From an uncultured Candidatus Saccharibacteria bacterium (GTDB taxonomy: Bacteria > Patescibacteriota > Minisyncoccia > UBA6257 > 2-01-FULL-56-20), in contig CAZAFA010000003.1 of NCBI GenBank assembly GCA_964484655.1, forward strand, positions 28,147 to 92,146: a stretch of 64,000 bases of DNA. The letters run 5' to 3'. Below, piece after piece: positions 1 to 64,000 of this stretch. A program made the position numbers and the translations under genes. The first letter of the stretch is position 1. Each line of letters starts with the position of its first letter. The notes below the pieces were generated by a model. It did no database searches. It had not been told where the DNA came from and was given only the letters and a program-made list of their open reading frames with translations.

Positions 1-562
1 CGATTCCAATGGCCAGCATGGAGGCCGCTACTGCGCTCATGATCAGAATTAGTACAGAGCTAGAGGCTACATATTTCCAAGTTATACCTTCGAACTTCCT
101 ATAGAGTTTTTCGAGAATTCCCCAATAGATAAGGAACAACAAAGTTGAAAAGCCTGGGGAAACAAGGCGAGCAAATTTATGCCATTCATCTCCGTATAAG
201 CTGATCGTGTATTTCCATGTGTTGTAAAGAAACCATGCAATAGATGCCAATACGACTGTGCTTATGCCCGATGTGATATCTAGTCCTGTTTTCTTTCTAT
301 AGTGCTCTTCAACTTTCCAAGTAAATTTGAGGAAAGAGAAGCCCAACCACACTGATGTCAAAGATATTATTAATATCCATAAGAATTGGAGATTGGATAA
401 AGCAATTTTTGCTGCTGTATTTTCTGGGATATTTATATTGAGGAAGATTGCCCCAGTAGCAAGTAGAAATCCTGCAAAGGTTAGCCCTTCTTTTTTTTCG
501 TCCCAAAAGAGCTGAAAGGTTCTTGACAGACTAGGTTTAGCGAAATCTCCGTTCTCTGTCAT
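1..562 (-). CDS. Integral membrane protein, 3'-truncated by window edge. Low-GC ORF, start ATG at 560-562, multiple hydrophobic segments (MTENGDFAKPSLSRTFQLFWDEKKEGLTFAGFLLATGAIFLNINI...)
   Basis: Hand translation of the minus strand gives an uninterrupted ORF from 562 to position 1. It is not in the ORF track because it runs off the edge. GC is about 38% against about 67% for the window. Several predicted TM helices. Confidence 0.55.
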   Translation of the reverse strand, partial: MTENGDFAKPSLSRTFQLFWDEKKEGLTFAGFLLATGAIFLNINIPENTAAKIALSNLQFLWILIISLTSVWLGFSFLKFTWKVEEHYRKKTGLDITSGISTVVLASIAWFLYNTWKYTISLYGDEWHKFARLVSPGFSTLLFLIYWGILEKLYRKFEGITWKYVASSSVLILIMSAVAASMLAIGI

Positions 563-594
563 AGCTCAATAGACGCTGTGCATTGTTGTTTCGG

Positions 595-665
595 CGGGGG
601 CACCAGGAATTGAACCCGGATTGGCGGTTTTGGAGACCGCTGTCCTACCATTGAACGATACCCCC
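595..665 (-). tRNA. trnW: tRNA-Trp (anticodon CCA)
   Basis: Cloverleaf on minus strand: acceptor GGGGGTA/TGCCCCC, T-loop GGTTCAATTCC, anticodon loop CUCCAAA. 3'-CCA not encoded (CCG follows). Confidence 0.8.
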
Positions 666-681
666 AGGACCAGCTCCTATT

Positions 682-864
682 TTACTTCTTGGAGCTGATC
701 TTCACCTCCTTGTGGACGGTGTGCGAGCGATCCCACGGGCAGAACTTCGTGAGCTCGATCTTCCGCGTGACCTTCTTCTTGTTGCGGTGCGTGTAGTAGT
801 TACGACGCTTGCACTCGACGCAACGGAGGCCGATGAGATTGTCTGCGTATTTGACCTTGGCCAT
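682..864 (-). CDS. rpmG: 50S ribosomal protein L33 (Zn-ribbon form)
   Basis: 60-aa ORF MAKVKYADNLIGLRCVECKRRNYYTHRNKKK...FCPWDRSHTVHKE, typical L33 with a CxxC...C motif. The conserved rpmG-tRNA-Trp neighbourhood is present. Confidence 0.85.
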   Translation of the reverse strand: MAKVKYADNLIGLRCVECKRRNYYTHRNKKKVTRKIELTKFCPWDRSHTVHKEVKISSKK

Positions 865-891
865 GTGAGTGATAATTGATTCTTCCGACCG

Positions 892-964
892 GAGCCGATG
901 ACAGGACTCGAACCTGCGACCCTTTCCTTACCATGGAAATGCTCTACCAGCTGAGCTACATCGG
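892..964 (-). tRNA. trnT: tRNA-Thr (anticodon GGU)
   Basis: Minus-strand cloverleaf GCCGATG...CATCGGC, D-arm GCTCAGCTGGTAGAGC, anticodon loop AUGGUAA, T-loop GGTTCGAGTCC. No encoded CCA. Confidence 0.8.
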
Positions 965-1021
965 CGAGTATCCAGGCCGGGCCATTGTGCCTCATCGCCC
1001 CTTGACGAGCAAGGCCTGATG

Positions 1022-1095
1022 AGCCGGAGGTGGGATTCGAACCCACGGCCTGCTGTTTACAAAACAGCCGCTCTGACCGCTAAAGCTACTCCGGC
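1022..1095 (-). tRNA. trnT: tRNA-Thr (anticodon UGU)
   Basis: Minus-strand cloverleaf GCCGGAG...CTCCGGC, anticodon stem GCTGT/ACAGC with loop UUUGUAA, T-loop GGGTTCGAATCCCAC. No encoded CCA. Confidence 0.75.
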
Positions 1096-1233
1096 TCGCT
1101 CCGGACGCACCTCACGCGCAACGGAGACGCGAGGAGGGTACCACGGCCGCTCCCGTCCGGGGAGGCCACGGGGCCACGGATGTGTATAGCAGTCGAGTTC
1201 CGGGAGGCGGCTGCGTCCCCTACACTAGGCTGC

Positions 1234-4200
1234 ATGAGGAGCCGGTTCGTCCATCTGCATACCCACTCCCACTATTCGCTGCTGGACGGACTCGGCAAGA
1301 TCCCTGACCTGATCGCTCGGGCGAAGGAACTCGGCATGGATGCCCTGGCGCTCACCGACCACGGCAACCTGTACGGGAGCATCGAGTTCTACGAGCAAGC
1401 CAAGAAGGCGGGCATCAGGCCGATCCTCGGCATGGAGGCGTACATGGCGCCGCGCAGCCGCTTCGACAAGTCCCCCGGCGAGAAGTACTACCACCTCGTC
1501 CTGCTCGTCGAGAACGAGACCGGCTGGCAGAATCTCGTGAAGCTCGCCTCGCGCGCGAACCTCGAAGGCTACTACTACAAGCCGCGCATAGACCGCGAGC
1601 TCCTGCGGGAGCACCACGAGGGCCTCATCGCGCTCTCGGCGTGCATCGGCGGCGAGGTGAACACGGCTCTCCTGCAAGGGCGCCTCGACGACGCCGAGTC
1701 GCTCGCGTACGAGTACCAGGAGATTTTCGGCGCGGGGAACTTCTTCCTCGAGATCCAGGACCACCCGAATCTGCCGGAAGCGATCACCGTGCGGGAGCGC
1801 GCGATCGCGCTCTCGCAGAAGACGGGCATCCCGCTCGTCGCGACCGCCGACCTCCACTACGTGAAGAGCACCGACGCGCCGTATCACGACGTGCTGCTCG
1901 CGGTGCAGACCGGGAGCCAGGTCGGCGACGCCAACCGCATGAGCATGGCGAGCGACGACTTCTCGATGGCTTCCCCCGACGCGATGGCCAATGCCTTCGC
2001 CGACGTGCCCGACGCGATCTCGAACACCGTGGCCATAGCCGAGCGCTGCGACCTGCAGCTCGAGCTCGGCACACCGCTCCTGCCGCGATTCCGCACCCCG
2101 GACGGGCAGAGCGCGAACGAGCACCTCGCCTCGCTGCTGACCGAACGCCTTCCCTCCCGCTATCCGGATCATGACTCCGACGCGCGCGTCCAGGAGCGCC
2201 TGGCGTACGAGCTCGGCGTCATCGAGCGCACGGGCTTCGCGGACTACTTCCTCATCGTCGCGGACCTCGTGAACTGGGCCAAGGAGCACGGCATCTCCGT
2301 CGGCCCCGGCCGCGGGTCCGCCGCCGGCTCGCTGGTCTCGTACGTCCTCGGCATCACGAACGTCGACCCCCTCCGCTGGGACCTCCTCTTCGAGCGCTTC
2401 CTCAACCCGGAGCGCATCGAGATGCCGGATATCGACCTCGACTTCGCCGACACGCGCCGCGACGAGGTCCTCGACTACGCCCGCCGCACGTACGGCGACG
2501 ACCACGTCGCGCAGATCATCACCTTCGGGACCATGGCCGCGCGCGCGGCCGTCCGTGACGCTGGTCGCGCCATGGGCATCCCGCTCCCGCTCTGCGACCA
2601 GATCGCCAAACTCATCCCGGGCGGGCCGAAGGGCCTCGACGTGAAGACGGCGCGGCGCACCATCCCTGATCTCCAGGCCCTCGAGAAGGAGGAGCCTGAC
2701 GCGACGCGCCTCCTGGACGTCGCCGAGCACCTCGAGGGCGTCGTGCGCCACGCGTCCGTCCACGCGTGCGGCACCGTGATCTCGGACCGCCCGCTCACCG
2801 ACGTCGTCCCGGTGCAGCTCGCGCCGCAGAACAAGGACGTGGTCATCACGCAGCTGGACATGCGGAACGTCGAGCGGCTCGGCCTCCTGAAGATCGACCT
2901 CCTCGGCCTCACCGGCCTGACCACGATCGAGGAGACCAAGAAGCTCATCCGCGAGCTCCGCGGCGAGGAGCTCGACCTCGACGGCATCCCGCTCGACGAC
3001 GAGGCGACGTTCGAGCTCTTCCGCAAGGCGGACATGACCGGCGTCTTCCAGTTCGAGTCCGGGGGCATGCGCAAGGTCATGCGCGAGCTGCAGCCGACGG
3101 TCTTCGAGGACCTCGTCGCCGTGGTGGCGCTCTTCCGCCCCGGCCCGATGGACCTGATCCCGAGCTTCATCGCGCGCAAGAAGGGCGAGGAGCCGGTGAC
3201 GTACCTCCACCCCCGCCTCCAGCCGATCCTCGAGAACACGTACGGCATCGGCGTCTATCAGGAGCAGATGATGCGCATCGCCACGGACCTCGCGGGCTAC
3301 ACGCTCCCGGAGGCGGACAAGCTCCGCAAGGCGATCGGCAAGAAGATCAAGTCCCTCCTCGACGAGCAGGAACAGAAGCTCGTGAAGGGCATGGTCGCAA
3401 ACGGCATCGACCAGCGCACGGCGCAGGCGATCTGGGAGATGTTCCCGCCCTTCGCGCGGTACGGCTTCAACAAGAGCCACGCGGTCTGCTACGCGCTCAT
3501 CGGGTACCAGACCGCGTACCTCCGCGCGCACTACCCGATCGAGTTCGCGACGGCGCAGTTCAACGCGGACCGGCACGACACGGAGCGCATCGCCATGCTC
3601 GCGCACGAGGCGGCGCTCTCCGGCATCCAGCTCCTCCCGCCGGACGTCAACGCGAGCGGCGTGGGCTTCCTGCCCGAGGACGGCGACGTGCGCTTCGGGC
3701 TCTCCGCAATCAAGAACGTCGGCGAGGGCATCGCTGAGGCGATCCACCGCGAGCGGCAGCAGAACGGCCCGTACAAGGACCTCGCGCAGTTCGTCGAGCG
3801 CCTGTGCAGCCACAAGGACCTCAACAAGCGCTCCCTCGAAAGCCTCGCCAAGGCCGGCGCGCTGGACTGCTTCGGCTTCGAGCGCGGCGAGCTCGTCGCG
3901 AACCTCGACTACGTCGTCCAGTGCGGTTCCGCGCAAAAGCGACGCATCGAGAGCCACAAGGCCTCTCTCTTCGGCTCCATGCAGCAGGTCGCCCCGCAGG
4001 TGCGCCTCGACAACTGGCTCTCGGCGCCGCCCGTGTCGAGCAAGGAGAAGCTCTCGTGGGAGAAGGAGCTCATCGGCCTCTACGTCTCAGACCATCCCCT
4101 CTCCGAGCACGAGGAGGAGCGCAAGCGCATCGGCGCCATCCCGATCGCAGAAGCGCGCGCACGGATGGCGGACGCTCAGGTGCGCGTCGTGGGCCTCGTC

Positions 4201-4425
4201 TCGCGCGTGCAGAGCATCACGACCAAGTCGGGAGAGCCGATGGCCTTCGCGCTCATCGAGGACCTCTCCCCGGAGCCTATCGAGGTCGTGGTGTTCACCC
4301 GCGTGTACGAGCAGACGCGCGCAGTATGGCAGCAGGACCAGATCATCGCGATCGCCGGGAGGATCCAGAAGCGCGACGACGAGGTGAAACTCATCGCGGA
4401 CAAGGCGAAGGCGCTCGTGATATGA
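1234..4425 (+). CDS. dnaE: DNA polymerase III alpha subunit (PHP-Pol3 catalytic core, about 1063 aa)
   Basis: ORF 1180..4425 trimmed to ATG at 1234 (MRSRFVHLHTHSHYSLLDGL PHP motif). Contains the polymerase core (GSAAGSLVSY...), fingers, HhH and OB regions. Confidence 0.9.
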   Translation: MRSRFVHLHTHSHYSLLDGLGKIPDLIARAKELGMDALALTDHGNLYGSIEFYEQAKKAGIRPILGMEAYMAPRSRFDKSPGEKYYHLVLLVENETGWQNLVKLASRANLEGYYYKPRIDRELLREHHEGLIALSACIGGEVNTALLQGRLDDAESLAYEYQEIFGAGNFFLEIQDHPNLPEAITVRERAIALSQKTGIPLVATADLHYVKSTDAPYHDVLLAVQTGSQVGDANRMSMASDDFSMASPDAMANAFADVPDAISNTVAIAERCDLQLELGTPLLPRFRTPDGQSANEHLASLLTERLPSRYPDHDSDARVQERLAYELGVIERTGFADYFLIVADLVNWAKEHGISVGPGRGSAAGSLVSYVLGITNVDPLRWDLLFERFLNPERIEMPDIDLDFADTRRDEVLDYARRTYGDDHVAQIITFGTMAARAAVRDAGRAMGIPLPLCDQIAKLIPGGPKGLDVKTARRTIPDLQALEKEEPDATRLLDVAEHLEGVVRHASVHACGTVISDRPLTDVVPVQLAPQNKDVVITQLDMRNVERLGLLKIDLLGLTGLTTIEETKKLIRELRGEELDLDGIPLDDEATFELFRKADMTGVFQFESGGMRKVMRELQPTVFEDLVAVVALFRPGPMDLIPSFIARKKGEEPVTYLHPRLQPILENTYGIGVYQEQMMRIATDLAGYTLPEADKLRKAIGKKIKSLLDEQEQKLVKGMVANGIDQRTAQAIWEMFPPFARYGFNKSHAVCYALIGYQTAYLRAHYPIEFATAQFNADRHDTERIAMLAHEAALSGIQLLPPDVNASGVGFLPEDGDVRFGLSAIKNVGEGIAEAIHRERQQNGPYKDLAQFVERLCSHKDLNKRSLESLAKAGALDCFGFERGELVANLDYVVQCGSAQKRRIESHKASLFGSMQQVAPQVRLDNWLSAPPVSSKEKLSWEKELIGLYVSDHPLSEHEEERKRIGAIPIAEARARMADAQVRVVGLVSRVQSITTKSGEPMAFALIEDLSPEPIEVVVFTRVYEQTRAVWQQDQIIAIAGRIQKRDDEVKLIADKAKALVI

Positions 4426-4426
4426 A

Positions 4427-4453
4427 GAGGCGGACCCGCAGGTCCGCCTCTCT
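4427..4453. terminator. Bidirectional hairpin between convergent dnaE and the 4458..4883 gene
   Basis: GAGGCGGACC-CGCA-GGTCCGCCTC perfect 10-bp stem immediately after the dnaE stop. Confidence 0.5.
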
Positions 4454-4457
4454 GTAA

Positions 4458-4883
4458 TCACTTCTCCTTCTTCGCCCGCCTGCCGAGCAGGTCTCTCGCG
4501 AGCTTGCCGCCGAGGATGACGCATCCCGCGAGCAGCACGTACCACGCGGTCGGCGCGACCCACCAGGGCATCGCGAAGCTGTCTGCGACCGCCTGCACGT
4601 CGTTCATCGCGCGCACGAGTATGAACACGAGCGCTGATGTGAACATCAGCCCGGCGAGGACGACGTTGAACGTCAGCCTCTTGAGGCGGTCCGAGCGTTC
4701 CTCGGCGTGGCTCACCCAGATAGCGAGGACCAGGATGCCGACGACGTAGGCGATGAGGATCCGCCAGTCGAGATACATCTGCGCGACGAACGCGTAGAGA
4801 AGACTCAGGACGACGATCCACGAGGCCAGGTACAGGAAGAGCCTGACGGGTTTCGAAGCGGCAGCGCCGCCTTTTTCAGCCAT
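4458..4883 (-). CDS. Small polytopic membrane protein (141 aa), function unknown
   Basis: ORF with 3-4 hydrophobic helices (LFLYLASWIVVLSLLYAFVAQMYL...). GGGAGG RBS 10 nt upstream of the ATG. Confidence 0.6.
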   Translation of the reverse strand: MAEKGGAAASKPVRLFLYLASWIVVLSLLYAFVAQMYLDWRILIAYVVGILVLAIWVSHAEERSDRLKRLTFNVVLAGLMFTSALVFILVRAMNDVQAVADSFAMPWWVAPTAWYVLLAGCVILGGKLARDLLGRRAKKEK

Positions 4884-4927
4884 AAACGAAATACCTCCCA
4901 GTTATTCGGATATCAGAGAACTCGCTA

Positions 4928-4956
4928 CTTATACGTATCTTTTGCTTATTTGACAA
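4928..4956 (-). promoter_or_regulatory. Sigma70-like promoter for the 4458..4883 gene: TTGTCA-17 nt-TATAAG on the minus strand
   Basis: AT-rich spacer. -35 TTGTCA (plus-strand 4951-4956) and -10 TATAAG (4928-4933) with a 17-nt spacer, followed by a GGGAGG Shine-Dalgarno. Confidence 0.45.
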
Positions 4957-6598
4957 TATCGGCTCCGAGGAGCGCGCGCACGCGGCTCTCGCCGAGCGAC
5001 AGGAAGAAGGTCGGCAGCCGCGGGCCGGTCTCGCTGTCGGTGAGGAGCAGGCGGTAGAGCGCCTTGAAGAAGTCGCGCTGAGCCGCCTTCACGGCTGGGG
5101 TCGGCTCGTCATCGGGGTCCTGGCCGGCGGCTTCCTTGGGGATGCCGTACAGGAGCGTCGTGAGGCCTTCCAAGGTCCAGGCCTCCCCCATCCGGTCGGC
5201 CAGGGTACGGACCTGCTCCTGCAGGTCAGGCGCGAGCGCCTCCCAGGCTTCCCGGGCGAATCCCTCGCGCACGTGCGTGCGCTCGTCCTCGGGGAGGTAA
5301 CGCGTGACCCAGGCGATCGCGCAGGTCAGGCGCGGCTCGGTCTCGCCCTCGGAGAGCTCCCGGCCCAGCTGGTCGCTCGCGACGCGGAGGATCTGCTCGC
5401 GATTGCCGAGCGTGACGTCCGCTGCGGAGGACAGCGTGCGGAACGGGACGGCGACGGGCGCATGCAGGACCGCGCCGGCGCTGGTCGCGAGACAGCGCTC
5501 ACGGACGAGCCGTTCGGCCTCGCTCGCCTGCCCAGCCGCCACCTTGTCGCCGAAGCTGTCCCACTCGTCGTAGAGGCGGATGACCTCCTTCCCGAAGTCG
5601 ATGTCGAAGTGCTTGCCGTAGTGCCGCCGCACGTAGAGCCAGCGGAGCATCGCGGGCTCCAGGATCTCGAGCGCCTGGCCCGGCGTCGGGCTGCCGCCGG
5701 CCGAGCTCGAGATCTTGGAACGGCCCGCCATGCCGACGAACGCGTACTGGACGAAGTACGGCGCCTCGTAGCCGAAGAGCTTCACGATCTCCTTGCCGAC
5801 GGTGTAGCTGCTGTTAGGCGCGGCATGATCCTCGCCGCCCGGCTCGAAGACGACGCCCTCGTGCGCCCAGCGCATCGGCCAGTCCACCTTCCAGACGAGC
5901 TTCCCTTGGATCTTCTCGTCCAGCGAGTAGCTCTCGCGATGGCCGCAGGCGCAGCGGTACGCGATCGTCGCCGTGGCCTCGTCGTAGCTCTCGACGACCG
6001 CGTCGTCCTTGCCGCACGTCGCGCAGTACGGCTTGAACGGGTAGTACGCCGCGCGGCGCTCCGCGAGGGGCCGGTCCTGCGGGTTAGCGGTCTGGTACCT
6101 CGCGAGGATGTCGAATATCTCGCTGCGCTTGGCCATGGCCGTACGGATACCCGCGCGGTAGTCGCCGCGCGGGTACGCTTCGGACTGGCGCACGTAGCGG
6201 ACGTTCTTTCCTGAGACGACGCCGAGCCGAGCCGCGGCCTGCTCGAAGTCGCGGATGTGCCGGTCCGCGTAGGACGGGAACTCTCCTCCCGGATCGGGGA
6301 CGGCGGCGAGGGGCTTGCCGATGTGCTCCGCCCAGCTCTCAGGGACGCCCTTCGGGACCTTGCGGAAGCGGTCGTAGTCGTCCCAGGAGTAGATATGCTC
6401 GACCTTCCTGCCGCGCCGGCGGAGCTCCTCGGCCACGAGATGGACCGTCATCAGCTCCCGGAGGTTGCCGAGATGGATCGCGCCGGACGGGCTGATGCCC
6501 GAGGCGCAGACGATCGTCTCCGGCATCTCGGGCTTCGTCGCCGCGAACGCCTCGACGGCGTCCGCGGTCTGCTCTATCCAGAAGCGCTCCTCGGCCAT
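4946..6598 (-). CDS. lysK: Lysyl-tRNA synthetase, class I (archaeal-type LysK)
   Basis: 550-aa ORF. N-terminal SGISPSGAIHLGNLRE (HIGH-like), Zn-binding cysteines (CATCG...CACGH) and a KISSS (KMSKS-like) motif. Confidence 0.8.
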   Translation of the reverse strand: MAEERFWIEQTADAVEAFAATKPEMPETIVCASGISPSGAIHLGNLRELMTVHLVAEELRRRGRKVEHIYSWDDYDRFRKVPKGVPESWAEHIGKPLAAVPDPGGEFPSYADRHIRDFEQAAARLGVVSGKNVRYVRQSEAYPRGDYRAGIRTAMAKRSEIFDILARYQTANPQDRPLAERRAAYYPFKPYCATCGKDDAVVESYDEATATIAYRCACGHRESYSLDEKIQGKLVWKVDWPMRWAHEGVVFEPGGEDHAAPNSSYTVGKEIVKLFGYEAPYFVQYAFVGMAGRSKISSSAGGSPTPGQALEILEPAMLRWLYVRRHYGKHFDIDFGKEVIRLYDEWDSFGDKVAAGQASEAERLVRERCLATSAGAVLHAPVAVPFRTLSSAADVTLGNREQILRVASDQLGRELSEGETEPRLTCAIAWVTRYLPEDERTHVREGFAREAWEALAPDLQEQVRTLADRMGEAWTLEGLTTLLYGIPKEAAGQDPDDEPTPAVKAAQRDFFKALYRLLLTDSETGPRLPTFFLSLGESRVRALLGADIVK

Positions 6599-6667
6599 GC
6601 AGGCATTGTATCGGAAGGAGGCCGAGATGCTACGCTGGGGGCAGATACTTCAGAAGGAGGTCAACCT

Positions 6668-7060
6668 ATGGCACGTAACGAGAGAGCGATGCTGGCCACC
6701 CGCATCAGGGGCATCGAGCTGCACGTAGCGCGCGAGCTAGCGAAGTTCCGCGAAAAGCTGGACTTCAGCGAGCGCTTCCATTGGATCATGCAGGATCGCG
6801 CGAACCTGCTCGATTCCCGGAGCGTCGTCATCGCGCTCAAGATCAGCGTCGCGCGCGACCTGCTCAGACAGACCGTGCGGAACATCCAGATCATGCTTGG
6901 ATACGCCCGGAAGGCTGAGGACCTCGGCAACAAGCTGCAGATCCTCGCGTCCCAGAAGCGGGCCTACAGCATGGCGCAATGCCTGCAGCAGGCGCTCCTC
7001 GAATCAGTCGCGGAGCTCATGTCCGACGAGCGATACCAGGACATCCTGTACGGAGAATAG
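6668..7060 (+). CDS. Hypothetical protein (130 aa), predicted helical
   Basis: ORF 6257..7060 trimmed to the ATG at 6668, which follows a strong AGGAGG RBS (GAAGGAGGTCAACCTATG). No recognisable domain. Confidence 0.5.
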   Translation: MARNERAMLATRIRGIELHVARELAKFREKLDFSERFHWIMQDRANLLDSRSVVIALKISVARDLLRQTVRNIQIMLGYARKAEDLGNKLQILASQKRAYSMAQCLQQALLESVAELMSDERYQDILYGE

Positions 7061-7061
7061 A

Positions 7062-7090
7062 AAAAGGCGGCCGGTCGGCCGCCTTTCCCG
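7062..7090. terminator. Bidirectional hairpin AAGGCGGCCGG-TCGG-CCGCCTT shared by the 6668..7060 gene and greA
   Basis: GC stem with A-tract and T-tract flanks between convergent genes. Confidence 0.5.
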
Positions 7091-7100
7091 CGCCTGCGGC

Positions 7101-7562
7101 TCAGGCTACCGAGACGATCGTGTAGTGCACGACGCCCGCGGGCGTGGTCACGGTCACCTTGTCGCCGGCCTTCGCGCCGAGGAAGGCGCGGCCGAGCGGC
7201 GACTCGTTGCTTACCTTGCCGGCAGCGGGATCCGCCTCCTCCGAGCCGACGATCTCGTACTCGGTCGCCTTCGCGCTCGCGCCGCGCTTGGCGGTGACGA
7301 TCGAGCCGATGACGGCGACGTCGCTCTTGGCGTGCTTGATGATCTCCGCGTGCTTGATCATCTCCTCGAGCTCGACGATGCGCATCTCGACGCGCTCCTG
7401 CTCGTTGCGCGCCTCGTCGTAGGCCGTGTTCTCGGAGAGGTCGCCGAGCTCCTTCGCCTCGCGGAGACGGTCCGCGACCTCGTGCCGCTTCTCGGTGCGG
7501 AACAGCTCGAGCTCCTGCTTGAGCTCGTCGAGACGCTTCTGGGTGACGTAGTACTTGTCCAT
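7101..7562 (-). CDS. greA: Transcription elongation factor GreA
   Basis: 153 aa. Coiled-coil N-terminus with ...LSENTAYDEARNEQ... and an FKBP-like C-terminal domain. Confidence 0.85.
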   Translation of the reverse strand: MDKYYVTQKRLDELKQELELFRTEKRHEVADRLREAKELGDLSENTAYDEARNEQERVEMRIVELEEMIKHAEIIKHAKSDVAVIGSIVTAKRGASAKATEYEIVGSEEADPAAGKVSNESPLGRAFLGAKAGDKVTVTTPAGVVHYTIVSVA

Positions 7563-7577
7563 TTCCTGAAAAGCGGC

Positions 7578-8513
7578 CTACCGCTTCGGGTAGGCGCCGA
7601 TGATCGAATTATACCGGATTCTAAGGTTCTCCCCCAGGGTCTGCAAGTATGCCCGGGCCCCCACGGTCGAGCCCGGCCGGTCGTGCCAGACGACCGGAAT
7701 CTCCTTGATTTTCAGGCCCAGGCGCCGGGCCAGCACGAGTGCCTCGATGTCGAATCCCCAGCGCCGGGTCCGCAGGTGCGGGAATACCGCCTCTGCCGCA
7801 TGGGCCGTGAACGCCTTGAAGCCGCACTGGGTGTCGTGGATGCCGGGCAGGTTGGTGGCCTGGATGAAGAGGTTGCCGAGGCGCCCGAGGAGCCTCCGCG
7901 GGAGCGGCTGCGGCGGGCGCATGACCGACCCCGGCAGCGCGCGCGAGGCGAAGGCGATATCCGCCCCCTCCTGCAGGGCTGCTGCGAGCTTCCCGAATTC
8001 CTCGAAAGGGGTCGCGCCGTCCGCGTCGGCGAACAGGCGGATCGCGCCGCGCGCCTCCTGCATGCCGCGCGCGACCGCGCTCCCCTTGCCCGCGTTCGGC
8101 TCCTGGCGGACCAGGCGCAGCTGCGGGAAATCCCGCATCATGCGCTCCACGATCTCCGCGGTCCGGTCGGTCGAGCCGTCGTCGACCACCAGCACCTCGA
8201 AGGGCTCGCTGCGCGTGAGGAAGTACGCGTGCGCGGCGACCAGGACCGGCGCGATGCGCTCCGCCTCGTTGTAGGCCGGGATGATGACCGACACCTCGGG
8301 CTGCATGCCGAGGAAGACGCTGTCCCCGGGAGGGGCCGGTCGCTCCTCGGCTACCGTGACCGGCACGGCCGCCTTCTTGCGCGTCGCGCGCTTCTTCGGC
8401 GCAGCCGCCGCTTCTGATGTCGCCGCCTTCGCGGGGCGCTTCCGCGGCGGCTTCGGCTTCTCGATAGCCGGGTCGGCGATCTGCTCGTCGAGGACTTTCT
8501 TCCGTCCGGGCAT
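7578..8513 (-). CDS. GT2 family glycosyltransferase (polyprenol-phosphate sugar transferase-like) with a basic N-terminal extension
   Basis: VSVIIPAYNEAERI...EVLVVDDGSTDRT (GT-A fold with a DxD motif). Lys/Pro/Ala-rich N-terminus. Confidence 0.7.
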   Translation of the reverse strand: MPGRKKVLDEQIADPAIEKPKPPRKRPAKAATSEAAAAPKKRATRKKAAVPVTVAEERPAPPGDSVFLGMQPEVSVIIPAYNEAERIAPVLVAAHAYFLTRSEPFEVLVVDDGSTDRTAEIVERMMRDFPQLRLVRQEPNAGKGSAVARGMQEARGAIRLFADADGATPFEEFGKLAAALQEGADIAFASRALPGSVMRPPQPLPRRLLGRLGNLFIQATNLPGIHDTQCGFKAFTAHAAEAVFPHLRTRRWGFDIEALVLARRLGLKIKEIPVVWHDRPGSTVGARAYLQTLGENLRIRYNSIIGAYPKR

Positions 8514-8531
8514 AGGGCCAGAGTATACCAG

Positions 8532-9302
8532 CTAGAGCGGGCAGTCCGTGACGGTCAGCACGACCGGCCCGTCCTCGGTGATCGCGACCGTGTGCTCGCT
8601 GTGCGCCGCGATGCTGCCGTCGAACGTCGCGAAGCTGTCATCGGGCATCTGGCGCACGATGCGGCTCCCGAGCGAGAACATCGGCTCGATGGCGATGACG
8701 AGCCCCGGCGTCAGGCGCATGCCCGCGCCCGGCTTCCCCGCGTTGGCCACGTACGGCGCCTCGTGCAGCTCGCGGCCGATGCCGTGGCCGCCGAGGCCCT
8801 CGACGACGCTCACCTTGCGCTTGCGCGCGACCTGGCTGACGGCGTGGCTGATGTCGCCGAGATGCCGTCCCGGCTGCGCCGCGGCGATGCCTGCGGCGAG
8901 GGCCTCCTCGGTCGCAAGGACGAGGTCGCGCACCTGCTCCGGAACCTCGCCGACGAGGAAGGTGCGCGCCGAATCCGAATGCCAGCCCTTGTGGACGAGT
9001 CCTAGGTCGACGGTCAGGACGTCCCCTTCCTTGAGGACGTACGCGCCCGGGAGGCCGTGCACCACCGTCTCGTTGACCGAGGCGCAGATCGTCGCGGGGA
9101 AGGGCCGCTCAGCCCCCGCAGGCGCGTATCCGAGGAAGGACGGCTCGTCGCCGCCCGCCTGGATGAGCTCGCGCGCGAGCGCGTCGAGCTCGCGCGTCGA
9201 GACGCCTGGCGCCACGCGCGCGGCGACCTGGTCGAGCACGCGCGCGAGGCGCCTCCCCGCCTCGGCCATGAGCGCGATCTCCTCGCGCGTCTTCGTCCGC
9301 AT
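8532..9302 (-). CDS. map: Methionine aminopeptidase type I
   Basis: ORF 8532..9551 trimmed to MRTKTREEIALMAEAGR. Pita-bread fold motifs. Its start overlaps the adk stop. Confidence 0.85.
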   Translation of the reverse strand: MRTKTREEIALMAEAGRRLARVLDQVAARVAPGVSTRELDALARELIQAGGDEPSFLGYAPAGAERPFPATICASVNETVVHGLPGAYVLKEGDVLTVDLGLVHKGWHSDSARTFLVGEVPEQVRDLVLATEEALAAGIAAAQPGRHLGDISHAVSQVARKRKVSVVEGLGGHGIGRELHEAPYVANAGKPGAGMRLTPGLVIAIEPMFSLGSRIVRQMPDDSFATFDGSIAAHSEHTVAITEDGPVVLTVTDCPL

Positions 9303-9976
9303 CACTCCCCGTCGAGCGCCTTGAGGATGTCCGTGAACACCATGACCGGCGCCTGGTCCCCGTCGATCGCCTGGACCGGGATGCCGAGCTTCTTCACGAA
9401 CTCGACGACCGGCAGCGTCTTCTCCTCGTACTCCTTGATCCGCGTTGCCGCCTTGTCGGCGTCGGCGCGGACGAAGAGCTCGCCGCCGCAGACGCGGCAC
9501 CGCTTGGGCGCTTCCTGCGCGGGGCCGGTCGCCAGCTGCGGGCGGCCGCATACCGTGCAGGTGGCGCGCCGGCTGTTGCGGATGTCGCCGACCTCCCGCG
9601 GGATCTCGATGACCACGCAGCGGACGTTCTCCGCGCCGTACCCGGCGACGAGCGTCGGCATTATGGCCTCCGCCTCGCCGAGCGTGCGCGGGCTCCCGCC
9701 GAGCACGCAGCTCGTACGGTGCTCCGCCAGCTGCGCGAGATGCTCGCTGAGGACGCCGATCACGAACGAAGGCGTCATGAGCAGGCCGCTGTCGTAGCGC
9801 TCGCGTTCGGCGGCGATCACCGGATCGGACTGGCGCTCCGGATCATGGACGATCTTGCCGACGAGCCTGCCGGTGTCGACGACCTCGAAGGCGAGGGTGT
9901 CGGCGAGCAGCATGGCCTGCGTGCTCTTCCCCGAGCCCGGGGGGCCGAAGATGATGACCGCGCGCGCCGCCTGCAT
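9302..9976 (-). CDS. adk: Adenylate kinase (Zn-lid form)
   Basis: P-loop GPPGSGKSTQA and a lid CTVCG...CRVCGG. Confidence 0.9.
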   Translation of the reverse strand: MQAARAVIIFGPPGSGKSTQAMLLADTLAFEVVDTGRLVGKIVHDPERQSDPVIAAERERYDSGLLMTPSFVIGVLSEHLAQLAEHRTSCVLGGSPRTLGEAEAIMPTLVAGYGAENVRCVVIEIPREVGDIRNSRRATCTVCGRPQLATGPAQEAPKRCRVCGGELFVRADADKAATRIKEYEEKTLPVVEFVKKLGIPVQAIDGDQAPVMVFTDILKALDGE

Positions 9977-9977
9977 G

Positions 9978-11263
9978 CTACCTGCGGTCGTATTCGCGGA
10001 CCTGGAGCTGCGAGTCGATCTGGCGCATGGACTCGAGCGCCACGGCGACCACGATGAGGATGGCGGTGCCGGAGAGCGAGAGCGCCGTCGAGGAGCCCGC
10101 GTTGACCCCGGTGATGGCGGCGACGAGCGCCTGCACGATCGCCGGCAGGATGGCGATGATCGCGAGCGCGAGCGCGCCGTAGAACGTGATGCGGCTGATG
10201 ACGTGCCGGAACGTGTTCTGGGTCTGCTCGCCCGGACGGACGCCGGGGATGAAGCCGCCGCTCCGCTGCAGGTTCTTGGAGATCTCCGCCGGATCGAACG
10301 TGACGGACGTGTAGAAGTACGTGAACGCGAAGACGAGGACGAAGTAGACGCTGTTGTGCGCCCACTGGTTGTTCAGGAAGGCGTTCGCCCACTCGTTCAC
10401 CCGGACGCCCCACTCGGGCGTGATGAGCGCGACCATCTGCGCGAAGAACTGCGGGAAGGTCAGGACCGAGATCGCGAAGATGAGCGGGATCATGCCCGCC
10501 TGGTTCACCTTGAGCGGGAGGTAGCTGGAGCTGCCGCCCATGAGGCGGTTGCCGCGCACCTGGCGCGCATAGGCGATGGGCATGCGCCGCTCCCCCTCCG
10601 TGAGATAGACCACGCCGAGCACGATCGCGAGGGTCAGGACGCCGAACCCGATGAGGATGTCCGGCGAGTAGTTCCGGAGGCCCTGGGTGATGGTGCCCGG
10701 AAGGCCCGCGAGGATGCCCGAGGCGATGATGAGCGAGATGCCGTTGCCGAGCTTCTGCTCGCTGATGATCTCGCCGATCCAGAGCGCGAGCATGGATCCC
10801 GCGACGATGATGAGCACGTTGCGGAGCATGTCGACCGGGCCGAGCGGGTCGATGATCCCCTGCGAGGTGAAGAGCATGAGGAAGCCGTACGCCTGGATGG
10901 CTGCGAGCGGCACCGTGATGTAGCGGCTGATGCGGTTGAACTTGGCCTGGCCGCGCGCGCCCTCCTCGTAGTACATCTCCTTGAGGCGCGGGAAGATGAT
11001 CGTCAGCAGCTGCATGATGATCGTGGCGGTGATGTACGGGCCGACGCCGAGCATGACCAGCGAGAGCGTCGAGAGGCCGCCTCCCGAGAAGAAGTCGAGG
11101 AAGCCGAGCAGCGTGCTGCCGCCGAAGAACGAGGCGAGCCGGGCCGGATCGATCTGTGGGATCGGGATGGCGGCGAGGACCCGGTACGCGACGAGGAGCC
11201 CCACCACCGTGAGGACACGGGTGCGGAGCTCGGGAATGGCGAAAAGCTTGGCGAAGCGCTGCA
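9978..11263 (-). CDS. secY: Preprotein translocase SecY
   Basis: 10-TM protein, ORF trimmed to MQRFAKLFAIPELRTRV. Conserved spc-operon position after rplO. Confidence 0.9.
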
Positions 11264-11271
11264 TGGGAGGA

Positions 11272-11691
11272 TCAGGCGACCGAGCCGCCCGCTGCCTCAA
11301 TCTTAGCACGCGCGCCTTCGGATACCTGGAGGCCCGAAAGCACCAGCTTGCCGGTCACCGAGCCGTTCGCGAGCACCTTGATGGGACCCTTGTGGCGCGC
11401 CGGGACGAGCTTGAGCTCGCGGAGCACCTCGGGCGTCACCTGGTCGCGTCCTGCGGCCTTCTTGCTCAGCGGGCCGACGTTGACCACGAACGCCTCTGCG
11501 GACGTCGGCTTGTTCGCGAAGCCGCGACGCTTCGGGATGCGCGAGATGAGGTCGCGGATCGCCGGGCGCATGGACGTGCCCGCGCGCGACTTCTGGCCCT
11601 TCTGGCCGCGGCCGCCGGTCTTGCCGCGCTTGCCGCCGCGGCCGATCCGCTGAGCGCGCTGCTTCTTGTATCCGATCTCGTGGAGCTGCAT
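11272..11691 (-). CDS. rplO: 50S ribosomal protein L15
   Basis: MQLHEIGYKKQRAQRIGRGGKRGKTGGRGQKGQ... Confidence 0.9.
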   Translation of the reverse strand: MQLHEIGYKKQRAQRIGRGGKRGKTGGRGQKGQKSRAGTSMRPAIRDLISRIPKRRGFANKPTSAEAFVVNVGPLSKKAAGRDQVTPEVLRELKLVPARHKGPIKVLANGSVTGKLVLSGLQVSEGARAKIEAAGGSVA

Positions 11692-11701
11692 GGGAGTGGT
11701 G

Positions 11702-12184
11702 TTAGGCGTCGGCGCGCTTCGGCTTCTCCGACTTGATGCTCTTGAGCGCCTCGACGGCCGCCCAGGCGTTGGTGAGCTTGTTCGGCGTGCGGCCGAGCAC
11801 CTTCGCGGTGGCGTCCTTCACGCCGGCGAGCGCGAGCACGGAGCGCACGGCGGAGCCGGCGCGGAGGCCATGGCCGTGCGGCGCCGGCTTGATGCGGACC
11901 TTCGCCGCGGAGTACTTGGCCTCGGTCTCGTGCGCGATGGTGCGCTTCTCGCGGAGGGGCACGGTGACGAGCTCGCGGTTCGCCTTGGCCTTCGCCTTGG
12001 CGATCGCCTGCTGGACGTCGAGGCCCTTGCCGACCCCGATGCCGACCTTCCCCGCCTCGTCGCCGACCACGACGGTCGCGCGGAAGCGGAAGCGCTTTCC
12101 GCCCGCGACCACGCGCGTCACGCGGCGCATGTCGAGCACCTTCTCCTTGAGTTCCGCCTTGGGCTGGGTGAATTCGCGTGCCAT
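11702..12184 (-). CDS. rpsE: 30S ribosomal protein S5 (directly followed by rplO, no rpmD/L30 between)
   Basis: MAREFTQPKAELKEKVLDMRRVTRVVAGGKRFRF... Confidence 0.9.
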   Translation of the reverse strand: MAREFTQPKAELKEKVLDMRRVTRVVAGGKRFRFRATVVVGDEAGKVGIGVGKGLDVQQAIAKAKAKANRELVTVPLREKRTIAHETEAKYSAAKVRIKPAPHGHGLRAGSAVRSVLALAGVKDATAKVLGRTPNKLTNAWAAVEALKSIKSEKPKRADA

Positions 12185-12191
12185 GTGCGTG

Positions 12192-12545
12192 TTAGATAGT
12201 GAGTCCTGCTGCGCGGGCGCCTTCGGCGAGGGCTTTCACGCGGCCGTGGTAGCGGTAGCTGCCGCGGTCGAAGACCGCGGAGGTGACGCCGGCGGCCTTC
12301 GCTTTCTCGGCGATGAGCGCCCCGAGGAGCGCGCCCTGCTCGACGCGCGCGGCCTTCTGGTCGACCTGCTTGGTCGAAGCCGCGGCCAGCGTCACGTGCG
12401 AGCTGTCGTCGATCAGCTGCGCGTAGAGCGCCGCGTTGCTGCGGAATACGGTCAGGCGCGGGCGCTCGGCGCTGCCGCGCACCTTGGCGCGCGTGCGGCC
12501 GGCCCGGCGGAGACGCTTCACGGTAGGAGACTTGGTGCGGTTCAT
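12192..12545 (-). CDS. rplR: 50S ribosomal protein L18
   Basis: Sequence and spc-operon order. Confidence 0.9.
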   Translation of the reverse strand: MNRTKSPTVKRLRRAGRTRAKVRGSAERPRLTVFRSNAALYAQLIDDSSHVTLAAASTKQVDQKAARVEQGALLGALIAEKAKAAGVTSAVFDRGSYRYHGRVKALAEGARAAGLTI

Positions 12546-12557
12546 GGGTTCGGTGGT

Positions 12558-13091
12558 TTACTTGCCGGCCTTCTTGCCTGCCTTCATACGGACGAACTCG
12601 CCCTGGTAGCGGATGCCCTTGCCCTTGTACGGCTCCGGCTTACGGAACTTGCGGATGAGCGCAGCCGTCTGGCCGACGTCCTCCTTGCTCGTGCCCGAGA
12701 CCGTGATGAGGTTCTTCTCGACCGCGACGGTCACGCCGGCAGGCGGGTCGAACTTCACCGGATGCGAGAAGCCGAGCGCGAGGCTGAGCGTAGCGCCTTC
12801 CATGGCGGCGCGATAGCCGACGCCCTGGATCTCGAGGGTCTTGCTGTACCCCTCGGTGACGCCGATCGCGGCGTTGCGCAGCAGCGACCACTGGGTGCCG
12901 AGGTTGGCGGCGGCCTGGCGGTCAGTGCCGGTCAGGGTCACGGCGACGCCTTCCTCGCCCTGCGCGACCGAGACGCCGGCGAGCTTCTGGACGCGGAGCT
13001 CGCCCTTCGGACCGCTCACCGAATACGCGCCGTCCTTCTCGGTGAAGGTCGCGCCGTTGAGCGGGATGGGCTTGCGTGCGAGTCGTGACAT
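12558..13091 (-). CDS. rplF: 50S ribosomal protein L6
   Basis: MSRLARKPIPLNGATFTEKDGAYSVSGPKGEL... Confidence 0.9.
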   Translation of the reverse strand: MSRLARKPIPLNGATFTEKDGAYSVSGPKGELRVQKLAGVSVAQGEEGVAVTLTGTDRQAAANLGTQWSLLRNAAIGVTEGYSKTLEIQGVGYRAAMEGATLSLALGFSHPVKFDPPAGVTVAVEKNLITVSGTSKEDVGQTAALIRKFRKPEPYKGKGIRYQGEFVRMKAGKKAGK

Positions 13092-13102
13092 GGGAGTGGA
13101 GA

Positions 13103-13483
13103 TTACCAGATCTGGAAGAGATATTCGCCGCCGGCCTTCTTGTCGCGGGCCTCGGCGTTGCTGAGCACGCCCTGCGGAGTCGTGAGGACGCCGATGCCGT
13201 AGCCCTGGCGGACCGCCTTGATGTCCCGGTAGCCGGAATACAGGCGACGGCTCGGCTTGCTCACGATCTTGAAGTCCTGGAAGCGCGGCTTGCCGTCGTC
13301 GTAGGCGAGCTTGATGTCGAGGTAGAGCTTCTTGTCGGAGACGCGCTTCTGCACCTCCTTGATGAAGCGGTAGCGGACCAGGAGCTTGGCGATCTCATGG
13401 TTGAGCTTGCTGTACGGCGTCTGGAAGCCCTCCTTCCGGGCGGCGTAGGCGTTCTTGATCTTGGCGAGCAGGTCGTAGTGCAT
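13103..13483 (-). CDS. rpsH: 30S ribosomal protein S8
   Basis: Sequence and operon order. Confidence 0.9.
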   Translation of the reverse strand: MHYDLLAKIKNAYAARKEGFQTPYSKLNHEIAKLLVRYRFIKEVQKRVSDKKLYLDIKLAYDDGKPRFQDFKIVSKPSRRLYSGYRDIKAVRQGYGIGVLTTPQGVLSNAEARDKKAGGEYLFQIW

Positions 13484-13491
13484 GGCTTCGG

Positions 13492-13677
13492 TTACCAGGA
13501 GGACTTGCGGATGCCCGGGATGAGGCCGGCGGAGGCCATCTCGCGGAAGCAGATGCGGCAGAGACCGAAGTCGCGGATGTAGCCGTGCTTGCGGCCGCAG
13601 CGGAAGCAGCGCCGGACGACCCTCGTGCTGAACTTGGGCTTCTTCTTGCTGCGGGCGATGAGTGACTGGCGTGCCAT
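13492..13677 (-). CDS. rpsN: 30S ribosomal protein S14, Z-type (61 aa, Zn-binding)
   Basis: [46 protein letters not shown]. Confidence 0.9.
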
Positions 13678-13678
13678 C

Positions 13679-14233
13679 TTACTTTGCGAACGGGAACCCG
13701 ATCTTCTTGAGGACCTCGATGGTCGCTGCGCGGTCGTGGACCTTGGGGACGGCGGTGATGCCGAGCGAGAAGGCGCTCTGCGAGCGCTCCGCGTTGATCT
13801 CGGGGAACACGTACTGCTCCTTCACGCCCACGTTGAGCGCGCCGCCCTGGTCGACCTTGCTCTCCGGGATGCCGGAGAAATCGCGTACGCGAGGCAGGAC
13901 CATCCTAGTGAAGCGGACCAGGAAATCAACCATCTTCCGGCCCCTGAGCGTCACCACGACGCCTACGACCTGGCCCTCGCGGACCTTGAATCCGGCGATG
14001 GACTTCTTCGCCGCGGTGGTGTGCGGCTGCTGCCCGGTCAAGTCCGCGACGTCGCGGATGACCTGCGGGAGGTACTTGTCCTCGAAGTTCGCCATGTTCC
14101 CGGCCCGGCCGACGCCGACCTGGATGATGACCTTGGCGAAGTGCGCGCCGAGGAGAGCAGCCTCGGGGGAAGCGTGCTCGGTCTTCGCGTGCTTGTGTGC
14201 GGTCTTCGTAGTCATGGCGTTAGAGTGCGGCAT
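13679..14233 (-). CDS. rplE: 50S ribosomal protein L5 (with an N-terminal extension of about 25 aa, or a later start)
   Basis: ...[18 protein letters not shown]...FRGL-type motifs. Its start overlaps the rplX end. Confidence 0.85.
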
Positions 14234-14540
14234 CGCACTTCTTGCAGAAGCGGACTTTGTTGTCGCCGTCCATGCGGTAGCCGACGCGGCCGGCCTTCTT
14301 GCAGCTCGGGCATACGAGCGCGACGTTGCTCACGTCGATCGGGCGCGGGATCTCGACCTGCTGCATGGTCGGCTTCGCCTGGCGGGTCGCCTGGCTCCGG
14401 ACGAACTTCTTGTACAGGTTGACGCCGTCGATCTGCACGCGGCCGGTCTCGGCGATGACGCGCGCGACCGTGCCGGTCTGCCCCTTCGCCCTCCCTGCGG
14501 TTACGAGGACCGTGTCCCCTTTCTTGATGCGGTACTTCAT
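14220..14540 (-). CDS. rplX: 50S ribosomal protein L24 with a C-terminal CxxC...CxxC zinc ribbon
   Basis: MKYRIKKGDTVLVTAGRAKGQTG (KOW) ... [30 protein letters not shown]. Confidence 0.85.
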   Translation of the reverse strand: MKYRIKKGDTVLVTAGRAKGQTGTVARVIAETGRVQIDGVNLYKKFVRSQATRQAKPTMQQVEIPRPIDVSNVALVCPSCKKAGRVGYRMDGDNKVRFCKKCDAAL

Positions 14541-14544
14541 GGCG

Positions 14545-14913
14545 TTAGACGATATCAGAGACCATGGTCATGAGCTTGTCGTGCCCCATCGCCTTGAGGT
14601 CGCGCGGGAACGGGCCGAAGACGCGGGTGCCCACCGGCTCCTTCTTTGCATCGAGCACGACGGCGGCGTTGTCGTCGAAGCGGACGTAGCTGCCGTCCGG
14701 GCGGCGCATGGCGTTGCGGGAGCGCACGACGAGCACCTTCACGATGTCCTTCTTCTTCACGTTCTTGCGCGGCTCCGCGGTCTGGACGGAGGCCACCACG
14801 ACGTCGCCGATGGAGGCGTAGCGCTTGCGGCTGCCGCCGAGCACGCGGAAGACGCGGACGACCTTGGCGCCGCTGTTGTCCGCAACCTTGAGGAGTGAGC
14901 GTTCCTGGATCAT
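14545..14913 (-). CDS. rplN: 50S ribosomal protein L14
   Basis: MIQERSLLKVADNSGAKVVRVFRVLGGS... Confidence 0.9.
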   Translation of the reverse strand: MIQERSLLKVADNSGAKVVRVFRVLGGSRKRYASIGDVVVASVQTAEPRKNVKKKDIVKVLVVRSRNAMRRPDGSYVRFDDNAAVVLDAKKEPVGTRVFGPFPRDLKAMGHDKLMTMVSDIV

Positions 14914-14915
14914 GG

Positions 14916-15170
14916 CTAGCTGTTGTTGGGGACGATCTCCCAGCGCTTCGTCTTCGAGAGCGGGCGCGCTGCCCGGATCGTGACGACGTCGCCGACCTTG
15001 GAGCTGTTCGCCTCATCATGCGCGGCGAACGTGGTGGTCACCTTGTAGTACTTGAGGTACTTCGGGTGCTTCTTCATGCGCGAGACAGCCACAATACGCG
15101 TCTTGTCCATCTTGTCGGACGTGACGGTGCCCGTGAACGAGCGCTGGTGGATGGTCTTGTTATCGGTCAT
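14916..15170 (-). CDS. rpsQ: 30S ribosomal protein S17
   Basis: ORF 14916..15248 trimmed to MTDNKTIHQRSFTGTVTSDKMDKTRIV... Confidence 0.85.
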   Translation of the reverse strand: MTDNKTIHQRSFTGTVTSDKMDKTRIVAVSRMKKHPKYLKYYKVTTTFAAHDEANSSKVGDVVTIRAARPLSKTKRWEIVPNNS

Positions 15171-15174
15171 GGCT

Positions 15175-15375
15175 TCAGGCGCGCGGCTCGCGGGCGACGG
15201 TGAGCGCGCGAGCGATGTCGCGCTTGATCTTCGCGACAGCCGCGCCATTCTTGCTCTTTCCCGTCATGATGTCCAGGCGCGTCACGCGGAGCTTCTCCTT
15301 GAGGTCCGCGACGACCTTGGCCAGCTCGCCTGCTGACTTCGTGCGGTAATCGGCGATAGTCTTGGAATGCTTCAT
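15175..15375 (-). CDS. rpmC: 50S ribosomal protein L29
   Basis: 66 aa helical protein in the conserved position. Confidence 0.85.
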   Translation of the reverse strand: MKHSKTIADYRTKSAGELAKVVADLKEKLRVTRLDIMTGKSKNGAAVAKIKRDIARALTVAREPRA

Positions 15376-15377
15376 GT

Positions 15378-15794
15378 TCAGGATACGCGGCTGATGACCT
15401 TGACCTTGAAGGGCAGCTTGTGGCCGGCGCGGCGGAAGGCCTCGCGCGCGAGCTCCTCGGCGACGCCGTCCATCTCGAAGATGACGCGGCCGGGCTTGAC
15501 CGGGAACACGTAGTGATCCACCGGCCCCTTGCCGCCGCCGAGGGTCTTCTCAGGCGGGCGCTTGGTCACCGGCTTGTCCGGGAAGACGCGGATCCAGACG
15601 CGGCCCTGGCGCTTGATGTAGCCGGTGATGGTCCGGCGCGCCGCCTCGATCTGGCGGGAGTTGAGCCATGCCGGCTCGAGCGCCTGGATGCCGATGCTGC
15701 CGTACTGCAGGTCGGTGCCGCGCGTCTCGACGAGGCGCTCGCGGGAGCGTCCCTTGTGCCACTTGCGGTGCTTTACTTTCTTCGGGATAAGCAT
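15378..15794 (-). CDS. rplP: 50S ribosomal protein L16
   Basis: MLIPKKVKHRKWHKGRSRE... Confidence 0.9.
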   Translation of the reverse strand: MLIPKKVKHRKWHKGRSRERLVETRGTDLQYGSIGIQALEPAWLNSRQIEAARRTITGYIKRQGRVWIRVFPDKPVTKRPPEKTLGGGKGPVDHYVFPVKPGRVIFEMDGVAEELAREAFRRAGHKLPFKVKVISRVS

Positions 15795-15798
15795 AGGT

Positions 15799-16485
15799 CT
15801 AGTCGCGGTCGAAGACGTCTCCCTTGTAGATCCAGACCTTCACGCCGACGGTGCCGTAGGTCGTGAACGCGGTCGCCTGCGCGTAGTCGATGTCCGCGCG
15901 CAGGGTCTGGAGCGGCAGGCTGCCGCGGACCTTCCACTCGCGGCGCGCGATCTCCGCGCCGTCGAGGCGGCCGGAGAGCAGGATCTTCGCTCCCTTCACG
16001 TCCTTGTTCTGCATGAGGGCGTCGAGCTGCTTGCGCATGGACTGGCGGAAGCGGATGCGGCGCTGGATGTCCTGGACGATGTTATGCGCCGTGGCGGCCG
16101 CCGAGACCTCGCTCCGCTTGAGCTCCTCGACGTTGAGACTGAGCGGCACCTGCTGGTAGCCGGGCGTCGCCTTGAGCGCCTTGTCGAGCGCCGCCGTCAG
16201 GTCCTGGATGCCCTTGCCGCCGCGACCGATGACCACGCCGGGACGCGCCGCCTTGATGACGACGCGCAGGCCGCCCGTGGTGCGCTCGATGTCGAGGCTC
16301 GCGATGCCAGCGGAGCCGACGCGCTTGTACACCGTATTGCGGATCGCCTCGTCCTGCATCAGGTACGTGCGGTACTGGGCGCGGTCGTTGAGCTTCGCGT
16401 TCGCGCGCACGCCGAAGAACCAGCGCGACGACCACGGCCTGCTGACTCCTACGCGGAACCCGACTGGATTGATCTTCTGTCCCAT
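15799..16485 (-). CDS. rpsC: 30S ribosomal protein S3
   Basis: MGQKINPVGFRVGVSRPWSSRWF... (KH domain). Confidence 0.9.
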   Translation of the reverse strand: MGQKINPVGFRVGVSRPWSSRWFFGVRANAKLNDRAQYRTYLMQDEAIRNTVYKRVGSAGIASLDIERTTGGLRVVIKAARPGVVIGRGGKGIQDLTAALDKALKATPGYQQVPLSLNVEELKRSEVSAAATAHNIVQDIQRRIRFRQSMRKQLDALMQNKDVKGAKILLSGRLDGAEIARREWKVRGSLPLQTLRADIDYAQATAFTTYGTVGVKVWIYKGDVFDRD

Positions 16486-16525
16486 GGTGTTGGATGACGA
16501 TACGTGAGGTGGTGGTCAGGGGCAA

Positions 16526-17047
16526 CTACGCGTCGCCGGTCTTGCGGCTGAAGAACTTCGACTTCTTCGCTGTCGTCTCCTTGACCTTCTTGTCGTCGGC
16601 GTGCTCGTGCGCCTTCGGCTTCTCGACCTTCTTCTCCTCGACCTTCGCCGGAGCCGTCTTCTTCTGGCGGCGCGGCATGACGAACGGAACGGCCTTGAGG
16701 CCCTCCTTCTCGCCGAGCACTAGGCTGACGTGGCTGCTGATCTTCTGGATCACGGTGCCGCGGCCGCGGGCCTTCGGGAGCATGCGCTTGATCATCGGGC
16801 CGTTGTCCACGCGGATGCTGGCGACGTAGAGCTTCTCCATGGCCATATCGGCGGCCTCCGCGTTGGCGATGGCGGACTGGAGGAGCTTGGCGAGCGGGGT
16901 CGCTGCGCGGCGCGTCTGCACCATGAGCTGCGCCTGCGCGTCCGGGACGGACTTGCCGCGGATGAGATCGGCGACGTTACGCACCTTGCGGGGCGCGACG
17001 CGGAGATGACGGAGGTTTGCCTTGGCGGTCTTCATGGTCGTGGTCAT
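16526..17047 (-). CDS. rplV: 50S ribosomal protein L22 with a Lys/Glu-rich C-terminal extension of about 60 aa
   Basis: L22 core ...LIRGKSVPDAQAQL...SAIANAE... followed by KKTAPAKVEEKKVEKPKAHEHADDKKVKETTAKK. Confidence 0.85.
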   Translation of the reverse strand: MTTTMKTAKANLRHLRVAPRKVRNVADLIRGKSVPDAQAQLMVQTRRAATPLAKLLQSAIANAEAADMAMEKLYVASIRVDNGPMIKRMLPKARGRGTVIQKISSHVSLVLGEKEGLKAVPFVMPRRQKKTAPAKVEEKKVEKPKAHEHADDKKVKETTAKKSKFFSRKTGDA

Positions 17048-17325
17048 TACTTCTTGCCCTTCGCGGCCTCCTTCATGAGCTTGCCGCCGTGACGGATGAA
17101 CTTCTTGGTCGGCGCGAACTCGCCCAGGCGATGGCCGACCATCTCCTCGGTGACGCGGACCGTCGTGAAGCCCTTGCCCATGTGGACGTCGAAGGCGTGC
17201 CCGACGAACTCAGGCGCGATCTCGGAGTCGCGCGCCCAGGTCTTGATGGGCTCGGGCTGGCCAGCCTCGATCTTCTTGAGGAGCTTGGCGTAGACGTACG
17301 GAGGCTTCTTGAGAGAACGTGACAT
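17047..17325 (-). CDS. rpsS: 30S ribosomal protein S19
   Basis: [20 protein letters not shown]... Confidence 0.9.
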
Positions 17326-17326
17326 G

Positions 17327-18172
17327 TTACTTGGACTGGCGGCCGGGGCGGCGCTTCACGATGAACTTGGTGGACGGCTTGGTCTTGCTGCGGGTCTTGC
17401 GGCCGCCGGTGATGTTGCCCCAGATGTCCTTGGGCTTGCGGGTACCGCGCGGCTGCCGGCCTTCGCCGCCTCCGTACGGATGGTCCACGGGGTTCATCGC
17501 CGAGCCGCGGACGGTCGGGCGGACGCCCATGTGACGGTTGCGGCCAGCCTTGCCGATGACCACGAGGCTGTGCTCGCCGTTGCTGACCTCGCCGAGGGAG
17601 GCGAAGCAGGTGGAGAGGACCTTGCGGACCTCGCCCGAGGCGAGCTTGAGGTTGGTGTAGCCGGCCTCGTGCGCCATGACCTCCATCGAGGTGCCGGCGC
17701 TCCGGGCGAGCTGGCCGCCCTTACCGGGCTGGAGCTCCACGTTGTAGACCTTGAAGCTGGTCGGGAAGTTGCCGAGGCGCATGCGATTGCCCGTGGTCAG
17801 CGGCACCTGCTCGTCGGCGACGATGGTGTCCCCCACCTTGAGGTCCTTCGGCGCGATCACGTAGCTGTACTCGCCGGTCTCGTACTTGATGAGCGCGATG
17901 AACGCCGTGCGGTACGGGTCGTACTGGAGCGACTCGACCACGGCAGGAACGCCGAGATGCGCGGTCTGCTTGAAGTCGACCAGGCGGTACCGGCGCTTGT
18001 TGTGGCCGCCCTGGTGGCGCATGGTGATGCGCCCGGTGCTGTTGCGGCCGGCGTGGTTCTTCAGCGTCACCAGGAGCGACTTCTTCGGCTTGGCGCCCTT
18101 GGTGAGCGTCTTGCCGTAGGAAACCGTCGTCATCTGACGGCGCGAAGGCGAGGTCGGCGAGTACTTCTTCAT
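17327..18172 (-). CDS. rplB: 50S ribosomal protein L2
   Basis: 281 aa with typical L2 motifs (...[10 protein letters not shown]...). Confidence 0.9.
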
Positions 18173-18176
18173 GGGA

Positions 18177-18452
18177 TTACTGGATGGTGATGGTCTGGCC
18201 GGCCTTGAGGGTGACGGTCGCCTTCTTGATCGCAGGCTTGGTGCCCGCGAGGCGTCCCCAGCCCTTCCGCTTTGCGGGACGGGTCGTGATGGTCACGTCG
18301 ATCGGGTCCACCTTGTAGAGCTCCTTCACGAGCTTCTTCACCTCGGTCTTCGTGGCCTCGGGGCGGACGAGGAAGGTGTACTTGCCCTTGCCCGAAGCCA
18401 TGGCCGTCTTCTCGGTCACCCAGATGCGCTTGATGAGGGTACGATCCAGCAT
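18177..18452 (-). CDS. rplW: 50S ribosomal protein L23
   Basis: Sequence and operon order. Confidence 0.9.
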   Translation of the reverse strand: MLDRTLIKRIWVTEKTAMASGKGKYTFLVRPEATKTEVKKLVKELYKVDPIDVTITTRPAKRKGWGRLAGTKPAIKKATVTLKAGQTITIQ

Positions 18453-18453
18453 G

Positions 18454-19107
18454 TTACTTGGTGAGGGAATAGCGCTCGGCGATGACGGGCAGGGCCTTCT
18501 GGTCGACGAGGATGTTCTTGTAGTTGAGCAGATCGTAGACGTTGAGCGACACCGGGGAGACGATCTTCGCCTTCACGAGGTTGCGGCCGATGCGGGTCAC
18601 GGTCGTGTCCTCGGGGTTGCGCACGATCAGAACGTCCACTTTCTTATGGTTCTTCGGCAGCGCGAGGAACGAGGAGAGCCGCGCGAAGAGCTCCTTCGTC
18701 TTCGGGGTCTCGACCTCGAAGTCCGTCATGACCTTCAGCTCCTGATCGGCGAGCCGCTTGGAGAGGATGGACTTGATGGCGGTGCTGCGCATCTTGCTGT
18801 TGACCTTCTGCGAGTAGTCGCGGTCCTTGCGGGGGCCGTGGCTGACGCCGCCGCCGACCCAAATCGGGCTGCGGCGGGAGCCGTGGCGGGCGCGGCCGGT
18901 GCCCTTCTGCTGCCAGGGCTTGGCGCCGGTACCGGAGACCTCGCCGCGGTTCTTCACGTGCGCCCACGGGCGGCGGGCGTTCGCCTGCTGCGCGACGAGC
19001 ACCTGCTTGACCAGGGCCGGCTTCCACTCCGTGTCGAAGACGCCCTCGGGGAGGGAGACCTTCCCCTTGGGGTCGGCGGAGGCGAGGGAGTAGAGCTGTG
19101 CGTCCAT
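18454..19107 (-). CDS. rplD: 50S ribosomal protein L4
   Basis: Sequence and operon order. Confidence 0.9.
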   Translation of the reverse strand: MDAQLYSLASADPKGKVSLPEGVFDTEWKPALVKQVLVAQQANARRPWAHVKNRGEVSGTGAKPWQQKGTGRARHGSRRSPIWVGGGVSHGPRKDRDYSQKVNSKMRSTAIKSILSKRLADQELKVMTDFEVETPKTKELFARLSSFLALPKNHKKVDVLIVRNPEDTTVTRIGRNLVKAKIVSPVSLNVYDLLNYKNILVDQKALPVIAERYSLTK

Positions 19108-19653
19108 TTACTTCGTGATGAGGATGAGGGCGCCGCGAGCGCCAGGAACGGCGCCCTTGATGAGGATGAAGCGGCCGTCCGCGTCGACCTCGACGACCTT
19201 CAGGCCCTTGATGGTGTTCCGCTCGTTGCCCATGCGGCCGGCCATCTTGCGGCCCGGCACGACGCGCTGCGGCGCGGTGCTGCCGATGGAGCCCGGATGG
19301 CGCTGGCGGTTCTTCTGGCCATGGCTAGCCATGCCGACGCCCGCGAAGCCGTGGCGCTTGACCACGCCCTGGAAGCCGCGGCCCTTGGAGTAGCCGGTGA
19401 TCTTCACCTTGTCGCCGGGCTTGAACTCCTCCAGAGAAACAGGAGCGCCCACCTCGTAGGTGGACGCGTCCTCAATGCGGAACTCGCGCTTCGTCGTGCC
19501 GGCTACGAGCTGGATGGCGGAATAGCCGTCCTTCTCGACGGTGCGGACCTGCGAGACGGCGGTCTCGGGGATGTCGAGGCGGGTCACCGGGGTAACCTTA
19601 TCGCCGTCCCAGACCTGGGTCATCGCGACTTTGCGGGCGAGCAGGAAGCTCAT
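19108..19653 (-). CDS. rplC: 50S ribosomal protein L3
   Basis: MSFLLARKVAMTQVWDGDKVTPVT... Confidence 0.9.
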   Translation of the reverse strand: MSFLLARKVAMTQVWDGDKVTPVTRLDIPETAVSQVRTVEKDGYSAIQLVAGTTKREFRIEDASTYEVGAPVSLEEFKPGDKVKITGYSKGRGFQGVVKRHGFAGVGMASHGQKNRQRHPGSIGSTAPQRVVPGRKMAGRMGNERNTIKGLKVVEVDADGRFILIKGAVPGARGALILITK

Positions 19654-19837
19654 CGGGGTAAAAAAATAAGGTGTTCCTTACCTTGTGCGCCGAACGGGAC
19701 ACAAAATGCTCGGCAAGTGTAACCAGGGGTTCACGCATTGGCAAGAGGCTGGCTCCCAGAAAGGGGCGGGGATTCAACGATCCTTCTCCTCCCCGCCTGG
19801 CTGGCTTGGGCGATCGAATAGTTCGTCCGCTAACCAA

Positions 19838-19867
19838 GGAGAAGCCCCGCCTGCGCGGGGCTTCTCC
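19838..19867 (-). promoter_or_regulatory. Perfect 13-bp GC-rich hairpin (GGAGAAGCCCCGC-CUGC-GCGGGGCUUCUCC) inside an unusual 233-nt rpsJ-rplC spacer. Candidate attenuator or r-protein leader element.
   Basis: Inverted repeat read directly from the sequence. The rest of the S10 operon has intergenic gaps of 0-12 nt. Confidence 0.4.
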
Positions 19868-19886
19868 AGGACAGGGTCTCCCCTGC

Positions 19887-20210
19887 TCAGATCATCTTCA
19901 GCTCAACGTCCACGCCTGCAGGCAGGTTGAGGTTGCTGAGAGACTCGATGATCTTCGGGTTCGGGTTGAGAATGTCGACGAGCCGCTTATGCACGCGGAG
20001 CTCGAACTGCTCGCGCGAGTTCTTGTCGATGTTCTGCGCCCGGTTGACCGTGTACTTCCGCAGCGATACCGGCAGCGGGATCGGTCCCTTGAGGTCGGCT
20101 TCGTTACGCTCGGCAGTCTCGATGATCTGCTTGGCGGTGTTGTCGACGAGCTTGTGGTCGTACGACTGAATCCGGAGCCGGAGCTTGGGGCCTGCTGCCT
20201 CTTTCGCCAT
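19887..20210 (-). CDS. rpsJ: 30S ribosomal protein S10
   Basis: MAKEAAGPKLRLRIQSYDHKLVDNTAKQI... Confidence 0.9.
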   Translation of the reverse strand: MAKEAAGPKLRLRIQSYDHKLVDNTAKQIIETAERNEADLKGPIPLPVSLRKYTVNRAQNIDKNSREQFELRVHKRLVDILNPNPKIIESLSNLNLPAGVDVELKMI

Positions 20211-20212
20211 GG

Positions 20213-21409
20213 TTACTTGATGATCTTGGTGACGACACCTGCGCCGACCGTGCGACCACCCTCGCGGATGGCGAAGCGCTGCTTGTCCTCGAGCGCGATC
20301 GGGCTGATGAGCTTGACCGTGACGCCGTTGACGGAGTCTCCCGGCATGGCCATCTCGGTGCCCTCAGGCAGGAAGAGCTCGCCGGTCACGTCCGTGGTGC
20401 GGACGTAGAACTGCGGCTTGTAGCCCTTGAAGAACGGGGTGTGGCGGCCGCCCTCGTCCTTGGTGAGGACGATGATGTCGGCGGTGAACTCCGAGTGCGG
20501 GGTCACCGTGCCCGGCTTGGCGAGCACCTGGCCGCGCTCAACCTGCTCCTTCTTGAGGCCGCGGATGAGCAGGCCGGCGTTGTCGCCCGCCTGGCCCTGG
20601 TCGAGGCTCTTGTTGAACATCTCGACGCCCGTGACGACGGTCTTCTGGGTGTCGCGGAGGCCGACGATCTCGATCTCCTCGTTCACCTTGATGACGCCGC
20701 GCTCGATGCGGCCCGTGACGACGGTGCCGCGGCCTTCGATCGAGAAGATGTCCTCGACCGGCATGAGGAACGGCTTGTCGAGCTCGCGGACCGGGTCCGG
20801 GATGTACTCGTCGACCGCGTCCATGAGGTCCTTGATGGGCTTGACCGCTTCATCGTCAGCGCTGCCGGCCTCGAGGGCCTTGAGGGCGGAACCGCGGATG
20901 ACCGGGGTCTTCTCGCCGTCGTAGCCGTACTTGGTCAGGAGGTCGCGGATCTCCGCCTCGACGAGGTCGAGGAGATCGGCGTCGTCGACCATGTCGCACT
21001 TGTTCATGAATACGACGAGCGCAGGGACGCCGATCTGCTTCGCGAGCAGGATGTGCTCACGGGTCTGCGGCATCGGGCCGTCCGTCGCGGCGACCACGAG
21101 GATCGCGCCGTCCATCTGGGCGGCACCCGTGATCATGTTCTTGATGTAGTCCGCGTGGCCAGGGGCGTCTACGTGGGCGTAGTGGCGCTTGGCGGTCTCG
21201 TACTCCGAGTGGTGGAGCGAGATGGTGATACCGCGGGCCTTCTCCTCAGGCGCGCTGTCGATAGCGTTGACGTCCTCGGCCTTCTTGGCGAGGCCCATCT
21301 TGAAGAGCGTGTTGGTGATAGCGGCAGTAAGGGTCGTCTTCCCGTGATCGACGTGGCCGATCGTACCGATGTTGACGTGAGGCTTACTGCGCTCGAACTG
21401 GTCTGCCAT
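20213..21409 (-). CDS. tuf: Elongation factor Tu
   Basis: [23 protein letters not shown]-motifs. 398 aa. Confidence 0.95.
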
Positions 21410-21487
21410 GGGTGTTCGAGTGGTAGTTGGTGATTGTTGTACGACTTAGGGAATAAGCGGCTTTCTAAAGCGGAGTTATAGTACGCG

Positions 21488-21946
21488 TCAAGCCGCCGGG
21501 GTGTCAACGTGGCGAGGCCGCATGCGCGCGCGGATGGCCGCCTCTACCTCGTGGCAGTCCCTGATTCCCGGGAAGACGATCTCCTTGGTATGGCCGCCCG
21601 CCGTGTTGATATGGAGGGTGCCGATGCCAAGCAGCCGCTCCACGAGGCTCTGGCTCACCTGGGTGTCCTGGATGCTCTCATACTCGGCGAACGTCTGGCT
21701 CGTCGAGAGCAGACGGTATTCCCGGGCGATGCCGTGCTCGTAGAGCGCGAGCCGATCAGCCCTGCGGACCACCTCGAGCATGATCAGGCCGACCGCTACC
21801 GCGGCCACGAGGAAGAGACCGAACCAGATGTTGAAATAGAAGCCTACCAGCGAGAGCAGCGCGACGAACGCCAGTCCCGCGTAGCCGCCTACATGGACCG
21901 CCGGACTCGCGTAGATGGCGCGGAGCGGGGCCTCATGCTGGTCCAT
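21488..21946 (-). CDS. Membrane protein with a bacterial PH (YdbS/YdbT-like) domain, inserted between fusA and tuf
   Basis: Two TM helices followed by a bPH-like region (...YRLLSTSQTFAEYESIQDTQVSQSLVERLLGIGTLHINTAGGHTKEIVFPGI...). Confidence 0.55.
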   Translation of the reverse strand: MDQHEAPLRAIYASPAVHVGGYAGLAFVALLSLVGFYFNIWFGLFLVAAVAVGLIMLEVVRRADRLALYEHGIAREYRLLSTSQTFAEYESIQDTQVSQSLVERLLGIGTLHINTAGGHTKEIVFPGIRDCHEVEAAIRARMRPRHVDTPAA

Positions 21947-21950
21947 GGCT

Positions 21951-24050
21951 TTAGCGGCGATCCGCGACGATGGAGGCCTCGATGTTCTTCGGCACCTCCT
22001 CGTAGTGGTCGAACTCCATGGTCGGCGCGCCGCGGCCCTGCGTGATGGAGCGGAGCTTCGTGATGTAGCCGAAGAGCTCGGAGAGCGGCACGAAGGCGTT
22101 GATCACCTTGATCATGCCGCGATCCTCGATCGAGTCCACCCGGCCGCGCTTGCCGGAGATGTCGCCGGTGACGTCGCCCATGAACTCCTGAGGAGCGCTG
22201 ACCTGCAGCTTCATGATCGGCTCGAGGAGAGCAGGATTGGCCTTCTTGGCCGCCTCCTGGAACGCCATCGAGCCGGCCATCTTGAACGCCATCTCGGACG
22301 AGTCGACGTCGTGGTAGCTGCCGTCGTAGAGGTCCACCGCGATGTCGACCATCGGGAATCCTGCGATGACGCCCCGGTCCATGGCCTCCTTCACGCCCTT
22401 CTCGATCGGGTTGATGAATTCCTGCGGGATGGCGCCGCCCTTCACGGAGTTCGTGAAGACGAAGCCGGAGCCCGGCTCGCCCGGCTTGATGCGGATCTTC
22501 GCATGGCCGTACTGGCCGCGGCCGCCGGACTGCTTGACGTATTTCCCGTCCCCTTCCGCCTCGGCGCGGATGGTCTCCTTGTACGCCACCTGCGGGCGGC
22601 CGACGTTGGCCTCGACGGAGAACTCGTCCTTCATGCGGCGCACGAGCACCTCGAGGTGCAGCTCGCCCATGCCCGCGATGAGCGTCTCGCCCGAATCCGG
22701 GTCCGAGGATACGCGGAAGGTCGGGTCCTCGTCCGCGAGGCGGCGGAGCGCGCCTCCCATCTTCTCCTGGTCAGCCTTGGTCTTCGGCTCGATCTTGATG
22801 GAGATGACCGGCTCCGGCGCGTCGATGCCGTCGAGGACGATCGGATGGGCCGGGTCGCAGAGCGTGTTGCCGGTCGTCGTGACTTTCATGCCCACGAGCG
22901 CGGCAATCTCGCCCGCGTACACCTCGCTGACCTCCTCGCGGTTGTTCGCGTGCATGCGCACGATGCGGCTCACGCGCTCCTGCTCCTCCTTGGTGGAGTT
23001 GAGGATGTACGAGCCCGTCTTGAGCGTGCCCGAGTAGACGCGGAAGAAGCAGAGGGAGCCGACGTACGGGTCGGTGGCGATCTTGAACGCGAGGCCGGTA
23101 AACGGCGCCTTGTCGTCGGTGGCACGCGTCACCTCCTGGTCGGTCTTCGGGTCCATGCCGACTACCGGCGGGATGTCGAGCGGGCTCGGCAGGTACTTGA
23201 TGACCGCGTCGAGCACGAGCTGCACGCCCTTGTTCTTGAGAGCCGAGCCGCAGAAGACCGGGACGATCTCGTTGGCGATGACGCCCTTGCGCAGCGCCTT
23301 GACGAGCGCCTCGTACGGGAGCTCCTCGCCGCCGAGGTACTTCTCCATGAGCGCCTCGTCCTGCTCGACGATCTTCTCGACGAGCATCTGGCGCCGGCGC
23401 TCCGCCTCCTCCTTGAGGTCAGCCGGGATCTCGAGGTCGACGATCTTCTCGCCGTTGTCCCCCTCGAAGCCGTACGCCTTCATCTTGAGCAGGTCGATCA
23501 CGCCCTTGTGGTCGGACTCGAGACCGATCGGCAGCTGCGCCATGACCGCGTTCTTGGTCAGGCGCTCGGTGATGGAGTCGAAGCTGCGCTCGAAGCTCGC
23601 GCCCATGCGGTCGAGCTTGTTGATGAAGCAGATGCGCGGGACGCGGTAGTCGTCCGCGTAGCGCCAGTTCGTCTCGGACTGCGGCTCGACGCCCGCGACG
23701 CCGTCGAAGACGGAGACGCCGCCGTCGAGGACGCGCAGTGAGCGCTTCACCTCGATGGTGAAGTCCACGTGGCCCGGCGTGTCGATGAGGTTGATGCGGT
23801 GCTCGTTTTCCTTGCCCGGCGCGTCGGTCGGGGTCCAGAACGCGGTCGTCGCCGCGGACGTGATGGTGATGCCGCGCTCCTGCTCCTGGGTCATCCAATC
23901 CATCGTGGCCGCGCCCTCGTGCACCTCGCCGATCTTATGGCTGACGCCGGTGTAGTAGAGGATGCGCTCGGAGACCGTGGTCTTTCCGGCGTCGATGTGC
24001 GCGAAGATGCCGATGTTGCGGATTTTCTCGAGAGGATGGGATCGAGGCAT
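21951..24050 (-). CDS. fusA: Elongation factor G
   Basis: 699 aa. [21 protein letters not shown] motifs. Confidence 0.95.
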
Positions 24051-24083
24051 ATAGGAGGTACGGGTTGATGCGGGTGCCGCTGC

Positions 24084-24551
24084 CTAGCGGGCGAAGTGGG
24101 CGAAGGCGCGGTTCGCCTCGGCCATGCGGTGCATGTCCTGCTTCTTCTTGATGGCGGCGCCGTCGTTGTTGGCCGCCGCGACGAGCTCGTCGGCGAGCTT
24201 GCGGGACATGGGCTTGCCGCTCTTCTTGCGAGCGGAATCGATGATCCAGCGGATCGCGAGCATGAAGCGGCGCGCCGGTCGCACCTCGCGGGGCACCTGG
24301 TAGTTGGCGCCGCCGACGCGGCGGGAAGCCACCTCGAGGAGCGGGCTGGCGTTCTCGATCGCCTTCTCGAAGACCTCCACCGGCTCCTGGCCGGTCTCGC
24401 TCTTCACGAGCTCGAAGGCGTCGTAGACGACCTTCTCGGCGACCGACTTCTTGCCGTCGTGCATGACGGCGTTGATGAAGCGGCCGATGTCGACCCGGTC
24501 GTAGACCTGGTCAGGGGTGTGGAACTTCTTGTAGACGCGGTTGCGACGCAT
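24084..24551 (-). CDS. rpsG: 30S ribosomal protein S7
   Basis: Sequence and str-operon order. Confidence 0.9.
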   Translation of the reverse strand: MRRNRVYKKFHTPDQVYDRVDIGRFINAVMHDGKKSVAEKVVYDAFELVKSETGQEPVEVFEKAIENASPLLEVASRRVGGANYQVPREVRPARRFMLAIRWIIDSARKKSGKPMSRKLADELVAAANNDGAAIKKKQDMHRMAEANRAFAHFAR

Positions 24552-24557
24552 TGGATT

Positions 24558-24977
24558 TTACTTGGCGGCCTTCGGGCGCTTCGCGCCGTACTTGGAGCGG
24601 CCCTGCTTGCGGTCGGTGACGCCGGCCGTGTCGAGCACGCCGCGGACGACGTGATAGCGGACGCCCGGGAGGTCCTTCACGCGGCCGCCGCGGATCATCA
24701 CGATGGAGTGCTCCTGGAGGTTGTGCTTCTCGCCGCCGATGTACGCCGTCACTTCGGTGCCGTTGCTCAGGCGGATGCGCGCGACCTTGCGGAGCGCGGA
24801 GTTCGGCTTCTTCGGGGTCTGGGTGAAAACCTTCACGCAGACGCCGCGCTTGAACGGCGCGGCGCCGTACACCGGCTTGTTATGGATGGTGTTGAAGTAG
24901 AAGCCGAAAGCAGGCGACTTGGTCTTCGCCTTCGCGGTCGTCCGCGACTTCTTGATGAGCTGATTGAGGGTCGGCAT
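24558..24977 (-). CDS. rpsL: 30S ribosomal protein S12
   Basis: [24 protein letters not shown]...[19 protein letters not shown]... Confidence 0.9.
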
Positions 24978-24990
24978 TAGTGCCCGGGCA

Positions 24991-25019
24991 TTCTGCCTAG
25001 CATTTACGAGGCCGTCAAC
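24991..25019 (-). promoter_or_regulatory. Candidate promoter of the str operon: TTGACG-17 nt-CAGAAT on the minus strand, overlapping the stop of the upstream M50 protease gene
   Basis: Hexamers read from the minus strand, 12 nt upstream of the rpsL ATG. Confidence 0.3.
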
Positions 25020-25635
25020 CGCCGAGGGGCAGGCCGGTCACCAGCCCGACCAGGAACGCGATCGCCTGGTAGAGCGCGCCGCCGGCGACGTAGAGCAGGA
25101 GGAAGACGACGAGGATGCCGCTGAACCCGATTCCCTCGAACCAGCGGTCGAGACGCGGCGAGAACAGGCCGACCAGCTTGCTGCCGTCGAGGGGCGGGAT
25201 CGGGATGAGATTGAACAGCCCGAGTGACGCGTTCACGAACGCGACGAGCACGAACCCGGCAACGAGGTCGCCGTCGAGCCTCCCGTACGAGAAACGCGCC
25301 GCGAGGCCGAATATCACCAGCAAAGCGAGGTTGGTCAGCGGTCCGGCAAGCGCTACCTTCAGCGGGCCCCATTGCCGGTCCTTCCAGAGGTTTGCCGGAT
25401 TATAGGGAACGGGCTTCGCCCACCCGATGATCGGCACCTGCGTGATCGCGCCGATGATCGGCAGGAGCACGGAGCCGATCGGATCGAGGTGCGGGATAGG
25501 ATTGAGCGTCAGGCGGCCGGCGCGCTCGGCGGTATCGTCGCCGAGCATGCGCGCGGCGTAGCCGTGCGCGACCTCGTGCAGGACCACGGAGAAGACCGAG
25601 ACCGCGACGAGCAGGATGATGACGGAGACGTCCAT
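25015..25635 (-). CDS. Site-2 protease family zinc metalloprotease (peptidase M50)
   Basis: HEVAHG (HExxH) in TM1 and [10 protein letters not shown] in a later TM. 206 aa polytopic. Confidence 0.75.
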
Positions 25636-25697
25636 GGACTGCAGTATACCCTCACTCCGGACGCATGCGGATGATCCGGTTTACACTATGGCTGTCC

Positions 25698-25769
25698 GCT
25701 CCTGTGGTGAAACGGATATCACAACGGTCTTCGGAACCGTCGTTGGGGGTTCGAATCCCTCCGGGAGCA
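25698..25769 (+). tRNA. trnR: tRNA-Arg (anticodon UCG)
   Basis: GCTCCTG...CGGGAGC acceptor, D-stem GTGA/TCAC, anticodon stem ACGGT/ACCGT with loop CUUCGGA, T-loop GGGGGTTCGAATCCCTC. No encoded CCA. Confidence 0.7.
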
Positions 25770-25865
25770 CACTTGACCGACGCATTTAAAATGGCGAAAA
25801 TGGGACTTAGGCCATCCGGCCATCTCCCTGAAAGACCAATACTGAAGATAAGGAGGGCTTCGCCT

Positions 25866-26549
25866 ATGAAGCACAATCAGCCGCCACGGCGTTACGAATT
25901 CGCCGGCGGCACCGTCTCCGGCATCACGAGAACGGACATCTACGTTCTCATGGATGACGGCACCGTCGTCCGCTCGCTCCCGATACAAGGGAAGCCGCCA
26001 TTCCGGCTTGCTGAAGGGATGCGCGTAACCTGCTCGTGGTATTGCCGCAGGAACGACGGGAGGATCATCCTCGATCCGACCGCCATCGAACCGTCCGACT
26101 ACTGGAGCCGCGCCCAGAAGCGCGTCACCAGGTTTCCCGAGCACGCATACACGCTCGGAAAGATCTGCGAGCCGTTCTTCGCCGAAGCGCTCGAGAAGCA
26201 CGGCGTCCGCGCCCACCAGGCGTCCATCTACGAGGACGAGTGCCTCCACGTGGATGTCTGGGTATTCCTCCGGATAGACGGCGTGTGGGACTGGTTCCCG
26301 CTCGACCTGACGCTCCGGAAGGTGCACGGGCCAGGATGCTCCGACAAGCTCGAGCGCGGCAAGCGCTACGGGGTCATCCCGCTGCAGATCACGTCTGAAA
26401 TCATTGACAGCGGAGCGACCATCGTTCCCTGGACCATCAAGAACGTCCTAGGCACCCTGCGGGGACCGCTCAAGGACATCGAACTCGTCTCCAGGCGCGC
26501 GGCCCTCATGCTCGAGGATTCCGTGCAGCCTGATCGCGTAACCATCTGA
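25866..26549 (+). CDS. Hypothetical protein (227 aa) in a lower-GC islet flanked by tRNA genes
   Basis: ORF 25665..26549 trimmed to the ATG at 25866, preceded by AAGGAGGG. No recognisable domain. Several Cys, His, Asp and Glu clusters. Confidence 0.5.
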   Translation: MKHNQPPRRYEFAGGTVSGITRTDIYVLMDDGTVVRSLPIQGKPPFRLAEGMRVTCSWYCRRNDGRIILDPTAIEPSDYWSRAQKRVTRFPEHAYTLGKICEPFFAEALEKHGVRAHQASIYEDECLHVDVWVFLRIDGVWDWFPLDLTLRKVHGPGCSDKLERGKRYGVIPLQITSEIIDSGATIVPWTIKNVLGTLRGPLKDIELVSRRAALMLEDSVQPDRVTI

Positions 26550-26601
26550 CCTAAGGCGGCCTCGGCCGCCTTAGCCCTTTGTAGGGGTATACTTATCCTC
26601 G

Positions 26602-26898
26602 ATGCATCACGGTTCCCACCACCTCGCGCGACGGCTGCGCGAATCGCCGAGCCTGTTCGACCGCTTCATGCTCGGAGTCAGCATCGCGGCGGCCTTCATG
26701 ACCCTGCCCCAGATCCTGGCAATCTGGCGCGACGGAGGGTCAGGCGTCTCGCTGGCATCATGGCTCGCGTACGCCCTCCACTCCTCACTGTGGCTCGTCT
26801 ACGGCATCAAGCATCGCGAGCGGACGCTCATCCTCGCGAACACGGTCTGGACCGCCATGAACCTCGTGGTCGTCGGCAGCGTCCTCGCGCTCCGTTGA
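26602..26898 (+). CDS. SemiSWEET-like PQ-loop sugar transporter (3-TM, about 77-98 aa). The true start is possibly ATG at 26668.
   Basis: MLGVSIAAAFMTLPQILAIW...SLASWLAYALHSSLWLVYGI...TLILANTVWTAMNLVVVGSVLAL matches the PQ motif and the W...Y pattern of the SemiSWEET triple-helix bundle. Confidence 0.55.
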   Translation: MHHGSHHLARRLRESPSLFDRFMLGVSIAAAFMTLPQILAIWRDGGSGVSLASWLAYALHSSLWLVYGIKHRERTLILANTVWTAMNLVVVGSVLALR

Positions 26899-26944
26899 CG
26901 GAGTTGCGCGCTTCCCGTCTGGAGGCATACAATCCCCCACGTCA

Positions 26945-27017
26945 GCCTCTATAGCTCAGTTGGTAGAGCAGCTCCCTCTTAAGGAGACGGTCCTAGGTTC
27001 GAGCCCTAGTGGAGGCA
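26945..27017 (+). tRNA. trnK: tRNA-Lys (anticodon CUU)
   Basis: GCCTCTA...TGGAGGC acceptor, D-arm GCTCAGTTGGTAGAGC, anticodon loop CUCUUAA, T-arm CTAGGTTCGAGCCCTAG. No encoded CCA. Confidence 0.75.
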
Positions 27018-27023
27018 CAGCGA

Positions 27024-27057
27024 GACAGAACGGGCGCCTGAAGGCGCCCGTTCTGTC
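27024..27057 (+). terminator. Perfect 15-bp hairpin GACAGAACGGGCGCC-UGAA-GGCGCCCGUUCUGUC immediately after tRNA-Lys
   Basis: Inverted repeat read directly from the sequence. No U-tract. Confidence 0.45.
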
Positions 27058-27085
27058 CTACCAGGGCGCGCGGTACACTCAGGGC

Positions 27086-29203
27086 ATGAAGCTCGAGACG
27101 CCGCTGTCTGCCGTACCCGGCATCGGGCCGCGCATGCTCGTGCCGCTGGCACGCCTGGGGCTCCATACGGTCCGGGACCTCCTCTGGCACTTCCCGGTCC
27201 GCTACGACGATTTCGTGGGCGTCGTGCCGATCGCCGAACTCGAGGCGGGCGCACAGGCGACCGTGTTCGCCGAGGTGACCGAGCTCGAGACCCGGCGCTC
27301 CTTCCGCAAGAAGCTGACCATCACCCAGGCGACCCTGACCGACGAGACCGGTTCGGTGCACGCGACCTGGTTCCAGCCCTACATGGCACAGCAGCTAGCG
27401 CCAGGCATCCGCGGGTACTTCGCCGGCAAGGTCGCCCAGCGGGACGGCCGGATTGAGCTGCCTGGTCCCGTCTTCGAGCGGGCGCGAGACCAGGGCGCGC
27501 AGCGCCATACCGGGCGCCTGGTACCGGTCTACCCCGAGACGCGCGGCATCACCTCGCGCGGCCTGCGCTACCTCATCATGCCGATCCTCGAGCAGATCGA
27601 CGCGCTTCTCGACCCGCTCGCCGGCGCGGCGGAGCAAGCCGGCTATCCGGACCGGCTCGAGGCCTTGCGCGCGGTGCACTTCCCGGACTCGCGCGACGAG
27701 GCGGCGCGCGCCCTGGACCGGTTCGCCTTCGAGGACCTGTTCGTCCTGCAGCTGGCGAACGCGCTCTCCAAGGCCGAGCTCGTCCAGAGCGCCGCGCGTC
27801 CGCTCGCCGTTCCCGTCGAGGAGCTCAAGGCGATGGTCGCGGCGCTCCCGTTCGCTCTGACGAAGCCGCAGAAGGCGGCGCTCTGGGAGGTCCTCCAGGA
27901 TATGGAGCGTCCGCATCCGATGAACCGCCTCGTGCAGGGGGACGTCGGCTCCGGCAAGACCGTCGTGGCCGTCCTCTCCTCCCACGTCGCGGCGCGCGCC
28001 GGAGCCCAGGCGGCGCTCATGGCCCCGACCGACGTCCTCGCGCGCCAGCATTTCGCCACGTTCACAAAGGCGCAGTCCTGGCTCGACGGGACCGGCGACC
28101 TCCCTACTGTCGCCCTCATCTCAGGTAATCACGGCGAGATCCTCTATCCTGAAGGCCTCCGCGCGGAGATGAAGCCCGCGAAGGTCCGCGCGCTGATCGC
28201 TGCCGGCTCGGTGGACATCGCGGTGGGAACCCACGCGCTCATCTCGGGAGGTACCGCCTTCCCGCGCCTGGGACTGGTCGTCATCGACGAGCAGCACCGG
28301 TTCGGCGTCGATCAGCGCAAGGCGCTCGTCGGCAGCGGCGCGAAGCTCCCCCACTTCCTGAGCATGACGGCCACGCCGATCCCGCGCACCGTCATGCTCA
28401 CGGCGTTCGGGGACCTCTCGACCTCGCTGATCACCGAGCTGCCGGCAGGGAGGCAGCCGATCCGGACGGTGATCGTCGAGCCTGGAGGCCGCGACGCCCT
28501 CTACCGGGAGCTCGACGCGCAGATCGGCGAAGGCAGGCAGGTGTTCCTGGTCTGTCCCCTGATCGAGCACGCCGAGCCGGACGAGACGCTCTCGCCTGCC
28601 GCCCGCGCGAAGCAGGAAGCGCTGCTCGAGGCCAGGTCGGTCGCCCAGGCCGCGGATCATGCCCGGGAAGCCCTCCCGCACCGGCACGTGGCAACGCTCC
28701 ACGGGAAGATGAAGGCCGCCGAGAAGGCGGAGGTCATGGCGGACCTCGTCGCCGGGCACATCGACGTGCTGGTAGCCACCACGGTCATCGAGGTCGGCGT
28801 CGACGTGCCGAACGCTTCCGTGATGGTCGTCGAGAGCGCGGACCGGTTCGGCCTCGCGCAACTCCATCAGCTCCGCGGCAGGATCGGCCGCGGCGGCCAC
28901 TCCTCGACCTGCTACCTCATCGCTGAGTCCGCCTCGAGGACTTCCCGGGAGCGGCTGCAGCTCCTCGCGACGACGTCGGACGGGTTCGCGCTCGCCGAGC
29001 ACGACCTGCGCCTGCGCGGTCCCGGCCAGCTTCTCGGCAGCCAGCAGAGCGGCCTGCCGGACCTGGCCATGCGTCACATGGGGAACGCGCGGCTGGTGAA
29101 GGCCGCCCGCGACGCGGTCGGCGCGACGCTCGCCTCGGGCGGCGTCACGCGCGACATGCTCCGCGAGGTCGCGCGCCTGCGCGCGCGGATGCATCGGGAA
29201 TAA
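27086..29203 (+). CDS. recG: ATP-dependent DNA helicase RecG
   Basis: ORF 26960..29203 trimmed to MKLETPLSAVPGIGPRM. Wedge domain, GDVGSGKT Walker A, DEQHRFG, helicase C motifs. Confidence 0.85.
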   Translation: MKLETPLSAVPGIGPRMLVPLARLGLHTVRDLLWHFPVRYDDFVGVVPIAELEAGAQATVFAEVTELETRRSFRKKLTITQATLTDETGSVHATWFQPYMAQQLAPGIRGYFAGKVAQRDGRIELPGPVFERARDQGAQRHTGRLVPVYPETRGITSRGLRYLIMPILEQIDALLDPLAGAAEQAGYPDRLEALRAVHFPDSRDEAARALDRFAFEDLFVLQLANALSKAELVQSAARPLAVPVEELKAMVAALPFALTKPQKAALWEVLQDMERPHPMNRLVQGDVGSGKTVVAVLSSHVAARAGAQAALMAPTDVLARQHFATFTKAQSWLDGTGDLPTVALISGNHGEILYPEGLRAEMKPAKVRALIAAGSVDIAVGTHALISGGTAFPRLGLVVIDEQHRFGVDQRKALVGSGAKLPHFLSMTATPIPRTVMLTAFGDLSTSLITELPAGRQPIRTVIVEPGGRDALYRELDAQIGEGRQVFLVCPLIEHAEPDETLSPAARAKQEALLEARSVAQAADHAREALPHRHVATLHGKMKAAEKAEVMADLVAGHIDVLVATTVIEVGVDVPNASVMVVESADRFGLAQLHQLRGRIGRGGHSSTCYLIAESASRTSRERLQLLATTSDGFALAEHDLRLRGPGQLLGSQQSGLPDLAMRHMGNARLVKAARDAVGATLASGGVTRDMLREVARLRARMHRE

Positions 29204-29220
29204 ACCCTATACTGAGGATC

Positions 29221-30561
29221 ATGGCACGCCGCACCGGCCCGCTGGTAGCGCTCGCAGGCATCGCCGCCCTCGCGGCGCTCTGCGTCGCCTCGCCGCGCTT
29301 CCTCGCCTTCTTCCATCACTACGCGAACTTCCTCGCCGTCGGGAGATCCTCGACGAAGCTGGCCGCGCTCGGCATCCTCGCGGCGATCGCCTGCGTCGCG
29401 CTCCTCATGCGTCCTCTGATGGCGGAATCACGTGCACGCAAGCTCCTCCACGGATGCCTCTACGCGCTGCTCGGCATCTCGCTGCTCTCCACGCTCGGCA
29501 TGGCTCTCCTGGGCGCGCGCATGGGCGTCCCCCTCAACACGACCTTCTACGCGGTCAACGACCGTGAGTTCAGCTTCAGCCACCTGACCCACAGCCATCT
29601 CCTCAGGCCAGTCAGCTATCCGGCACAGGCTGTCGTCAGCAACGAGGTCGGCACCGCATGGTTCGACGTGCTGCGTACGTTCTTCGGGATACCCCGTCCG
29701 GCGCTCGTCGCATTCTACGGCGCCTATGCGGCCTTCCTCGCCGTACTCGGCATCGCGAGCCTCGCGTACCTCCAGCACCTGCGCGGCGGCGCGCTCATCG
29801 CGCTCTATCTCGCCGGCATCGCCGCGGTCCTCAAGAGCGGCGTGGACGGCGCGTTCCTGGACCTCGCGGCGCTGCTCGGGATCCTCGTCATCGGATGGAT
29901 GCTGCGGGACCGCTTCCTGGCGCTGCTGCCGGTTCCCTTCCTCGTCTTGAACGCGTACGTCTGGTTCACGCCGACCTACGGCGCGCAGCTCGCCGTCAGC
30001 CTCATGCTCTTCGGATGCCTCGCGCTGATCCTCGCCGCGACGCGTTCCCGCGGCATCCTCCGCCTCGCCAGCTCCGGGGCAGCCCTGCTCGTCGCGCTCG
30101 CCTTCGTCTGGGGCGGGAGCCGGGTCTCCTTCTTCGGCGGCGACGCAGAAGCCGCGACGCCTTCGGACGAGCCTGTCATCCCGGCCCAGCAGGCCGTGTA
30201 CTTCCTCCCGCGCGGATCCGGCTTCCCGCAACGGGTCACGACGACCGCGACGACGAGCCCGGCTGCGTTCGTGCGCGCGCACGACGCGGTCTTCGAGAAC
30301 CTCCAGGAATCGCTGCGCATGCCAGACAGCACCTGCCGCGAAGGCCAGCGGCAGATGCTCCTCACGAGGATACGCATCTTCACGCCGGCTGCGGAAGCCG
30401 CGGAGTCGTTCAGCGTGCCCCCCTGGATCGAAGCTGCCTACAGCAACGGGTACTACCGCGTCACCATGGATTCCTGCATGCCGAACCTCCTGCCTTCGCT
30501 GGTCAGGACCGTGAAGACGAGGTTCCCTGACGAGGTCATCGTGATCGCCTTCCTGCGCTAG
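29221..30561 (+). CDS. Polytopic membrane protein (about 9 TM) with a C-terminal soluble domain, function unknown
   Basis: 446-aa ORF with many hydrophobic helices. Convergent with, and overlapping by 26 nt, the CarS-like gene. Confidence 0.5.
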   Translation: MARRTGPLVALAGIAALAALCVASPRFLAFFHHYANFLAVGRSSTKLAALGILAAIACVALLMRPLMAESRARKLLHGCLYALLGISLLSTLGMALLGARMGVPLNTTFYAVNDREFSFSHLTHSHLLRPVSYPAQAVVSNEVGTAWFDVLRTFFGIPRPALVAFYGAYAAFLAVLGIASLAYLQHLRGGALIALYLAGIAAVLKSGVDGAFLDLAALLGILVIGWMLRDRFLALLPVPFLVLNAYVWFTPTYGAQLAVSLMLFGCLALILAATRSRGILRLASSGAALLVALAFVWGGSRVSFFGGDAEAATPSDEPVIPAQQAVYFLPRGSGFPQRVTTTATTSPAAFVRAHDAVFENLQESLRMPDSTCREGQRQMLLTRIRIFTPAAEAAESFSVPPWIEAAYSNGYYRVTMDSCMPNLLPSLVRTVKTRFPDEVIVIAFLR

Positions 30562-31066
30562 CGGCGTGCAGGGCAGCAGAGCGGATGCCGAACGCCGCCG
30601 CCGCGGCGTTCGCGGTCGCCTGGAACCCGAAGACGAAGACGAGGTAATATACAGCTGAGAATCCTGGCGGATGCACGTCCAGGAGAGACAAGCCGATGAT
30701 CACCGCCAGCGCGTAGTCGACGTGGTCGAGTACCGACCGCGTGCCCTCCTTCATGCCCAGCCGGCGCTTGACGAAGCTGCTCGCGAGAGTGCCGGCAAGC
30801 GCGAAGAGCCCGAGCATGAAGCCGAGCCTCGGATCGCCTTGCAGCCATCCCACCGTCCCGGCGCAGAGTACAATGAACGCGGAACCGGCGACGGTACGGC
30901 TGTCCCCGAGGATGCGATGGCGGCCGAGACGTCGCCCGCCATCGAGCGGCGTCGCGGGCAGGATCCGCCAGCGCGCGATCAGGAAGTACCAGAAGACGGC
31001 GGTCGCGGCGTTCGCGATCCAAGCAGGAGCACCGTACCACACGGTGCTCATGAGCAGATCGATCAT
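30536..31066 (-). CDS. CDP-archaeol synthase-like (DUF46/CarS family) CTP-transferase membrane protein
   Basis: WRILPATPLDGGRRLGRHRILGDSRT and C-terminal SFVKRRLGMKEGTRSVLDHVD match the CarS/CdsA-superfamily signature. 176 aa, 4-5 TM. Its start overlaps the LamG gene stop (ATGA). Confidence 0.55.
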   Translation of the reverse strand: MIDLLMSTVWYGAPAWIANAATAVFWYFLIARWRILPATPLDGGRRLGRHRILGDSRTVAGSAFIVLCAGTVGWLQGDPRLGFMLGLFALAGTLASSFVKRRLGMKEGTRSVLDHVDYALAVIIGLSLLDVHPPGFSAVYYLVFVFGFQATANAAAAAFGIRSAALHAASAGRRSR

Positions 31067-32718
31067 CTAGGCGTCATCGGGTCTGGGGGTTCGTCGCCGC
31101 CGCCCGGAGGAGGCGCTCCAAAGTACAAATTATGCAAGGCGATGATATCGCTCTGGCTAAGGGCCCCGTTATAGATGCGCAGCTCGTCAATGGTGATGTC
31201 ACCATCTCCCTTGTTACCGAGGCTCATATAGTCTCCGAATATTGACGTTTCGCTCGATGCAGGATGCGAAGGATTGCTCCCATACGTCTCGAAGAGCAGG
31301 ATGCCATCCTGATACACCATGCCATGCCCACCCTCGCGAACAATGGTTATCATCTTCCAACTATACGGGGCAAGCGTGTTGGTATTAGCTGAAAGCCAGG
31401 TAGCCCATCCTCCGTCAGCTTTTGACTCACCAAAAAAGGACCAACCGCTTGGGTCTCCACCGTATCCCGAGATGCGACTTCCCGCCTGTAGGCGAATATG
31501 GTAATCGACCTGCAATCCGTCGAGGTCACCCTTCTTGAAGACATTCCATTGCCGAGATGAATCAGACACGGACCCGTCCGCGTTAACGTTCCATAGGAAG
31601 TTGATACTCATATCTCCAGGGAGCTGCATGGACGGTGAATCGGGCACGGTCATTCGATTGTTTGAAAAGAGCATACCTGTGTTGCTGAAGCCGGCTGGCC
31701 ACGAATTTATGTCGAAGGTGCCATAGTTCAAATATTCACTGTTGTCTCCAGCGGTATTGCCGCTACCCTCGTCAAAAGACCAATGTCCGACTAATGTCGC
31801 GATTACTCCGCAAGTATTGTTCGCGTTGTAGATGCTGTCATTACAGTCGATGCCTACCTGCTGTATATAGCGCCGCCTGCCGTTGGTAGGAGCGGAATCT
31901 TGCAGATACATCGTACTGGCCGCAGGATAACCGTCTGCATCAGAGTCAACCTGCCAGATGTTTGTCTGAAGGATGGCACAGCCGCCGCAGAGCGCGATAC
32001 TTCCGTTCGAAAGGATCGAAATTTGCATACCGCTGTTGAAAGCGAAGTTTGCATTAAGCGTCAAGGAATTATTGATGGTAACGTTGCCGTTATCGACTCC
32101 GTCCGCTGACGATATGACGCAGGGATCGTCCTTGTCCCCAAGGGTATAGTCGCCTCCTGGTGGAATACCGCAGGCGTCGGACCAAGCGAGAACCACTGAT
32201 GAGGAATCATTACCTGCCTCGGCCGTGATGGTCGTATAGTACTTGGTGTTATGCGTGTCGTGCACGACCCACTCTCCACGATAGCGTCCGCGAATAACCT
32301 CATCTGCAAAAGCATTCTGCGTATTGGTCTTTTCGCGACCAGCTACGAAGCCGGCAAGCCGATCCGGCACAGCCTCAGCAACTCCGACATAAGCTAGATT
32401 CAACCGAACGATCTTGTTGTCAGTCTCAATGTCAGCATAGACCGCAGTGACCGGTCCGCGAGATTCGATGACCGCCTCGATGACCTGCGTGTCGCCGACG
32501 TGCACATCAGGCGGGTTGATCGTCGCCTGGACGATCTTCGGCCATACCTCGGCCGCCTGTGCGATCGAGTAAGTCTGCTCGCCGCTCGGCAGGTTCGCGA
32601 GAGGTCCCGTTGGTGCAGGTTTGTCGAGCTTGTCGTAGTAGCTTATCGGGAGGAGTGCGAGCACCGCAATCGCGAGAAGGCTCCCCGCTCCTAAGCCGAA
32701 CATGAGTTTCCTATTCAT
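31063..32718 (-). CDS. Secreted or anchored protein with a C-terminal LamG/concanavalin-like lectin domain. Locally lower GC.
   Basis: N-terminal signal/TM (MNRKLMFGLGAGSLLAIAVLALL). C-terminal LVGHWSFDEGSGNTAGDNSEYLNYGT...LRIYNGALSQSDIIAL is typical of the Laminin_G_3 domain. Asn/Ser/Gly/Cys-rich middle. Confidence 0.6.
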   Translation of the reverse strand: MNRKLMFGLGAGSLLAIAVLALLPISYYDKLDKPAPTGPLANLPSGEQTYSIAQAAEVWPKIVQATINPPDVHVGDTQVIEAVIESRGPVTAVYADIETDNKIVRLNLAYVGVAEAVPDRLAGFVAGREKTNTQNAFADEVIRGRYRGEWVVHDTHNTKYYTTITAEAGNDSSSVVLAWSDACGIPPGGDYTLGDKDDPCVISSADGVDNGNVTINNSLTLNANFAFNSGMQISILSNGSIALCGGCAILQTNIWQVDSDADGYPAASTMYLQDSAPTNGRRRYIQQVGIDCNDSIYNANNTCGVIATLVGHWSFDEGSGNTAGDNSEYLNYGTFDINSWPAGFSNTGMLFSNNRMTVPDSPSMQLPGDMSINFLWNVNADGSVSDSSRQWNVFKKGDLDGLQVDYHIRLQAGSRISGYGGDPSGWSFFGESKADGGWATWLSANTNTLAPYSWKMITIVREGGHGMVYQDGILLFETYGSNPSHPASSETSIFGDYMSLGNKGDGDITIDELRIYNGALSQSDIIALHNLYFGAPPPGGGDEPPDPMTPR

Positions 32719-32721
32719 GCT

Positions 32722-35700
32722 CTACGGGATTATGAAGCCGGTCGCCTTGTCGGTTGTGCGGTTGCTCCACGAATCAGCATCGAACCGCGGCGCGGTAAAG
32801 CGATAGCTGACCTCGACCGAGTCGCGCTTCTCGAACGGGGTAGCGATGATGGTCAGCGTGCCGTCGCCCTTCTCGTAGCGTACGCGGCCGTCGAAGCCAG
32901 GAGTCAGGAGGATTGAGGCCTTCGGTAGATGCTTGCGGATGTCGGTCACCTTGCCGAAGAGCCAGAGATCGGAGCCATGGTCCTCCTTGGCGAAGTCGAT
33001 GAGCTTCACGCAGCGGCCGTCCACGCATGAAATCTCGAGATCGCCAGCGACCTCTTCCTTCACGCCGATCATACCGGCCATGTAGGTCGCGAACTTTTCG
33101 TTTCCAATCTGATAGATCGGGTCGATAGTACCGACGTTGATCTTTCCTGCGCCATCTCCGATGGTGAGCGTATCCCCTGAGCTGGTACCGATTCGCGCGG
33201 TCGTGCCGCCGGCGCTTGCGACGTCGAGCAGGTACCCCGGCGTCTTGGTGCCGATACCCACGTTGCCGCTCGCGAAGAAGGTGTAGACTCCGCCGCCGCC
33301 GCCTGACGCGAGAGCGATCTGGTTGGTGGTCGTGCCGAGATACCCGTTGCGGAACTGGATCGCCGACCACCAACTCCCCTCACCTTCGATCGTCAGGCCG
33401 TTGTAGCCGTTGTCATAGATCCGGTTGCTGATGCTGCCGTTGCTGTGCCAGGCAAGCGAGGATGAGGTGTTCATGATCAGGCGATCCGTGGATCCGAAGT
33501 TCGGGAAGGCAGAGGCGCCTGAGATTCCAAGTACTAAGTTTCCGCTCTGCGTGATGCTGGCGATTTCGTTGCCGCCTGTGTTGAAGATACCGAGGCGATT
33601 TGCTGGAAGGCTCACGTCGTTGCTGCCACGGTTATCGACGAACCAGGTGTTCGAATTGCTCGTGAAGTTGATGCCGGCGATACCAGATCCCGTGCTCGCG
33701 GCTATCCGCGCCTGGCTGCTGCCGGTTGTGCCGACGCTCAAGAGGTTACCGCTGGCGGTTGTACTCAGCGTCACAGTGCCTGGGAACGTGTAGTTCCCGC
33801 CGCCGGTGTTCGCGCCGAAACTTCCCGAAGAAACGTTGGCTGCCGCGATCGTGCCACTGCCGCTGGCTGCGGTTGTCTGTGTCGTGCCGTCCGGGAAACG
33901 GAATCCGCCCGACGAGCTATAGATGGTACCAGCGACTGTAAGCTTGTAGCCAGGCGTCGTTGTGGCAATACCTACGTTTCCGTTCGCTTGTATCTTCATC
34001 AAATTACCGCCACCCGCGCTTGTGAACTGCCAGTATTCATTAGTTCCACAGCCGGTCGAACCAAAGGTAACTTGCTGCGCTCCTGCTATGTACTGGGCGA
34101 ACATACCGCAGGAATCAGCAGCATTATTCGCGAAATAAAGTGCCCCACTTCCAATATCAAGGCGTCCACTTGGTGTAGCGATGCCAATACCGACGCTCCC
34201 GTCTGATCGAACGGTGAGGCGCTGCGTGCCACCAGTTGAAAGACTGATGGTGTCGCCTCCGCTCCAATACAAACCTGTATTGGTATCACCTATCGCGGCC
34301 AGCGACGGTGCTGCCGCGGATCCGTTCGTCATCCCAACCGTGCCGTCGGCCATGACGCCAAAGTTGGTGCCCGTTCCACCGACACCTCCATCACCCGCGG
34401 GACCGACGCAGAAGCGATATGTGCCACCATAGCATCCTATGCCGACCTGCTGACCGAGGAAATAGGTATCCCAGCCACCGCCTGCGCCGATCACCGTGTT
34501 GCTCGGATTGTTGCTGTTACCGATGACAAGTCTGCCGAGCGGCTGATTCGATACCGCATTGAGCGTGGTGAAGCCGGCACCTCCTGTTGCACTCACGTTG
34601 AAGTAGTAATTACCGCTGGCATCACCGTTGAAGCGTACACTGCCAGGGAAGGTATAAATGCCGCCGCCAGTATTTGCCCCAAACTGTCCGGATGAAACAT
34701 TTGCGGCAGACATTGTTCCCGCTGCCGCCGTCGTCTGAGTCGTACCATCGGGGAACCGGAACCCACCTGAGGAGCTATGAATAGTGCCTACTACTTGGAG
34801 CTTGTACTGGGGATCGCTGGTGCCTATGCCGACATTACTAGTGCTCCAGTCAATATTGAGAAGATCGACCCCGGCCGTCTCGTCCCGAATGATGAAATCG
34901 TAGTAACGCCCGGTCACTGCAGCTCCGCCGTACGGAGTAAGGATGCTGTACGTCTTTGTGTTGGAGCCGTTACCTGACGCGATCCGCATCGCAGCATCGT
35001 TCTGGTACGTATTTGATCCAAGCTGGAGTAAGGATCCGGGGCTTGTCGTTCCGATACCCGTGTTGCCGTTAGCCAGAATTGTCATACGTACGTTCGCGTT
35101 CGTGCCAAAACTCAAGGGATGATTCGAATATGTGCCAAGAATCATGCCCGCTGGTGCGCCCCACCAACCGATCTCATGCGCGAGAACGCGTGCATCGATA
35201 GCTGCAGTACGAACTGATAGCTTCGCGTGGCTGGCGCCAAGGATATCGAGTACGCGGCTCCAACCCTCACTATTCTCTGGCGAAGTGGTCCCCACTACGA
35301 CATGCGCAGGAAAGGCGTAATTTCCGCCTCCAGTGTTAGCGCCGAACGAACCAGCGGAGATGTTTGCTGCTGCCATAGTACTACTTCCAGAAACAGCTGC
35401 CGTCGACTGTGTCGTACCGTCAGGGAACATGATGTAGCCCGCGCTAGTGATCGAAAGAAGTCTGGTGCCCGCGCTATTCTGGGTATCGATGATGTTTGCC
35501 GACTGGCTGGCTGCTCCGCGCACAACCATGACTGGCTGCGTCGCGGTCCAGGCATTGCCGAAGAAGTTCGCTGCCGACTGCGCGCTGCCGACGCCGAAGT
35601 AGGAGCGCATATTGGCCGTGTCATAACCGAAATTCGTGCCAAGGATACCGGTCGTGGTAATTCGGAACTGTTCTGTTGAATTTGGCCTGAATACAAACGG

Positions 35701-36354
35701 AAGTGAAGCATTAGTATCAAACCAGAGTCCGGTGCCTCCGTATCCGAAGATGGTTCCGACCGGGGATCCGTTACCAACAAAGCTAATTGTAGGATAGTAG
35801 CCCCCTGCAGGAGCATAGAGTGTCAGACCCGGGTTTACTGAGGACACGTCGGCATAGATACGACTACCGCCCAAACTCGTCCTGTTAATATCGAGATTAT
35901 ATGAGGGAGCGGTACCGATACCGACGCTTGAAGGGAAGGTATAGTTCCCGCCACCCGTGTTCGCACCGAACTGGCCCGAGGAGACGTTCGGGGCTGACAT
36001 GGTGCTGCCCAGCGCGGTCCCGTTCACAGTCAGCGTCCCCTGGACGTTGGTCGTGCCGTCGTTGCGCACCCAGAAGAGCGAGGATCCGGCGGAGTTGTAG
36101 GCGTGGACGGCATACGCCGCGGAGGTCGTGCCGCTGCCGTAGACGTTCAGGCGGTTCGCCGACGCGACCGTGCTCGATCCGATAGCGACGTTGTTACTCG
36201 CATCGGTCGCGATTGCGCCGCTGCCGACGCCGCCAGAACCGGAAGGCCCGATGAACGCGTCAGCGACGCTGATCGCGATCACGCCCGCTGCGATGAGGCC
36301 GGATACGCCGAGCGCGATCAGCCCGAACGCTGGTGATGACTGCCGGAGGCGCAT
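32722..36354 (-). CDS. Giant (1210 aa) Gly/Ser/Thr/Asn-rich cell-surface repeat protein with fibre-like, beta-helical-looking repeats
   Basis: N-terminal signal/TM (FGLIALGVSGLIAAGVIAISVADA). Four copies of an (M/I)SAANVSSG(Q/S)FGANTGGGNYTFPG motif and three copies of FRFPDGTTQTTAA. A compact C-terminal domain of about 110 aa. Confidence 0.6.
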   Translation of the reverse strand: MRLRQSSPAFGLIALGVSGLIAAGVIAISVADAFIGPSGSGGVGSGAIATDASNNVAIGSSTVASANRLNVYGSGTTSAAYAVHAYNSAGSSLFWVRNDGTTNVQGTLTVNGTALGSTMSAPNVSSGQFGANTGGGNYTFPSSVGIGTAPSYNLDINRTSLGGSRIYADVSSVNPGLTLYAPAGGYYPTISFVGNGSPVGTIFGYGGTGLWFDTNASLPFVFRPNSTEQFRITTTGILGTNFGYDTANMRSYFGVGSAQSAANFFGNAWTATQPVMVVRGAASQSANIIDTQNSAGTRLLSITSAGYIMFPDGTTQSTAAVSGSSTMAAANISAGSFGANTGGGNYAFPAHVVVGTTSPENSEGWSRVLDILGASHAKLSVRTAAIDARVLAHEIGWWGAPAGMILGTYSNHPLSFGTNANVRMTILANGNTGIGTTSPGSLLQLGSNTYQNDAAMRIASGNGSNTKTYSILTPYGGAAVTGRYYDFIIRDETAGVDLLNIDWSTSNVGIGTSDPQYKLQVVGTIHSSSGGFRFPDGTTQTTAAAGTMSAANVSSGQFGANTGGGIYTFPGSVRFNGDASGNYYFNVSATGGAGFTTLNAVSNQPLGRLVIGNSNNPSNTVIGAGGGWDTYFLGQQVGIGCYGGTYRFCVGPAGDGGVGGTGTNFGVMADGTVGMTNGSAAAPSLAAIGDTNTGLYWSGGDTISLSTGGTQRLTVRSDGSVGIGIATPSGRLDIGSGALYFANNAADSCGMFAQYIAGAQQVTFGSTGCGTNEYWQFTSAGGGNLMKIQANGNVGIATTTPGYKLTVAGTIYSSSGGFRFPDGTTQTTAASGSGTIAAANVSSGSFGANTGGGNYTFPGTVTLSTTASGNLLSVGTTGSSQARIAASTGSGIAGINFTSNSNTWFVDNRGSNDVSLPANRLGIFNTGGNEIASITQSGNLVLGISGASAFPNFGSTDRLIMNTSSSLAWHSNGSISNRIYDNGYNGLTIEGEGSWWSAIQFRNGYLGTTTNQIALASGGGGGVYTFFASGNVGIGTKTPGYLLDVASAGGTTARIGTSSGDTLTIGDGAGKINVGTIDPIYQIGNEKFATYMAGMIGVKEEVAGDLEISCVDGRCVKLIDFAKEDHGSDLWLFGKVTDIRKHLPKASILLTPGFDGRVRYEKGDGTLTIIATPFEKRDSVEVSYRFTAPRFDADSWSNRTTDKATGFIIP

Positions 36355-36363
36355 GGGTACCGC

Positions 36364-36927
36364 TTAGCGCGACGCGACGACGAGATAGCCGATCGGGCCT
36401 TGCGAGGGACCGCCGAGGTTGCTGCAGAAGAACTGGTACTTGCCGGTCGCGGTCGCAGGCGGCGTCACTTCGATGAGCTGTTCGCGCTGCGACGTGAACG
36501 TTGCAGAGAGCCCGAGGTCGGGCTGCACGAACGAGCAGGTGCCGCTGGTCGTCTTGAAGCGGATCGAGGTCGTATCGCCAGCGTGCACGATAACATTCGC
36601 AGGTGAGAACGTGTTTCCGTTGAACGTAATGTCGAACGTGCGCCGCTTTGCCTCGACACCCGGCGCGGCCGGAGCGACGCTTACCGGCACGGCGACATCG
36701 CCGCTTACCTGTGCGCCCGCGTCAGGTACGACGATGTCGGTTGGGACTTCGGACCGGGTCGTCGTCGTCGCTACACCTTGGTTCTGGTTGCCGTTCTGAC
36801 CTCCCTGTCCGGCGGGAGCCTTACGGGCGATCGACCAGCCGATGAGCAAGCCCGCAGCGAGAACCGCGGCGAGGATAGCTATCTCGGCGACCGTCACGAG
36901 ACGAGAGCGAGTTTCGGGGTTGTTCAT
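36364..36927 (-). CDS. Membrane-anchored extracytoplasmic protein with a weak resemblance to a cupredoxin-like beta-sandwich
   Basis: ORF trimmed to MNNPETRSRLVTVAEIAILAAVLAAGLLIGW (TM anchor). Low-complexity Gln/Asn/Gly linker, then a beta-rich domain ...VIVHAGDTTSIRFKTTSGTCSF...KYQFFCSNLGG. Confidence 0.4.
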   Translation of the reverse strand: MNNPETRSRLVTVAEIAILAAVLAAGLLIGWSIARKAPAGQGGQNGNQNQGVATTTTRSEVPTDIVVPDAGAQVSGDVAVPVSVAPAAPGVEAKRRTFDITFNGNTFSPANVIVHAGDTTSIRFKTTSGTCSFVQPDLGLSATFTSQREQLIEVTPPATATGKYQFFCSNLGGPSQGPIGYLVVASR

Positions 36928-36970
36928 GGGAATATCATACCACAGCGGATATGCGATCCGCTGGGGATTA

Positions 36971-37798
36971 CTAGAGCGCGACCCAGACGTAGCTCGAGCT
37001 TGCGTTCCGCAGGCACGCCTCAATCGAGTCGCTCCCCGCTCCGGCCTGGGTCACCCAGAGCATGCCGCGGATGCTGCTGGTACAGCTCGGCTTCCCGGAA
37101 GCGGTGTTCAGGCGCACGCCGCCGTCCACCTCGAGCTTCGCGTTCGGGCTCGCCGAGCCGATGCCTACATTGCCCGAGGAGAAGTAGATGACGTCGTTGA
37201 TGTTGCTCCAGAGCTGTCCGCTCGCGCCGAGCTTGTACGCGTTGCTCGAGCTCGGGAGGACGTCCGCGTCGAAGCTCGCGGCGGAGACGCGCGTCACGAG
37301 GACGTCCAGGAAGCGCGCGACCTGGCGCGTCGTCGCCTGCGCGTTGCTGATCGTGAGGTTGACGCTGAGCGCGTCCTTGCCGCCCGGGTTGCTCCTCTTG
37401 GTGAACGTCGCGTTCGCGACGGTGACCGCGTCGGTGGTCAGCGCCTGCGCGGCGTCATTCCCCTGCTTCAGCCATACCTTGCTGTCGCTGACCCAGATGC
37501 TCGTCGGGTCCACCGACGAGCTCGCCATGCGCAGCATGACGCCCGAGGAAGCGACGGCGGACGTCCCCTCGATGTAGCTGCTCTGCTCGACGAGGCGCTG
37601 CACCTGCGCGAGCACGAAGTCGCTCTGCTGGTTCACCTCGTTGCTCGCGCTCTGCTTTGCCTGCACGCGGACGACCGCGACGAGGATCGAGATGAAGGAG
37701 ATGCTCACGAGCGCGAAGATCGCCGCGAACAGCAGCAGCTCGATCGTCGAGAATCCCTTTCGCGAGACGGTACGCTTCATGCCGGAAGTATACCGCAT
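36971..37798 (-). CDS. Type IV pilin or pseudopilin-like protein
   Basis: Class III leader with KG|FSTIELLLFAAIFALVSISF (prepilin peptidase site, E+5) and a C-terminal disulfide loop C-x22-C. The start is ATG at 37798 or 37780. Confidence 0.7.
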   Translation of the reverse strand: MRYTSGMKRTVSRKGFSTIELLLFAAIFALVSISFISILVAVVRVQAKQSASNEVNQQSDFVLAQVQRLVEQSSYIEGTSAVASSGVMLRMASSSVDPTSIWVSDSKVWLKQGNDAAQALTTDAVTVANATFTKRSNPGGKDALSVNLTISNAQATTRQVARFLDVLVTRVSAASFDADVLPSSSNAYKLGASGQLWSNINDVIYFSSGNVGIGSASPNAKLEVDGGVRLNTASGKPSCTSSIRGMLWVTQAGAGSDSIEACLRNASSSYVWVAL

Positions 37799-37806
37799 CC
37801 GCTCCC

Positions 37807-39356
37807 CTAGCTGCTCGCGGCGCCTCGCGTCTTCGGCGTCACCCAGAAGCCGAGCCGGAACCGGCCGCCGAGCGCGAGACGCGTCTGCGCCTCCAAGCCT
37901 GGGAAAGCGCCGAAGACGATCAGCGAGAGCGGGAGGAGGAGCCACTGCAGCACGAACCACGCGTACTGCCGCTTCCTGAAGTTGGCTGGACGCGGCGGAA
38001 GGAGCGTGATCGCCATGATCGCCGACGAGACGATCGTCACCATGGAGAGGGTGATGACGAAACGCGTGATGCGCGGGAGGTTGTACGAGAGGAGCGTGTT
38101 GTTGAACGCCTCACCGCCGAGCATGAGCGGGAGCCAGCCGAGCACGAAGATCATGATGCTGTTGGTCGCCCAAGAGTGGAATCCCTCGAGGCCGGAGAAG
38201 GTCCAATAGAGCTTCTTGCGCAGCGCGATGCGCTTGTTCTCGATGAATCCCTCGAGCATGTACGGCATGTTCTCGACGCCCCAGCCCCAGCGGCGCTGCT
38301 GCTTGTAGAGGTTGATCATGGTCTTCCAGAAGCTCGGGACGACGTTCGCGTCCATGTACACCGGGAAGTGGAGCGGTACCACCGAGAAGTCGCCGTCGTA
38401 GCGGAAGAACGCCTGCCAGAAGATGCGCGAGTCCTCTGAGACGACGTCCTTGTGCCAGTACCCGACGTCCATGAGGAGCCGCAGCGGGACCGCCTGCGAC
38501 GAGAAGGTCGTCAGGCGCTCCGGCCGGGACTGCTGCATCATCTGCCAGAACGTGCAGCTCCAGGCGATGACGCGCCCGAGCGCTGGCGTCTCGTACACGT
38601 TGTTGGTGAAGAACGGCACCGGCTGATAGATCTTCCGGAGCGGGTCGGGCGAGGTGAGGTAGGCGTGCGCGACGCGGCCGAAGTATCCGTTCGGGATCTG
38701 CGTGTCCACGTCGAAGACGGAGACGATGACGCGACGGGGGTCGACGCCCTTCTCGGTGATGAGCTTCGGCACCGCGATCGCCCCGGCGTACGCCTCGTTG
38801 CTCCCCTTCCCCTGGATCTCGCCAGGCAGGCCGTCCGGATGGACGGTGACGAGGAACGAGCCGAAGCGCGACCCGAACTCCTCCTCGATCAGACGCGCGG
38901 TCTCGAGCGGCGCGTCGCCTGCGCGCTCCTCGAGCGCGAGCACGACGTCGAACGACTCGAGCGGATAGCGCGCCTGCGTCAGGGAACGGAAGCTCTCGCG
39001 CACGAGCTCGTACGGCTCGGTGTACATCGGCAGCATGATGAGATGCCGGATATCGCGCCACGAGCCGATTCCCTCGACGGTGAGATCGTCCGGTTTGAGC
39101 TCGTCGAGCCGCGCTTCCCAGTCCACGTCGAGGTTCGCGCGCAGCTTCTTGTAGGTGGACCGGAGGTGGAACGCGAGGAAGACGGACTTCAGGAGCCAGT
39201 ACGTATCGAAGAGGATGATGAAGATGGCGGCCCAGACCGGCACGAGCCATGAGGCGAGGACCATGCCGACGAGTGTCGCCCAGGCGAGGATCGCCGGCAC
39301 TGTCTCGAAGAACCGCATGCGGCGGCTCTTCCTGGCGGGATACGCGTCGGCGTCCA
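37807..39356 (-). CDS. Processive family-2 glycosyltransferase (cellulose/chitin/NodC-type synthase-like). Integral membrane.
   Basis: ORF 37807..39651 trimmed to MDADAYP. Motifs VFDVDTQ (DxD) and QQRRWGWG (QxxRW). N- and C-terminal TM bundles. Confidence 0.65.
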
Positions 39357-39450
39357 TCTGATGCAATGGTAGCGCGCAGGGCGCTTGAAGCCTGGGGATA
39401 CTACGCCCGGCTTCACGGAGCGGCAAGGTGGCCATGCTATCCTCCTTTAT

Positions 39451-39804
39451 ATGAAGGACATACCGCCCATCGTATTCATAGCCGGAGCTGTCGTGCTCGG
39501 AGTCGTCGCCCTGGCCCTCCTCATCTTCTTCCGGCCGCGGACGGCGGTCGTGCAGACGCCGGCTCAACCCGGACTCCCCACGCAGACCCAGGGCGTCCTG
39601 AAGGGCTTCGACAGCTACAACCTGCCCGGATCTCCCGAGGGCATCTCCCAACCGAACACGACCCGTCTACCCGGGAAGCCTGCGCCGACCACGCAGCCGC
39701 AGGAACCGACATACTGCACGCAGGACGCGATGCTCTGCCCGGACGGCAGCTACGTCGGCCGCGTGCCGCCGAGCTGCCAGTTCGCGGCGTGCCCGGGGAG
39801 CTAG
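39451..39804 (+). CDS. Small membrane-anchored, Pro/Thr/Gln-rich protein with a C-terminal 4-Cys module
   Basis: ORF 39385..39804 trimmed to MKDIPPIVFIAGAVVLGVVALALLIFF. Ends with ...YCTQDAMLCPDGSYVGRVPPSCQFAACPGS. Confidence 0.45.
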   Translation: MKDIPPIVFIAGAVVLGVVALALLIFFRPRTAVVQTPAQPGLPTQTQGVLKGFDSYNLPGSPEGISQPNTTRLPGKPAPTTQPQEPTYCTQDAMLCPDGSYVGRVPPSCQFAACPGS

Positions 39805-39862
39805 CGTGTAAAAAATAAGCTCAGAAATTATTTGAGGGCATCATGCGATGCCCTCAAATACT

Positions 39863-40249
39863 TCATAGCGTCTCTTTTTCGGTTCCAAAGAATCTATGTA
39901 TAACCTCGTCGAAAGTATCGGCTCCTCCCGGCAGATGTTCCCTGACCGCCCAGGCGAAACCGACGAAGCCATTTCGAAACTTATTGCCGATGTATTCATC
40001 AGCAAGATCGGGATACAGATCCAGCTTGAAGATCGCGCTGAATGACCGAAGCATGACCTCTATTCCGCTCGCATACGGATTGCTCCGTATGAGGCAGGAC
40101 GCCTTGTGTTGGGCAGCATCGAGCATGGCTGCGACAACGTCGTCCTCGGTCATTCCGGCTGATTTTTTCTCTACAACCTCCAAGATTGCGGTTCGTAATT
40201 CCGATATCTTCTTTTCTCTCTCTTTCTGCTTTGCAGAAAAATTTCCCAT
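39863..40249 (-). CDS. Hypothetical protein (128 aa) in a low-GC islet
   Basis: ORF MGNFSAKQKEREKKISELRTAILEVV... Local GC is about 45% against about 67% background. Confidence 0.45.
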   Translation of the reverse strand: MGNFSAKQKEREKKISELRTAILEVVEKKSAGMTEDDVVAAMLDAAQHKASCLIRSNPYASGIEVMLRSFSAIFKLDLYPDLADEYIGNKFRNGFVGFAWAVREHLPGGADTFDEVIHRFFGTEKETL

Positions 40250-40347
40250 ATCCTATCTCCTTAGTTTCTAAATTGAGTGATAACACTCTTGCCGAATACA
40301 TTATACAACAAATTATGGAATTAGCAATATATCGCGTCCTTCCTCTC

Positions 40348-40425
40348 TGGTAGCCCCAACGGGATTCGAACCCGTGTTTTCGCCGTGAAAGGGCGACGTC
40401 CTGGACCGGGCTAGACGATAGGGCC
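40348..40425 (-). tRNA. trnE: tRNA-Glu (anticodon UUC), 3'-CCA encoded
   Basis: GGCCCTATCGTCTAGCCCGGTCCAGGACGTCGCCCTTTCACGGCGAAAACACGGGTTCGAATCCCGTTGGGGCTACCA closely resembles canonical bacterial tRNA-Glu. Confidence 0.75.
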
Positions 40426-40491
40426 GTATAGCGAAGGCAGTGTAGCCGAGCGCTCCCCTGCTCTCAACGCCTTTATATAAGGAGAAGCTCC

Positions 40492-41550
40492 GTGCATACT
40501 CCCTCCGTGATCAGGAGGATACTCGCCATCGAGACCAGCTTCGACGAGACGGGCATCGCCCTCGTCGAGCAGTCCGGCACCAAGGAGGCGCCGCGCTTCA
40601 AGGTGCTGCGCAACGCGCTCGCCACGCAGATCGAGAAGCACCGCCCCGCGGGCGGCGTCATCCCCAACCTCGCACGCAACGAGCATCTGAAGAACTTCCC
40701 CGTGATGCTCGCGCTCGCGGGCGGCGACGAGCCCGGATTCTGGGACGAGGTAGACATGATCGCAGTCACGGTATGCCCCGGCCTCGAGCCCGCGCTCTGG
40801 GTCGGCATCGAGGCCGCGAAGGCGCTCGCCGCTGAGAAGGGCAAGCCGCTCATGGGCGTGCACCACATGCAGGGACACCTCTACAGCCCGCTCATGGAGA
40901 TGCCCGAGGACGATTCGGTGCCGGCGCCGAGCGCGGGCATCCGCTTCCCCGCGATCGCGCTCGTCGTCTCCGGCGCGCATACCATGCTGCTTCACATGCC
41001 GGACCTGCATTCGTGGCAGCTGCTGGGCGAGACGCGCGACGACGCAGTCGGCGAAGCGTACGACAAGGTCGCGCGCATGCTCGGCCTCAGCTATCCCGGC
41101 GGGCCGGAGATCCAGAAGCTGGCGCAGGACGGCGACCCGCACGCTATCGCCTTCCCCCGACCCATGGTCCACGAGAAGAACTGGGACTTCAGCTTCTCGG
41201 GACTCAAGACCGCCGTGCTCTACCACCTCCGCAATAACCCGGCAGCGCCGAAGGCGGACGTTGCCGCATCCTTCCAGGAGGCGGCCGTCGACGTGCTCGC
41301 GACGAAGCTCTTCCGCGCCGCGGACGAGTTCGCCGCGCCGAGCATCCTGCTCGCGGGCGGCGTCGCCGCGAACGCGGCGCTCCGCGCGCGGCTGCAGGCG
41401 GGCGCCGACGAGCGCGGCATCGCCTTCCTCATGCCGCCGATGGCGTACAACACCGATAACGCGGCCATGATCGCGGTCGCCGCGCACATGGCGCTCTTGC
41501 GGGGCGCCGACCCGCTCCCGCTCGAGGCGCGCGGACGCGTACCGATGTGA
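40492..41550 (+). CDS. tsaD: tRNA N6-adenosine threonylcarbamoyltransferase TsaD (Kae1/YgjD family)
   Basis: GTG start after AAGGAG. ...ILAIETSFDETG..., HMQGHLYS, and the GGVAAN C-terminal region. Confidence 0.8.
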   Translation: MHTPSVIRRILAIETSFDETGIALVEQSGTKEAPRFKVLRNALATQIEKHRPAGGVIPNLARNEHLKNFPVMLALAGGDEPGFWDEVDMIAVTVCPGLEPALWVGIEAAKALAAEKGKPLMGVHHMQGHLYSPLMEMPEDDSVPAPSAGIRFPAIALVVSGAHTMLLHMPDLHSWQLLGETRDDAVGEAYDKVARMLGLSYPGGPEIQKLAQDGDPHAIAFPRPMVHEKNWDFSFSGLKTAVLYHLRNNPAAPKADVAASFQEAAVDVLATKLFRAADEFAAPSILLAGGVAANAALRARLQAGADERGIAFLMPPMAYNTDNAAMIAVAAHMALLRGADPLPLEARGRVPM

Positions 41551-41552
41551 CG

Positions 41553-41583
41553 AGAGGCGCTCCGCAGGAGCGCCTCTTCTTTA
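41553..41583. terminator. Hairpin AGAGGCGCUCC-GCA-GGAGCGCCUCU plus T-tract after tsaD. Bidirectional, also abuts the minus-strand gene end.
   Basis: Perfect 11-bp stem followed by TCTTT. Confidence 0.5.
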
Positions 41584-41886
41584 GTGGTTGCCGTTGTACA
41601 CGGGCTCGGGCAGCTGCCCGGAACGGATGCGCCTGAGCGTCTTCCACGCCGTATCGGCGAACTGCTTGATCGTCTCGATCGCGAGCGGCTTGCCGCCGTC
41701 GTGCTCGAGGGCGGGATTGATCATGTCGCGCGCGCCCCGCGCGGCGACGTCGATCTCGATGTCGCTCGGCGGGACGTCCAGCCGCAATCCTGATCCGGCG
41801 CTCAGCCGCACCTGCTCGAGCGTCAGCGCGAGCACTGACACGATGCTCGTCACGACCGTCGCCCTGTTCTTGATGATGTCCGTCAT
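41581..41886 (-). CDS. Hypothetical small protein (101 aa)
   Basis: ORF MTDIIKNRATVVTSIVSVLALTLEQVRL... No confident family. Confidence 0.4.
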   Translation of the reverse strand: MTDIIKNRATVVTSIVSVLALTLEQVRLSAGSGLRLDVPPSDIEIDVAARGARDMINPALEHDGGKPLAIETIKQFADTAWKTLRRIRSGQLPEPVYNGNH

Positions 41887-41995
41887 ATGCGGTTTTCGCC
41901 TCCTGGCGGCAGGAGAACATACGGGAGCCGGTTTGTAAACGGAGCCTTATCCGGCACGAGTAGCTGAAGCCCCCGAAAGGCCTATAATTCCGCCT

Positions 41996-44164
41996 ATGGA
42001 GCCCCGCTTCGACCACGATACGGAGGAGTCCCGGCTCTACGCGGCCTGGGAAGCCGCCGGATGCTTCACCCCCGAGCGCAACGTGGCCTCGGGCCTCGCG
42101 CAGAAGGACAGCAAGGCGTTCTCGATCGTGCTGCCGCCGCCGAACGTGACCGGCACGCTCCACACCGGCCACGCGATGATGCTCGCCGTCGAGGACATCC
42201 TGGTGCGCTATCACCGCATGAAGGGCGACCGCACCCTCTGGATCCCGGGAACCGACCATGCGGCCATCGCGACGCAGGAGAAGGTGGAGAAGGAGCTGTA
42301 CAAGTCTGAGAAGCTCACGCGCCACGACCTCGGCCGCGAGGTGTTCCTCAAGCGCGTCGAGGAGTTCGCCCAGGAAAGCCACGACACCATCGCGGACCAG
42401 ATCCGCGCCATGGGCGCGTCCGTGGACTGGACGCGCGAGGCGTACACACTCGACGCGACGCGCAACCGCGCGGTCGTGGAGATGTTCTGCCGCATGCACG
42501 AGGACGGCCTCATCTACCGCGGCGCGCGCATCGTCAACTGGGACCCGAAGATGCAGACCACCGTCTCCGACGAGGAGATCGAATGGGTCGAGGAGAAGGC
42601 ACCCCTCTACTACCTCCAGTACGGCCCCTTCGAGATCGCCACGGCGCGGCCGGAGACCAAGTTCGGCGACAAGTACGTGGTGGTCCATCCGGACGACCCG
42701 CGGTACGCGCAGTACGCGGACCGGCAGACCTTCGAGCTCGAGTGGATCAACGGCCCGGTGACGGCGACCCTCGTTAAGGATCCGGTCATCGACATGGAAT
42801 TCGGCACCGGCGCCATGACGATCACGCCGTGGCACGACGCGGTGGACTTCGAGATCGCGGAGCGACACGGCCTCGACAAGGAGCAGATCATCGACGAGTA
42901 CGGGAAGCTCCGGGAGGTCGCGGGCGACCTCGCCGGCATGAAGATCGGCCCGGCGCGCGAGGCGGTGGTCGAGAAGCTGCGCGCGAAGGGGCTCGTCACG
43001 CGCGTCGACGAGGACTACGTGCATCGCACCGCGCGCAGCAGCCGCGGCGGCGGCAAGATCGAGCCGCAGATCAAGGAGCAGTGGTTCGTCGCGGTGCACG
43101 AGCCGTTCCTCCTGCGCCAGAGCGTCATCGACGGCGTGCCGCCCGGGAGCGAGGTCACGCTCGCGCAGCTGATGGAGCACGTGGTCGAGCGCGGACTGGT
43201 GGAGATCATCCCCGAGTACGCCGCGAAGACGTACTTCCACTGGATCCGCAACCTCCGCGACTGGTGCATCAGCCGCCAGATCTGGTACGGGCACCGCATC
43301 CCCGCCTGGTACCGGGACGGCAAGACGTACGTCGGCCGCACCGCTCCCGAAGGAGACGGCTGGTCGCAGGATCCGGACACGCTCGACACCTGGTTCTCGT
43401 CGGGCATGTGGACGTTCTCGACGCTCGGATGGCCGGAGGACACCGAGGACCTGCGGACCTACCACCCGACCGCGGTCCTCGAGACCGGCACCGACATCCT
43501 CTTCTTCTGGGTGGCGCGCATGATCCTCATGAGCACGTACGCCCTCGGCGACGTCCCCTTCCGCACGGCCTACCTGCACGGCCTCGTCCTCGACGCGAAG
43601 GGGCAGAAGATGAGCAAGTCGAAGAACAACGGCATCGACCCGCGCGACATGATCGAGCTCTACGGCGCCGATGCGCTCCGCATGGCGCTTGTCGTCGGCG
43701 TGACGCCTGGGAGCGAGCAGCGCCTGACCGAGGACAAGATCCGCGGCTACCGGAACTTCACGACCAAGGTATGGAACCTGGGGCGCTTCGTCCTGAGCAG
43801 CAAGCCGGACGGCTTCGAGGCCTCGTCGGTGGCTCTCACCGAGGCCGACGAGGCGAGGATCGCCGAGGCTCGCGCGATGCGGGACGAGATCGCGCAGCAC
43901 CTGGACCGCTTCGAGCTGCATCTCGCGGGCGAGAAGGCGTACCACTACGTCTGGCACACCTTCGCGGACAAGGTCGTCGAGGAAGCCAAGCCGCGCCTGC
44001 GCGGCGACGATCCCGCGGACGCGGCGGCGGCCTGGGCGATGCTCGAGGAGGTGCTCGAGACCTGCCTCGGATTCCTGCATCCGTTCATGCCCTTCGTCAC
44101 CGAGCAGGTGCACCAGCACGTCCGCGACGGCGGCTGGCTCATGACACGCCGCTGGAACGCATGA
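41996..44164 (+). CDS. valS: Valyl-tRNA synthetase (short form, 722 aa, no C-terminal coiled coil)
   Basis: PPPNVTGTLHTGHA (HIGH), KMSKS, and the editing CP1 region. TATAAT 6 nt upstream of the ATG. Confidence 0.85.
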   Translation: MEPRFDHDTEESRLYAAWEAAGCFTPERNVASGLAQKDSKAFSIVLPPPNVTGTLHTGHAMMLAVEDILVRYHRMKGDRTLWIPGTDHAAIATQEKVEKELYKSEKLTRHDLGREVFLKRVEEFAQESHDTIADQIRAMGASVDWTREAYTLDATRNRAVVEMFCRMHEDGLIYRGARIVNWDPKMQTTVSDEEIEWVEEKAPLYYLQYGPFEIATARPETKFGDKYVVVHPDDPRYAQYADRQTFELEWINGPVTATLVKDPVIDMEFGTGAMTITPWHDAVDFEIAERHGLDKEQIIDEYGKLREVAGDLAGMKIGPAREAVVEKLRAKGLVTRVDEDYVHRTARSSRGGGKIEPQIKEQWFVAVHEPFLLRQSVIDGVPPGSEVTLAQLMEHVVERGLVEIIPEYAAKTYFHWIRNLRDWCISRQIWYGHRIPAWYRDGKTYVGRTAPEGDGWSQDPDTLDTWFSSGMWTFSTLGWPEDTEDLRTYHPTAVLETGTDILFFWVARMILMSTYALGDVPFRTAYLHGLVLDAKGQKMSKSKNNGIDPRDMIELYGADALRMALVVGVTPGSEQRLTEDKIRGYRNFTTKVWNLGRFVLSSKPDGFEASSVALTEADEARIAEARAMRDEIAQHLDRFELHLAGEKAYHYVWHTFADKVVEEAKPRLRGDDPADAAAAWAMLEEVLETCLGFLHPFMPFVTEQVHQHVRDGGWLMTRRWNA

Positions 44165-44874
44165 GCCTCCTCTCGGTAGCCATCGGCCTCCTGCCCGGCA
44201 TGACCTGGCTCCTGTTCTACCTCCGCGAGGACGGCAAGCGCGAGCCGTTCTTCGCCATCGTAAGAGTCTTCGTCGCCGGCGCGGTCGCCGCGTTCGCCGG
44301 GCTCGCCGTCCAGCTCCTGATCCGCGGGCAGCTCGCCGGAGACAACCTGGGCATAGCGAGCAGCGGTCACACGTTCCTGTACGCGAGCATCGAGGAGATC
44401 GTGAAATTCGGCGCGGCGTTCCTCGCGATCCGCTACTCGCGGGCGCTCGACGAGCCGGTCGACGCCATCTTCTATCCGATCGTCGCGGCGCTCGGGTTCG
44501 CCAGCGTGGAGAACATCTCGGTCGCGTACACCCTCATCGCAGGCGGCTCGATCTCTGGCGCGTTCGAGGTCATCACGCTCCGATTCGTAGGCGCGACGTT
44601 CATCCATACGGTCGCGAGCGGCACCGCCGGCTTCTTCTGGGGACACTCCCTCATGCGTTACGGCAACTCGCTCCTCGCGCTCGTCGGCCTCGTCGTCGCT
44701 TCCGCGTTGCACGGCACGTTCAACCTTCTTATACTTTGGTACGGAAACACCGTGTACACGTTCGCGTTCCTCGCCGGCGCCGTGATGCTCGTCCTGTACG
44801 ACTTCCGCGAGATCCGCAGCGAGGAACGCAAGCTCGGTCTCCTGCCACCGCTCACCACCTCCCGTGTCCGATAA
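44161..44874 (+). CDS. PrsW-family intramembrane protease-like protein
   Basis: Start overlaps the valS stop (ATGA). Motifs SIEEIVKFG (EExxK), FASVEN, FIHTVAS, HGTFN in TM helices. Confidence 0.55.
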   Translation: MSLLSVAIGLLPGMTWLLFYLREDGKREPFFAIVRVFVAGAVAAFAGLAVQLLIRGQLAGDNLGIASSGHTFLYASIEEIVKFGAAFLAIRYSRALDEPVDAIFYPIVAALGFASVENISVAYTLIAGGSISGAFEVITLRFVGATFIHTVASGTAGFFWGHSLMRYGNSLLALVGLVVASALHGTFNLLILWYGNTVYTFAFLAGAVMLVLYDFREIRSEERKLGLLPPLTTSRVR

Positions 44875-45430
44875 CCTCTTCCCTTACACCGTGAACGAAG
44901 CCGGCTACGTCGACGATCCGAACTTCCGGGAGCCTTCCTTCTTCGCGGAGCTCGCGAAGGCGAGCGACCCGGTCCCGATGCCGGTCGCCGAGCCCGCGGT
45001 CGCGCGCACCGCGACGCACGTGCACGAGCTTCCCGTCATCGAGGTGGGAGCCGGAGAGGACGAGAGCGACGACGACGAAGAGGACGAGGGCCCGGACGGA
45101 CAGCTCGCGATCGACGTCTATCAGACGCCGACGGACATCATCATCCGCGCGCCCATCGCCGGCGTCGCCAAGCCGGAGGACATCGAGATCCACATCGCCC
45201 ACGACGTCGTGACGATCCGCGGCGAGCGCAAGCCGGACGTGAAGGTAGCAGAGAGCGACTACCTCTACCAGGAATGCTACTGGGGGCGGTTCTCCCGGAG
45301 CGTGGTCCTGCCCCAGGAGGTGGACGCGGCGGCGGCGGTTGCAAATTTCTCGCGCAACGGTATCCTCTCCCTACGTCTGCCGAAGCTCGTCCGCGAGAAG
45401 GCACGCAAGGTCTCGGTCCGGTTCAGCTAA
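44864..45430 (+). CDS. Small heat-shock protein (Hsp20/alpha-crystallin family)
   Basis: GTG start. ACD region ...AIDVYQTPTDIIIRAPIAGV...IHIAHDVVTIRGERK...GRFSRSVVLP...GILSLRLPK. Confidence 0.8.
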   Translation: MSDNLFPYTVNEAGYVDDPNFREPSFFAELAKASDPVPMPVAEPAVARTATHVHELPVIEVGAGEDESDDDEEDEGPDGQLAIDVYQTPTDIIIRAPIAGVAKPEDIEIHIAHDVVTIRGERKPDVKVAESDYLYQECYWGRFSRSVVLPQEVDAAAAVANFSRNGILSLRLPKLVREKARKVSVRFS

Positions 45431-45470
45431 ATCAAGGCTTTTCCGGCCTGCCCCCTCTCTCAACACGCCA

Positions 45471-45656
45471 ATGCGCCAGTGCATGCTCTGCCTCAAGGGA
45501 TCGGTCATCCGCGGGAAGCGGCGTCTTCTGCGCGGCCACTACAACCCGGTCTCGAAGTCGCGCAAGTACCCCAACCTCCAGAAGACGAAGGTCCTCGGCA
45601 TCACGGTGAAGGCCTGCACCAAGTGCATGCGCACCCTCGCCCGGACGGACCGGTAG
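45471..45656 (+). CDS. rpmB: 50S ribosomal protein L28 (Zn-binding form)
   Basis: ORF 45339..45656 trimmed to MRQCMLCLKG...YPNLQKTKVLGITVKACTKCMRTLAR. Confidence 0.7.
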   Translation: MRQCMLCLKGSVIRGKRRLLRGHYNPVSKSRKYPNLQKTKVLGITVKACTKCMRTLARTDR

Positions 45657-45661
45657 CGAAG

Positions 45662-45735
45662 CGGGCTGTAGTATACCGGTAGTACGCATGCATGGGGTGC
45701 ATGTAGACCGGGTTCAATTCCCGGCAGCCCGACCA
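45662..45735 (+). tRNA. trnP: tRNA-Pro (anticodon GGG), 3'-CCA encoded
   Basis: CGGGCTG...CAGCCCG acceptor (C1-G72), anticodon stem CATGC/GCATG with loop AUGGGGU (G37), T-arm CCGGGTTCAATTCCCGG, ACCA end. Confidence 0.7.
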
Positions 45736-45740
45736 GGCAA

Positions 45741-45771
45741 CGCGAAAGCCGCTCATCGAGCGGCTTTCGCG
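45741..45771 (+). terminator. Perfect 14-bp hairpin CGCGAAAGCCGCUC-AUC-GAGCGGCUUUCGCG after tRNA-Pro
   Basis: Inverted repeat read directly from the sequence. Confidence 0.45.
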
Positions 45772-45894
45772 TACCCCGTAGAGATTGACCCGGCCAGAAG
45801 CCAGGTGGGAGAGCTCAGCGTACGGCCCACGGGCCGAAGCGATTCGCAATCCCCTTTCATTAGCAGTCGAGAATCTCTACGGGGCTGCCTTACC

Positions 45895-45914
45895 CTACCA
45901 TGCCGGCATGGTAG
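45895..45914 (+). promoter_or_regulatory. Perfect 20-nt palindrome CTACCATGCC|GGCATGGTAG overlapping a TAGAAT -10-like hexamer, 9 nt upstream of the ATG of the 45927 gene. Candidate operator.
   Basis: Palindrome and hexamer read directly from the sequence. Confidence 0.4.
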
Positions 45915-45926
45915 AATGCACCCTGC

Positions 45927-47234
45927 ATGACGCTCCGCACGCGCCGCATATTCTTCTGGTCGCTTATCCCCTGCTTCGTCGTGGGCGGGGCGGCCGCGGT
46001 GCTCTACTCCCAGGGATACCGTATCGACACCGAGACCCGGCAGGTCGCCAAGGTCGGTGCCCTTTTCGTGCGCGGCTTCCCGAAGACGGCGCACATCACG
46101 CTCGACGGCGAGACGCTCAACACGGGATCGTGGTGGCCCCTCCAGAGCGGCACGCTCGTCGGCAGTCTCGTGCCCGGAACATACAGCCTCCATGCCGAAG
46201 CGCCCGGCTTCCGGACCTGGGACGCGGAGGTGGTGATCCGTCCCGCGCTCGTCACCGAGCGCAAGTCGCTCATCCTCTTCCCTGACCGGCAGGTCCCGCT
46301 CGTCATGGCTACCGGCACGGCTGCCGCGGACATCGACGCTCCGGACGACTTCGAGCGCCCGGTCGTGATCACCGGCGCGGACAATCCGCGCGCGGTCGTC
46401 GGGACCGCGGCGGTGCCAGGCACGTACGTGGGCACGGTGAACGGGAAGCTCGCGCTCACCTCGGCGGTGCGCCGCGGCAAGGTCACCGGCCAGATCCTCA
46501 CCCTCCAGGCCCCGACTGAACCCGCGGCCACGACCGTCACCCTGCAGGGCGAGGGCGAGACCGCCGTCATGGCCGATTCCGTGCTCCACCGCGAGAGCAG
46601 CCGCCTGATCGCTGCTTACGACGGCTCCACTGGCCGCCGTACGGTGTTCGCCTCCTCTACGGACCCGATCGGCGCCTATATCCGGACGTCCTCCGTGGAC
46701 GCCTGGCAGACGCTGGGCGCCCGCCCGCAGCTGCAGATCCGCCGCAGAGGAGCCACCTCCGTCATCGCTATCCCCCTGGGCGAGATCGCGTCCATACAGC
46801 GCTCCGGGGCGGCCCTGGGAATCGCCGGCAAGAACGGCAGCCTCTGGCTCGTCAACCCCGACTCGGGCGCCATCCAGGAGATCGGACACCGCGCGGCGCA
46901 CGCCTCCTGGAAGGATGATGGGAGCGCCGTCGCCGCCATCATCGACGACCAGATCGAGGTCATCCCGCTCAAGCGCGACGTGCCGCACGGCAGGCTCTCC
47001 GGAATCCTCGATCGCGCGGACAAGGTCCGCCGCATCGCCTGGTACCCGGACGGCGAGCATCTCTTCGTCGAGACCTCGGAGGCGCTCCTGTTCGCCGACG
47101 TCATCGACGGAAGCACAGCAGAGCAGCACGCATACCGACTGCCCCTTCCGGACGCATGGTCCTATTCCGACAGGAACAAGGCGCTCTACGTCATCCGCGG
47201 CGGCGCCGCGCTCAGCTACGTGTTCCCCGACTAG
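45927..47234 (+). CDS. Membrane-anchored protein with a PEGA-like domain and a C-terminal beta-propeller-like (TolB/WD40-like) region
   Basis: N-terminal TM IFFWSLIPCFVVGGAAAVLY. VRGFPKTAHITLDGETLNTGSW...GTYSL resembles PEGA. C-terminal ...IAWYPDGEHLF... The opposite-strand ORF 45753..47129 looks like a GC-driven artefact. Confidence 0.5.
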   Translation: MTLRTRRIFFWSLIPCFVVGGAAAVLYSQGYRIDTETRQVAKVGALFVRGFPKTAHITLDGETLNTGSWWPLQSGTLVGSLVPGTYSLHAEAPGFRTWDAEVVIRPALVTERKSLILFPDRQVPLVMATGTAAADIDAPDDFERPVVITGADNPRAVVGTAAVPGTYVGTVNGKLALTSAVRRGKVTGQILTLQAPTEPAATTVTLQGEGETAVMADSVLHRESSRLIAAYDGSTGRRTVFASSTDPIGAYIRTSSVDAWQTLGARPQLQIRRRGATSVIAIPLGEIASIQRSGAALGIAGKNGSLWLVNPDSGAIQEIGHRAAHASWKDDGSAVAAIIDDQIEVIPLKRDVPHGRLSGILDRADKVRRIAWYPDGEHLFVETSEALLFADVIDGSTAEQHAYRLPLPDAWSYSDRNKALYVIRGGAALSYVFPD

Positions 47235-47669
47235 GCCGGAGATACGCCCACGCGGCCGTCAAAGCGCCTCCGAGCAGGTCCAGCGCGAGATCCTTCATCG
47301 TGTCCCATCGCAGGTTGAACGGCGGCTGGTCGAGAAGGCGGGGCACGTCGGCCCAGGTGGCTCCCCAGGCCCGCAGGCGCGACGCATCGGCCGCCAGTTC
47401 CAGGAACTCCCAGAGGATGCCGACGAGCGCGACGAAGCAGACGAGGCCGAATGCCTGCGCCCACCGCGGCAGCGCCGCGTAGCCGCGGATGCGGTCCCGG
47501 TACGCATACGCGAGCCATGCCACGAGGACGCCGCCGCCGAGGTGCGCGACGATATCGATCCACGGATAGTCGTAATACCAGCCGCGCTGGTTCGCGAGCA
47601 GGTGCAGGAAAGCGAAACCCGCCACGTACGCTCCAAGCGATACGGGCGGGCTCTTGCGGGATACAGCGC

Positions 47670-47685
<16 letters not shown>
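47212..47685 (-). CDS. Hypothetical membrane protein (up to 157 aa, start uncertain)
   Basis: Hydrophobic ORF upstream of rpsI. No family assigned. Confidence 0.4.
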
Positions 47686-48060
<375 letters not shown>

Positions 48061-48074
<14 letters not shown>

Positions 48075-48408
48075 TGAAAGAAAGCTGGTTCATGCGGCGC
48101 GCGTTCAGGAAGTTCTTGGGGAGCATGCGGCGGACGGCCTCGCGGATGACCTTCTCCGGGCTCTTGGCGAAGGCCTCGGCATACGTGCGCTCCTTGAGGT
48201 GGCCCATGTAGCCGGTGTGGCGGTAGTAGACCTTCGTCTCTTCCTTGGTGCCGCCGATCTCGATCTTGGACGGGTTCTCGATCACGACCGTGTCCTCGGT
48301 GACGCGGTTCGGCTGGTAGTCCGGGCGATGCTTGCCCTGCAGGATCTTAGCGGCTTCCGTCGCGAGACGGCCGAGGCGCTTCCCTGATGCGTCGATGCGG
48401 TACTCCAT
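48061..48408 (-). CDS. rplM: 50S ribosomal protein L13
   Basis: MEYRIDASGKRLGRLATEAAKILQGKH... Confidence 0.85.
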
Positions 48409-48410
48409 GG

Positions 48411-48764
48411 TTATACGAACTCGATGATGGCACGGGAGGCGCCGTCGCGCTTGCGCGCGCCCATGAGCTTCTGGATGCGGAGGTAGCCCCCCGGACGCTC
48501 CTTGTAGCGGGGCGCGATGTCCTCGACGAGGCGGCGCGCCGTCTCGGCGTTGGCGAGACGTGAGATCACCTCGCGGCGGCTGGCGAGATCCCCGCGGCGG
48601 GCGATGCTCACGAGGCGCTCGACCATGGGACGGATGGCCTTAGCGCGCGTCTCCGTGGTCTCGATGCGGCCCGAGCGGATCAGGTTGCTCGCGAGGCCGC
48701 GCATGAAAGCCACGCGCTGACCCTTCAGGCGATGGAACTTGCGGCCGACGCGGCGATGCTGCAT
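48411..48764 (-). CDS. rplQ: 50S ribosomal protein L17
   Basis: MQHRRVGRKFHRLKGQRVAFMRGLASNLI... Confidence 0.9.
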   Translation of the reverse strand: MQHRRVGRKFHRLKGQRVAFMRGLASNLIRSGRIETTETRAKAIRPMVERLVSIARRGDLASRREVISRLANAETARRLVEDIAPRYKERPGGYLRIQKLMGARKRDGASRAIIEFV

Positions 48765-48794
48765 GGGATGCGGTTACGTGATTGCCGGGGTACC

Positions 48795-49499
48795 TTACTC
48801 GGTATCTGCGGACTTGGCCAGGATGCGCTCGAAGTGCTCCCGGAGGACCTTGGCGGCATGCTCGACGGCTGCCGACGGGGCGACCGTGCCGTCCGTCTCG
48901 ACGTCGAGCTTCACGCGGTTGAAGTCCGTCCGTTTGCCGACGCGCATGTCCTCGACGGACACGTTCGCCGAGACGACCGGGGAGAAGATGCCGTCCACGC
49001 CGATGGCGCCGATCGGGAGCTTCTCCTGGTGATGCACCTCGCTCGGGACGTAGCCCATGCCGCGCTCGACCGTGATCTCGACGTTGAGGTCGGCCGACTT
49101 CGCGGTCAGGTGCCCGAGGACGAGGTCGGGGTTCGCGAGCGTGACGTCGCTGGTGAGCTTGATGTCGGCGCCGGTGATCGGGCCCTCACCCTTCTTGTGC
49201 AGGACGAGCACGACCGGCTCCTGGCTGTGCGAGGCGAAGCGGAGCTTCTTGAAGTTGAGCGAGAACTCCACGAGGTCCTCCTTGAGGCCAGGGAAGGTCG
49301 AGAACTCGTGGTTCGCGTTCTTCACCTTGATCATGGTGACGGCAGCGCCCGGGAGCGAGGTCAGGAGCACGCGGCGCAGCGCCGTGCCGATGGTGAGGCC
49401 GTAGCCAGCCTCGAGACCCTCAATGGCGAAGGAGCCGCGGGAGGCGTCCTCGGAAAGGGTCTTGAGTACGACGTGGTCGCTGAGGTGTGAGGTATCCAT
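48795..49499 (-). CDS. rpoA: DNA-directed RNA polymerase alpha subunit, N-terminal domain only (234 aa, no alpha-CTD)
   Basis: Alpha-NTD motifs (...IEGLEAGYGLTIGTALRRVLLTSLPGAAVT...). The ORF stops 30 nt before rplQ. No linker or CTD is encoded. Confidence 0.8.
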   Translation of the reverse strand: MDTSHLSDHVVLKTLSEDASRGSFAIEGLEAGYGLTIGTALRRVLLTSLPGAAVTMIKVKNANHEFSTFPGLKEDLVEFSLNFKKLRFASHSQEPVVLVLHKKGEGPITGADIKLTSDVTLANPDLVLGHLTAKSADLNVEITVERGMGYVPSEVHHQEKLPIGAIGVDGIFSPVVSANVSVEDMRVGKRTDFNRVKLDVETDGTVAPSAAVEHAAKVLREHFERILAKSADTE

Positions 49500-49518
49500 G
49501 GGAATAAGTATAGAGGGA

Positions 49519-50136
49519 CTACTTGGAGAATGATTCGACGACGAGCGGGATCTGGAACGTGACCTCGATGTCGCTCGGGAGCGCCGTGACCTGCGCAGCC
49601 AGGTCGCCCGCCTTAACCTGGAGCCAGTACGGGGACTCGTGCTTCTCGAGCGAGCCCTTGAGCTCGCGGAACGCGGCGCGCTCGCGCGAGTTCGGGTAGA
49701 CCGCGATGACGTCGCCGACCTTCACGACGAAGTTCGGGGACTTGGTGCGCACGCCGTTGACGGCGATATGACCGTCGAGCACGTACTTGCGCGCGACCGA
49801 GCGTCCCGGCGCGATGCCGGCGCGGTAGACGGCGTTGTCGAGCCGACGCTCGAGGAGCTCCACCAGCTTGCGGCTGACGTCTCCCTTCGCCTTGCTCGCG
49901 AGCTTCATGACCGAGCGGAGGCCGCCTTCGTCGATGCGGTACGTGAGCTTCACCTTCTGCTTCTCTTGGAGCTGGAGGCCGAAGTCGGACACGTTCCGGC
50001 GGCGGCGGCTGTTGCCGTGCTGGCCGGGCTTGTACGGGCGCCGATGGAGCGCCGACTTCGGGCCGATGGAGCGCTCCGCCTTGAGCTGCAGCGATTCGCC
50101 GAGCGCGCGTTCCTTCCTTTGCTTGGGTCCCATCAT
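49519..50136 (-). CDS. rpsD: 30S ribosomal protein S4
   Basis: Sequence and alpha-operon order. Confidence 0.9.
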   Translation of the reverse strand: MMGPKQRKERALGESLQLKAERSIGPKSALHRRPYKPGQHGNSRRRRNVSDFGLQLQEKQKVKLTYRIDEGGLRSVMKLASKAKGDVSRKLVELLERRLDNAVYRAGIAPGRSVARKYVLDGHIAVNGVRTKSPNFVVKVGDVIAVYPNSRERAAFRELKGSLEKHESPYWLQVKAGDLAAQVTALPSDIEVTFQIPLVVESFSK

Positions 50137-50148
50137 GTCTTTGGTGTG

Positions 50149-50565
50149 TTATACGCGGCGGACTTTCTTCGGCTTCGGACCGTTGTGCGGGACCGGCGTG
50201 ACGTCCTTGAATGAGGCGATGTTGAAGCCCTGCGCGACGAACGAGCGCATGGCGGAATCGCGTCCTCCCCCGCTTCCCTTCACGAGGATCTCGAGGTCGG
50301 TGATCTTCTTCTGCTTCAGCTTCTCGGTGAGGGTCGCCACGATCTTCGACGAGGCGAATGGGGTCGCCTTCTTCGGGCCGCTGAACCCGAGGCTGCCCGC
50401 GGTCGCCCAGGCGATCACCCCGCCCTTGAGGTCCGTGACGGTCACCACCGTGTTGTTGTACGAGGCGTTGATATAGACACGCGCCGAGCCGCCCTTCTTC
50501 GGGACGCGGACCGGAGCGGCCTGCTCCTGGTTCTCGGCGACGGGGGTGGTGATCTCTTCTGCCAT
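50149..50565 (-). CDS. rpsK: 30S ribosomal protein S11
   Basis: Sequence and alpha-operon order. Confidence 0.9.
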   Translation of the reverse strand: MAEEITTPVAENQEQAAPVRVPKKGGSARVYINASYNNTVVTVTDLKGGVIAWATAGSLGFSGPKKATPFASSKIVATLTEKLKQKKITDLEILVKGSGGGRDSAMRSFVAQGFNIASFKDVTPVPHNGPKPKKVRRV

Positions 50566-50569
50566 GGGA

Positions 50570-50950
50570 TTACTTCAGTGCGACCTTCCGCTTGCCGCTG
50601 CCTGCGGTCTTGCGGACGTTGCCGCGGACGGTACGGGAGTTGGTCTTGGTGCGCTGGCCGCGCGTCGGGAGGCGGCGGGAATGCCTGCTGCCACGATAGG
50701 TGCCCAGGTCCTTGAGGCGCTGGACGTTCGTCTTCACGTACTGGCGGAGCTCGCCCTCCACGCGCACGTTCTCGAGGCTGTTCTGGATCTTCGTGATCTC
50801 GTCGGTGGTCAGGTCCGCGGCCCGCTTCTTCGGGTCGATCTTGGTCGATTCCACGATGCGCGTCGCCGTCACCGGACCGATGCCGTACACGTACGTCAGC
50901 GCGATGGTGACGCGCTTGTTGTCCGGGATGTTGACGCCGAGGAGACGCAT
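50570..50950 (-). CDS. rpsM: 30S ribosomal protein S13
   Basis: MRLLGVNIPDNKRVTIALTYVYGIGPVTA... Confidence 0.9.
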   Translation of the reverse strand: MRLLGVNIPDNKRVTIALTYVYGIGPVTATRIVESTKIDPKKRAADLTTDEITKIQNSLENVRVEGELRQYVKTNVQRLKDLGTYRGSRHSRRLPTRGQRTKTNSRTVRGNVRKTAGSGKRKVALK

Positions 50951-50971
50951 GGGTGTGTAGTGAGGTGTTGG

Positions 50972-51088
50972 CTAGCCCTGACGCTGCTTATGCTTGGGGT
51001 TCTTCTTGCAGATGACGAAAAGGACGCCCTCGCGCTTAACCACCTGGCAGGCGTTGCACATCGTCTTAATGGAGCTGCGTACCTTCAT
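50972..51088 (-). CDS. rpmJ: 50S ribosomal protein L36 (38 aa, zinc ribbon)
   Basis: Hand-translated [38 protein letters not shown]. Below the ORF-track length cutoff. Confidence 0.8.
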
Positions 51089-51103
51089 GGATGGTCAGGG
51101 GGG

Positions 51104-51337
51104 TCAGTGACGCCGCACGATGCGGCCGCGCTTACGGTCCGGCGCCAAGACCACGGCGACGCGGTCTCCGGCCAGAACCCGGATACGGTTGATCTTCATC
51201 CTTCCGGCGATCTTGGCGATCACGGGATGCTGGATGCCGGGAATCTCAATGAGGAACTCGAGGCCCGGCAGCGCCTCCTTCACGATACCGTCCACCGCTT
51301 CTGCGGGGACATTGATCGCGAGTCGGGGACGAGGCAT
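51104..51337 (-). CDS. infA: Translation initiation factor IF-1
   Basis: ORF 51104..51496 trimmed to MPRPRL... S1-like ...VIAKIAGRMKINRIRVLAGDRVAVVLAPDRKRGRIVRR. Confidence 0.75.
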   Translation of the reverse strand: MPRPRLAINVPAEAVDGIVKEALPGLEFLIEIPGIQHPVIAKIAGRMKINRIRVLAGDRVAVVLAPDRKRGRIVRRH

Positions 51338-51387
51338 ATAGGGCGTAAGCGGGGTGAGAGTACCGTGGACGTTCGGATGCGTCAACT

Positions 51388-53076
51388 CTACTTGATCTCC
51401 AGGCGTACCTTCGCGGGGTCGGCCGGCAGCGTGAAGCGCCAGAAGGGCCTGACCGACACCGAGCCCTCCTTGAACTGCTCCTGCGAGCGTAGCCATTCGG
51501 CCGCCTCGCCGCGGCTCTTGCCCGCCACCTCCGCGCGGATGCTTTCCTCGGTCGCCTGGCCGATCACGCTCCCCCGGACGGTCACCTTGAAGGTGAGGCG
51601 GCCGTTGGCGAGATCCGGCTGCACGTCGCTGTAACCGACCTCGTAGCTGCGGAACGTCGCTGGGTAGTTGATGCCCTTCTCGGACGTGGCGCGCTTGAGA
51701 AGGAGGGCCTTGAGGTCGTCCTCCTTGAAGGCGAGGCCGCGGAGCGTCGCCTGGCCGACGACATTGAAGTTGCCTGACGCGTCCACCTCCTTGTTGACCG
51801 TCAGCTGACGCTGCTCGATCTGGATCGCACCCTCGATGAGCGCGAGCGCCTCCGGCTTCGAGGAGAGCAGCTTCGTCTTGAACGTGCCGATGAGGATGTC
51901 GTTGATCTTCGCGAGCGCGCCTTCGGCATCGGCGTCGGTCACGACCCGCTCGCTCGGCGGCGTGGTCGACTGCGCAGGCTTGGCCTCGGGCGCCGCCGGC
52001 TTGCTCAGAACGCCGTAGAAGAGGTTCGCTTTCGGCGAGCCCGCGAGGCCCGGGACCGTCAGCCGCTCGCCGTCGCTGCTTCCCGTGAGGACCGCCTCTG
52101 AATCGGGTGTCACCTCGACCGACGCCGTGCCCGGCGTCAGCTTGTCGCCGTCCTTCTTCGCCGCCGGGATCGCGACGGCCGTCGCGGCGCGGAATACGCC
52201 CGCCTTGCCCTGGAAGCGGGTCCGTACCACGAACGTCTCCGCCTCGAGGCTCTCGTTGTAGACGGTCACCTTCGGACGCGCGCCGGCCGGCACGCTGCTC
52301 GCGCCTGGCTCGCCGGTCGCCGGGAACGGCTGCGCGACATTCAGGGGCGGGCTCGTCTCGAAGAGCTGGCCCGGGATCGAGCCCGTCTCGACGGTCGTCG
52401 TCGTGACCGACGTCGCGGCGACCACGGTGCCCGAATACTCCCAGGGCGTCTCAGCCAGCGTCACCGCTACCGATCCCGAGCGCATGAAACCCTCGCCGAT
52501 GCCAACGACTAGCGCGATGGCGATCAGGGCGGCGGCGATGGCGCGCGGGCGCGAGAGGCGCATGCGGCGCTCCTTGCGCGGCCGGTCCTCGACCGTCACC
52601 GGCTGCGCCTCGTACGAAGGGCGCGCGGCGACCGGCGTCGGCACCGGATGGTCGTGCGGCGGCAGCGGGTTCTCTTCGGCGTCGTCGTCATGCACGATCA
52701 CCGGCTGCAGCTCCGCGCGATGCGGGCGTGGCGCGTGCTCCGCATGCCGCGCGGCGACCGCGGGATGACGCGTCGTGTGCTTGGTCGCCTGCACGCCGTC
52801 GAGCGCCAGATGGCGCTTGTCAGCGCGGAAGAACGGATGCACCGTCTCGAGATGCGCCGCGTGCGCGAGCGAGAGCAGCTCCTCGTCCACCGACTCGATG
52901 GCGACGGCGATGCCGCGCTCGGCGGCCAGGTCGCCGATCTGGGAAAGCTGCTCGCGGTCGGCGAGCGCAGATCCGCGCGGCGCGACCACCGTCAGGGCGC
53001 TCTCATTGAACGCGTTGAGTGCTTCGATGACGCGTTCAGCGGTCTCGTCGCGCGTCAGGATGAGTTTTCGTGCCAT
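51388..53076 (-). CDS. Hypothetical 562-aa protein with a central TM segment and Ala/Pro/Thr-rich linkers
   Basis: ORF only. No recognisable catalytic motif. Lies between infA and the mraY-proximal gene. Confidence 0.45.
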   Translation of the reverse strand: MARKLILTRDETAERVIEALNAFNESALTVVAPRGSALADREQLSQIGDLAAERGIAVAIESVDEELLSLAHAAHLETVHPFFRADKRHLALDGVQATKHTTRHPAVAARHAEHAPRPHRAELQPVIVHDDDAEENPLPPHDHPVPTPVAARPSYEAQPVTVEDRPRKERRMRLSRPRAIAAALIAIALVVGIGEGFMRSGSVAVTLAETPWEYSGTVVAATSVTTTTVETGSIPGQLFETSPPLNVAQPFPATGEPGASSVPAGARPKVTVYNESLEAETFVVRTRFQGKAGVFRAATAVAIPAAKKDGDKLTPGTASVEVTPDSEAVLTGSSDGERLTVPGLAGSPKANLFYGVLSKPAAPEAKPAQSTTPPSERVVTDADAEGALAKINDILIGTFKTKLLSSKPEALALIEGAIQIEQRQLTVNKEVDASGNFNVVGQATLRGLAFKEDDLKALLLKRATSEKGINYPATFRSYEVGYSDVQPDLANGRLTFKVTVRGSVIGQATEESIRAEVAGKSRGEAAEWLRSQEQFKEGSVSVRPFWRFTLPADPAKVRLEIK

Positions 53077-53091
53077 GTGCTGGTAAGTTGG

Positions 53092-54219
53092 TTAGATGCC
53101 TTCCGCGGTGCCGAGCCAGGCGATGCGCCTGCGCAGCCACGCGTTCAGGCCGCTATAGCGCTCACTATAATAGAACTCCGCGAACGCGGCCAGGGCGAGC
53201 ACGCTCGCCTCGCCGTCGAACTCGAGCCCGGTGGCGCGCAGCGCGGCCTGCGCATCCAGATCCTCGAGGACGACGCTCCCCTCGGTGGACGGGATGCGGA
53301 TATCGCTCGCGACCGGCAGCGGACCCCTAGCGCGCGCCTTGCGCAGCTCCTCGTCGAGCGCGGCTCGCGGCGCAGCGATCGCCTCGTCGACAGCACGGCG
53401 CACCGACCCGGCAGTCAATCCGGCAACGTGCACCGCGAGCAGGTCGGCGGCAGCCCTGCGCGAGAGGCCCCAGCGCAGCTCGAGTTCGCGCGCGAGGTCG
53501 TTCGGCGACCAGGAAAGCGGACTGCGCGCGATCTCGCGCACCGCGTCGCGGCGCGCATCGGCCGCGAGCACGACCGGATTCCCCTGCGCGAGCAGCACCG
53601 CCGGCGCAACGGCGCTGTGCCCGGCGACCAGCGACCACGCCGGGTCTGCGAAATACGGCGCCGGCGCCGCTTCGCGCGCGCGCTCGAATGTCTCGCGCGC
53701 GACGAAGCGCACGGTCACGTCGAGCTCCACCGGGCTCCCGGTCAGGTCGCTCGGGTCGAGGACCTCGGCGCCGTTGACGCGCACCGAGTCAACGCGGAAC
53801 GAGGCGAGGACCGCGTCTATCGGATCGACGCCGAGCTGAGCGGCGACGCGCGGGCGCTGCTCCGCCCAGAGCGAGACCTGCAGCTTCTTGAGAGCCTCCT
53901 GGAACTCGGCCAGGTGCACCCGCATCAGCGGATGCTCGCGCTCGAAGGACACGGGCAGCGAGAGCGTGACCACGCCGAGCGCCGGACTCGCGACCACCGC
54001 CGGCGGCAGGTAGCGCGCGATGGCGGGGTGCATCGGCCGGAGCCGGTCCCACGGAACGTCCGTTTCCGACTCGAGGAGCTGCAGGCGATGGCCGTCGCGC
54101 GCTATGGCGAACAGGTACGCGTCGGCGGACGGCCCGTTCGGCACGAGCACGAGCGCGCGGTCGCGCCTGTTCGTTGCGAGGCGCGCGTGCCGGATGATGC
54201 TGTGCAGCGTACGTATCAC
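53092..54219 (-). CDS. Hypothetical 375-aa protein (GTG start) directly downstream of mraY
   Basis: ORF MIRTLHSIIRHARLATNRRDRALVLVPNGPSADAYLFAIARDG... No confident family. Confidence 0.45.
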   Translation of the reverse strand: MIRTLHSIIRHARLATNRRDRALVLVPNGPSADAYLFAIARDGHRLQLLESETDVPWDRLRPMHPAIARYLPPAVVASPALGVVTLSLPVSFEREHPLMRVHLAEFQEALKKLQVSLWAEQRPRVAAQLGVDPIDAVLASFRVDSVRVNGAEVLDPSDLTGSPVELDVTVRFVARETFERAREAAPAPYFADPAWSLVAGHSAVAPAVLLAQGNPVVLAADARRDAVREIARSPLSWSPNDLARELELRWGLSRRAAADLLAVHVAGLTAGSVRRAVDEAIAAPRAALDEELRKARARGPLPVASDIRIPSTEGSVVLEDLDAQAALRATGLEFDGEASVLALAAFAEFYYSERYSGLNAWLRRRIAWLGTAEGI

Positions 54220-54223
54220 GCTA

Positions 54224-55267
54224 TCAGAAGAAGCGGGCGAGGAAGTAGAGCAGCAGGCCGAGGACGCTCGCGATCGCCGAGACGATCCAGAAGCGCATCG
54301 TCACCTGGGTCTCCGGCCATCCGAGCGCCTCGAAGTGGTGGTGCACCGGAGCGGAGCGGAAGACCTTCCGCTTGAACACCTTCTTGCTGAAGACCTGGAT
54401 GATGACCGACAGCGACTCGAAGACGAGGATTATCGCGAACAGCGGCAGGAAGAGCGCCGAGTTGGTCAGCATCGCGATCGTGCCGATGGTGATGCCGATC
54501 GCCATCGATCCCGTATCGCCCATGAAGAACCGCGCGGGATAGATGTTGTACCAGAGGAACGCGAGCAGCGCGCCCACGAGCGCGCCGCCGAATACCGCGA
54601 GGTCGAAGCGGCCGATCGAGAAGGCCACGGCCACGAGCGCGAGGATCGTGAACAGGGAGGTGCCGCCGAGCAGGCCGTCCAGGCCGTCCGTCTCGTTCGC
54701 GGAGAAGGCCGAGGCGATCAGGACGAGCATGAACAGCGGCACGTACCACCAGCCGATCGCGAACGAGCCGAGGAACGGCACCTGGATCACGTCGAAGCCC
54801 AGACGGACGTAGAACCACCATGCGCCGAGCGCGGCGAGCGCGGTGTAGACCAGGATCTTGTGCTTGACCGTCAGTCCCCCGCCCTTGCCCCCGCCCTTGC
54901 GCCGGGCATTGAACCAGTCGTCGAGGAATCCGAGCGTGCCCGCGAGCACGAGCGCCGCGAGCGGCAGGTAGGTCTCGGCGCGCGAGACGAAGTTCAGGTA
55001 CTCGAAGATGCCGTCGAAGACGGTGCCGAACGCCCAGAGGATGAGCGCGATCCCGGTCACGGTCCCCCAGATGATGACGCCGCCGCCGTTGAGCGTTCCC
55101 GCCTTCTTCTGGTGCAGTTGGCTGAACACCGGCGTCTCCTCGCCGGTGCGGATGCTCTTGCCGAAGCCGAGACGCTCGAGGATCTCGAGCCAGAAGGGCG
55201 TCGCGATGAGCGCTACGAGGAACGCGAGCGTCGTGACGGAGATGATGCGGATGCCTTCGGCGATCAC
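54224..55267 (-). CDS. mraY: Phospho-N-acetylmuramoyl-pentapeptide transferase MraY
   Basis: ORF 54224..55516 trimmed to a GTG that overlaps the upstream stop (GTGA). MGDTGS, HHHFE motifs. Confidence 0.85.
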   Translation of the reverse strand: MIAEGIRIISVTTLAFLVALIATPFWLEILERLGFGKSIRTGEETPVFSQLHQKKAGTLNGGGVIIWGTVTGIALILWAFGTVFDGIFEYLNFVSRAETYLPLAALVLAGTLGFLDDWFNARRKGGGKGGGLTVKHKILVYTALAALGAWWFYVRLGFDVIQVPFLGSFAIGWWYVPLFMLVLIASAFSANETDGLDGLLGGTSLFTILALVAVAFSIGRFDLAVFGGALVGALLAFLWYNIYPARFFMGDTGSMAIGITIGTIAMLTNSALFLPLFAIILVFESLSVIIQVFSKKVFKRKVFRSAPVHHHFEALGWPETQVTMRFWIVSAIASVLGLLLYFLARFF

Positions 55268-56187
55268 GGGTTCTGCTTGAGTGTCTTGAGGAGCCTGCGG
55301 GTATCGCCGAAGCGATCGTCGCTCCCGAGCACGATCAGGGCCTCGATCCGCGGCCCGACCTGGAAGAGGGAGAGGAGGTTGCCTCGCGCCTCGTCCGTGT
55401 AGCCCGTCTTGCCGCCCAGGAAACCCGGGTCGCGGACGAGCTCGTGCGTCGCGTAGGCAGTATACGCCACCCCGGTGCCCTGCGCATGCACGGTGACCGA
55501 CCCGCGCCGGGTCCATTGGAAAACCTCAGGGAACTCGGCATGTATCCGCTGCACGAGCGTCAGGAGCTCGCGCCCCGTGCTCTTGTTGCCGGGCGAGAGG
55601 CCGGACGCGTCCGCGTACGCGGTGCGCTGCAGGCCCCAGGCGCGCGCGGCCGCGTTCATCTCCCCGAGGAAGCGCTCGCGGCCGACGTGCGCGGCGAGGC
55701 TCTCGGCCGCCTCGTTCGAGGACGCGACGAGCATGACGGCGAGGACGTCCCGCATGGCGAACGTCTCGCCTGCGGGCAGGACGGGCCGCGACGGATTCCC
55801 GCCGGGCACCGGGACGATGACGATCGGCTCGTCGGCCGCGATGTCGCGCAGCGCGATCGTCGCGGTCATGAGCTTGGTCAGCGAGGCCATCGGCCACGCA
55901 TCCGTGCTCCTGCGGCTCGCGAGCACCTGGTCGGCGGCGAGGTCGCCGGCCACGAAGATGCGCGCGCCGATGACGTCGGGCGGCGTGCTCGACGCGGTGC
56001 TGGTCGCCGTGCTCGTGGCCGTCGCGACCGTGGAGGTCGCCTCCGGGACCTGCGCCGTGGAGGTCGCCGCGACCGGATCGCCCGGCTGCTCCGCGCGGCG
56101 CGCGGCCGCGCTCATCGTGCCGGCGATCGCGATCACCAGGAGCAGGGCGGCTCCGCCGCCGAAGAGCGCCGCCTGACGCTGCGTCAT
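55264..56187 (-). CDS. D-alanyl-D-alanine carboxypeptidase (PBP5-like, peptidase S11)
   Basis: Signal/TM. SxxK (ASLTKLMTA), SxN (SSNEAA), KTG (GGKTGYT). Confidence 0.8.
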   Translation of the reverse strand: MTQRQAALFGGGAALLLVIAIAGTMSAAARRAEQPGDPVAATSTAQVPEATSTVATATSTATSTASSTPPDVIGARIFVAGDLAADQVLASRRSTDAWPMASLTKLMTATIALRDIAADEPIVIVPVPGGNPSRPVLPAGETFAMRDVLAVMLVASSNEAAESLAAHVGRERFLGEMNAAARAWGLQRTAYADASGLSPGNKSTGRELLTLVQRIHAEFPEVFQWTRRGSVTVHAQGTGVAYTAYATHELVRDPGFLGGKTGYTDEARGNLLSLFQVGPRIEALIVLGSDDRFGDTRRLLKTLKQNP

Positions 56188-56768
56188 GCCCCCGGTGCTT
56201 CCTGCGCCTGCTCGGCCGGAGCCGGCTCGCGCGCGGCGAGGCTGCGCGCGAGGAGCGCGCCGAGCTCCTCGAAGTCCGGGAGGTCCTCCCGCGCCGTGAT
56301 ACCCATCTCGCGGAGCAGCTCCGGCGTGACCTGGTACTGGTGCTCGCCCTTCCCCTGCCGCGTTCGCTCGACGAGCCCGCGCACCATGAGCGTGCGGAGG
56401 CTCAGCGCCGAGCTGACGCCGCGGACGTGATCGATGACGCTGCGCGGCACCGGGCCGAAGTACGCTACCAGCGCGAGCGTCTCCACCGCTGCCGGACCGA
56501 GGTCCTGGCTCATCTCGCCGCGCAGCAGCTCGGCGACCGCCGCCTCGTGCCGCGGATGCGTCACCAGCTGCGCGCTCGCGCCGTGGCGCAGCAGCGCGAG
56601 CCCGCGGGCTGCATCTGACTCCAGGCCGGCCCCGAGCTCGTCGACCGCGGCTTCGACCTCGCCGAACGAGGCGCCCGTGAGCGCCGCGAGCCGCTCGAGC
56701 GGCATCGGCTCGCCGTAGGCGAACAGCAGCGCCTCAACCGCCCCGATCAGATCACGCTGCGCTCCCAT
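56184..56768 (-). CDS. scpB: Segregation and condensation protein B
   Basis: ...GAVEALLFAYGEPMPLERLAALTG... Two winged-helix domains. Confidence 0.8.
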   Translation of the reverse strand: MGAQRDLIGAVEALLFAYGEPMPLERLAALTGASFGEVEAAVDELGAGLESDAARGLALLRHGASAQLVTHPRHEAAVAELLRGEMSQDLGPAAVETLALVAYFGPVPRSVIDHVRGVSSALSLRTLMVRGLVERTRQGKGEHQYQVTPELLREMGITAREDLPDFEELGALLARSLAAREPAPAEQAQEAPGA

Positions 56769-57486
56769 GCTCGAGGACTATATCGGAGAAGGCCTCCTCC
56801 TGCACCAGCACGACCTTCTGGTCGCGCGCGAGATGGAGCGCGGCGAGGAACACGACGATGCGGTCCCCCGCGCTGCGTCCCGCGACCAGCTCGGAGAAGC
56901 GCGCCGCGCCGCCGCTCGCGAGACGGTGCACGAGGTCCGAGATCGCCTTCTGCAGCGAGATGACCCGGTGCCGGACCTCCGCGACCTCCTTGGCTACCTG
57001 CGTCGCCAGCTGCAGCACGCGCGCCGCCGTCGCGTGCAAATCGGCAATGGCGAGCCCGTCGGGCGGCGCGAACACGCGCGCCGAGCCGCGCATCCCCTTG
57101 AGGTAGGGCCGCGCCACGAGCGGCCGCCGCTTGGCGTACGCGCGCCGGAACGCGAGGAGCGCCGGCTTCACCGCCTGGTACGCGCGCAGCTGCTCCGCCA
57201 GCAGCTGCGGATCCTCCGCCTCGTCTTCCGCCTCGTCGCCCGGCAGCAGCGAGCGCGACTTGAGCAGCAGGAGGCGCGTCGCGACCGTCAGGAAATCGGC
57301 GATCGCGTGCACCACGGACACCGTCCGCGGCTCCGGCGTACGCGCGAGCTCGTTCACGTAGCGGAGGAAGTCCGCCGTGACGTGCGCGAGGCTCACCTCG
57401 GTGATGTCGAGCTTGTCCCGCTCGACGAGCTCGAGGAGCGCCTCGAGCGGCCCCGAGAAGGTCCCGACCTCGACCTCGTACCTCAT
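56752..57486 (-). CDS. scpA: Segregation and condensation protein A
   Basis: ...FSGPLEALLELVERDKLDITEVSLAHVTADFLRYV... Confidence 0.8.
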   Translation of the reverse strand: MRYEVEVGTFSGPLEALLELVERDKLDITEVSLAHVTADFLRYVNELARTPEPRTVSVVHAIADFLTVATRLLLLKSRSLLPGDEAEDEAEDPQLLAEQLRAYQAVKPALLAFRRAYAKRRPLVARPYLKGMRGSARVFAPPDGLAIADLHATAARVLQLATQVAKEVAEVRHRVISLQKAISDLVHRLASGGAARFSELVAGRSAGDRIVVFLAALHLARDQKVVLVQEEAFSDIVLEHGSAA

Positions 57487-58803
57487 GGCGCGAGCCAGGA
57501 CGCCGCTGCGGCGATGTCAGCGATAGAGGTCGCGGCGACGACCACGTGACGCTTCTCGCCTCCGATCGGCAGCGTCAGGGTTGCTACGGCCGGCCCTTCG
57601 CCGGCGCCCCCGAAGAAGCCCGGGAGCGCGAGCAGCTCGTCCGAGAACCGCAGGTCGCTCCAGATCGGCGGATCGTACGCGAGGTTGCCGCGCGCGGCCT
57701 TCGTCAGGCCGAGCACGAAGCTGCGGTTCTCGGCGAGGTAGCGCGCGAGCACGGCGAGGTCCGCGATGGTCGTGGTATTGCCCGGATCTGCGGCATCGAC
57801 GGAGACCACCTGCGTATGCCCCATGCCGATCGCCGACGCCTTGGCGTTCATATACTTCACGAACGCCTGCTCGTTGCGCGCGCCCGCGATGGCGTGCGCC
57901 GCGCCCGCGTCGTGCTCAGAGAGCATGAGGCGTAGCAGGTCGAGAACGCTCGCGCTGCCGAGCCCTGCGAGGCGAGGCGAGCCCGGCTGATCCACGTTCA
58001 CCCGGCTCTCAATGTTGATGTAGTCGACCGCGGTCAGCGCGGTTAGCAGGTCGATCGCCTGCCCGAACGGGATCTGCGCGCCTGCCTCGCGCGAGCGGAT
58101 CGTCGCGCCGCTCGGGACGTCCACGATCGCGTAGGTGCCCGCCGCATCCGGACTGCCGGAAAACGTGGGGAGCTCGGGAGCCTCGATCGGCGACTTGTAG
58201 ACGAGCACCGGCGTGCCGACCTCGACCGCCTCGTACACGAGCTGGGCGTTCTCGTCGCTCAGGCGGATGCATCCGCCCGAGTACTGGCTGCTGACCGGCG
58301 TGCCGTCCGGGTAATACGGCCATCCGTGGATGAAGAAGTTGCCCTGGAAGACGAGGCTCCAGGGCTGGTACACGTGCCCAAAGGTGGAGAAGTGGTTCCG
58401 CGCCTTGCTCTTCACGCTGTAGACGCCGACCGGCGTCTCCCACCACGAGCCTTCCTTTCCCTTCGTCTTGATCGGGACGTCGATGACCACCTCGCCGTCC
58501 TTGTAGACCTTGAGCTGCATGTCGCTGAGGTCGGCTTCCACGAAGGTGCGCCGCTCCGCCACGTACTGGTCGCGGACGGTGAGCACGTACGAGCCGGACG
58601 CCGGCGTCGACGAGGCGAGATCCTCGTCGTCGGGGAAGACCGCGGCGACCGCGCCTATCGCCTGCTGGACCTTGTCCCCCGCCGCCTGCGCACGGAACAG
58701 GTCCGGCAGCAGCGCCGACGCCGCGAGCAGGAGCCCTGTGAAGAGCAGGGCGGCGAGGCCGAGGACGAGCGGCAGGGAAGGGTGGGTTAGCAGGCGCTTC
58801 ACG
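57483..58803 (-). CDS. Membrane-anchored L,D-transpeptidase (YkuD domain) fused to a C-terminal PBP5/S11-like domain
   Basis: ORF 57483..59249 trimmed to the GTG at about 58803 (VKRLLTHPSLPLVLGLAALLFTG), because the upstream part is antisense to dnaX. Motif HGWPYYPDGTPVSSQYSGGCIRL. Confidence 0.65.
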
Positions 58804-58887
58804 GGGCTATTATGCCGATTCGAACCCGACGGTTCTACCCTTCGGGCGCGCTTTGCCAATTCCCGGCCTGCGGCGATAATGCGCCCG

Positions 58888-59988
58888 ATGGCCTCCTTGT
58901 ACCGCGCGCACCGCCCGAAGACGCTTGCCGACCTCGTCGGCCAGGACCAGGTGACGGCGGTGCTCCGCAACGCTGCCGCACAGGGGCAGCTCGGGCACGC
59001 GTACCTCTTCTCGGGGCCGCGCGGGACTGGCAAGACCACGACGGCGCGCATCCTCGCGAAGCTCCTCGTGTGCCGGAAGCGGGAGGAGGACCCCGCGTTC
59101 GCCCTCGCGGGCGAGGCCTGCAACGCCTGCGACCGGTGCGCGGCCGTGGATAGCGGTTCGCTCCTCGACGTGGTGGAGATCGACGCCGCGAGCAACCGCG
59201 GCATCGACGAGATCCGCGAGCTGCGCGAGCGCATCCGCGCCGTGCCCACGCAGGCTCCGAAGAAGGTCTACATCGTCGACGAGGCGCACATGCTCACGAC
59301 GCAAGCATGGAACGCGCTCCTGAAGACCCTCGAGGAGCCGCCGGCGCACGGGGTCATCGTGCTCGCCACGACCGACCACGAGAAGCTGCCCGCCACCATC
59401 ACCTCGCGCGTGCAGCGGTTCCGGTTCCGTAAGCCGGGCAAGAAGGACCTCCTCGCGAAGCTCGGCGCCGTCGCGGAGAAGGAAGGCATCGCCATCGAGC
59501 CGGCGGCCCTCGAGCTCATCGCCGCGGTCTCCGGCGGCAGCTTCCGCGACGCCGAGTCGCTCCTCGAGCAGGCGCGCGGCCTGAGCCAGCCCGTCACCGC
59601 TGCCTCCGTCGCCGAGCTGATCGGACGCTCCGCCGTCGGACGCGTGCAGGCCCTCGCCGAGGCGATCGCTTCGTCGGACGCAGCCGCGGCGCTCTCGCTC
59701 CTCAAGGAGGCGGAGGCCTCGGGGGCGAACCTCACCGAGCTCGCCCGCGAGCTCGTGCACGCGTTCAAGCGCGCGACGGCGCTCGCGGCGGACGCGTCCC
59801 TGTCCTCGCTCTACGAGGACGAGCTCACCGCCGAGGAGCTCGACGGCATCCGCCGCCTCGCCGCGTCCCTCTCGCCGGAGCGCGGTGCGGCGGTCACGCG
59901 CGCCTTCCTAGAGGCGTTCCGCGAGATGCGCACGAGCCCGTTCGAGGCCGTGCCGCTGGAGATCGCGATACTGGAGGTCACCCGCTGA
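58888..59988 (+). CDS. dnaX: DNA polymerase III subunit gamma/tau, short form (about 367 aa, domains I-III)
   Basis: ORF 58510..59988 trimmed to MASLYRAHRPKTLADLVGQ (alternative ATG at 58879). GPRGTGKTT Walker A, Zn module CRKREEDPAFALAGEACNACDRC, SRC motif region. Confidence 0.8.
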   Translation: MASLYRAHRPKTLADLVGQDQVTAVLRNAAAQGQLGHAYLFSGPRGTGKTTTARILAKLLVCRKREEDPAFALAGEACNACDRCAAVDSGSLLDVVEIDAASNRGIDEIRELRERIRAVPTQAPKKVYIVDEAHMLTTQAWNALLKTLEEPPAHGVIVLATTDHEKLPATITSRVQRFRFRKPGKKDLLAKLGAVAEKEGIAIEPAALELIAAVSGGSFRDAESLLEQARGLSQPVTAASVAELIGRSAVGRVQALAEAIASSDAAAALSLLKEAEASGANLTELARELVHAFKRATALAADASLSSLYEDELTAEELDGIRRLAASLSPERGAAVTRAFLEAFREMRTSPFEAVPLEIAILEVTR

Positions 59989-60934
59989 TCGTCGTCAGCA
60001 GGCCGCCGAGGCGCTTGATCGAGGCGTCGTCGATGATCGACGTCGCGAGCACGTCGCCGCCGCAGGCTCGCGCCAGCCGCTGCCGCTTCTCCTCGAGCTC
60101 GGCGGCGTCGAGCTCGTCCGCCTTGGTCAGGAGGACGTGCTCGGGCTTCGCGGCGAGCTCCGCGCTGTACTTGCCGAGCTCCGCGCGGATCGCCTCGTAG
60201 TCCGCGACGGGATCGTCGCTGGTCGCGGCGACGCAGTGCAGGATGACGCGCGTCCGCACGATGTGGCGCAGGAACTTGGTGCCGAGACCCTTCCCTTCGG
60301 ACGCGCCCTCGATGATGCCCGGGATGTCCGCGAGCACCAGGTCGTGGAACACGCCGAGGTGCGGCTCGAGCGTCGTGAAGGCGTAGTTGGCCACGCGGCT
60401 GCTCGCGCGCGTGAGCGCGTTGAGCAGGCTCGACTTGCCGACGTTCGGGTAGCCGACGAGCCCGACGTCGGCGATCAGCCGGAGCTCGAGCCGCACGTCG
60501 GTCTCCTCGCCCGGCTTGCCCGCCTGGAACTGGCGGGGCGCGACGTTGGTAGAGGACCGGAAGAGGAAGTTGCCCTTGCCGCCCCGGCCGCCCTCGGCGA
60601 CCGTGATGCGGTCTCCGACGCGGACGAGCTCGGCTGGCTCGCGCCCCTCGATGTGGACCACCGTGCCGCGCGGCACGGGGAGCACGAGGTCGTCGCCATC
60701 GCGGCCGTCCCGGAACTTGCTGCGGCCGTCGCGGCCCGCTTCGGCCTTGAACTTCTTGACGGCGCGGTACTTGCGGAGCGCGCCGAGGTCCGCGACCGCC
60801 TCGAGGATCACGTTGCCGCCGTGGCCGCCGCTGCCGCCGTCCGGGCCGCGGCTGCTGATGCCGTTGCCGAAGGTGGCGGTGCCGGAGCCGCCGGGTCCGG
60901 CGGACACATGGATGGTGACGTCGTCTATGAGCAC
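59978..60934 (-). CDS. obg: GTPase Obg (no C-terminal TGS/Obg-CT domain)
   Basis: Gly-rich Obg fold. GYPNVGKSS, DIPGIIEGA, TKAD motifs. Confidence 0.85.
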   Translation of the reverse strand: MLIDDVTIHVSAGPGGSGTATFGNGISSRGPDGGSGGHGGNVILEAVADLGALRKYRAVKKFKAEAGRDGRSKFRDGRDGDDLVLPVPRGTVVHIEGREPAELVRVGDRITVAEGGRGGKGNFLFRSSTNVAPRQFQAGKPGEETDVRLELRLIADVGLVGYPNVGKSSLLNALTRASSRVANYAFTTLEPHLGVFHDLVLADIPGIIEGASEGKGLGTKFLRHIVRTRVILHCVAATSDDPVADYEAIRAELGKYSAELAAKPEHVLLTKADELDAAELEEKRQRLARACGGDVLATSIIDDASIKRLGGLLTTISG

Positions 60935-60959
60935 GGGACGAGCCTAGCAGAAACGTGAA

Positions 60960-60994
60960 AGAGGACGCCATACGGCGTCCTCTCTTCTTTTTCT
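60960..60994. terminator. Hairpin AGAGGACGCC-AUAC-GGCGUCCUCU with a T-tract, between the 60999..61574 gene and obg
   Basis: 10-bp perfect stem followed by CTTCTTTTTCT on the plus strand. Confidence 0.45.
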
Positions 60995-60998
60995 CTCG

Positions 60999-61574
60999 TT
61001 ACGCTTCCGCGCCCAGGATCTCCCGCGCGAGACCGGCGTAGAACGGATTGCCCGTTCGCGCGACGATCTGCGCGCACCGCTCGCGGACGGCCGCGCCCCG
61101 GTCGTAGCGCCTGCCCAGGAGGAGGCAGAACGCCTCGTCGGCGTATTCCGGCAGCCCGCTCAGGGACAGGATGGTCTCCGTGCCCAGGAGCGGCAGCACG
61201 ACCGCGCCCCCGTAGCGATCCTTCTCGGGATCGCGCGTCTCCCAGGAAGCGACGTAGGAGCGGTCCAGCCCCGACTCGAGGCGGAGCGCCTTCTCGCCGA
61301 CCAGCTCGAGGTACTTCATCCGCTTCTCGTAGTTCGGCCCCTCGCCGCCGAGGAACTTCACGAACATGAGCTCCCGGTCCATGCCGAACATCGCCGGCAT
61401 GACCTGCAGGACCGCGCAGGAGCGGTTGAGCCAGCCTGGCTCATCGTCGCCGAACATGCTTCCGCCGAGGCGGAGCACCTTCGGAAATAGTTCGAGCGCC
61501 ATCTCGATCAGCGCCTTCTCGTCGAAGATACCCGCTGGCTGCGGGATCCCCGTCATGCACATACCCATAGTCAC
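60999..61574 (-). CDS. Hypothetical protein (191 aa)
   Basis: ORF with a GAGAGGTGA RBS. No family recognised. Confidence 0.45.
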   Translation of the reverse strand: MTMGMCMTGIPQPAGIFDEKALIEMALELFPKVLRLGGSMFGDDEPGWLNRSCAVLQVMPAMFGMDRELMFVKFLGGEGPNYEKRMKYLELVGEKALRLESGLDRSYVASWETRDPEKDRYGGAVVLPLLGTETILSLSGLPEYADEAFCLLLGRRYDRGAAVRERCAQIVARTGNPFYAGLAREILGAEA

Positions 61575-61691
61575 CTCTCATTTTCAGATATCAACGGACG
61601 GATCCGTCTGCACGAGTCATACCGCGTATCCACGCGTGCGGCAAACGGAAACGCCCGCGATGCGGGCGTTTCCTTCGAGGTTCTCGGGATG

Positions 61692-62069
61692 CTAGTAGCG
61701 TCCGCCGCCGCCGAAGCCGCGCGAGGCGCGCGCCTTGGCGTGACAGTCGCGGCAGGTGACCGGACGATCCCCGCTCGGCATGAACGGGAGCTCGGTGATC
61801 TCCTTGCCGCACTCGCCGCAGGTCCAGTTGCCCTGGACCATCTGGCGCGGGCCCCGGTCTCCGCCGCCAAAGCTGTCGCGCGCCGGCCGGTTCTGCATGT
61901 GGCAGTCGCGGCAGAGCACGTTCTCAGCATCGCGCGGGGAGAACGGGAGCTCGGTGATCTCCTTGCCGCAGTTCTTGCAGGTCCAGTTGCCCTGGACCAT
62001 CTGGCGCGGGCCGCCGAAGCCGCCACCGCCGCCGCGGTTTCCGCCGAAACCTCCTCCGTTGTTGTACAT
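61692..62069 (-). CDS. Tandem zinc-ribbon protein with glycine-rich (RGG-like) termini
   Basis: Two copies of RQMVQGNWTCxxCGKEITELPF(S/M)P...V(L/T)CRDCH(M/A), flanked by GGGFGGNRGGGGGFGG and GFGGGGRY. Confidence 0.6.
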   Translation of the reverse strand: MYNNGGGFGGNRGGGGGFGGPRQMVQGNWTCKNCGKEITELPFSPRDAENVLCRDCHMQNRPARDSFGGGDRGPRQMVQGNWTCGECGKEITELPFMPSGDRPVTCRDCHAKARASRGFGGGGRY

Positions 62070-62205
62070 GGAGTGTTCTGACTTTCTCTTTTCTGACGAC
62101 CTTGATGATTTTCCGTTTCAGGTCGCCTTCAGGCGCGCTTCGCGCCTACCACGTACTTGAACCGTGCCATAAGCCTAGCAGGCCCGCCGGCCTTGGCAAT
62201 GACTA

Positions 62206-62676
62206 TTGGAGGACGCAGGAGACGTCCCGTCCGGAAGCGTCCTGGAGCCGGGCTTCGGGGCCGACCAGGGTCAGGACGAGGTCGCCGTCCCCGTACTGCA
62301 TGATGTTCGCGGCCGGATCCACTTTGCTGAGCTCACGGGTGGTGGCCGCATCCTGCTGGTAGCTCATGCGGCCCTGGTCGATCTCGCGCAGCGTAAACTG
62401 CGTCCCGTCGCCGCAGCGATAGGCCGTCTGCCCCGCCGGCGCGGCGCTCGCCGGCGCCTCCCGCTTCTCGATGCAGAGTCCGCGTCCGGCATCCCACTCC
62501 CCTTCCTTGGCGGCGCACGCGTCCGCGAGGCCCGTGCGGGTCACGGTCGTGCCGGTCACGAAGCCGGCGGCGAACGCGACCACGAGCATGAACGCGCCGA
62601 ATCCGAGCGCCACCACGGCGGCGATGAGCTTCGTCTTCAGGCTGAACCGCCGTCCTTCTCCGCGCATGGTCATGGC
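62206..62676 (-). CDS. Membrane-anchored small protein with a 4-Cys extracytoplasmic domain
   Basis: ORF 62203..62883 trimmed to MTMRGEGRRFSLKTKLIAAVVALGFGAFMLVV (TM). The upstream extension is Arg-rich and GC-driven. Confidence 0.45.
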
Positions 62677-63206
62677 GTCATCGTACCATGCGCGAGCTCG
62701 TACGCGATGCCGTCCCTGCCCGTCATCGGCTTGAGGGCGATCACCTGTCCCGGCATGCCGCCGCCCGGCAGGCAGACGAAGTAGCAGCCGCGGAACCAGA
62801 TCTTTTCCTGGTCCCAGCCGAGCCCGCGCGGATCGATGATGCAGCTCTTGGTCTTCCAGATCAGGAGGACCAGCTGCTCGCACGTCGCGCGGCCGTACCG
62901 CTCCTGCTTCCGCTCGATGGCGGCGGCTATGTCGTAGGGCGTGGTGAGGTCGATGACGTTGCCGGCGTTCCTCCGGAAGTTACGCCCCAGCACCGATCCC
63001 CCTTCGTGGGGCAGGCCGTTGTCCGCGTAGGTGACCTGGAAGTTGAGCGGCGGCTCGTTCGGTGCCGCGGAGCGGCCGCGCGTGTCGATGCGCGTGTGCT
63101 CGTTATACACAGCCTCGCCCGCGTAATGCGTGCCGTACGCGGCATTGAGCTTCGCCAGGAAGAAATCGGTGATGAGGAGCTCCTCGCGCTTCTTCGTTCC
63201 CTGCAT
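62670..63206 (-). CDS. Hypothetical soluble protein (178 aa)
   Basis: ORF MQGTKKREELLITDFFLAKLNAAYGTHYAGEAVY... Overlaps the downstream gene by 7 nt. Confidence 0.45.
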   Translation of the reverse strand: MQGTKKREELLITDFFLAKLNAAYGTHYAGEAVYNEHTRIDTRGRSAAPNEPPLNFQVTYADNGLPHEGGSVLGRNFRRNAGNVIDLTTPYDIAAAIERKQERYGRATCEQLVLLIWKTKSCIIDPRGLGWDQEKIWFRGCYFVCLPGGGMPGQVIALKPMTGRDGIAYELAHGTMTP

Positions 63207-63232
63207 GCGCGCCTATTCTAGCGCACAACGCG

Positions 63233-63703
63233 TCAGCGGTCCGCCTCGAACGCGCTTATGACCCAGCGGCCGTCCTGCTCGACGAGCGTCGCCACGACCG
63301 GATACCGGTTCGCCGCGCCGCCGTTGACCAGCTCCTCGCTCGTGATCTCGAGCACGTCGCCCCGGATCACGAACGAGCCGTTCTCCTGCGATACGGTCTG
63401 CGGCTCGATGCCGTCCGGCCACGGGCTCGACGTGCGACGTCCCGGCGCGCGCTCGGGATCCTGCTGCCACTCGGACAGGAGCTCGCGAGTGAGATACGGC
63501 TTGTAGTGCAGCCGCATGGCGGCGCGCACCGCTTCGGGCTCGCTGGCGAGCGGCACCATCTTCAGCACCTTGCCGAACCCGACGAGAGTCGAGACCGCTT
63601 TGTCGAGCTCGCTGTCGGGAGCCTGCTGCGGCAGCCACCAGTACTGGTACGCGCCGAAGACTGCCGCGACGAGGACGAGGAGGATGACCAGGGCCTTGAA
63701 CAT
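63233..63703 (-). CDS. Membrane-anchored hypothetical protein (156 aa)
   Basis: ORF 63233..63760 trimmed to MFKALVILLVLVAAVFGAYQYWW. Its start overlaps the upstream stop (ATGA). Confidence 0.45.
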   Translation of the reverse strand: MFKALVILLVLVAAVFGAYQYWWLPQQAPDSELDKAVSTLVGFGKVLKMVPLASEPEAVRAAMRLHYKPYLTRELLSEWQQDPERAPGRRTSSPWPDGIEPQTVSQENGSFVIRGDVLEITSEELVNGGAANRYPVVATLVEQDGRWVISAFEADR

Positions 63704-63704
63704 C

Positions 63705-64000
63705 AGAGCCGCTCGAGCGAGGCCGCGTTGATCACGCCGACGATCGCGTAGCGCTGCCATTCGGAATTCGAGGACGCCTCGACGGGGACGACGCTGCCGG
63801 TGACCCGGACGCGCGCGCCCGTGGGCGTCGTGGCGCTCGCCGATTCGGCGCTCGCGCCGCTCCCTACGACCGCGTAGTGGCTGCCGTCATCGGTACGCAA
63901 TCCGAGCGCGCACTCGAGCGTCTGCGGTCCGCCCGTATCGCGGTGCGGGAGGCAGACGTACGTGCCTTCGAGCGATTCGCGGGAGCCGCTCCCGTCTTCC
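63705..64000 (-). CDS. Hypothetical protein, 5'-truncated by window edge (C-terminal fragment)
   Basis: Open minus-strand frame continues past position 64000. Ends ...SNSEWQRYAIVGVINAASLERL*. Confidence 0.35.

Follow-up and report, generated by a model that had tools for sequence, protein, structure and literature searches.

The gene described here, at 61692..62069 on the minus strand of the 64-kb stretch of DNA that was analysed (the window), encodes, in a Patescibacteria-like bacterium, a small protein of 125 amino acids with two tandem zinc-finger modules, and by its sequence this protein is an ordinary additional member of a catalogued, functionally uncharacterised family (Pfam PF23477, NCBIfam TIGR04272). 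It may best be explained as a multivalent nucleic-acid binder of low specificity, with RNA as the favoured ligand and the conserved leader of its gene as a candidate feedback site, and a probability of about 0.45 is given to this reading.

Coding sequence and internal duplication

The coding sequence runs from an ATG to a TAG stop codon at 61692-61694, and its full translation in the ORF listing is MYNNGGGFGGNRGGGGGFGGPRQMVQGNWTCKNCGKEITELPFSPRDAENVLCRDCHMQNRPARDSFGGGDRGPRQMVQGNWTCGECGKEITELPFMPSGDRPVTCRDCHAKARASRGFGGGGRY; an identical protein is present in the NCBI set (P0001). Relatives at 72-81% identity have in common an N-terminal start of the form MY... or MSY.... The GC content by codon position in this frame was 0.63/0.57/0.90, which is similar in pattern to that of the neighbouring Obg gene (0.72/0.48/0.96), and on the plus strand the GC peak of the ORF at 61689..62081 falls at codon position 1, so that this ORF is a shadow of the minus-strand frame. 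The GC3 pattern and the homologues together identify the minus strand at 61692..62069 as coding, and the antisense ORF was rightly discarded in an earlier note on this DNA, which had been made from the letters alone. It could still be argued that the frame arose by chance in GC-rich DNA, or that a plus-strand ORF (61689..62081 or 61756..62160) is expressed instead, as long ORFs are present in every frame of this window of 66% GC. This argument is already refuted by the choice of frame that GC3 makes, by a Pfam match well past chance (E = 1.2e-21; 229 homologues), by the hundreds of homologues which keep the cysteines, the start and the stop, and by the mass-spectrometric observation of Methanosarcina mazei proteins annotated with the same domain (PMC12704099).

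R22 and R75 are the first residues of the two modules, an offset of 53 codons (159 nt). Over 45 aligned residues they are identical at 30/45 amino acids and 101/135 nucleotides, and the 36-aa modules are mutually 67% identical. An independent repeat search returned a direct repeat of 97 nt with 85% identity (61772-61868 against 61931-62027, spacing 159), and thus the internal duplication which the earlier note had read from the protein, and had called visible in the DNA, is confirmed at both levels. Glycine accounts for 21.6% of the residues and is concentrated in aa 5-20, in the linker segment DSFGGGDRG and in aa 118-125; the pI is 8.9 and the net charge is +5.

Protein parts and predicted fold

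An AlphaFold2 (AF2) model, which is a prediction, was built with 30 homologues. The N-terminal tail, rich in Gly, Asn, Phe and Arg (aa 1-21, MYNNGGGFGGNRGGGGGFGGP; 62007..62069, minus strand), is predicted to be disordered with pLDDT <50 at residues 4-7 and 9-18, and in relatives its composition is kept and its length is variable. It is followed by module 1 (aa 22-57, RQMVQGNWTC-KN-CGKEITELPFSPRDAENVLC-RD-CH; 61899..62006, minus strand), in which C31, C34, C53 and C56 are the predicted zinc ligands, strands are modelled at 25-30 and 37-41 and a helix at 54-59, and the mean pLDDT is 86-92 in 10-residue blocks over residues 21-60; its four cysteines together with E40, L41, P42, F43 and P45 are invariant across the 30 homologues. 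A flexible linker (aa 58-74, MQNRPARDSFGGGDRGP; 61848..61898, minus strand), with pLDDT <50 at residues 66-71, leads to module 2 (aa 75-110, RQMVQGNWTC-GE-CGKEITELPFMPSGDRPVTC-RD-CH; 61740..61847, minus strand), whose predicted zinc ligands are C84, C87, C106 and C109, with strands at 78-83 and 90-94 and a helix at 107-116; here the same four cysteines and L94, P95, F96 and P98 are invariant. The protein ends with a basic Gly-rich tail (aa 111-125, AKARASRGFGGGGRY; 61695..61739, minus strand), with pLDDT <50 at residues 120-124, and its ending ...FGGG(N)RY is retained in the homologues P0002-P0007. Besides the four cysteines and LPF-x-P, a W and an M are conserved over the 30 homologues.

Each module is predicted (mean pLDDT 83-92 in the 10-residue blocks covering the modules) to be a four-cysteine treble clef: two strands form a beta-hairpin with the first cysteine pair between them, at its tip, and the second pair is placed at the N-terminus of a helix. 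The pTM of 0.34 and the pLDDT <50 of the linker mean that the modules are oriented independently of each other. The predicted fold class differs from the zinc ribbon named in the earlier note, as in the model the second CxxC opens a helix, and it is also distinct from a CCHC-type knuckle. From the CxxC...CxxCH zinc knuckle of the earlier note, a zinc site in each module is retained, and the histidine as a ligand and the short knuckle are given up: the cysteine pairs are spaced as CxxC-x18-CxxC in both modules, and a His follows the second CxxC in just 173/382 modules (W, F, Y, N, M or L in the remainder), so the site is a Cys4 site and CxxCH is no motif. The tails had also been likened to RGG/FG boxes; they are Gly-rich and are disordered in the AF2 model, but the protein holds one RGG (R12-G13-G14) and one GGR (G122-G123-R124), about 110 residues apart, and therefore falls outside the di-/tri-RGG definition of such boxes.

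Family membership and database matches

The protein exceeds the cutoffs of both PF23477 (zf_Tbcl_2, 'probable treble clef zinc finger'; 76.5 bits, cutoff 27) and TIGR04272 ('CxxC-x17-CxxC domain-containing protein'; 74.4 bits, cutoff 36), with two matched stretches in each case. The Cys4 pattern and the [LV]PF-x-P core of these entries are present in both modules with a spacing of 18, and their treble-clef topology is seen in the AF2 model only. The earlier note did not recognise the family, which proves to be already catalogued, and named a match to a well-characterised family as the result that would count against its account; the family that was matched in the Pfam search has no characterised function, and the account stands in this respect.

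Experimental information on the domain comes from M. mazei, in which eight small proteins carrying it were detected by LC-MS and zinc was found by ICP-MS to be bound by two domain-annotated proteins, A00184 and A01980 (PMC12704099). Dehydro-cysteine (oxidised) forms were found by top-down proteomics in the same study; its authors speculate on a role in transcription, one paralogue being annotated as an RNAP subunit, and point out that the cysteine spacing is shared with TFIIB-type ribbons (PMC12704099). Our literature search, which covered the domain, a link of CPR bacteria to the ribosome and small zinc proteins of Saccharibacteria, returned nothing useful beyond this paper, and for ribosome association specifically no supporting result was found.

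With the window protein and the rest of the family, M. mazei A00184 and A01980 have in common, by annotation, a Cys4 pattern built round an LPF/VPF-x-P core, and they are likewise small proteins that stand alone. By sequence, the Patescibacteria branch is distinguishable within PF23477/TIGR04272 by its spacing, which is x18 in 316 modules and x20 in 69 modules in contrast to the x17 of TIGR04272, and by the signature M-x-QGNW-x-C...ITELPF; the window protein differs further by its tandem form with Gly-rich tails.

Searches of the PDB revealed no related solved structure. The best Foldseek match in the PDB had E = 0.99, phmmer against the PDB gave a marginal eL43-like match only (E = 0.016), and the PRDM9 C2H2-array matches of the module profile were spurious, being summed partial alignments to TGEKPYxCxxCG linkers. 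Sub-threshold similarities were seen to RpoP/Rpb12, to eL43/L37ae, to LIM fingers and, by Foldseek, to the ClpX zinc-binding domain.

Distribution and architecture of the family

A HMMER scan of 1.84 billion cluster representatives (clusters at 50% identity) placed 1,947 clusters in the family at E <= 1e-3 and 269 at E <= 1e-10, and the family spans CPR bacteria and Archaea. The nearest genome match is a Candidatus Paceibacterota MAG at 80% identity, further genome matches are MAGs of Patescibacteria, Saccharibacteria, Staskawiczbacteria and Woesebacteria, and the named database homologues likewise belong to Patescibacteria. A degenerate DNA pattern of the module core matched 120 metagenomic loci at random, and all 120 copies encode one or two modules in a protein that is 35-136 aa long. 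Among the 147 newly retrieved representatives the number of modules is 1-5 and the length goes up to 423 aa; neither among them nor among the 120 metagenomic copies was any fusion to an enzyme found, and a Pfam scan of ten long forms gave no second domain type. The strict module pattern was unmatched in viral contigs, where a phage origin had been looked for.

Outside the modules the 147 representatives are rich in R (13%), K (12%), G (10%) and S (9%), and 49/147 of them have at least three RG/RGG motifs. True RGG arrays, which satisfy the di-/tri-RGG definition, are found in three related loci (L035, L018, L066), archaeal forms from Thermoplasmatota such as P0125 and P0131 have RGG/RD-rich linkers, and many relatives, for example P0150, P0164 and P0246, carry long Lys/Ala-rich tails resembling histone H1. 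The family medians are pI 8.7 and net charge +4; 23/237 members are acidic (pI <7), among them a group whose linkers are long and acidic, and a C-terminal RY or RF ending is present in 50/237.

Modules 1 and 2 are each orthologous between the species of the window's clade, and so the duplication is older than that clade. Family-wide the orthology of the two modules is inconsistent, and in 12 proteins they are at least 80% identical to each other, which together indicate repeated duplication or gene conversion. Such repeated tandem duplication, as read from the sequences, would be compatible with selection for multivalency.

Transcription unit and leader

Upstream of the gene, alignment with relatives revealed a promoter-like site on the minus strand (62172..62199), made up of TTGCCA (62194-62199), a 16-nt spacer with TGn, and TAGGCT (62172-62177), which aligns with TGCTATACT, TGCTATAGT, GGCTATAAT and TGGTACAAT of the relatives. 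The window copy agrees with the consensus at 8/12 positions and was uncalled in the consensus scan, and the transcription start is one that we infer.

Some 100 nt between this site and the ATG form a conserved, non-coding 5' leader (62070..62168, minus strand), which was defined from alignments of 8-9 leader sequences, the window being compared with 7 distinct close relatives. It contains an invariant block, ACGGTTCAAGTACGT (62151-62165, minus strand), that reads ACGGTTCAAGyACGT across the aligned relatives, followed by a hairpin of variable sequence (62131-62147, minus strand), a second invariant block, GGCGACCTGAA (62117-62127, minus strand), and a GGTCGTC element (62095-62101, minus strand; GGTCGTY in the clade) which can pair with GGCGACC. 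RNAalifold gives a consensus stem for the leader alignment, and the window leader has a minimum free energy of -34.9 kcal/mol (z = -3.2); covariation support is weak because the paired positions are mostly invariant. The distance from the second block to the ATG is 57-64 nt, with all three phases and in-frame stops present, and on these grounds the leader is non-coding; the same phase and stop-codon analysis ruled out that it is an N-terminal extension, as P0123 and a 154-aa ORF in locus L008 had suggested.

No Rfam match was obtained at the gene or at the leader, and motif searches of the window with the leader elements gave single copies only. A covariance-model search of 97 more distant loci and the window found the window copy alone, and within this search space the leader is confined to the window's clade. 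An apparent lack of a Shine-Dalgarno (SD) sequence in the leader was considered as a sign of special translation and rejected, SD-like sequences being present in 17/113 genes against 13% of control ORFs and 14% of random 17-mers in a comparison that rests on crude start calls.

Beyond the stop codon by 19 nt there is a terminator-like hairpin (61647..61673, minus strand) with a perfect 12-bp stem, GGAAACGCCCGC/GCGGGCGTTTCC, and a 3-nt loop. It was uncalled in the consensus scan owing to its short T tract (GTTTGCC). All six relatives that were checked (L001, L003, L008, L136, L139, L140) have a hairpin of 12-16 bp in the corresponding position, though not the sequence of the window hairpin; five of these stems are perfect and one is 93% complementary. 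Across the family the 5' gap has a median length of 235 nt, and the remaining ORFs of these contigs have one of 62 nt; the neighbours are equally often on the opposite strand. The zinc-finger gene is a stand-alone transcription unit, and it is probably regulated.

Genomic neighbourhood

In close relatives (72-81% identity) the gene order is a membrane ORF, the zinc-finger gene, an ORF of 191-198 aa, in some cases tRNA_bind, and Obg. This synteny with Obg is limited to the close clade, and distant homologues stand in unrelated contexts. When the 541 ORFs neighbouring the gene in about 120 loci were clustered, no conserved operon partner emerged, the best-shared neighbour family being present in 11 of these loci, mostly of one subclade. 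The top clusters (Germane, a generic ABC ATPase, an ECF sigma factor, TGT, DUF498 and GARS) have no functional coherence, and a CTP synthase cluster was identified solely through comparison with locus L006. A ZnuC-like ABC ATPase lies near three loci (L041, L047, L060); a link to zinc uptake was considered for it and rejected, as the cluster is a mixture of ABC ATPases (FtsE and large ABC proteins) from 9 loci.

Relation to known zinc-finger systems

The RGG proteins of the FUS/EWS/TAF15 type and the plant glycine-rich cold-shock-domain proteins (CSDP) with CCHC knuckles place zinc fingers within disordered sequence rich in Gly, Arg and aromatic residues. The window protein shares this design principle, by analogy and with no homology, and the disorder that is expected of an RGG/RG box is present in its tails and linker at the residues given above. 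In the eukaryotic proteins the finger is of RanBP2 type or is a CCHC knuckle, whereas here it is a treble-clef Cys4 finger; moreover, the window protein has neither an RRM nor a cold-shock domain, carries a single RGG, and is a putative RNA binder only.

GATA fingers are CX2CX17-18CX2C treble clefs with a basic tail, and in ligand spacing, fold class and the basic segment after the second CxxC they resemble the modules described here. The window protein differs in being bacterial, and assignment to the GATA type was rejected, since the Pfam scan listed no GATA-family match, KDM6_GATAL, with its cutoff of 27, reaches only 19.2 bits, and the GATA signature is absent. The Haloferax volcanii C(P)XCG micro-proteins, for example HVO_0758 and HVO_2753, are prokaryotic Cys4 zinc proteins which are also small and stand-alone and mostly uncharacterised; by sequence they form another family, without the LPF-x-P core, and the sole link to them is a weak 17.6-bit partial match to 8q5b.

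Other finger classes were likewise rejected. The LIM domain consists of two contiguous fingers (C2HC + C4/C3H/C3D), and its 23.6-bit match extends over a single finger, positions 28-57 of the 58 in the profile. For the classical zinc ribbon of TFIIS/TFIIB/FmdB type, Zn_ribbon_8 reached 27.8 against 34.4 bits and FmdB (TIGR02605) 23.1 against 31.3 bits, and in the AF2 model the second CxxC lies in a helix with no second beta-hairpin. The CCHC knuckle of retroviral nucleocapsid or CSDP proteins (C-x2-C-x4-H-x4-C) does not fit the actual C-x2-C-x18-C-x2-C, and the frequency of His at the position after the second CxxC has been given above.

Interpretation

In the preferred explanation each module of about 36 aa would fold round one structural zinc, with one cysteine pair at the beta-hairpin tip and the other where a short basic helix (CRDCHxKxRxxR) begins, and flexible segments rich in Gly, Arg and aromatic residues would join and flank both modules. 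Two fingers with disordered basic tails may thus make avidity-driven contacts of low specificity with nucleic acids, RNA over DNA, and the resulting role would be that of an RNA-binding or chaperone-type factor. The gene would be expressed from its own unit, from the promoter-like site through the structured leader of about 100 nt to the hairpin terminator, with the conserved leader as a possible site of feedback regulation. Nucleic-acid binding is favoured because the modules occur in an R/K/G/S-rich low-complexity setting, with RGG arrays and H1-like tails in relatives, are multiplied in tandem and are fused to no enzyme in the two samples described above; a chaperone-type role would be in line with the family-wide composition. 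Binding to nucleic acid, preference for RNA and autoregulation are all proposals, and several observations count against this explanation. The modules of the 125-aa protein are approximately charge-neutral on sequence reading and its single RGG and GGR are few, neither Foldseek nor the PDB profile search gave a significant match to any finger known to bind RNA or DNA, and the genomic context yields no functional clue. The 23/237 acidic members, including those with long acidic linkers, are a poor fit to generic nucleic-acid binding. Basic low-complexity tails are common too in proteins that bind other partners, and at a genomic GC of 65.8% Gly and Arg codons are favoured by base composition alone.

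These points leave room for other accounts. In one of them, improbable and yet of real weight, the protein would be a protein-protein adaptor or regulator whose fingers dock on RNA polymerase, a ribosomal or assembly factor, a chaperone or a protease, the flexible tails and perhaps the C-terminal Arg-Tyr/Phe end serving as docking peptides. The transcription role suggested for M. mazei, with its RNAP-annotated paralogue and TFIIB-type cysteine spacing (PMC12704099), agrees with this, and so do the RY/RF endings of 50/237 members, the members with acidic linkers, the conservation of the surface-type ITELPFxP beyond the strict need of a 36-aa fold and the position of the gene two genes from Obg in the window's clade. 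The weak likeness to RpoP/Rpb12, eL43/L37ae, LIM and the ClpX zinc-binding domain also agrees, but every similarity to an RNAP or ribosomal zinc finger is sub-threshold, the Obg linkage is lost in distant relatives, no partner is pointed to by a fusion or by a conserved neighbour (at best 11 of about 120 loci), and the R/K/G-rich composition of the family is more typical of nucleic-acid binders.

That the protein is a sequence-specific transcription factor or a nucleoid-associated protein, reading DNA in a GATA-like manner, is quite unlikely. It would accord with the GATA-like cysteine spacing and treble-clef class followed by a basic segment, with the weak KDM6 GATA-like match (19.2 bits) and with the Lys/Ala-rich tails of some relatives, as in bacterial nucleoid proteins; yet no GATA-family match is listed, the signature residues are absent on sequence reading, no conserved neighbourhood of target genes was found, and a copy number of 1-5 with repeated duplication suits avidity better than a fixed recognition code. 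Still more doubtful is a role in buffering or storing zinc, or in sensing redox state through thiols, in which the eight cysteines would hold two zinc ions and release them on oxidation or zinc shortage. Eight cysteines in 125 aa, the zinc binding of two M. mazei proteins with their dehydro-cysteine forms (PMC12704099) and the ZnuC-like ABC ATPase near a few loci suit it. Two zinc ions per 125 aa are nevertheless a poor storage capacity, the ABC-ATPase neighbour cluster is heterogeneous and limited to 9 loci, and a specific fold and interaction are suggested by the strong conservation of the non-ligand W, ITELPF and M.

The multivalent, RNA-favouring binder is accordingly the reading we prefer. 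By analogy it may be extended to the proposal that PF23477 of Patescibacteria and Archaea is a prokaryotic counterpart of the eukaryotic zinc-finger-plus-RGG proteins, acting as abundant, multivalent and perhaps condensate-forming RNA chaperones, and that in the window's clade the protein controls its own synthesis by binding the leader; this extension is speculative and we hold it to be unlikely.

Significance

Many of the conserved proteins that the small genomes of Patescibacteria (CPR) encode are uncharacterised. With 1,947 clusters the family described here is a large one; it is found in both CPR bacteria and Archaea, and proteins annotated with its domain have been detected by mass spectrometry in Methanosarcina. 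The window gene offers a clean tandem example of it with a promoter-like site, a leader and a terminator-like hairpin, and is therefore usable for experiments. If autoregulation through the leader is true, the leader would be a new cis-regulatory RNA that is absent from Rfam. If the protein is a general RNA- or DNA-binding factor, it would fill a gap in the RNA folding or nucleoid organisation of these reduced organisms.

Flanking regions of the zinc-finger gene

The region upstream of the zinc-finger gene (window 62070-62199, minus strand) carries a promoter-like extended -10 site followed by a leader that is roughly 100 nt long and does not code for protein, and both are conserved in the close relatives only. 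Equivalent promoter-like sites and leaders were located in seven loci of close relatives, at L001 5870-6000, L003 5929-6063, L008 3842-3976, L136 2857-3000, L139 2872-3000, L140 2862-3000 and L143 1744-1886. The leader contains two invariant blocks along with a possible GGCGACC/GGUCGUY stem, and it had no match in Rfam. In the predicted minimum-energy fold of the window leader, the sequence around the start codon (CCAUGUAC) pairs with block 1 (GUACGUGG), but those relatives whose protein begins MSYGDF do not clearly retain this interaction.

Two gene calls have an N-terminus reaching into the conserved leader, namely the public call for the family protein P0123 (146 aa, L003 6001-6441) and a 154-aa ORF from the mechanical ORF listing (L008 3890-4354). 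In these extended calls GGCGACCTGAATTCGGAA of the leader is read as GDLNSE. The phase analysis across relatives showed that the N-terminal extension is not real in either case.

On the 3′ side, a hairpin lies about 20 nt past the stop codon (window 61647-61673) and is found at the same positions in L001, L003, L008, L136, L139 and L140. Its stem of 12–16 bp is present in every close relative, being perfect in five of the six and 93% complementary in the remaining one, and its sequence differs in each of them, such that the structure is kept and the sequence is not. The hairpin looks like a terminator in which the T tract is short or absent. Directly 3′ of the gene is a 191-aa ORF (window 60999-61574, minus strand) with no match in Pfam; most of the close relatives have an ORF of 191–198 aa at the same position, also free of Pfam annotation and mostly immediately ahead of Obg.

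Genomic background

The GC content of the window (1-64000) is 65.8%, which is unusually high for a Patescibacteria-like genome and slightly above the maximum (0.65) of the approximately 120 metagenomic loci bearing the PF23477 family, whose median is 0.39. Seven tRNA genes were listed, at window 595-1095, 25698-27017, 40351-40425 and 45662-45732.

Variation among the family proteins

The longer relatives P0150, P0158, P0164, P0168, P0171, P0186, P0222 and P0246 share a common layout, in which an RGG-rich N-terminus is followed by two or three modules and then by a short helix that is conserved (QFExLNxKLDKIxxLL). In most of these proteins the C-terminal end is a tail rich in Lys and Ala, reminiscent of bacterial histone-H1-like proteins. 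P0210 (aa ~160-245) and P0213 (aa ~330-423) have in common a Cys-containing C-terminal region, FYAxIREKLFEILGGKxCSxCGF...VLCxNC, for which Pfam gave no match. In contrast to the basic majority of the family, the two-module subgroup of L036, L048, L057, L121 and L131 has a long (40–60 aa), acidic and Pro-rich linker, and its proteins have a pI of 4.6–5.0, features that are difficult to square with nucleic-acid binding of a generic kind. Arg-Tyr or Arg-Phe forms the C-terminal end in 50 of the 237 family members, including the window protein (…GGGGRY, aa 124-125), and this ending may be a conserved docking motif.
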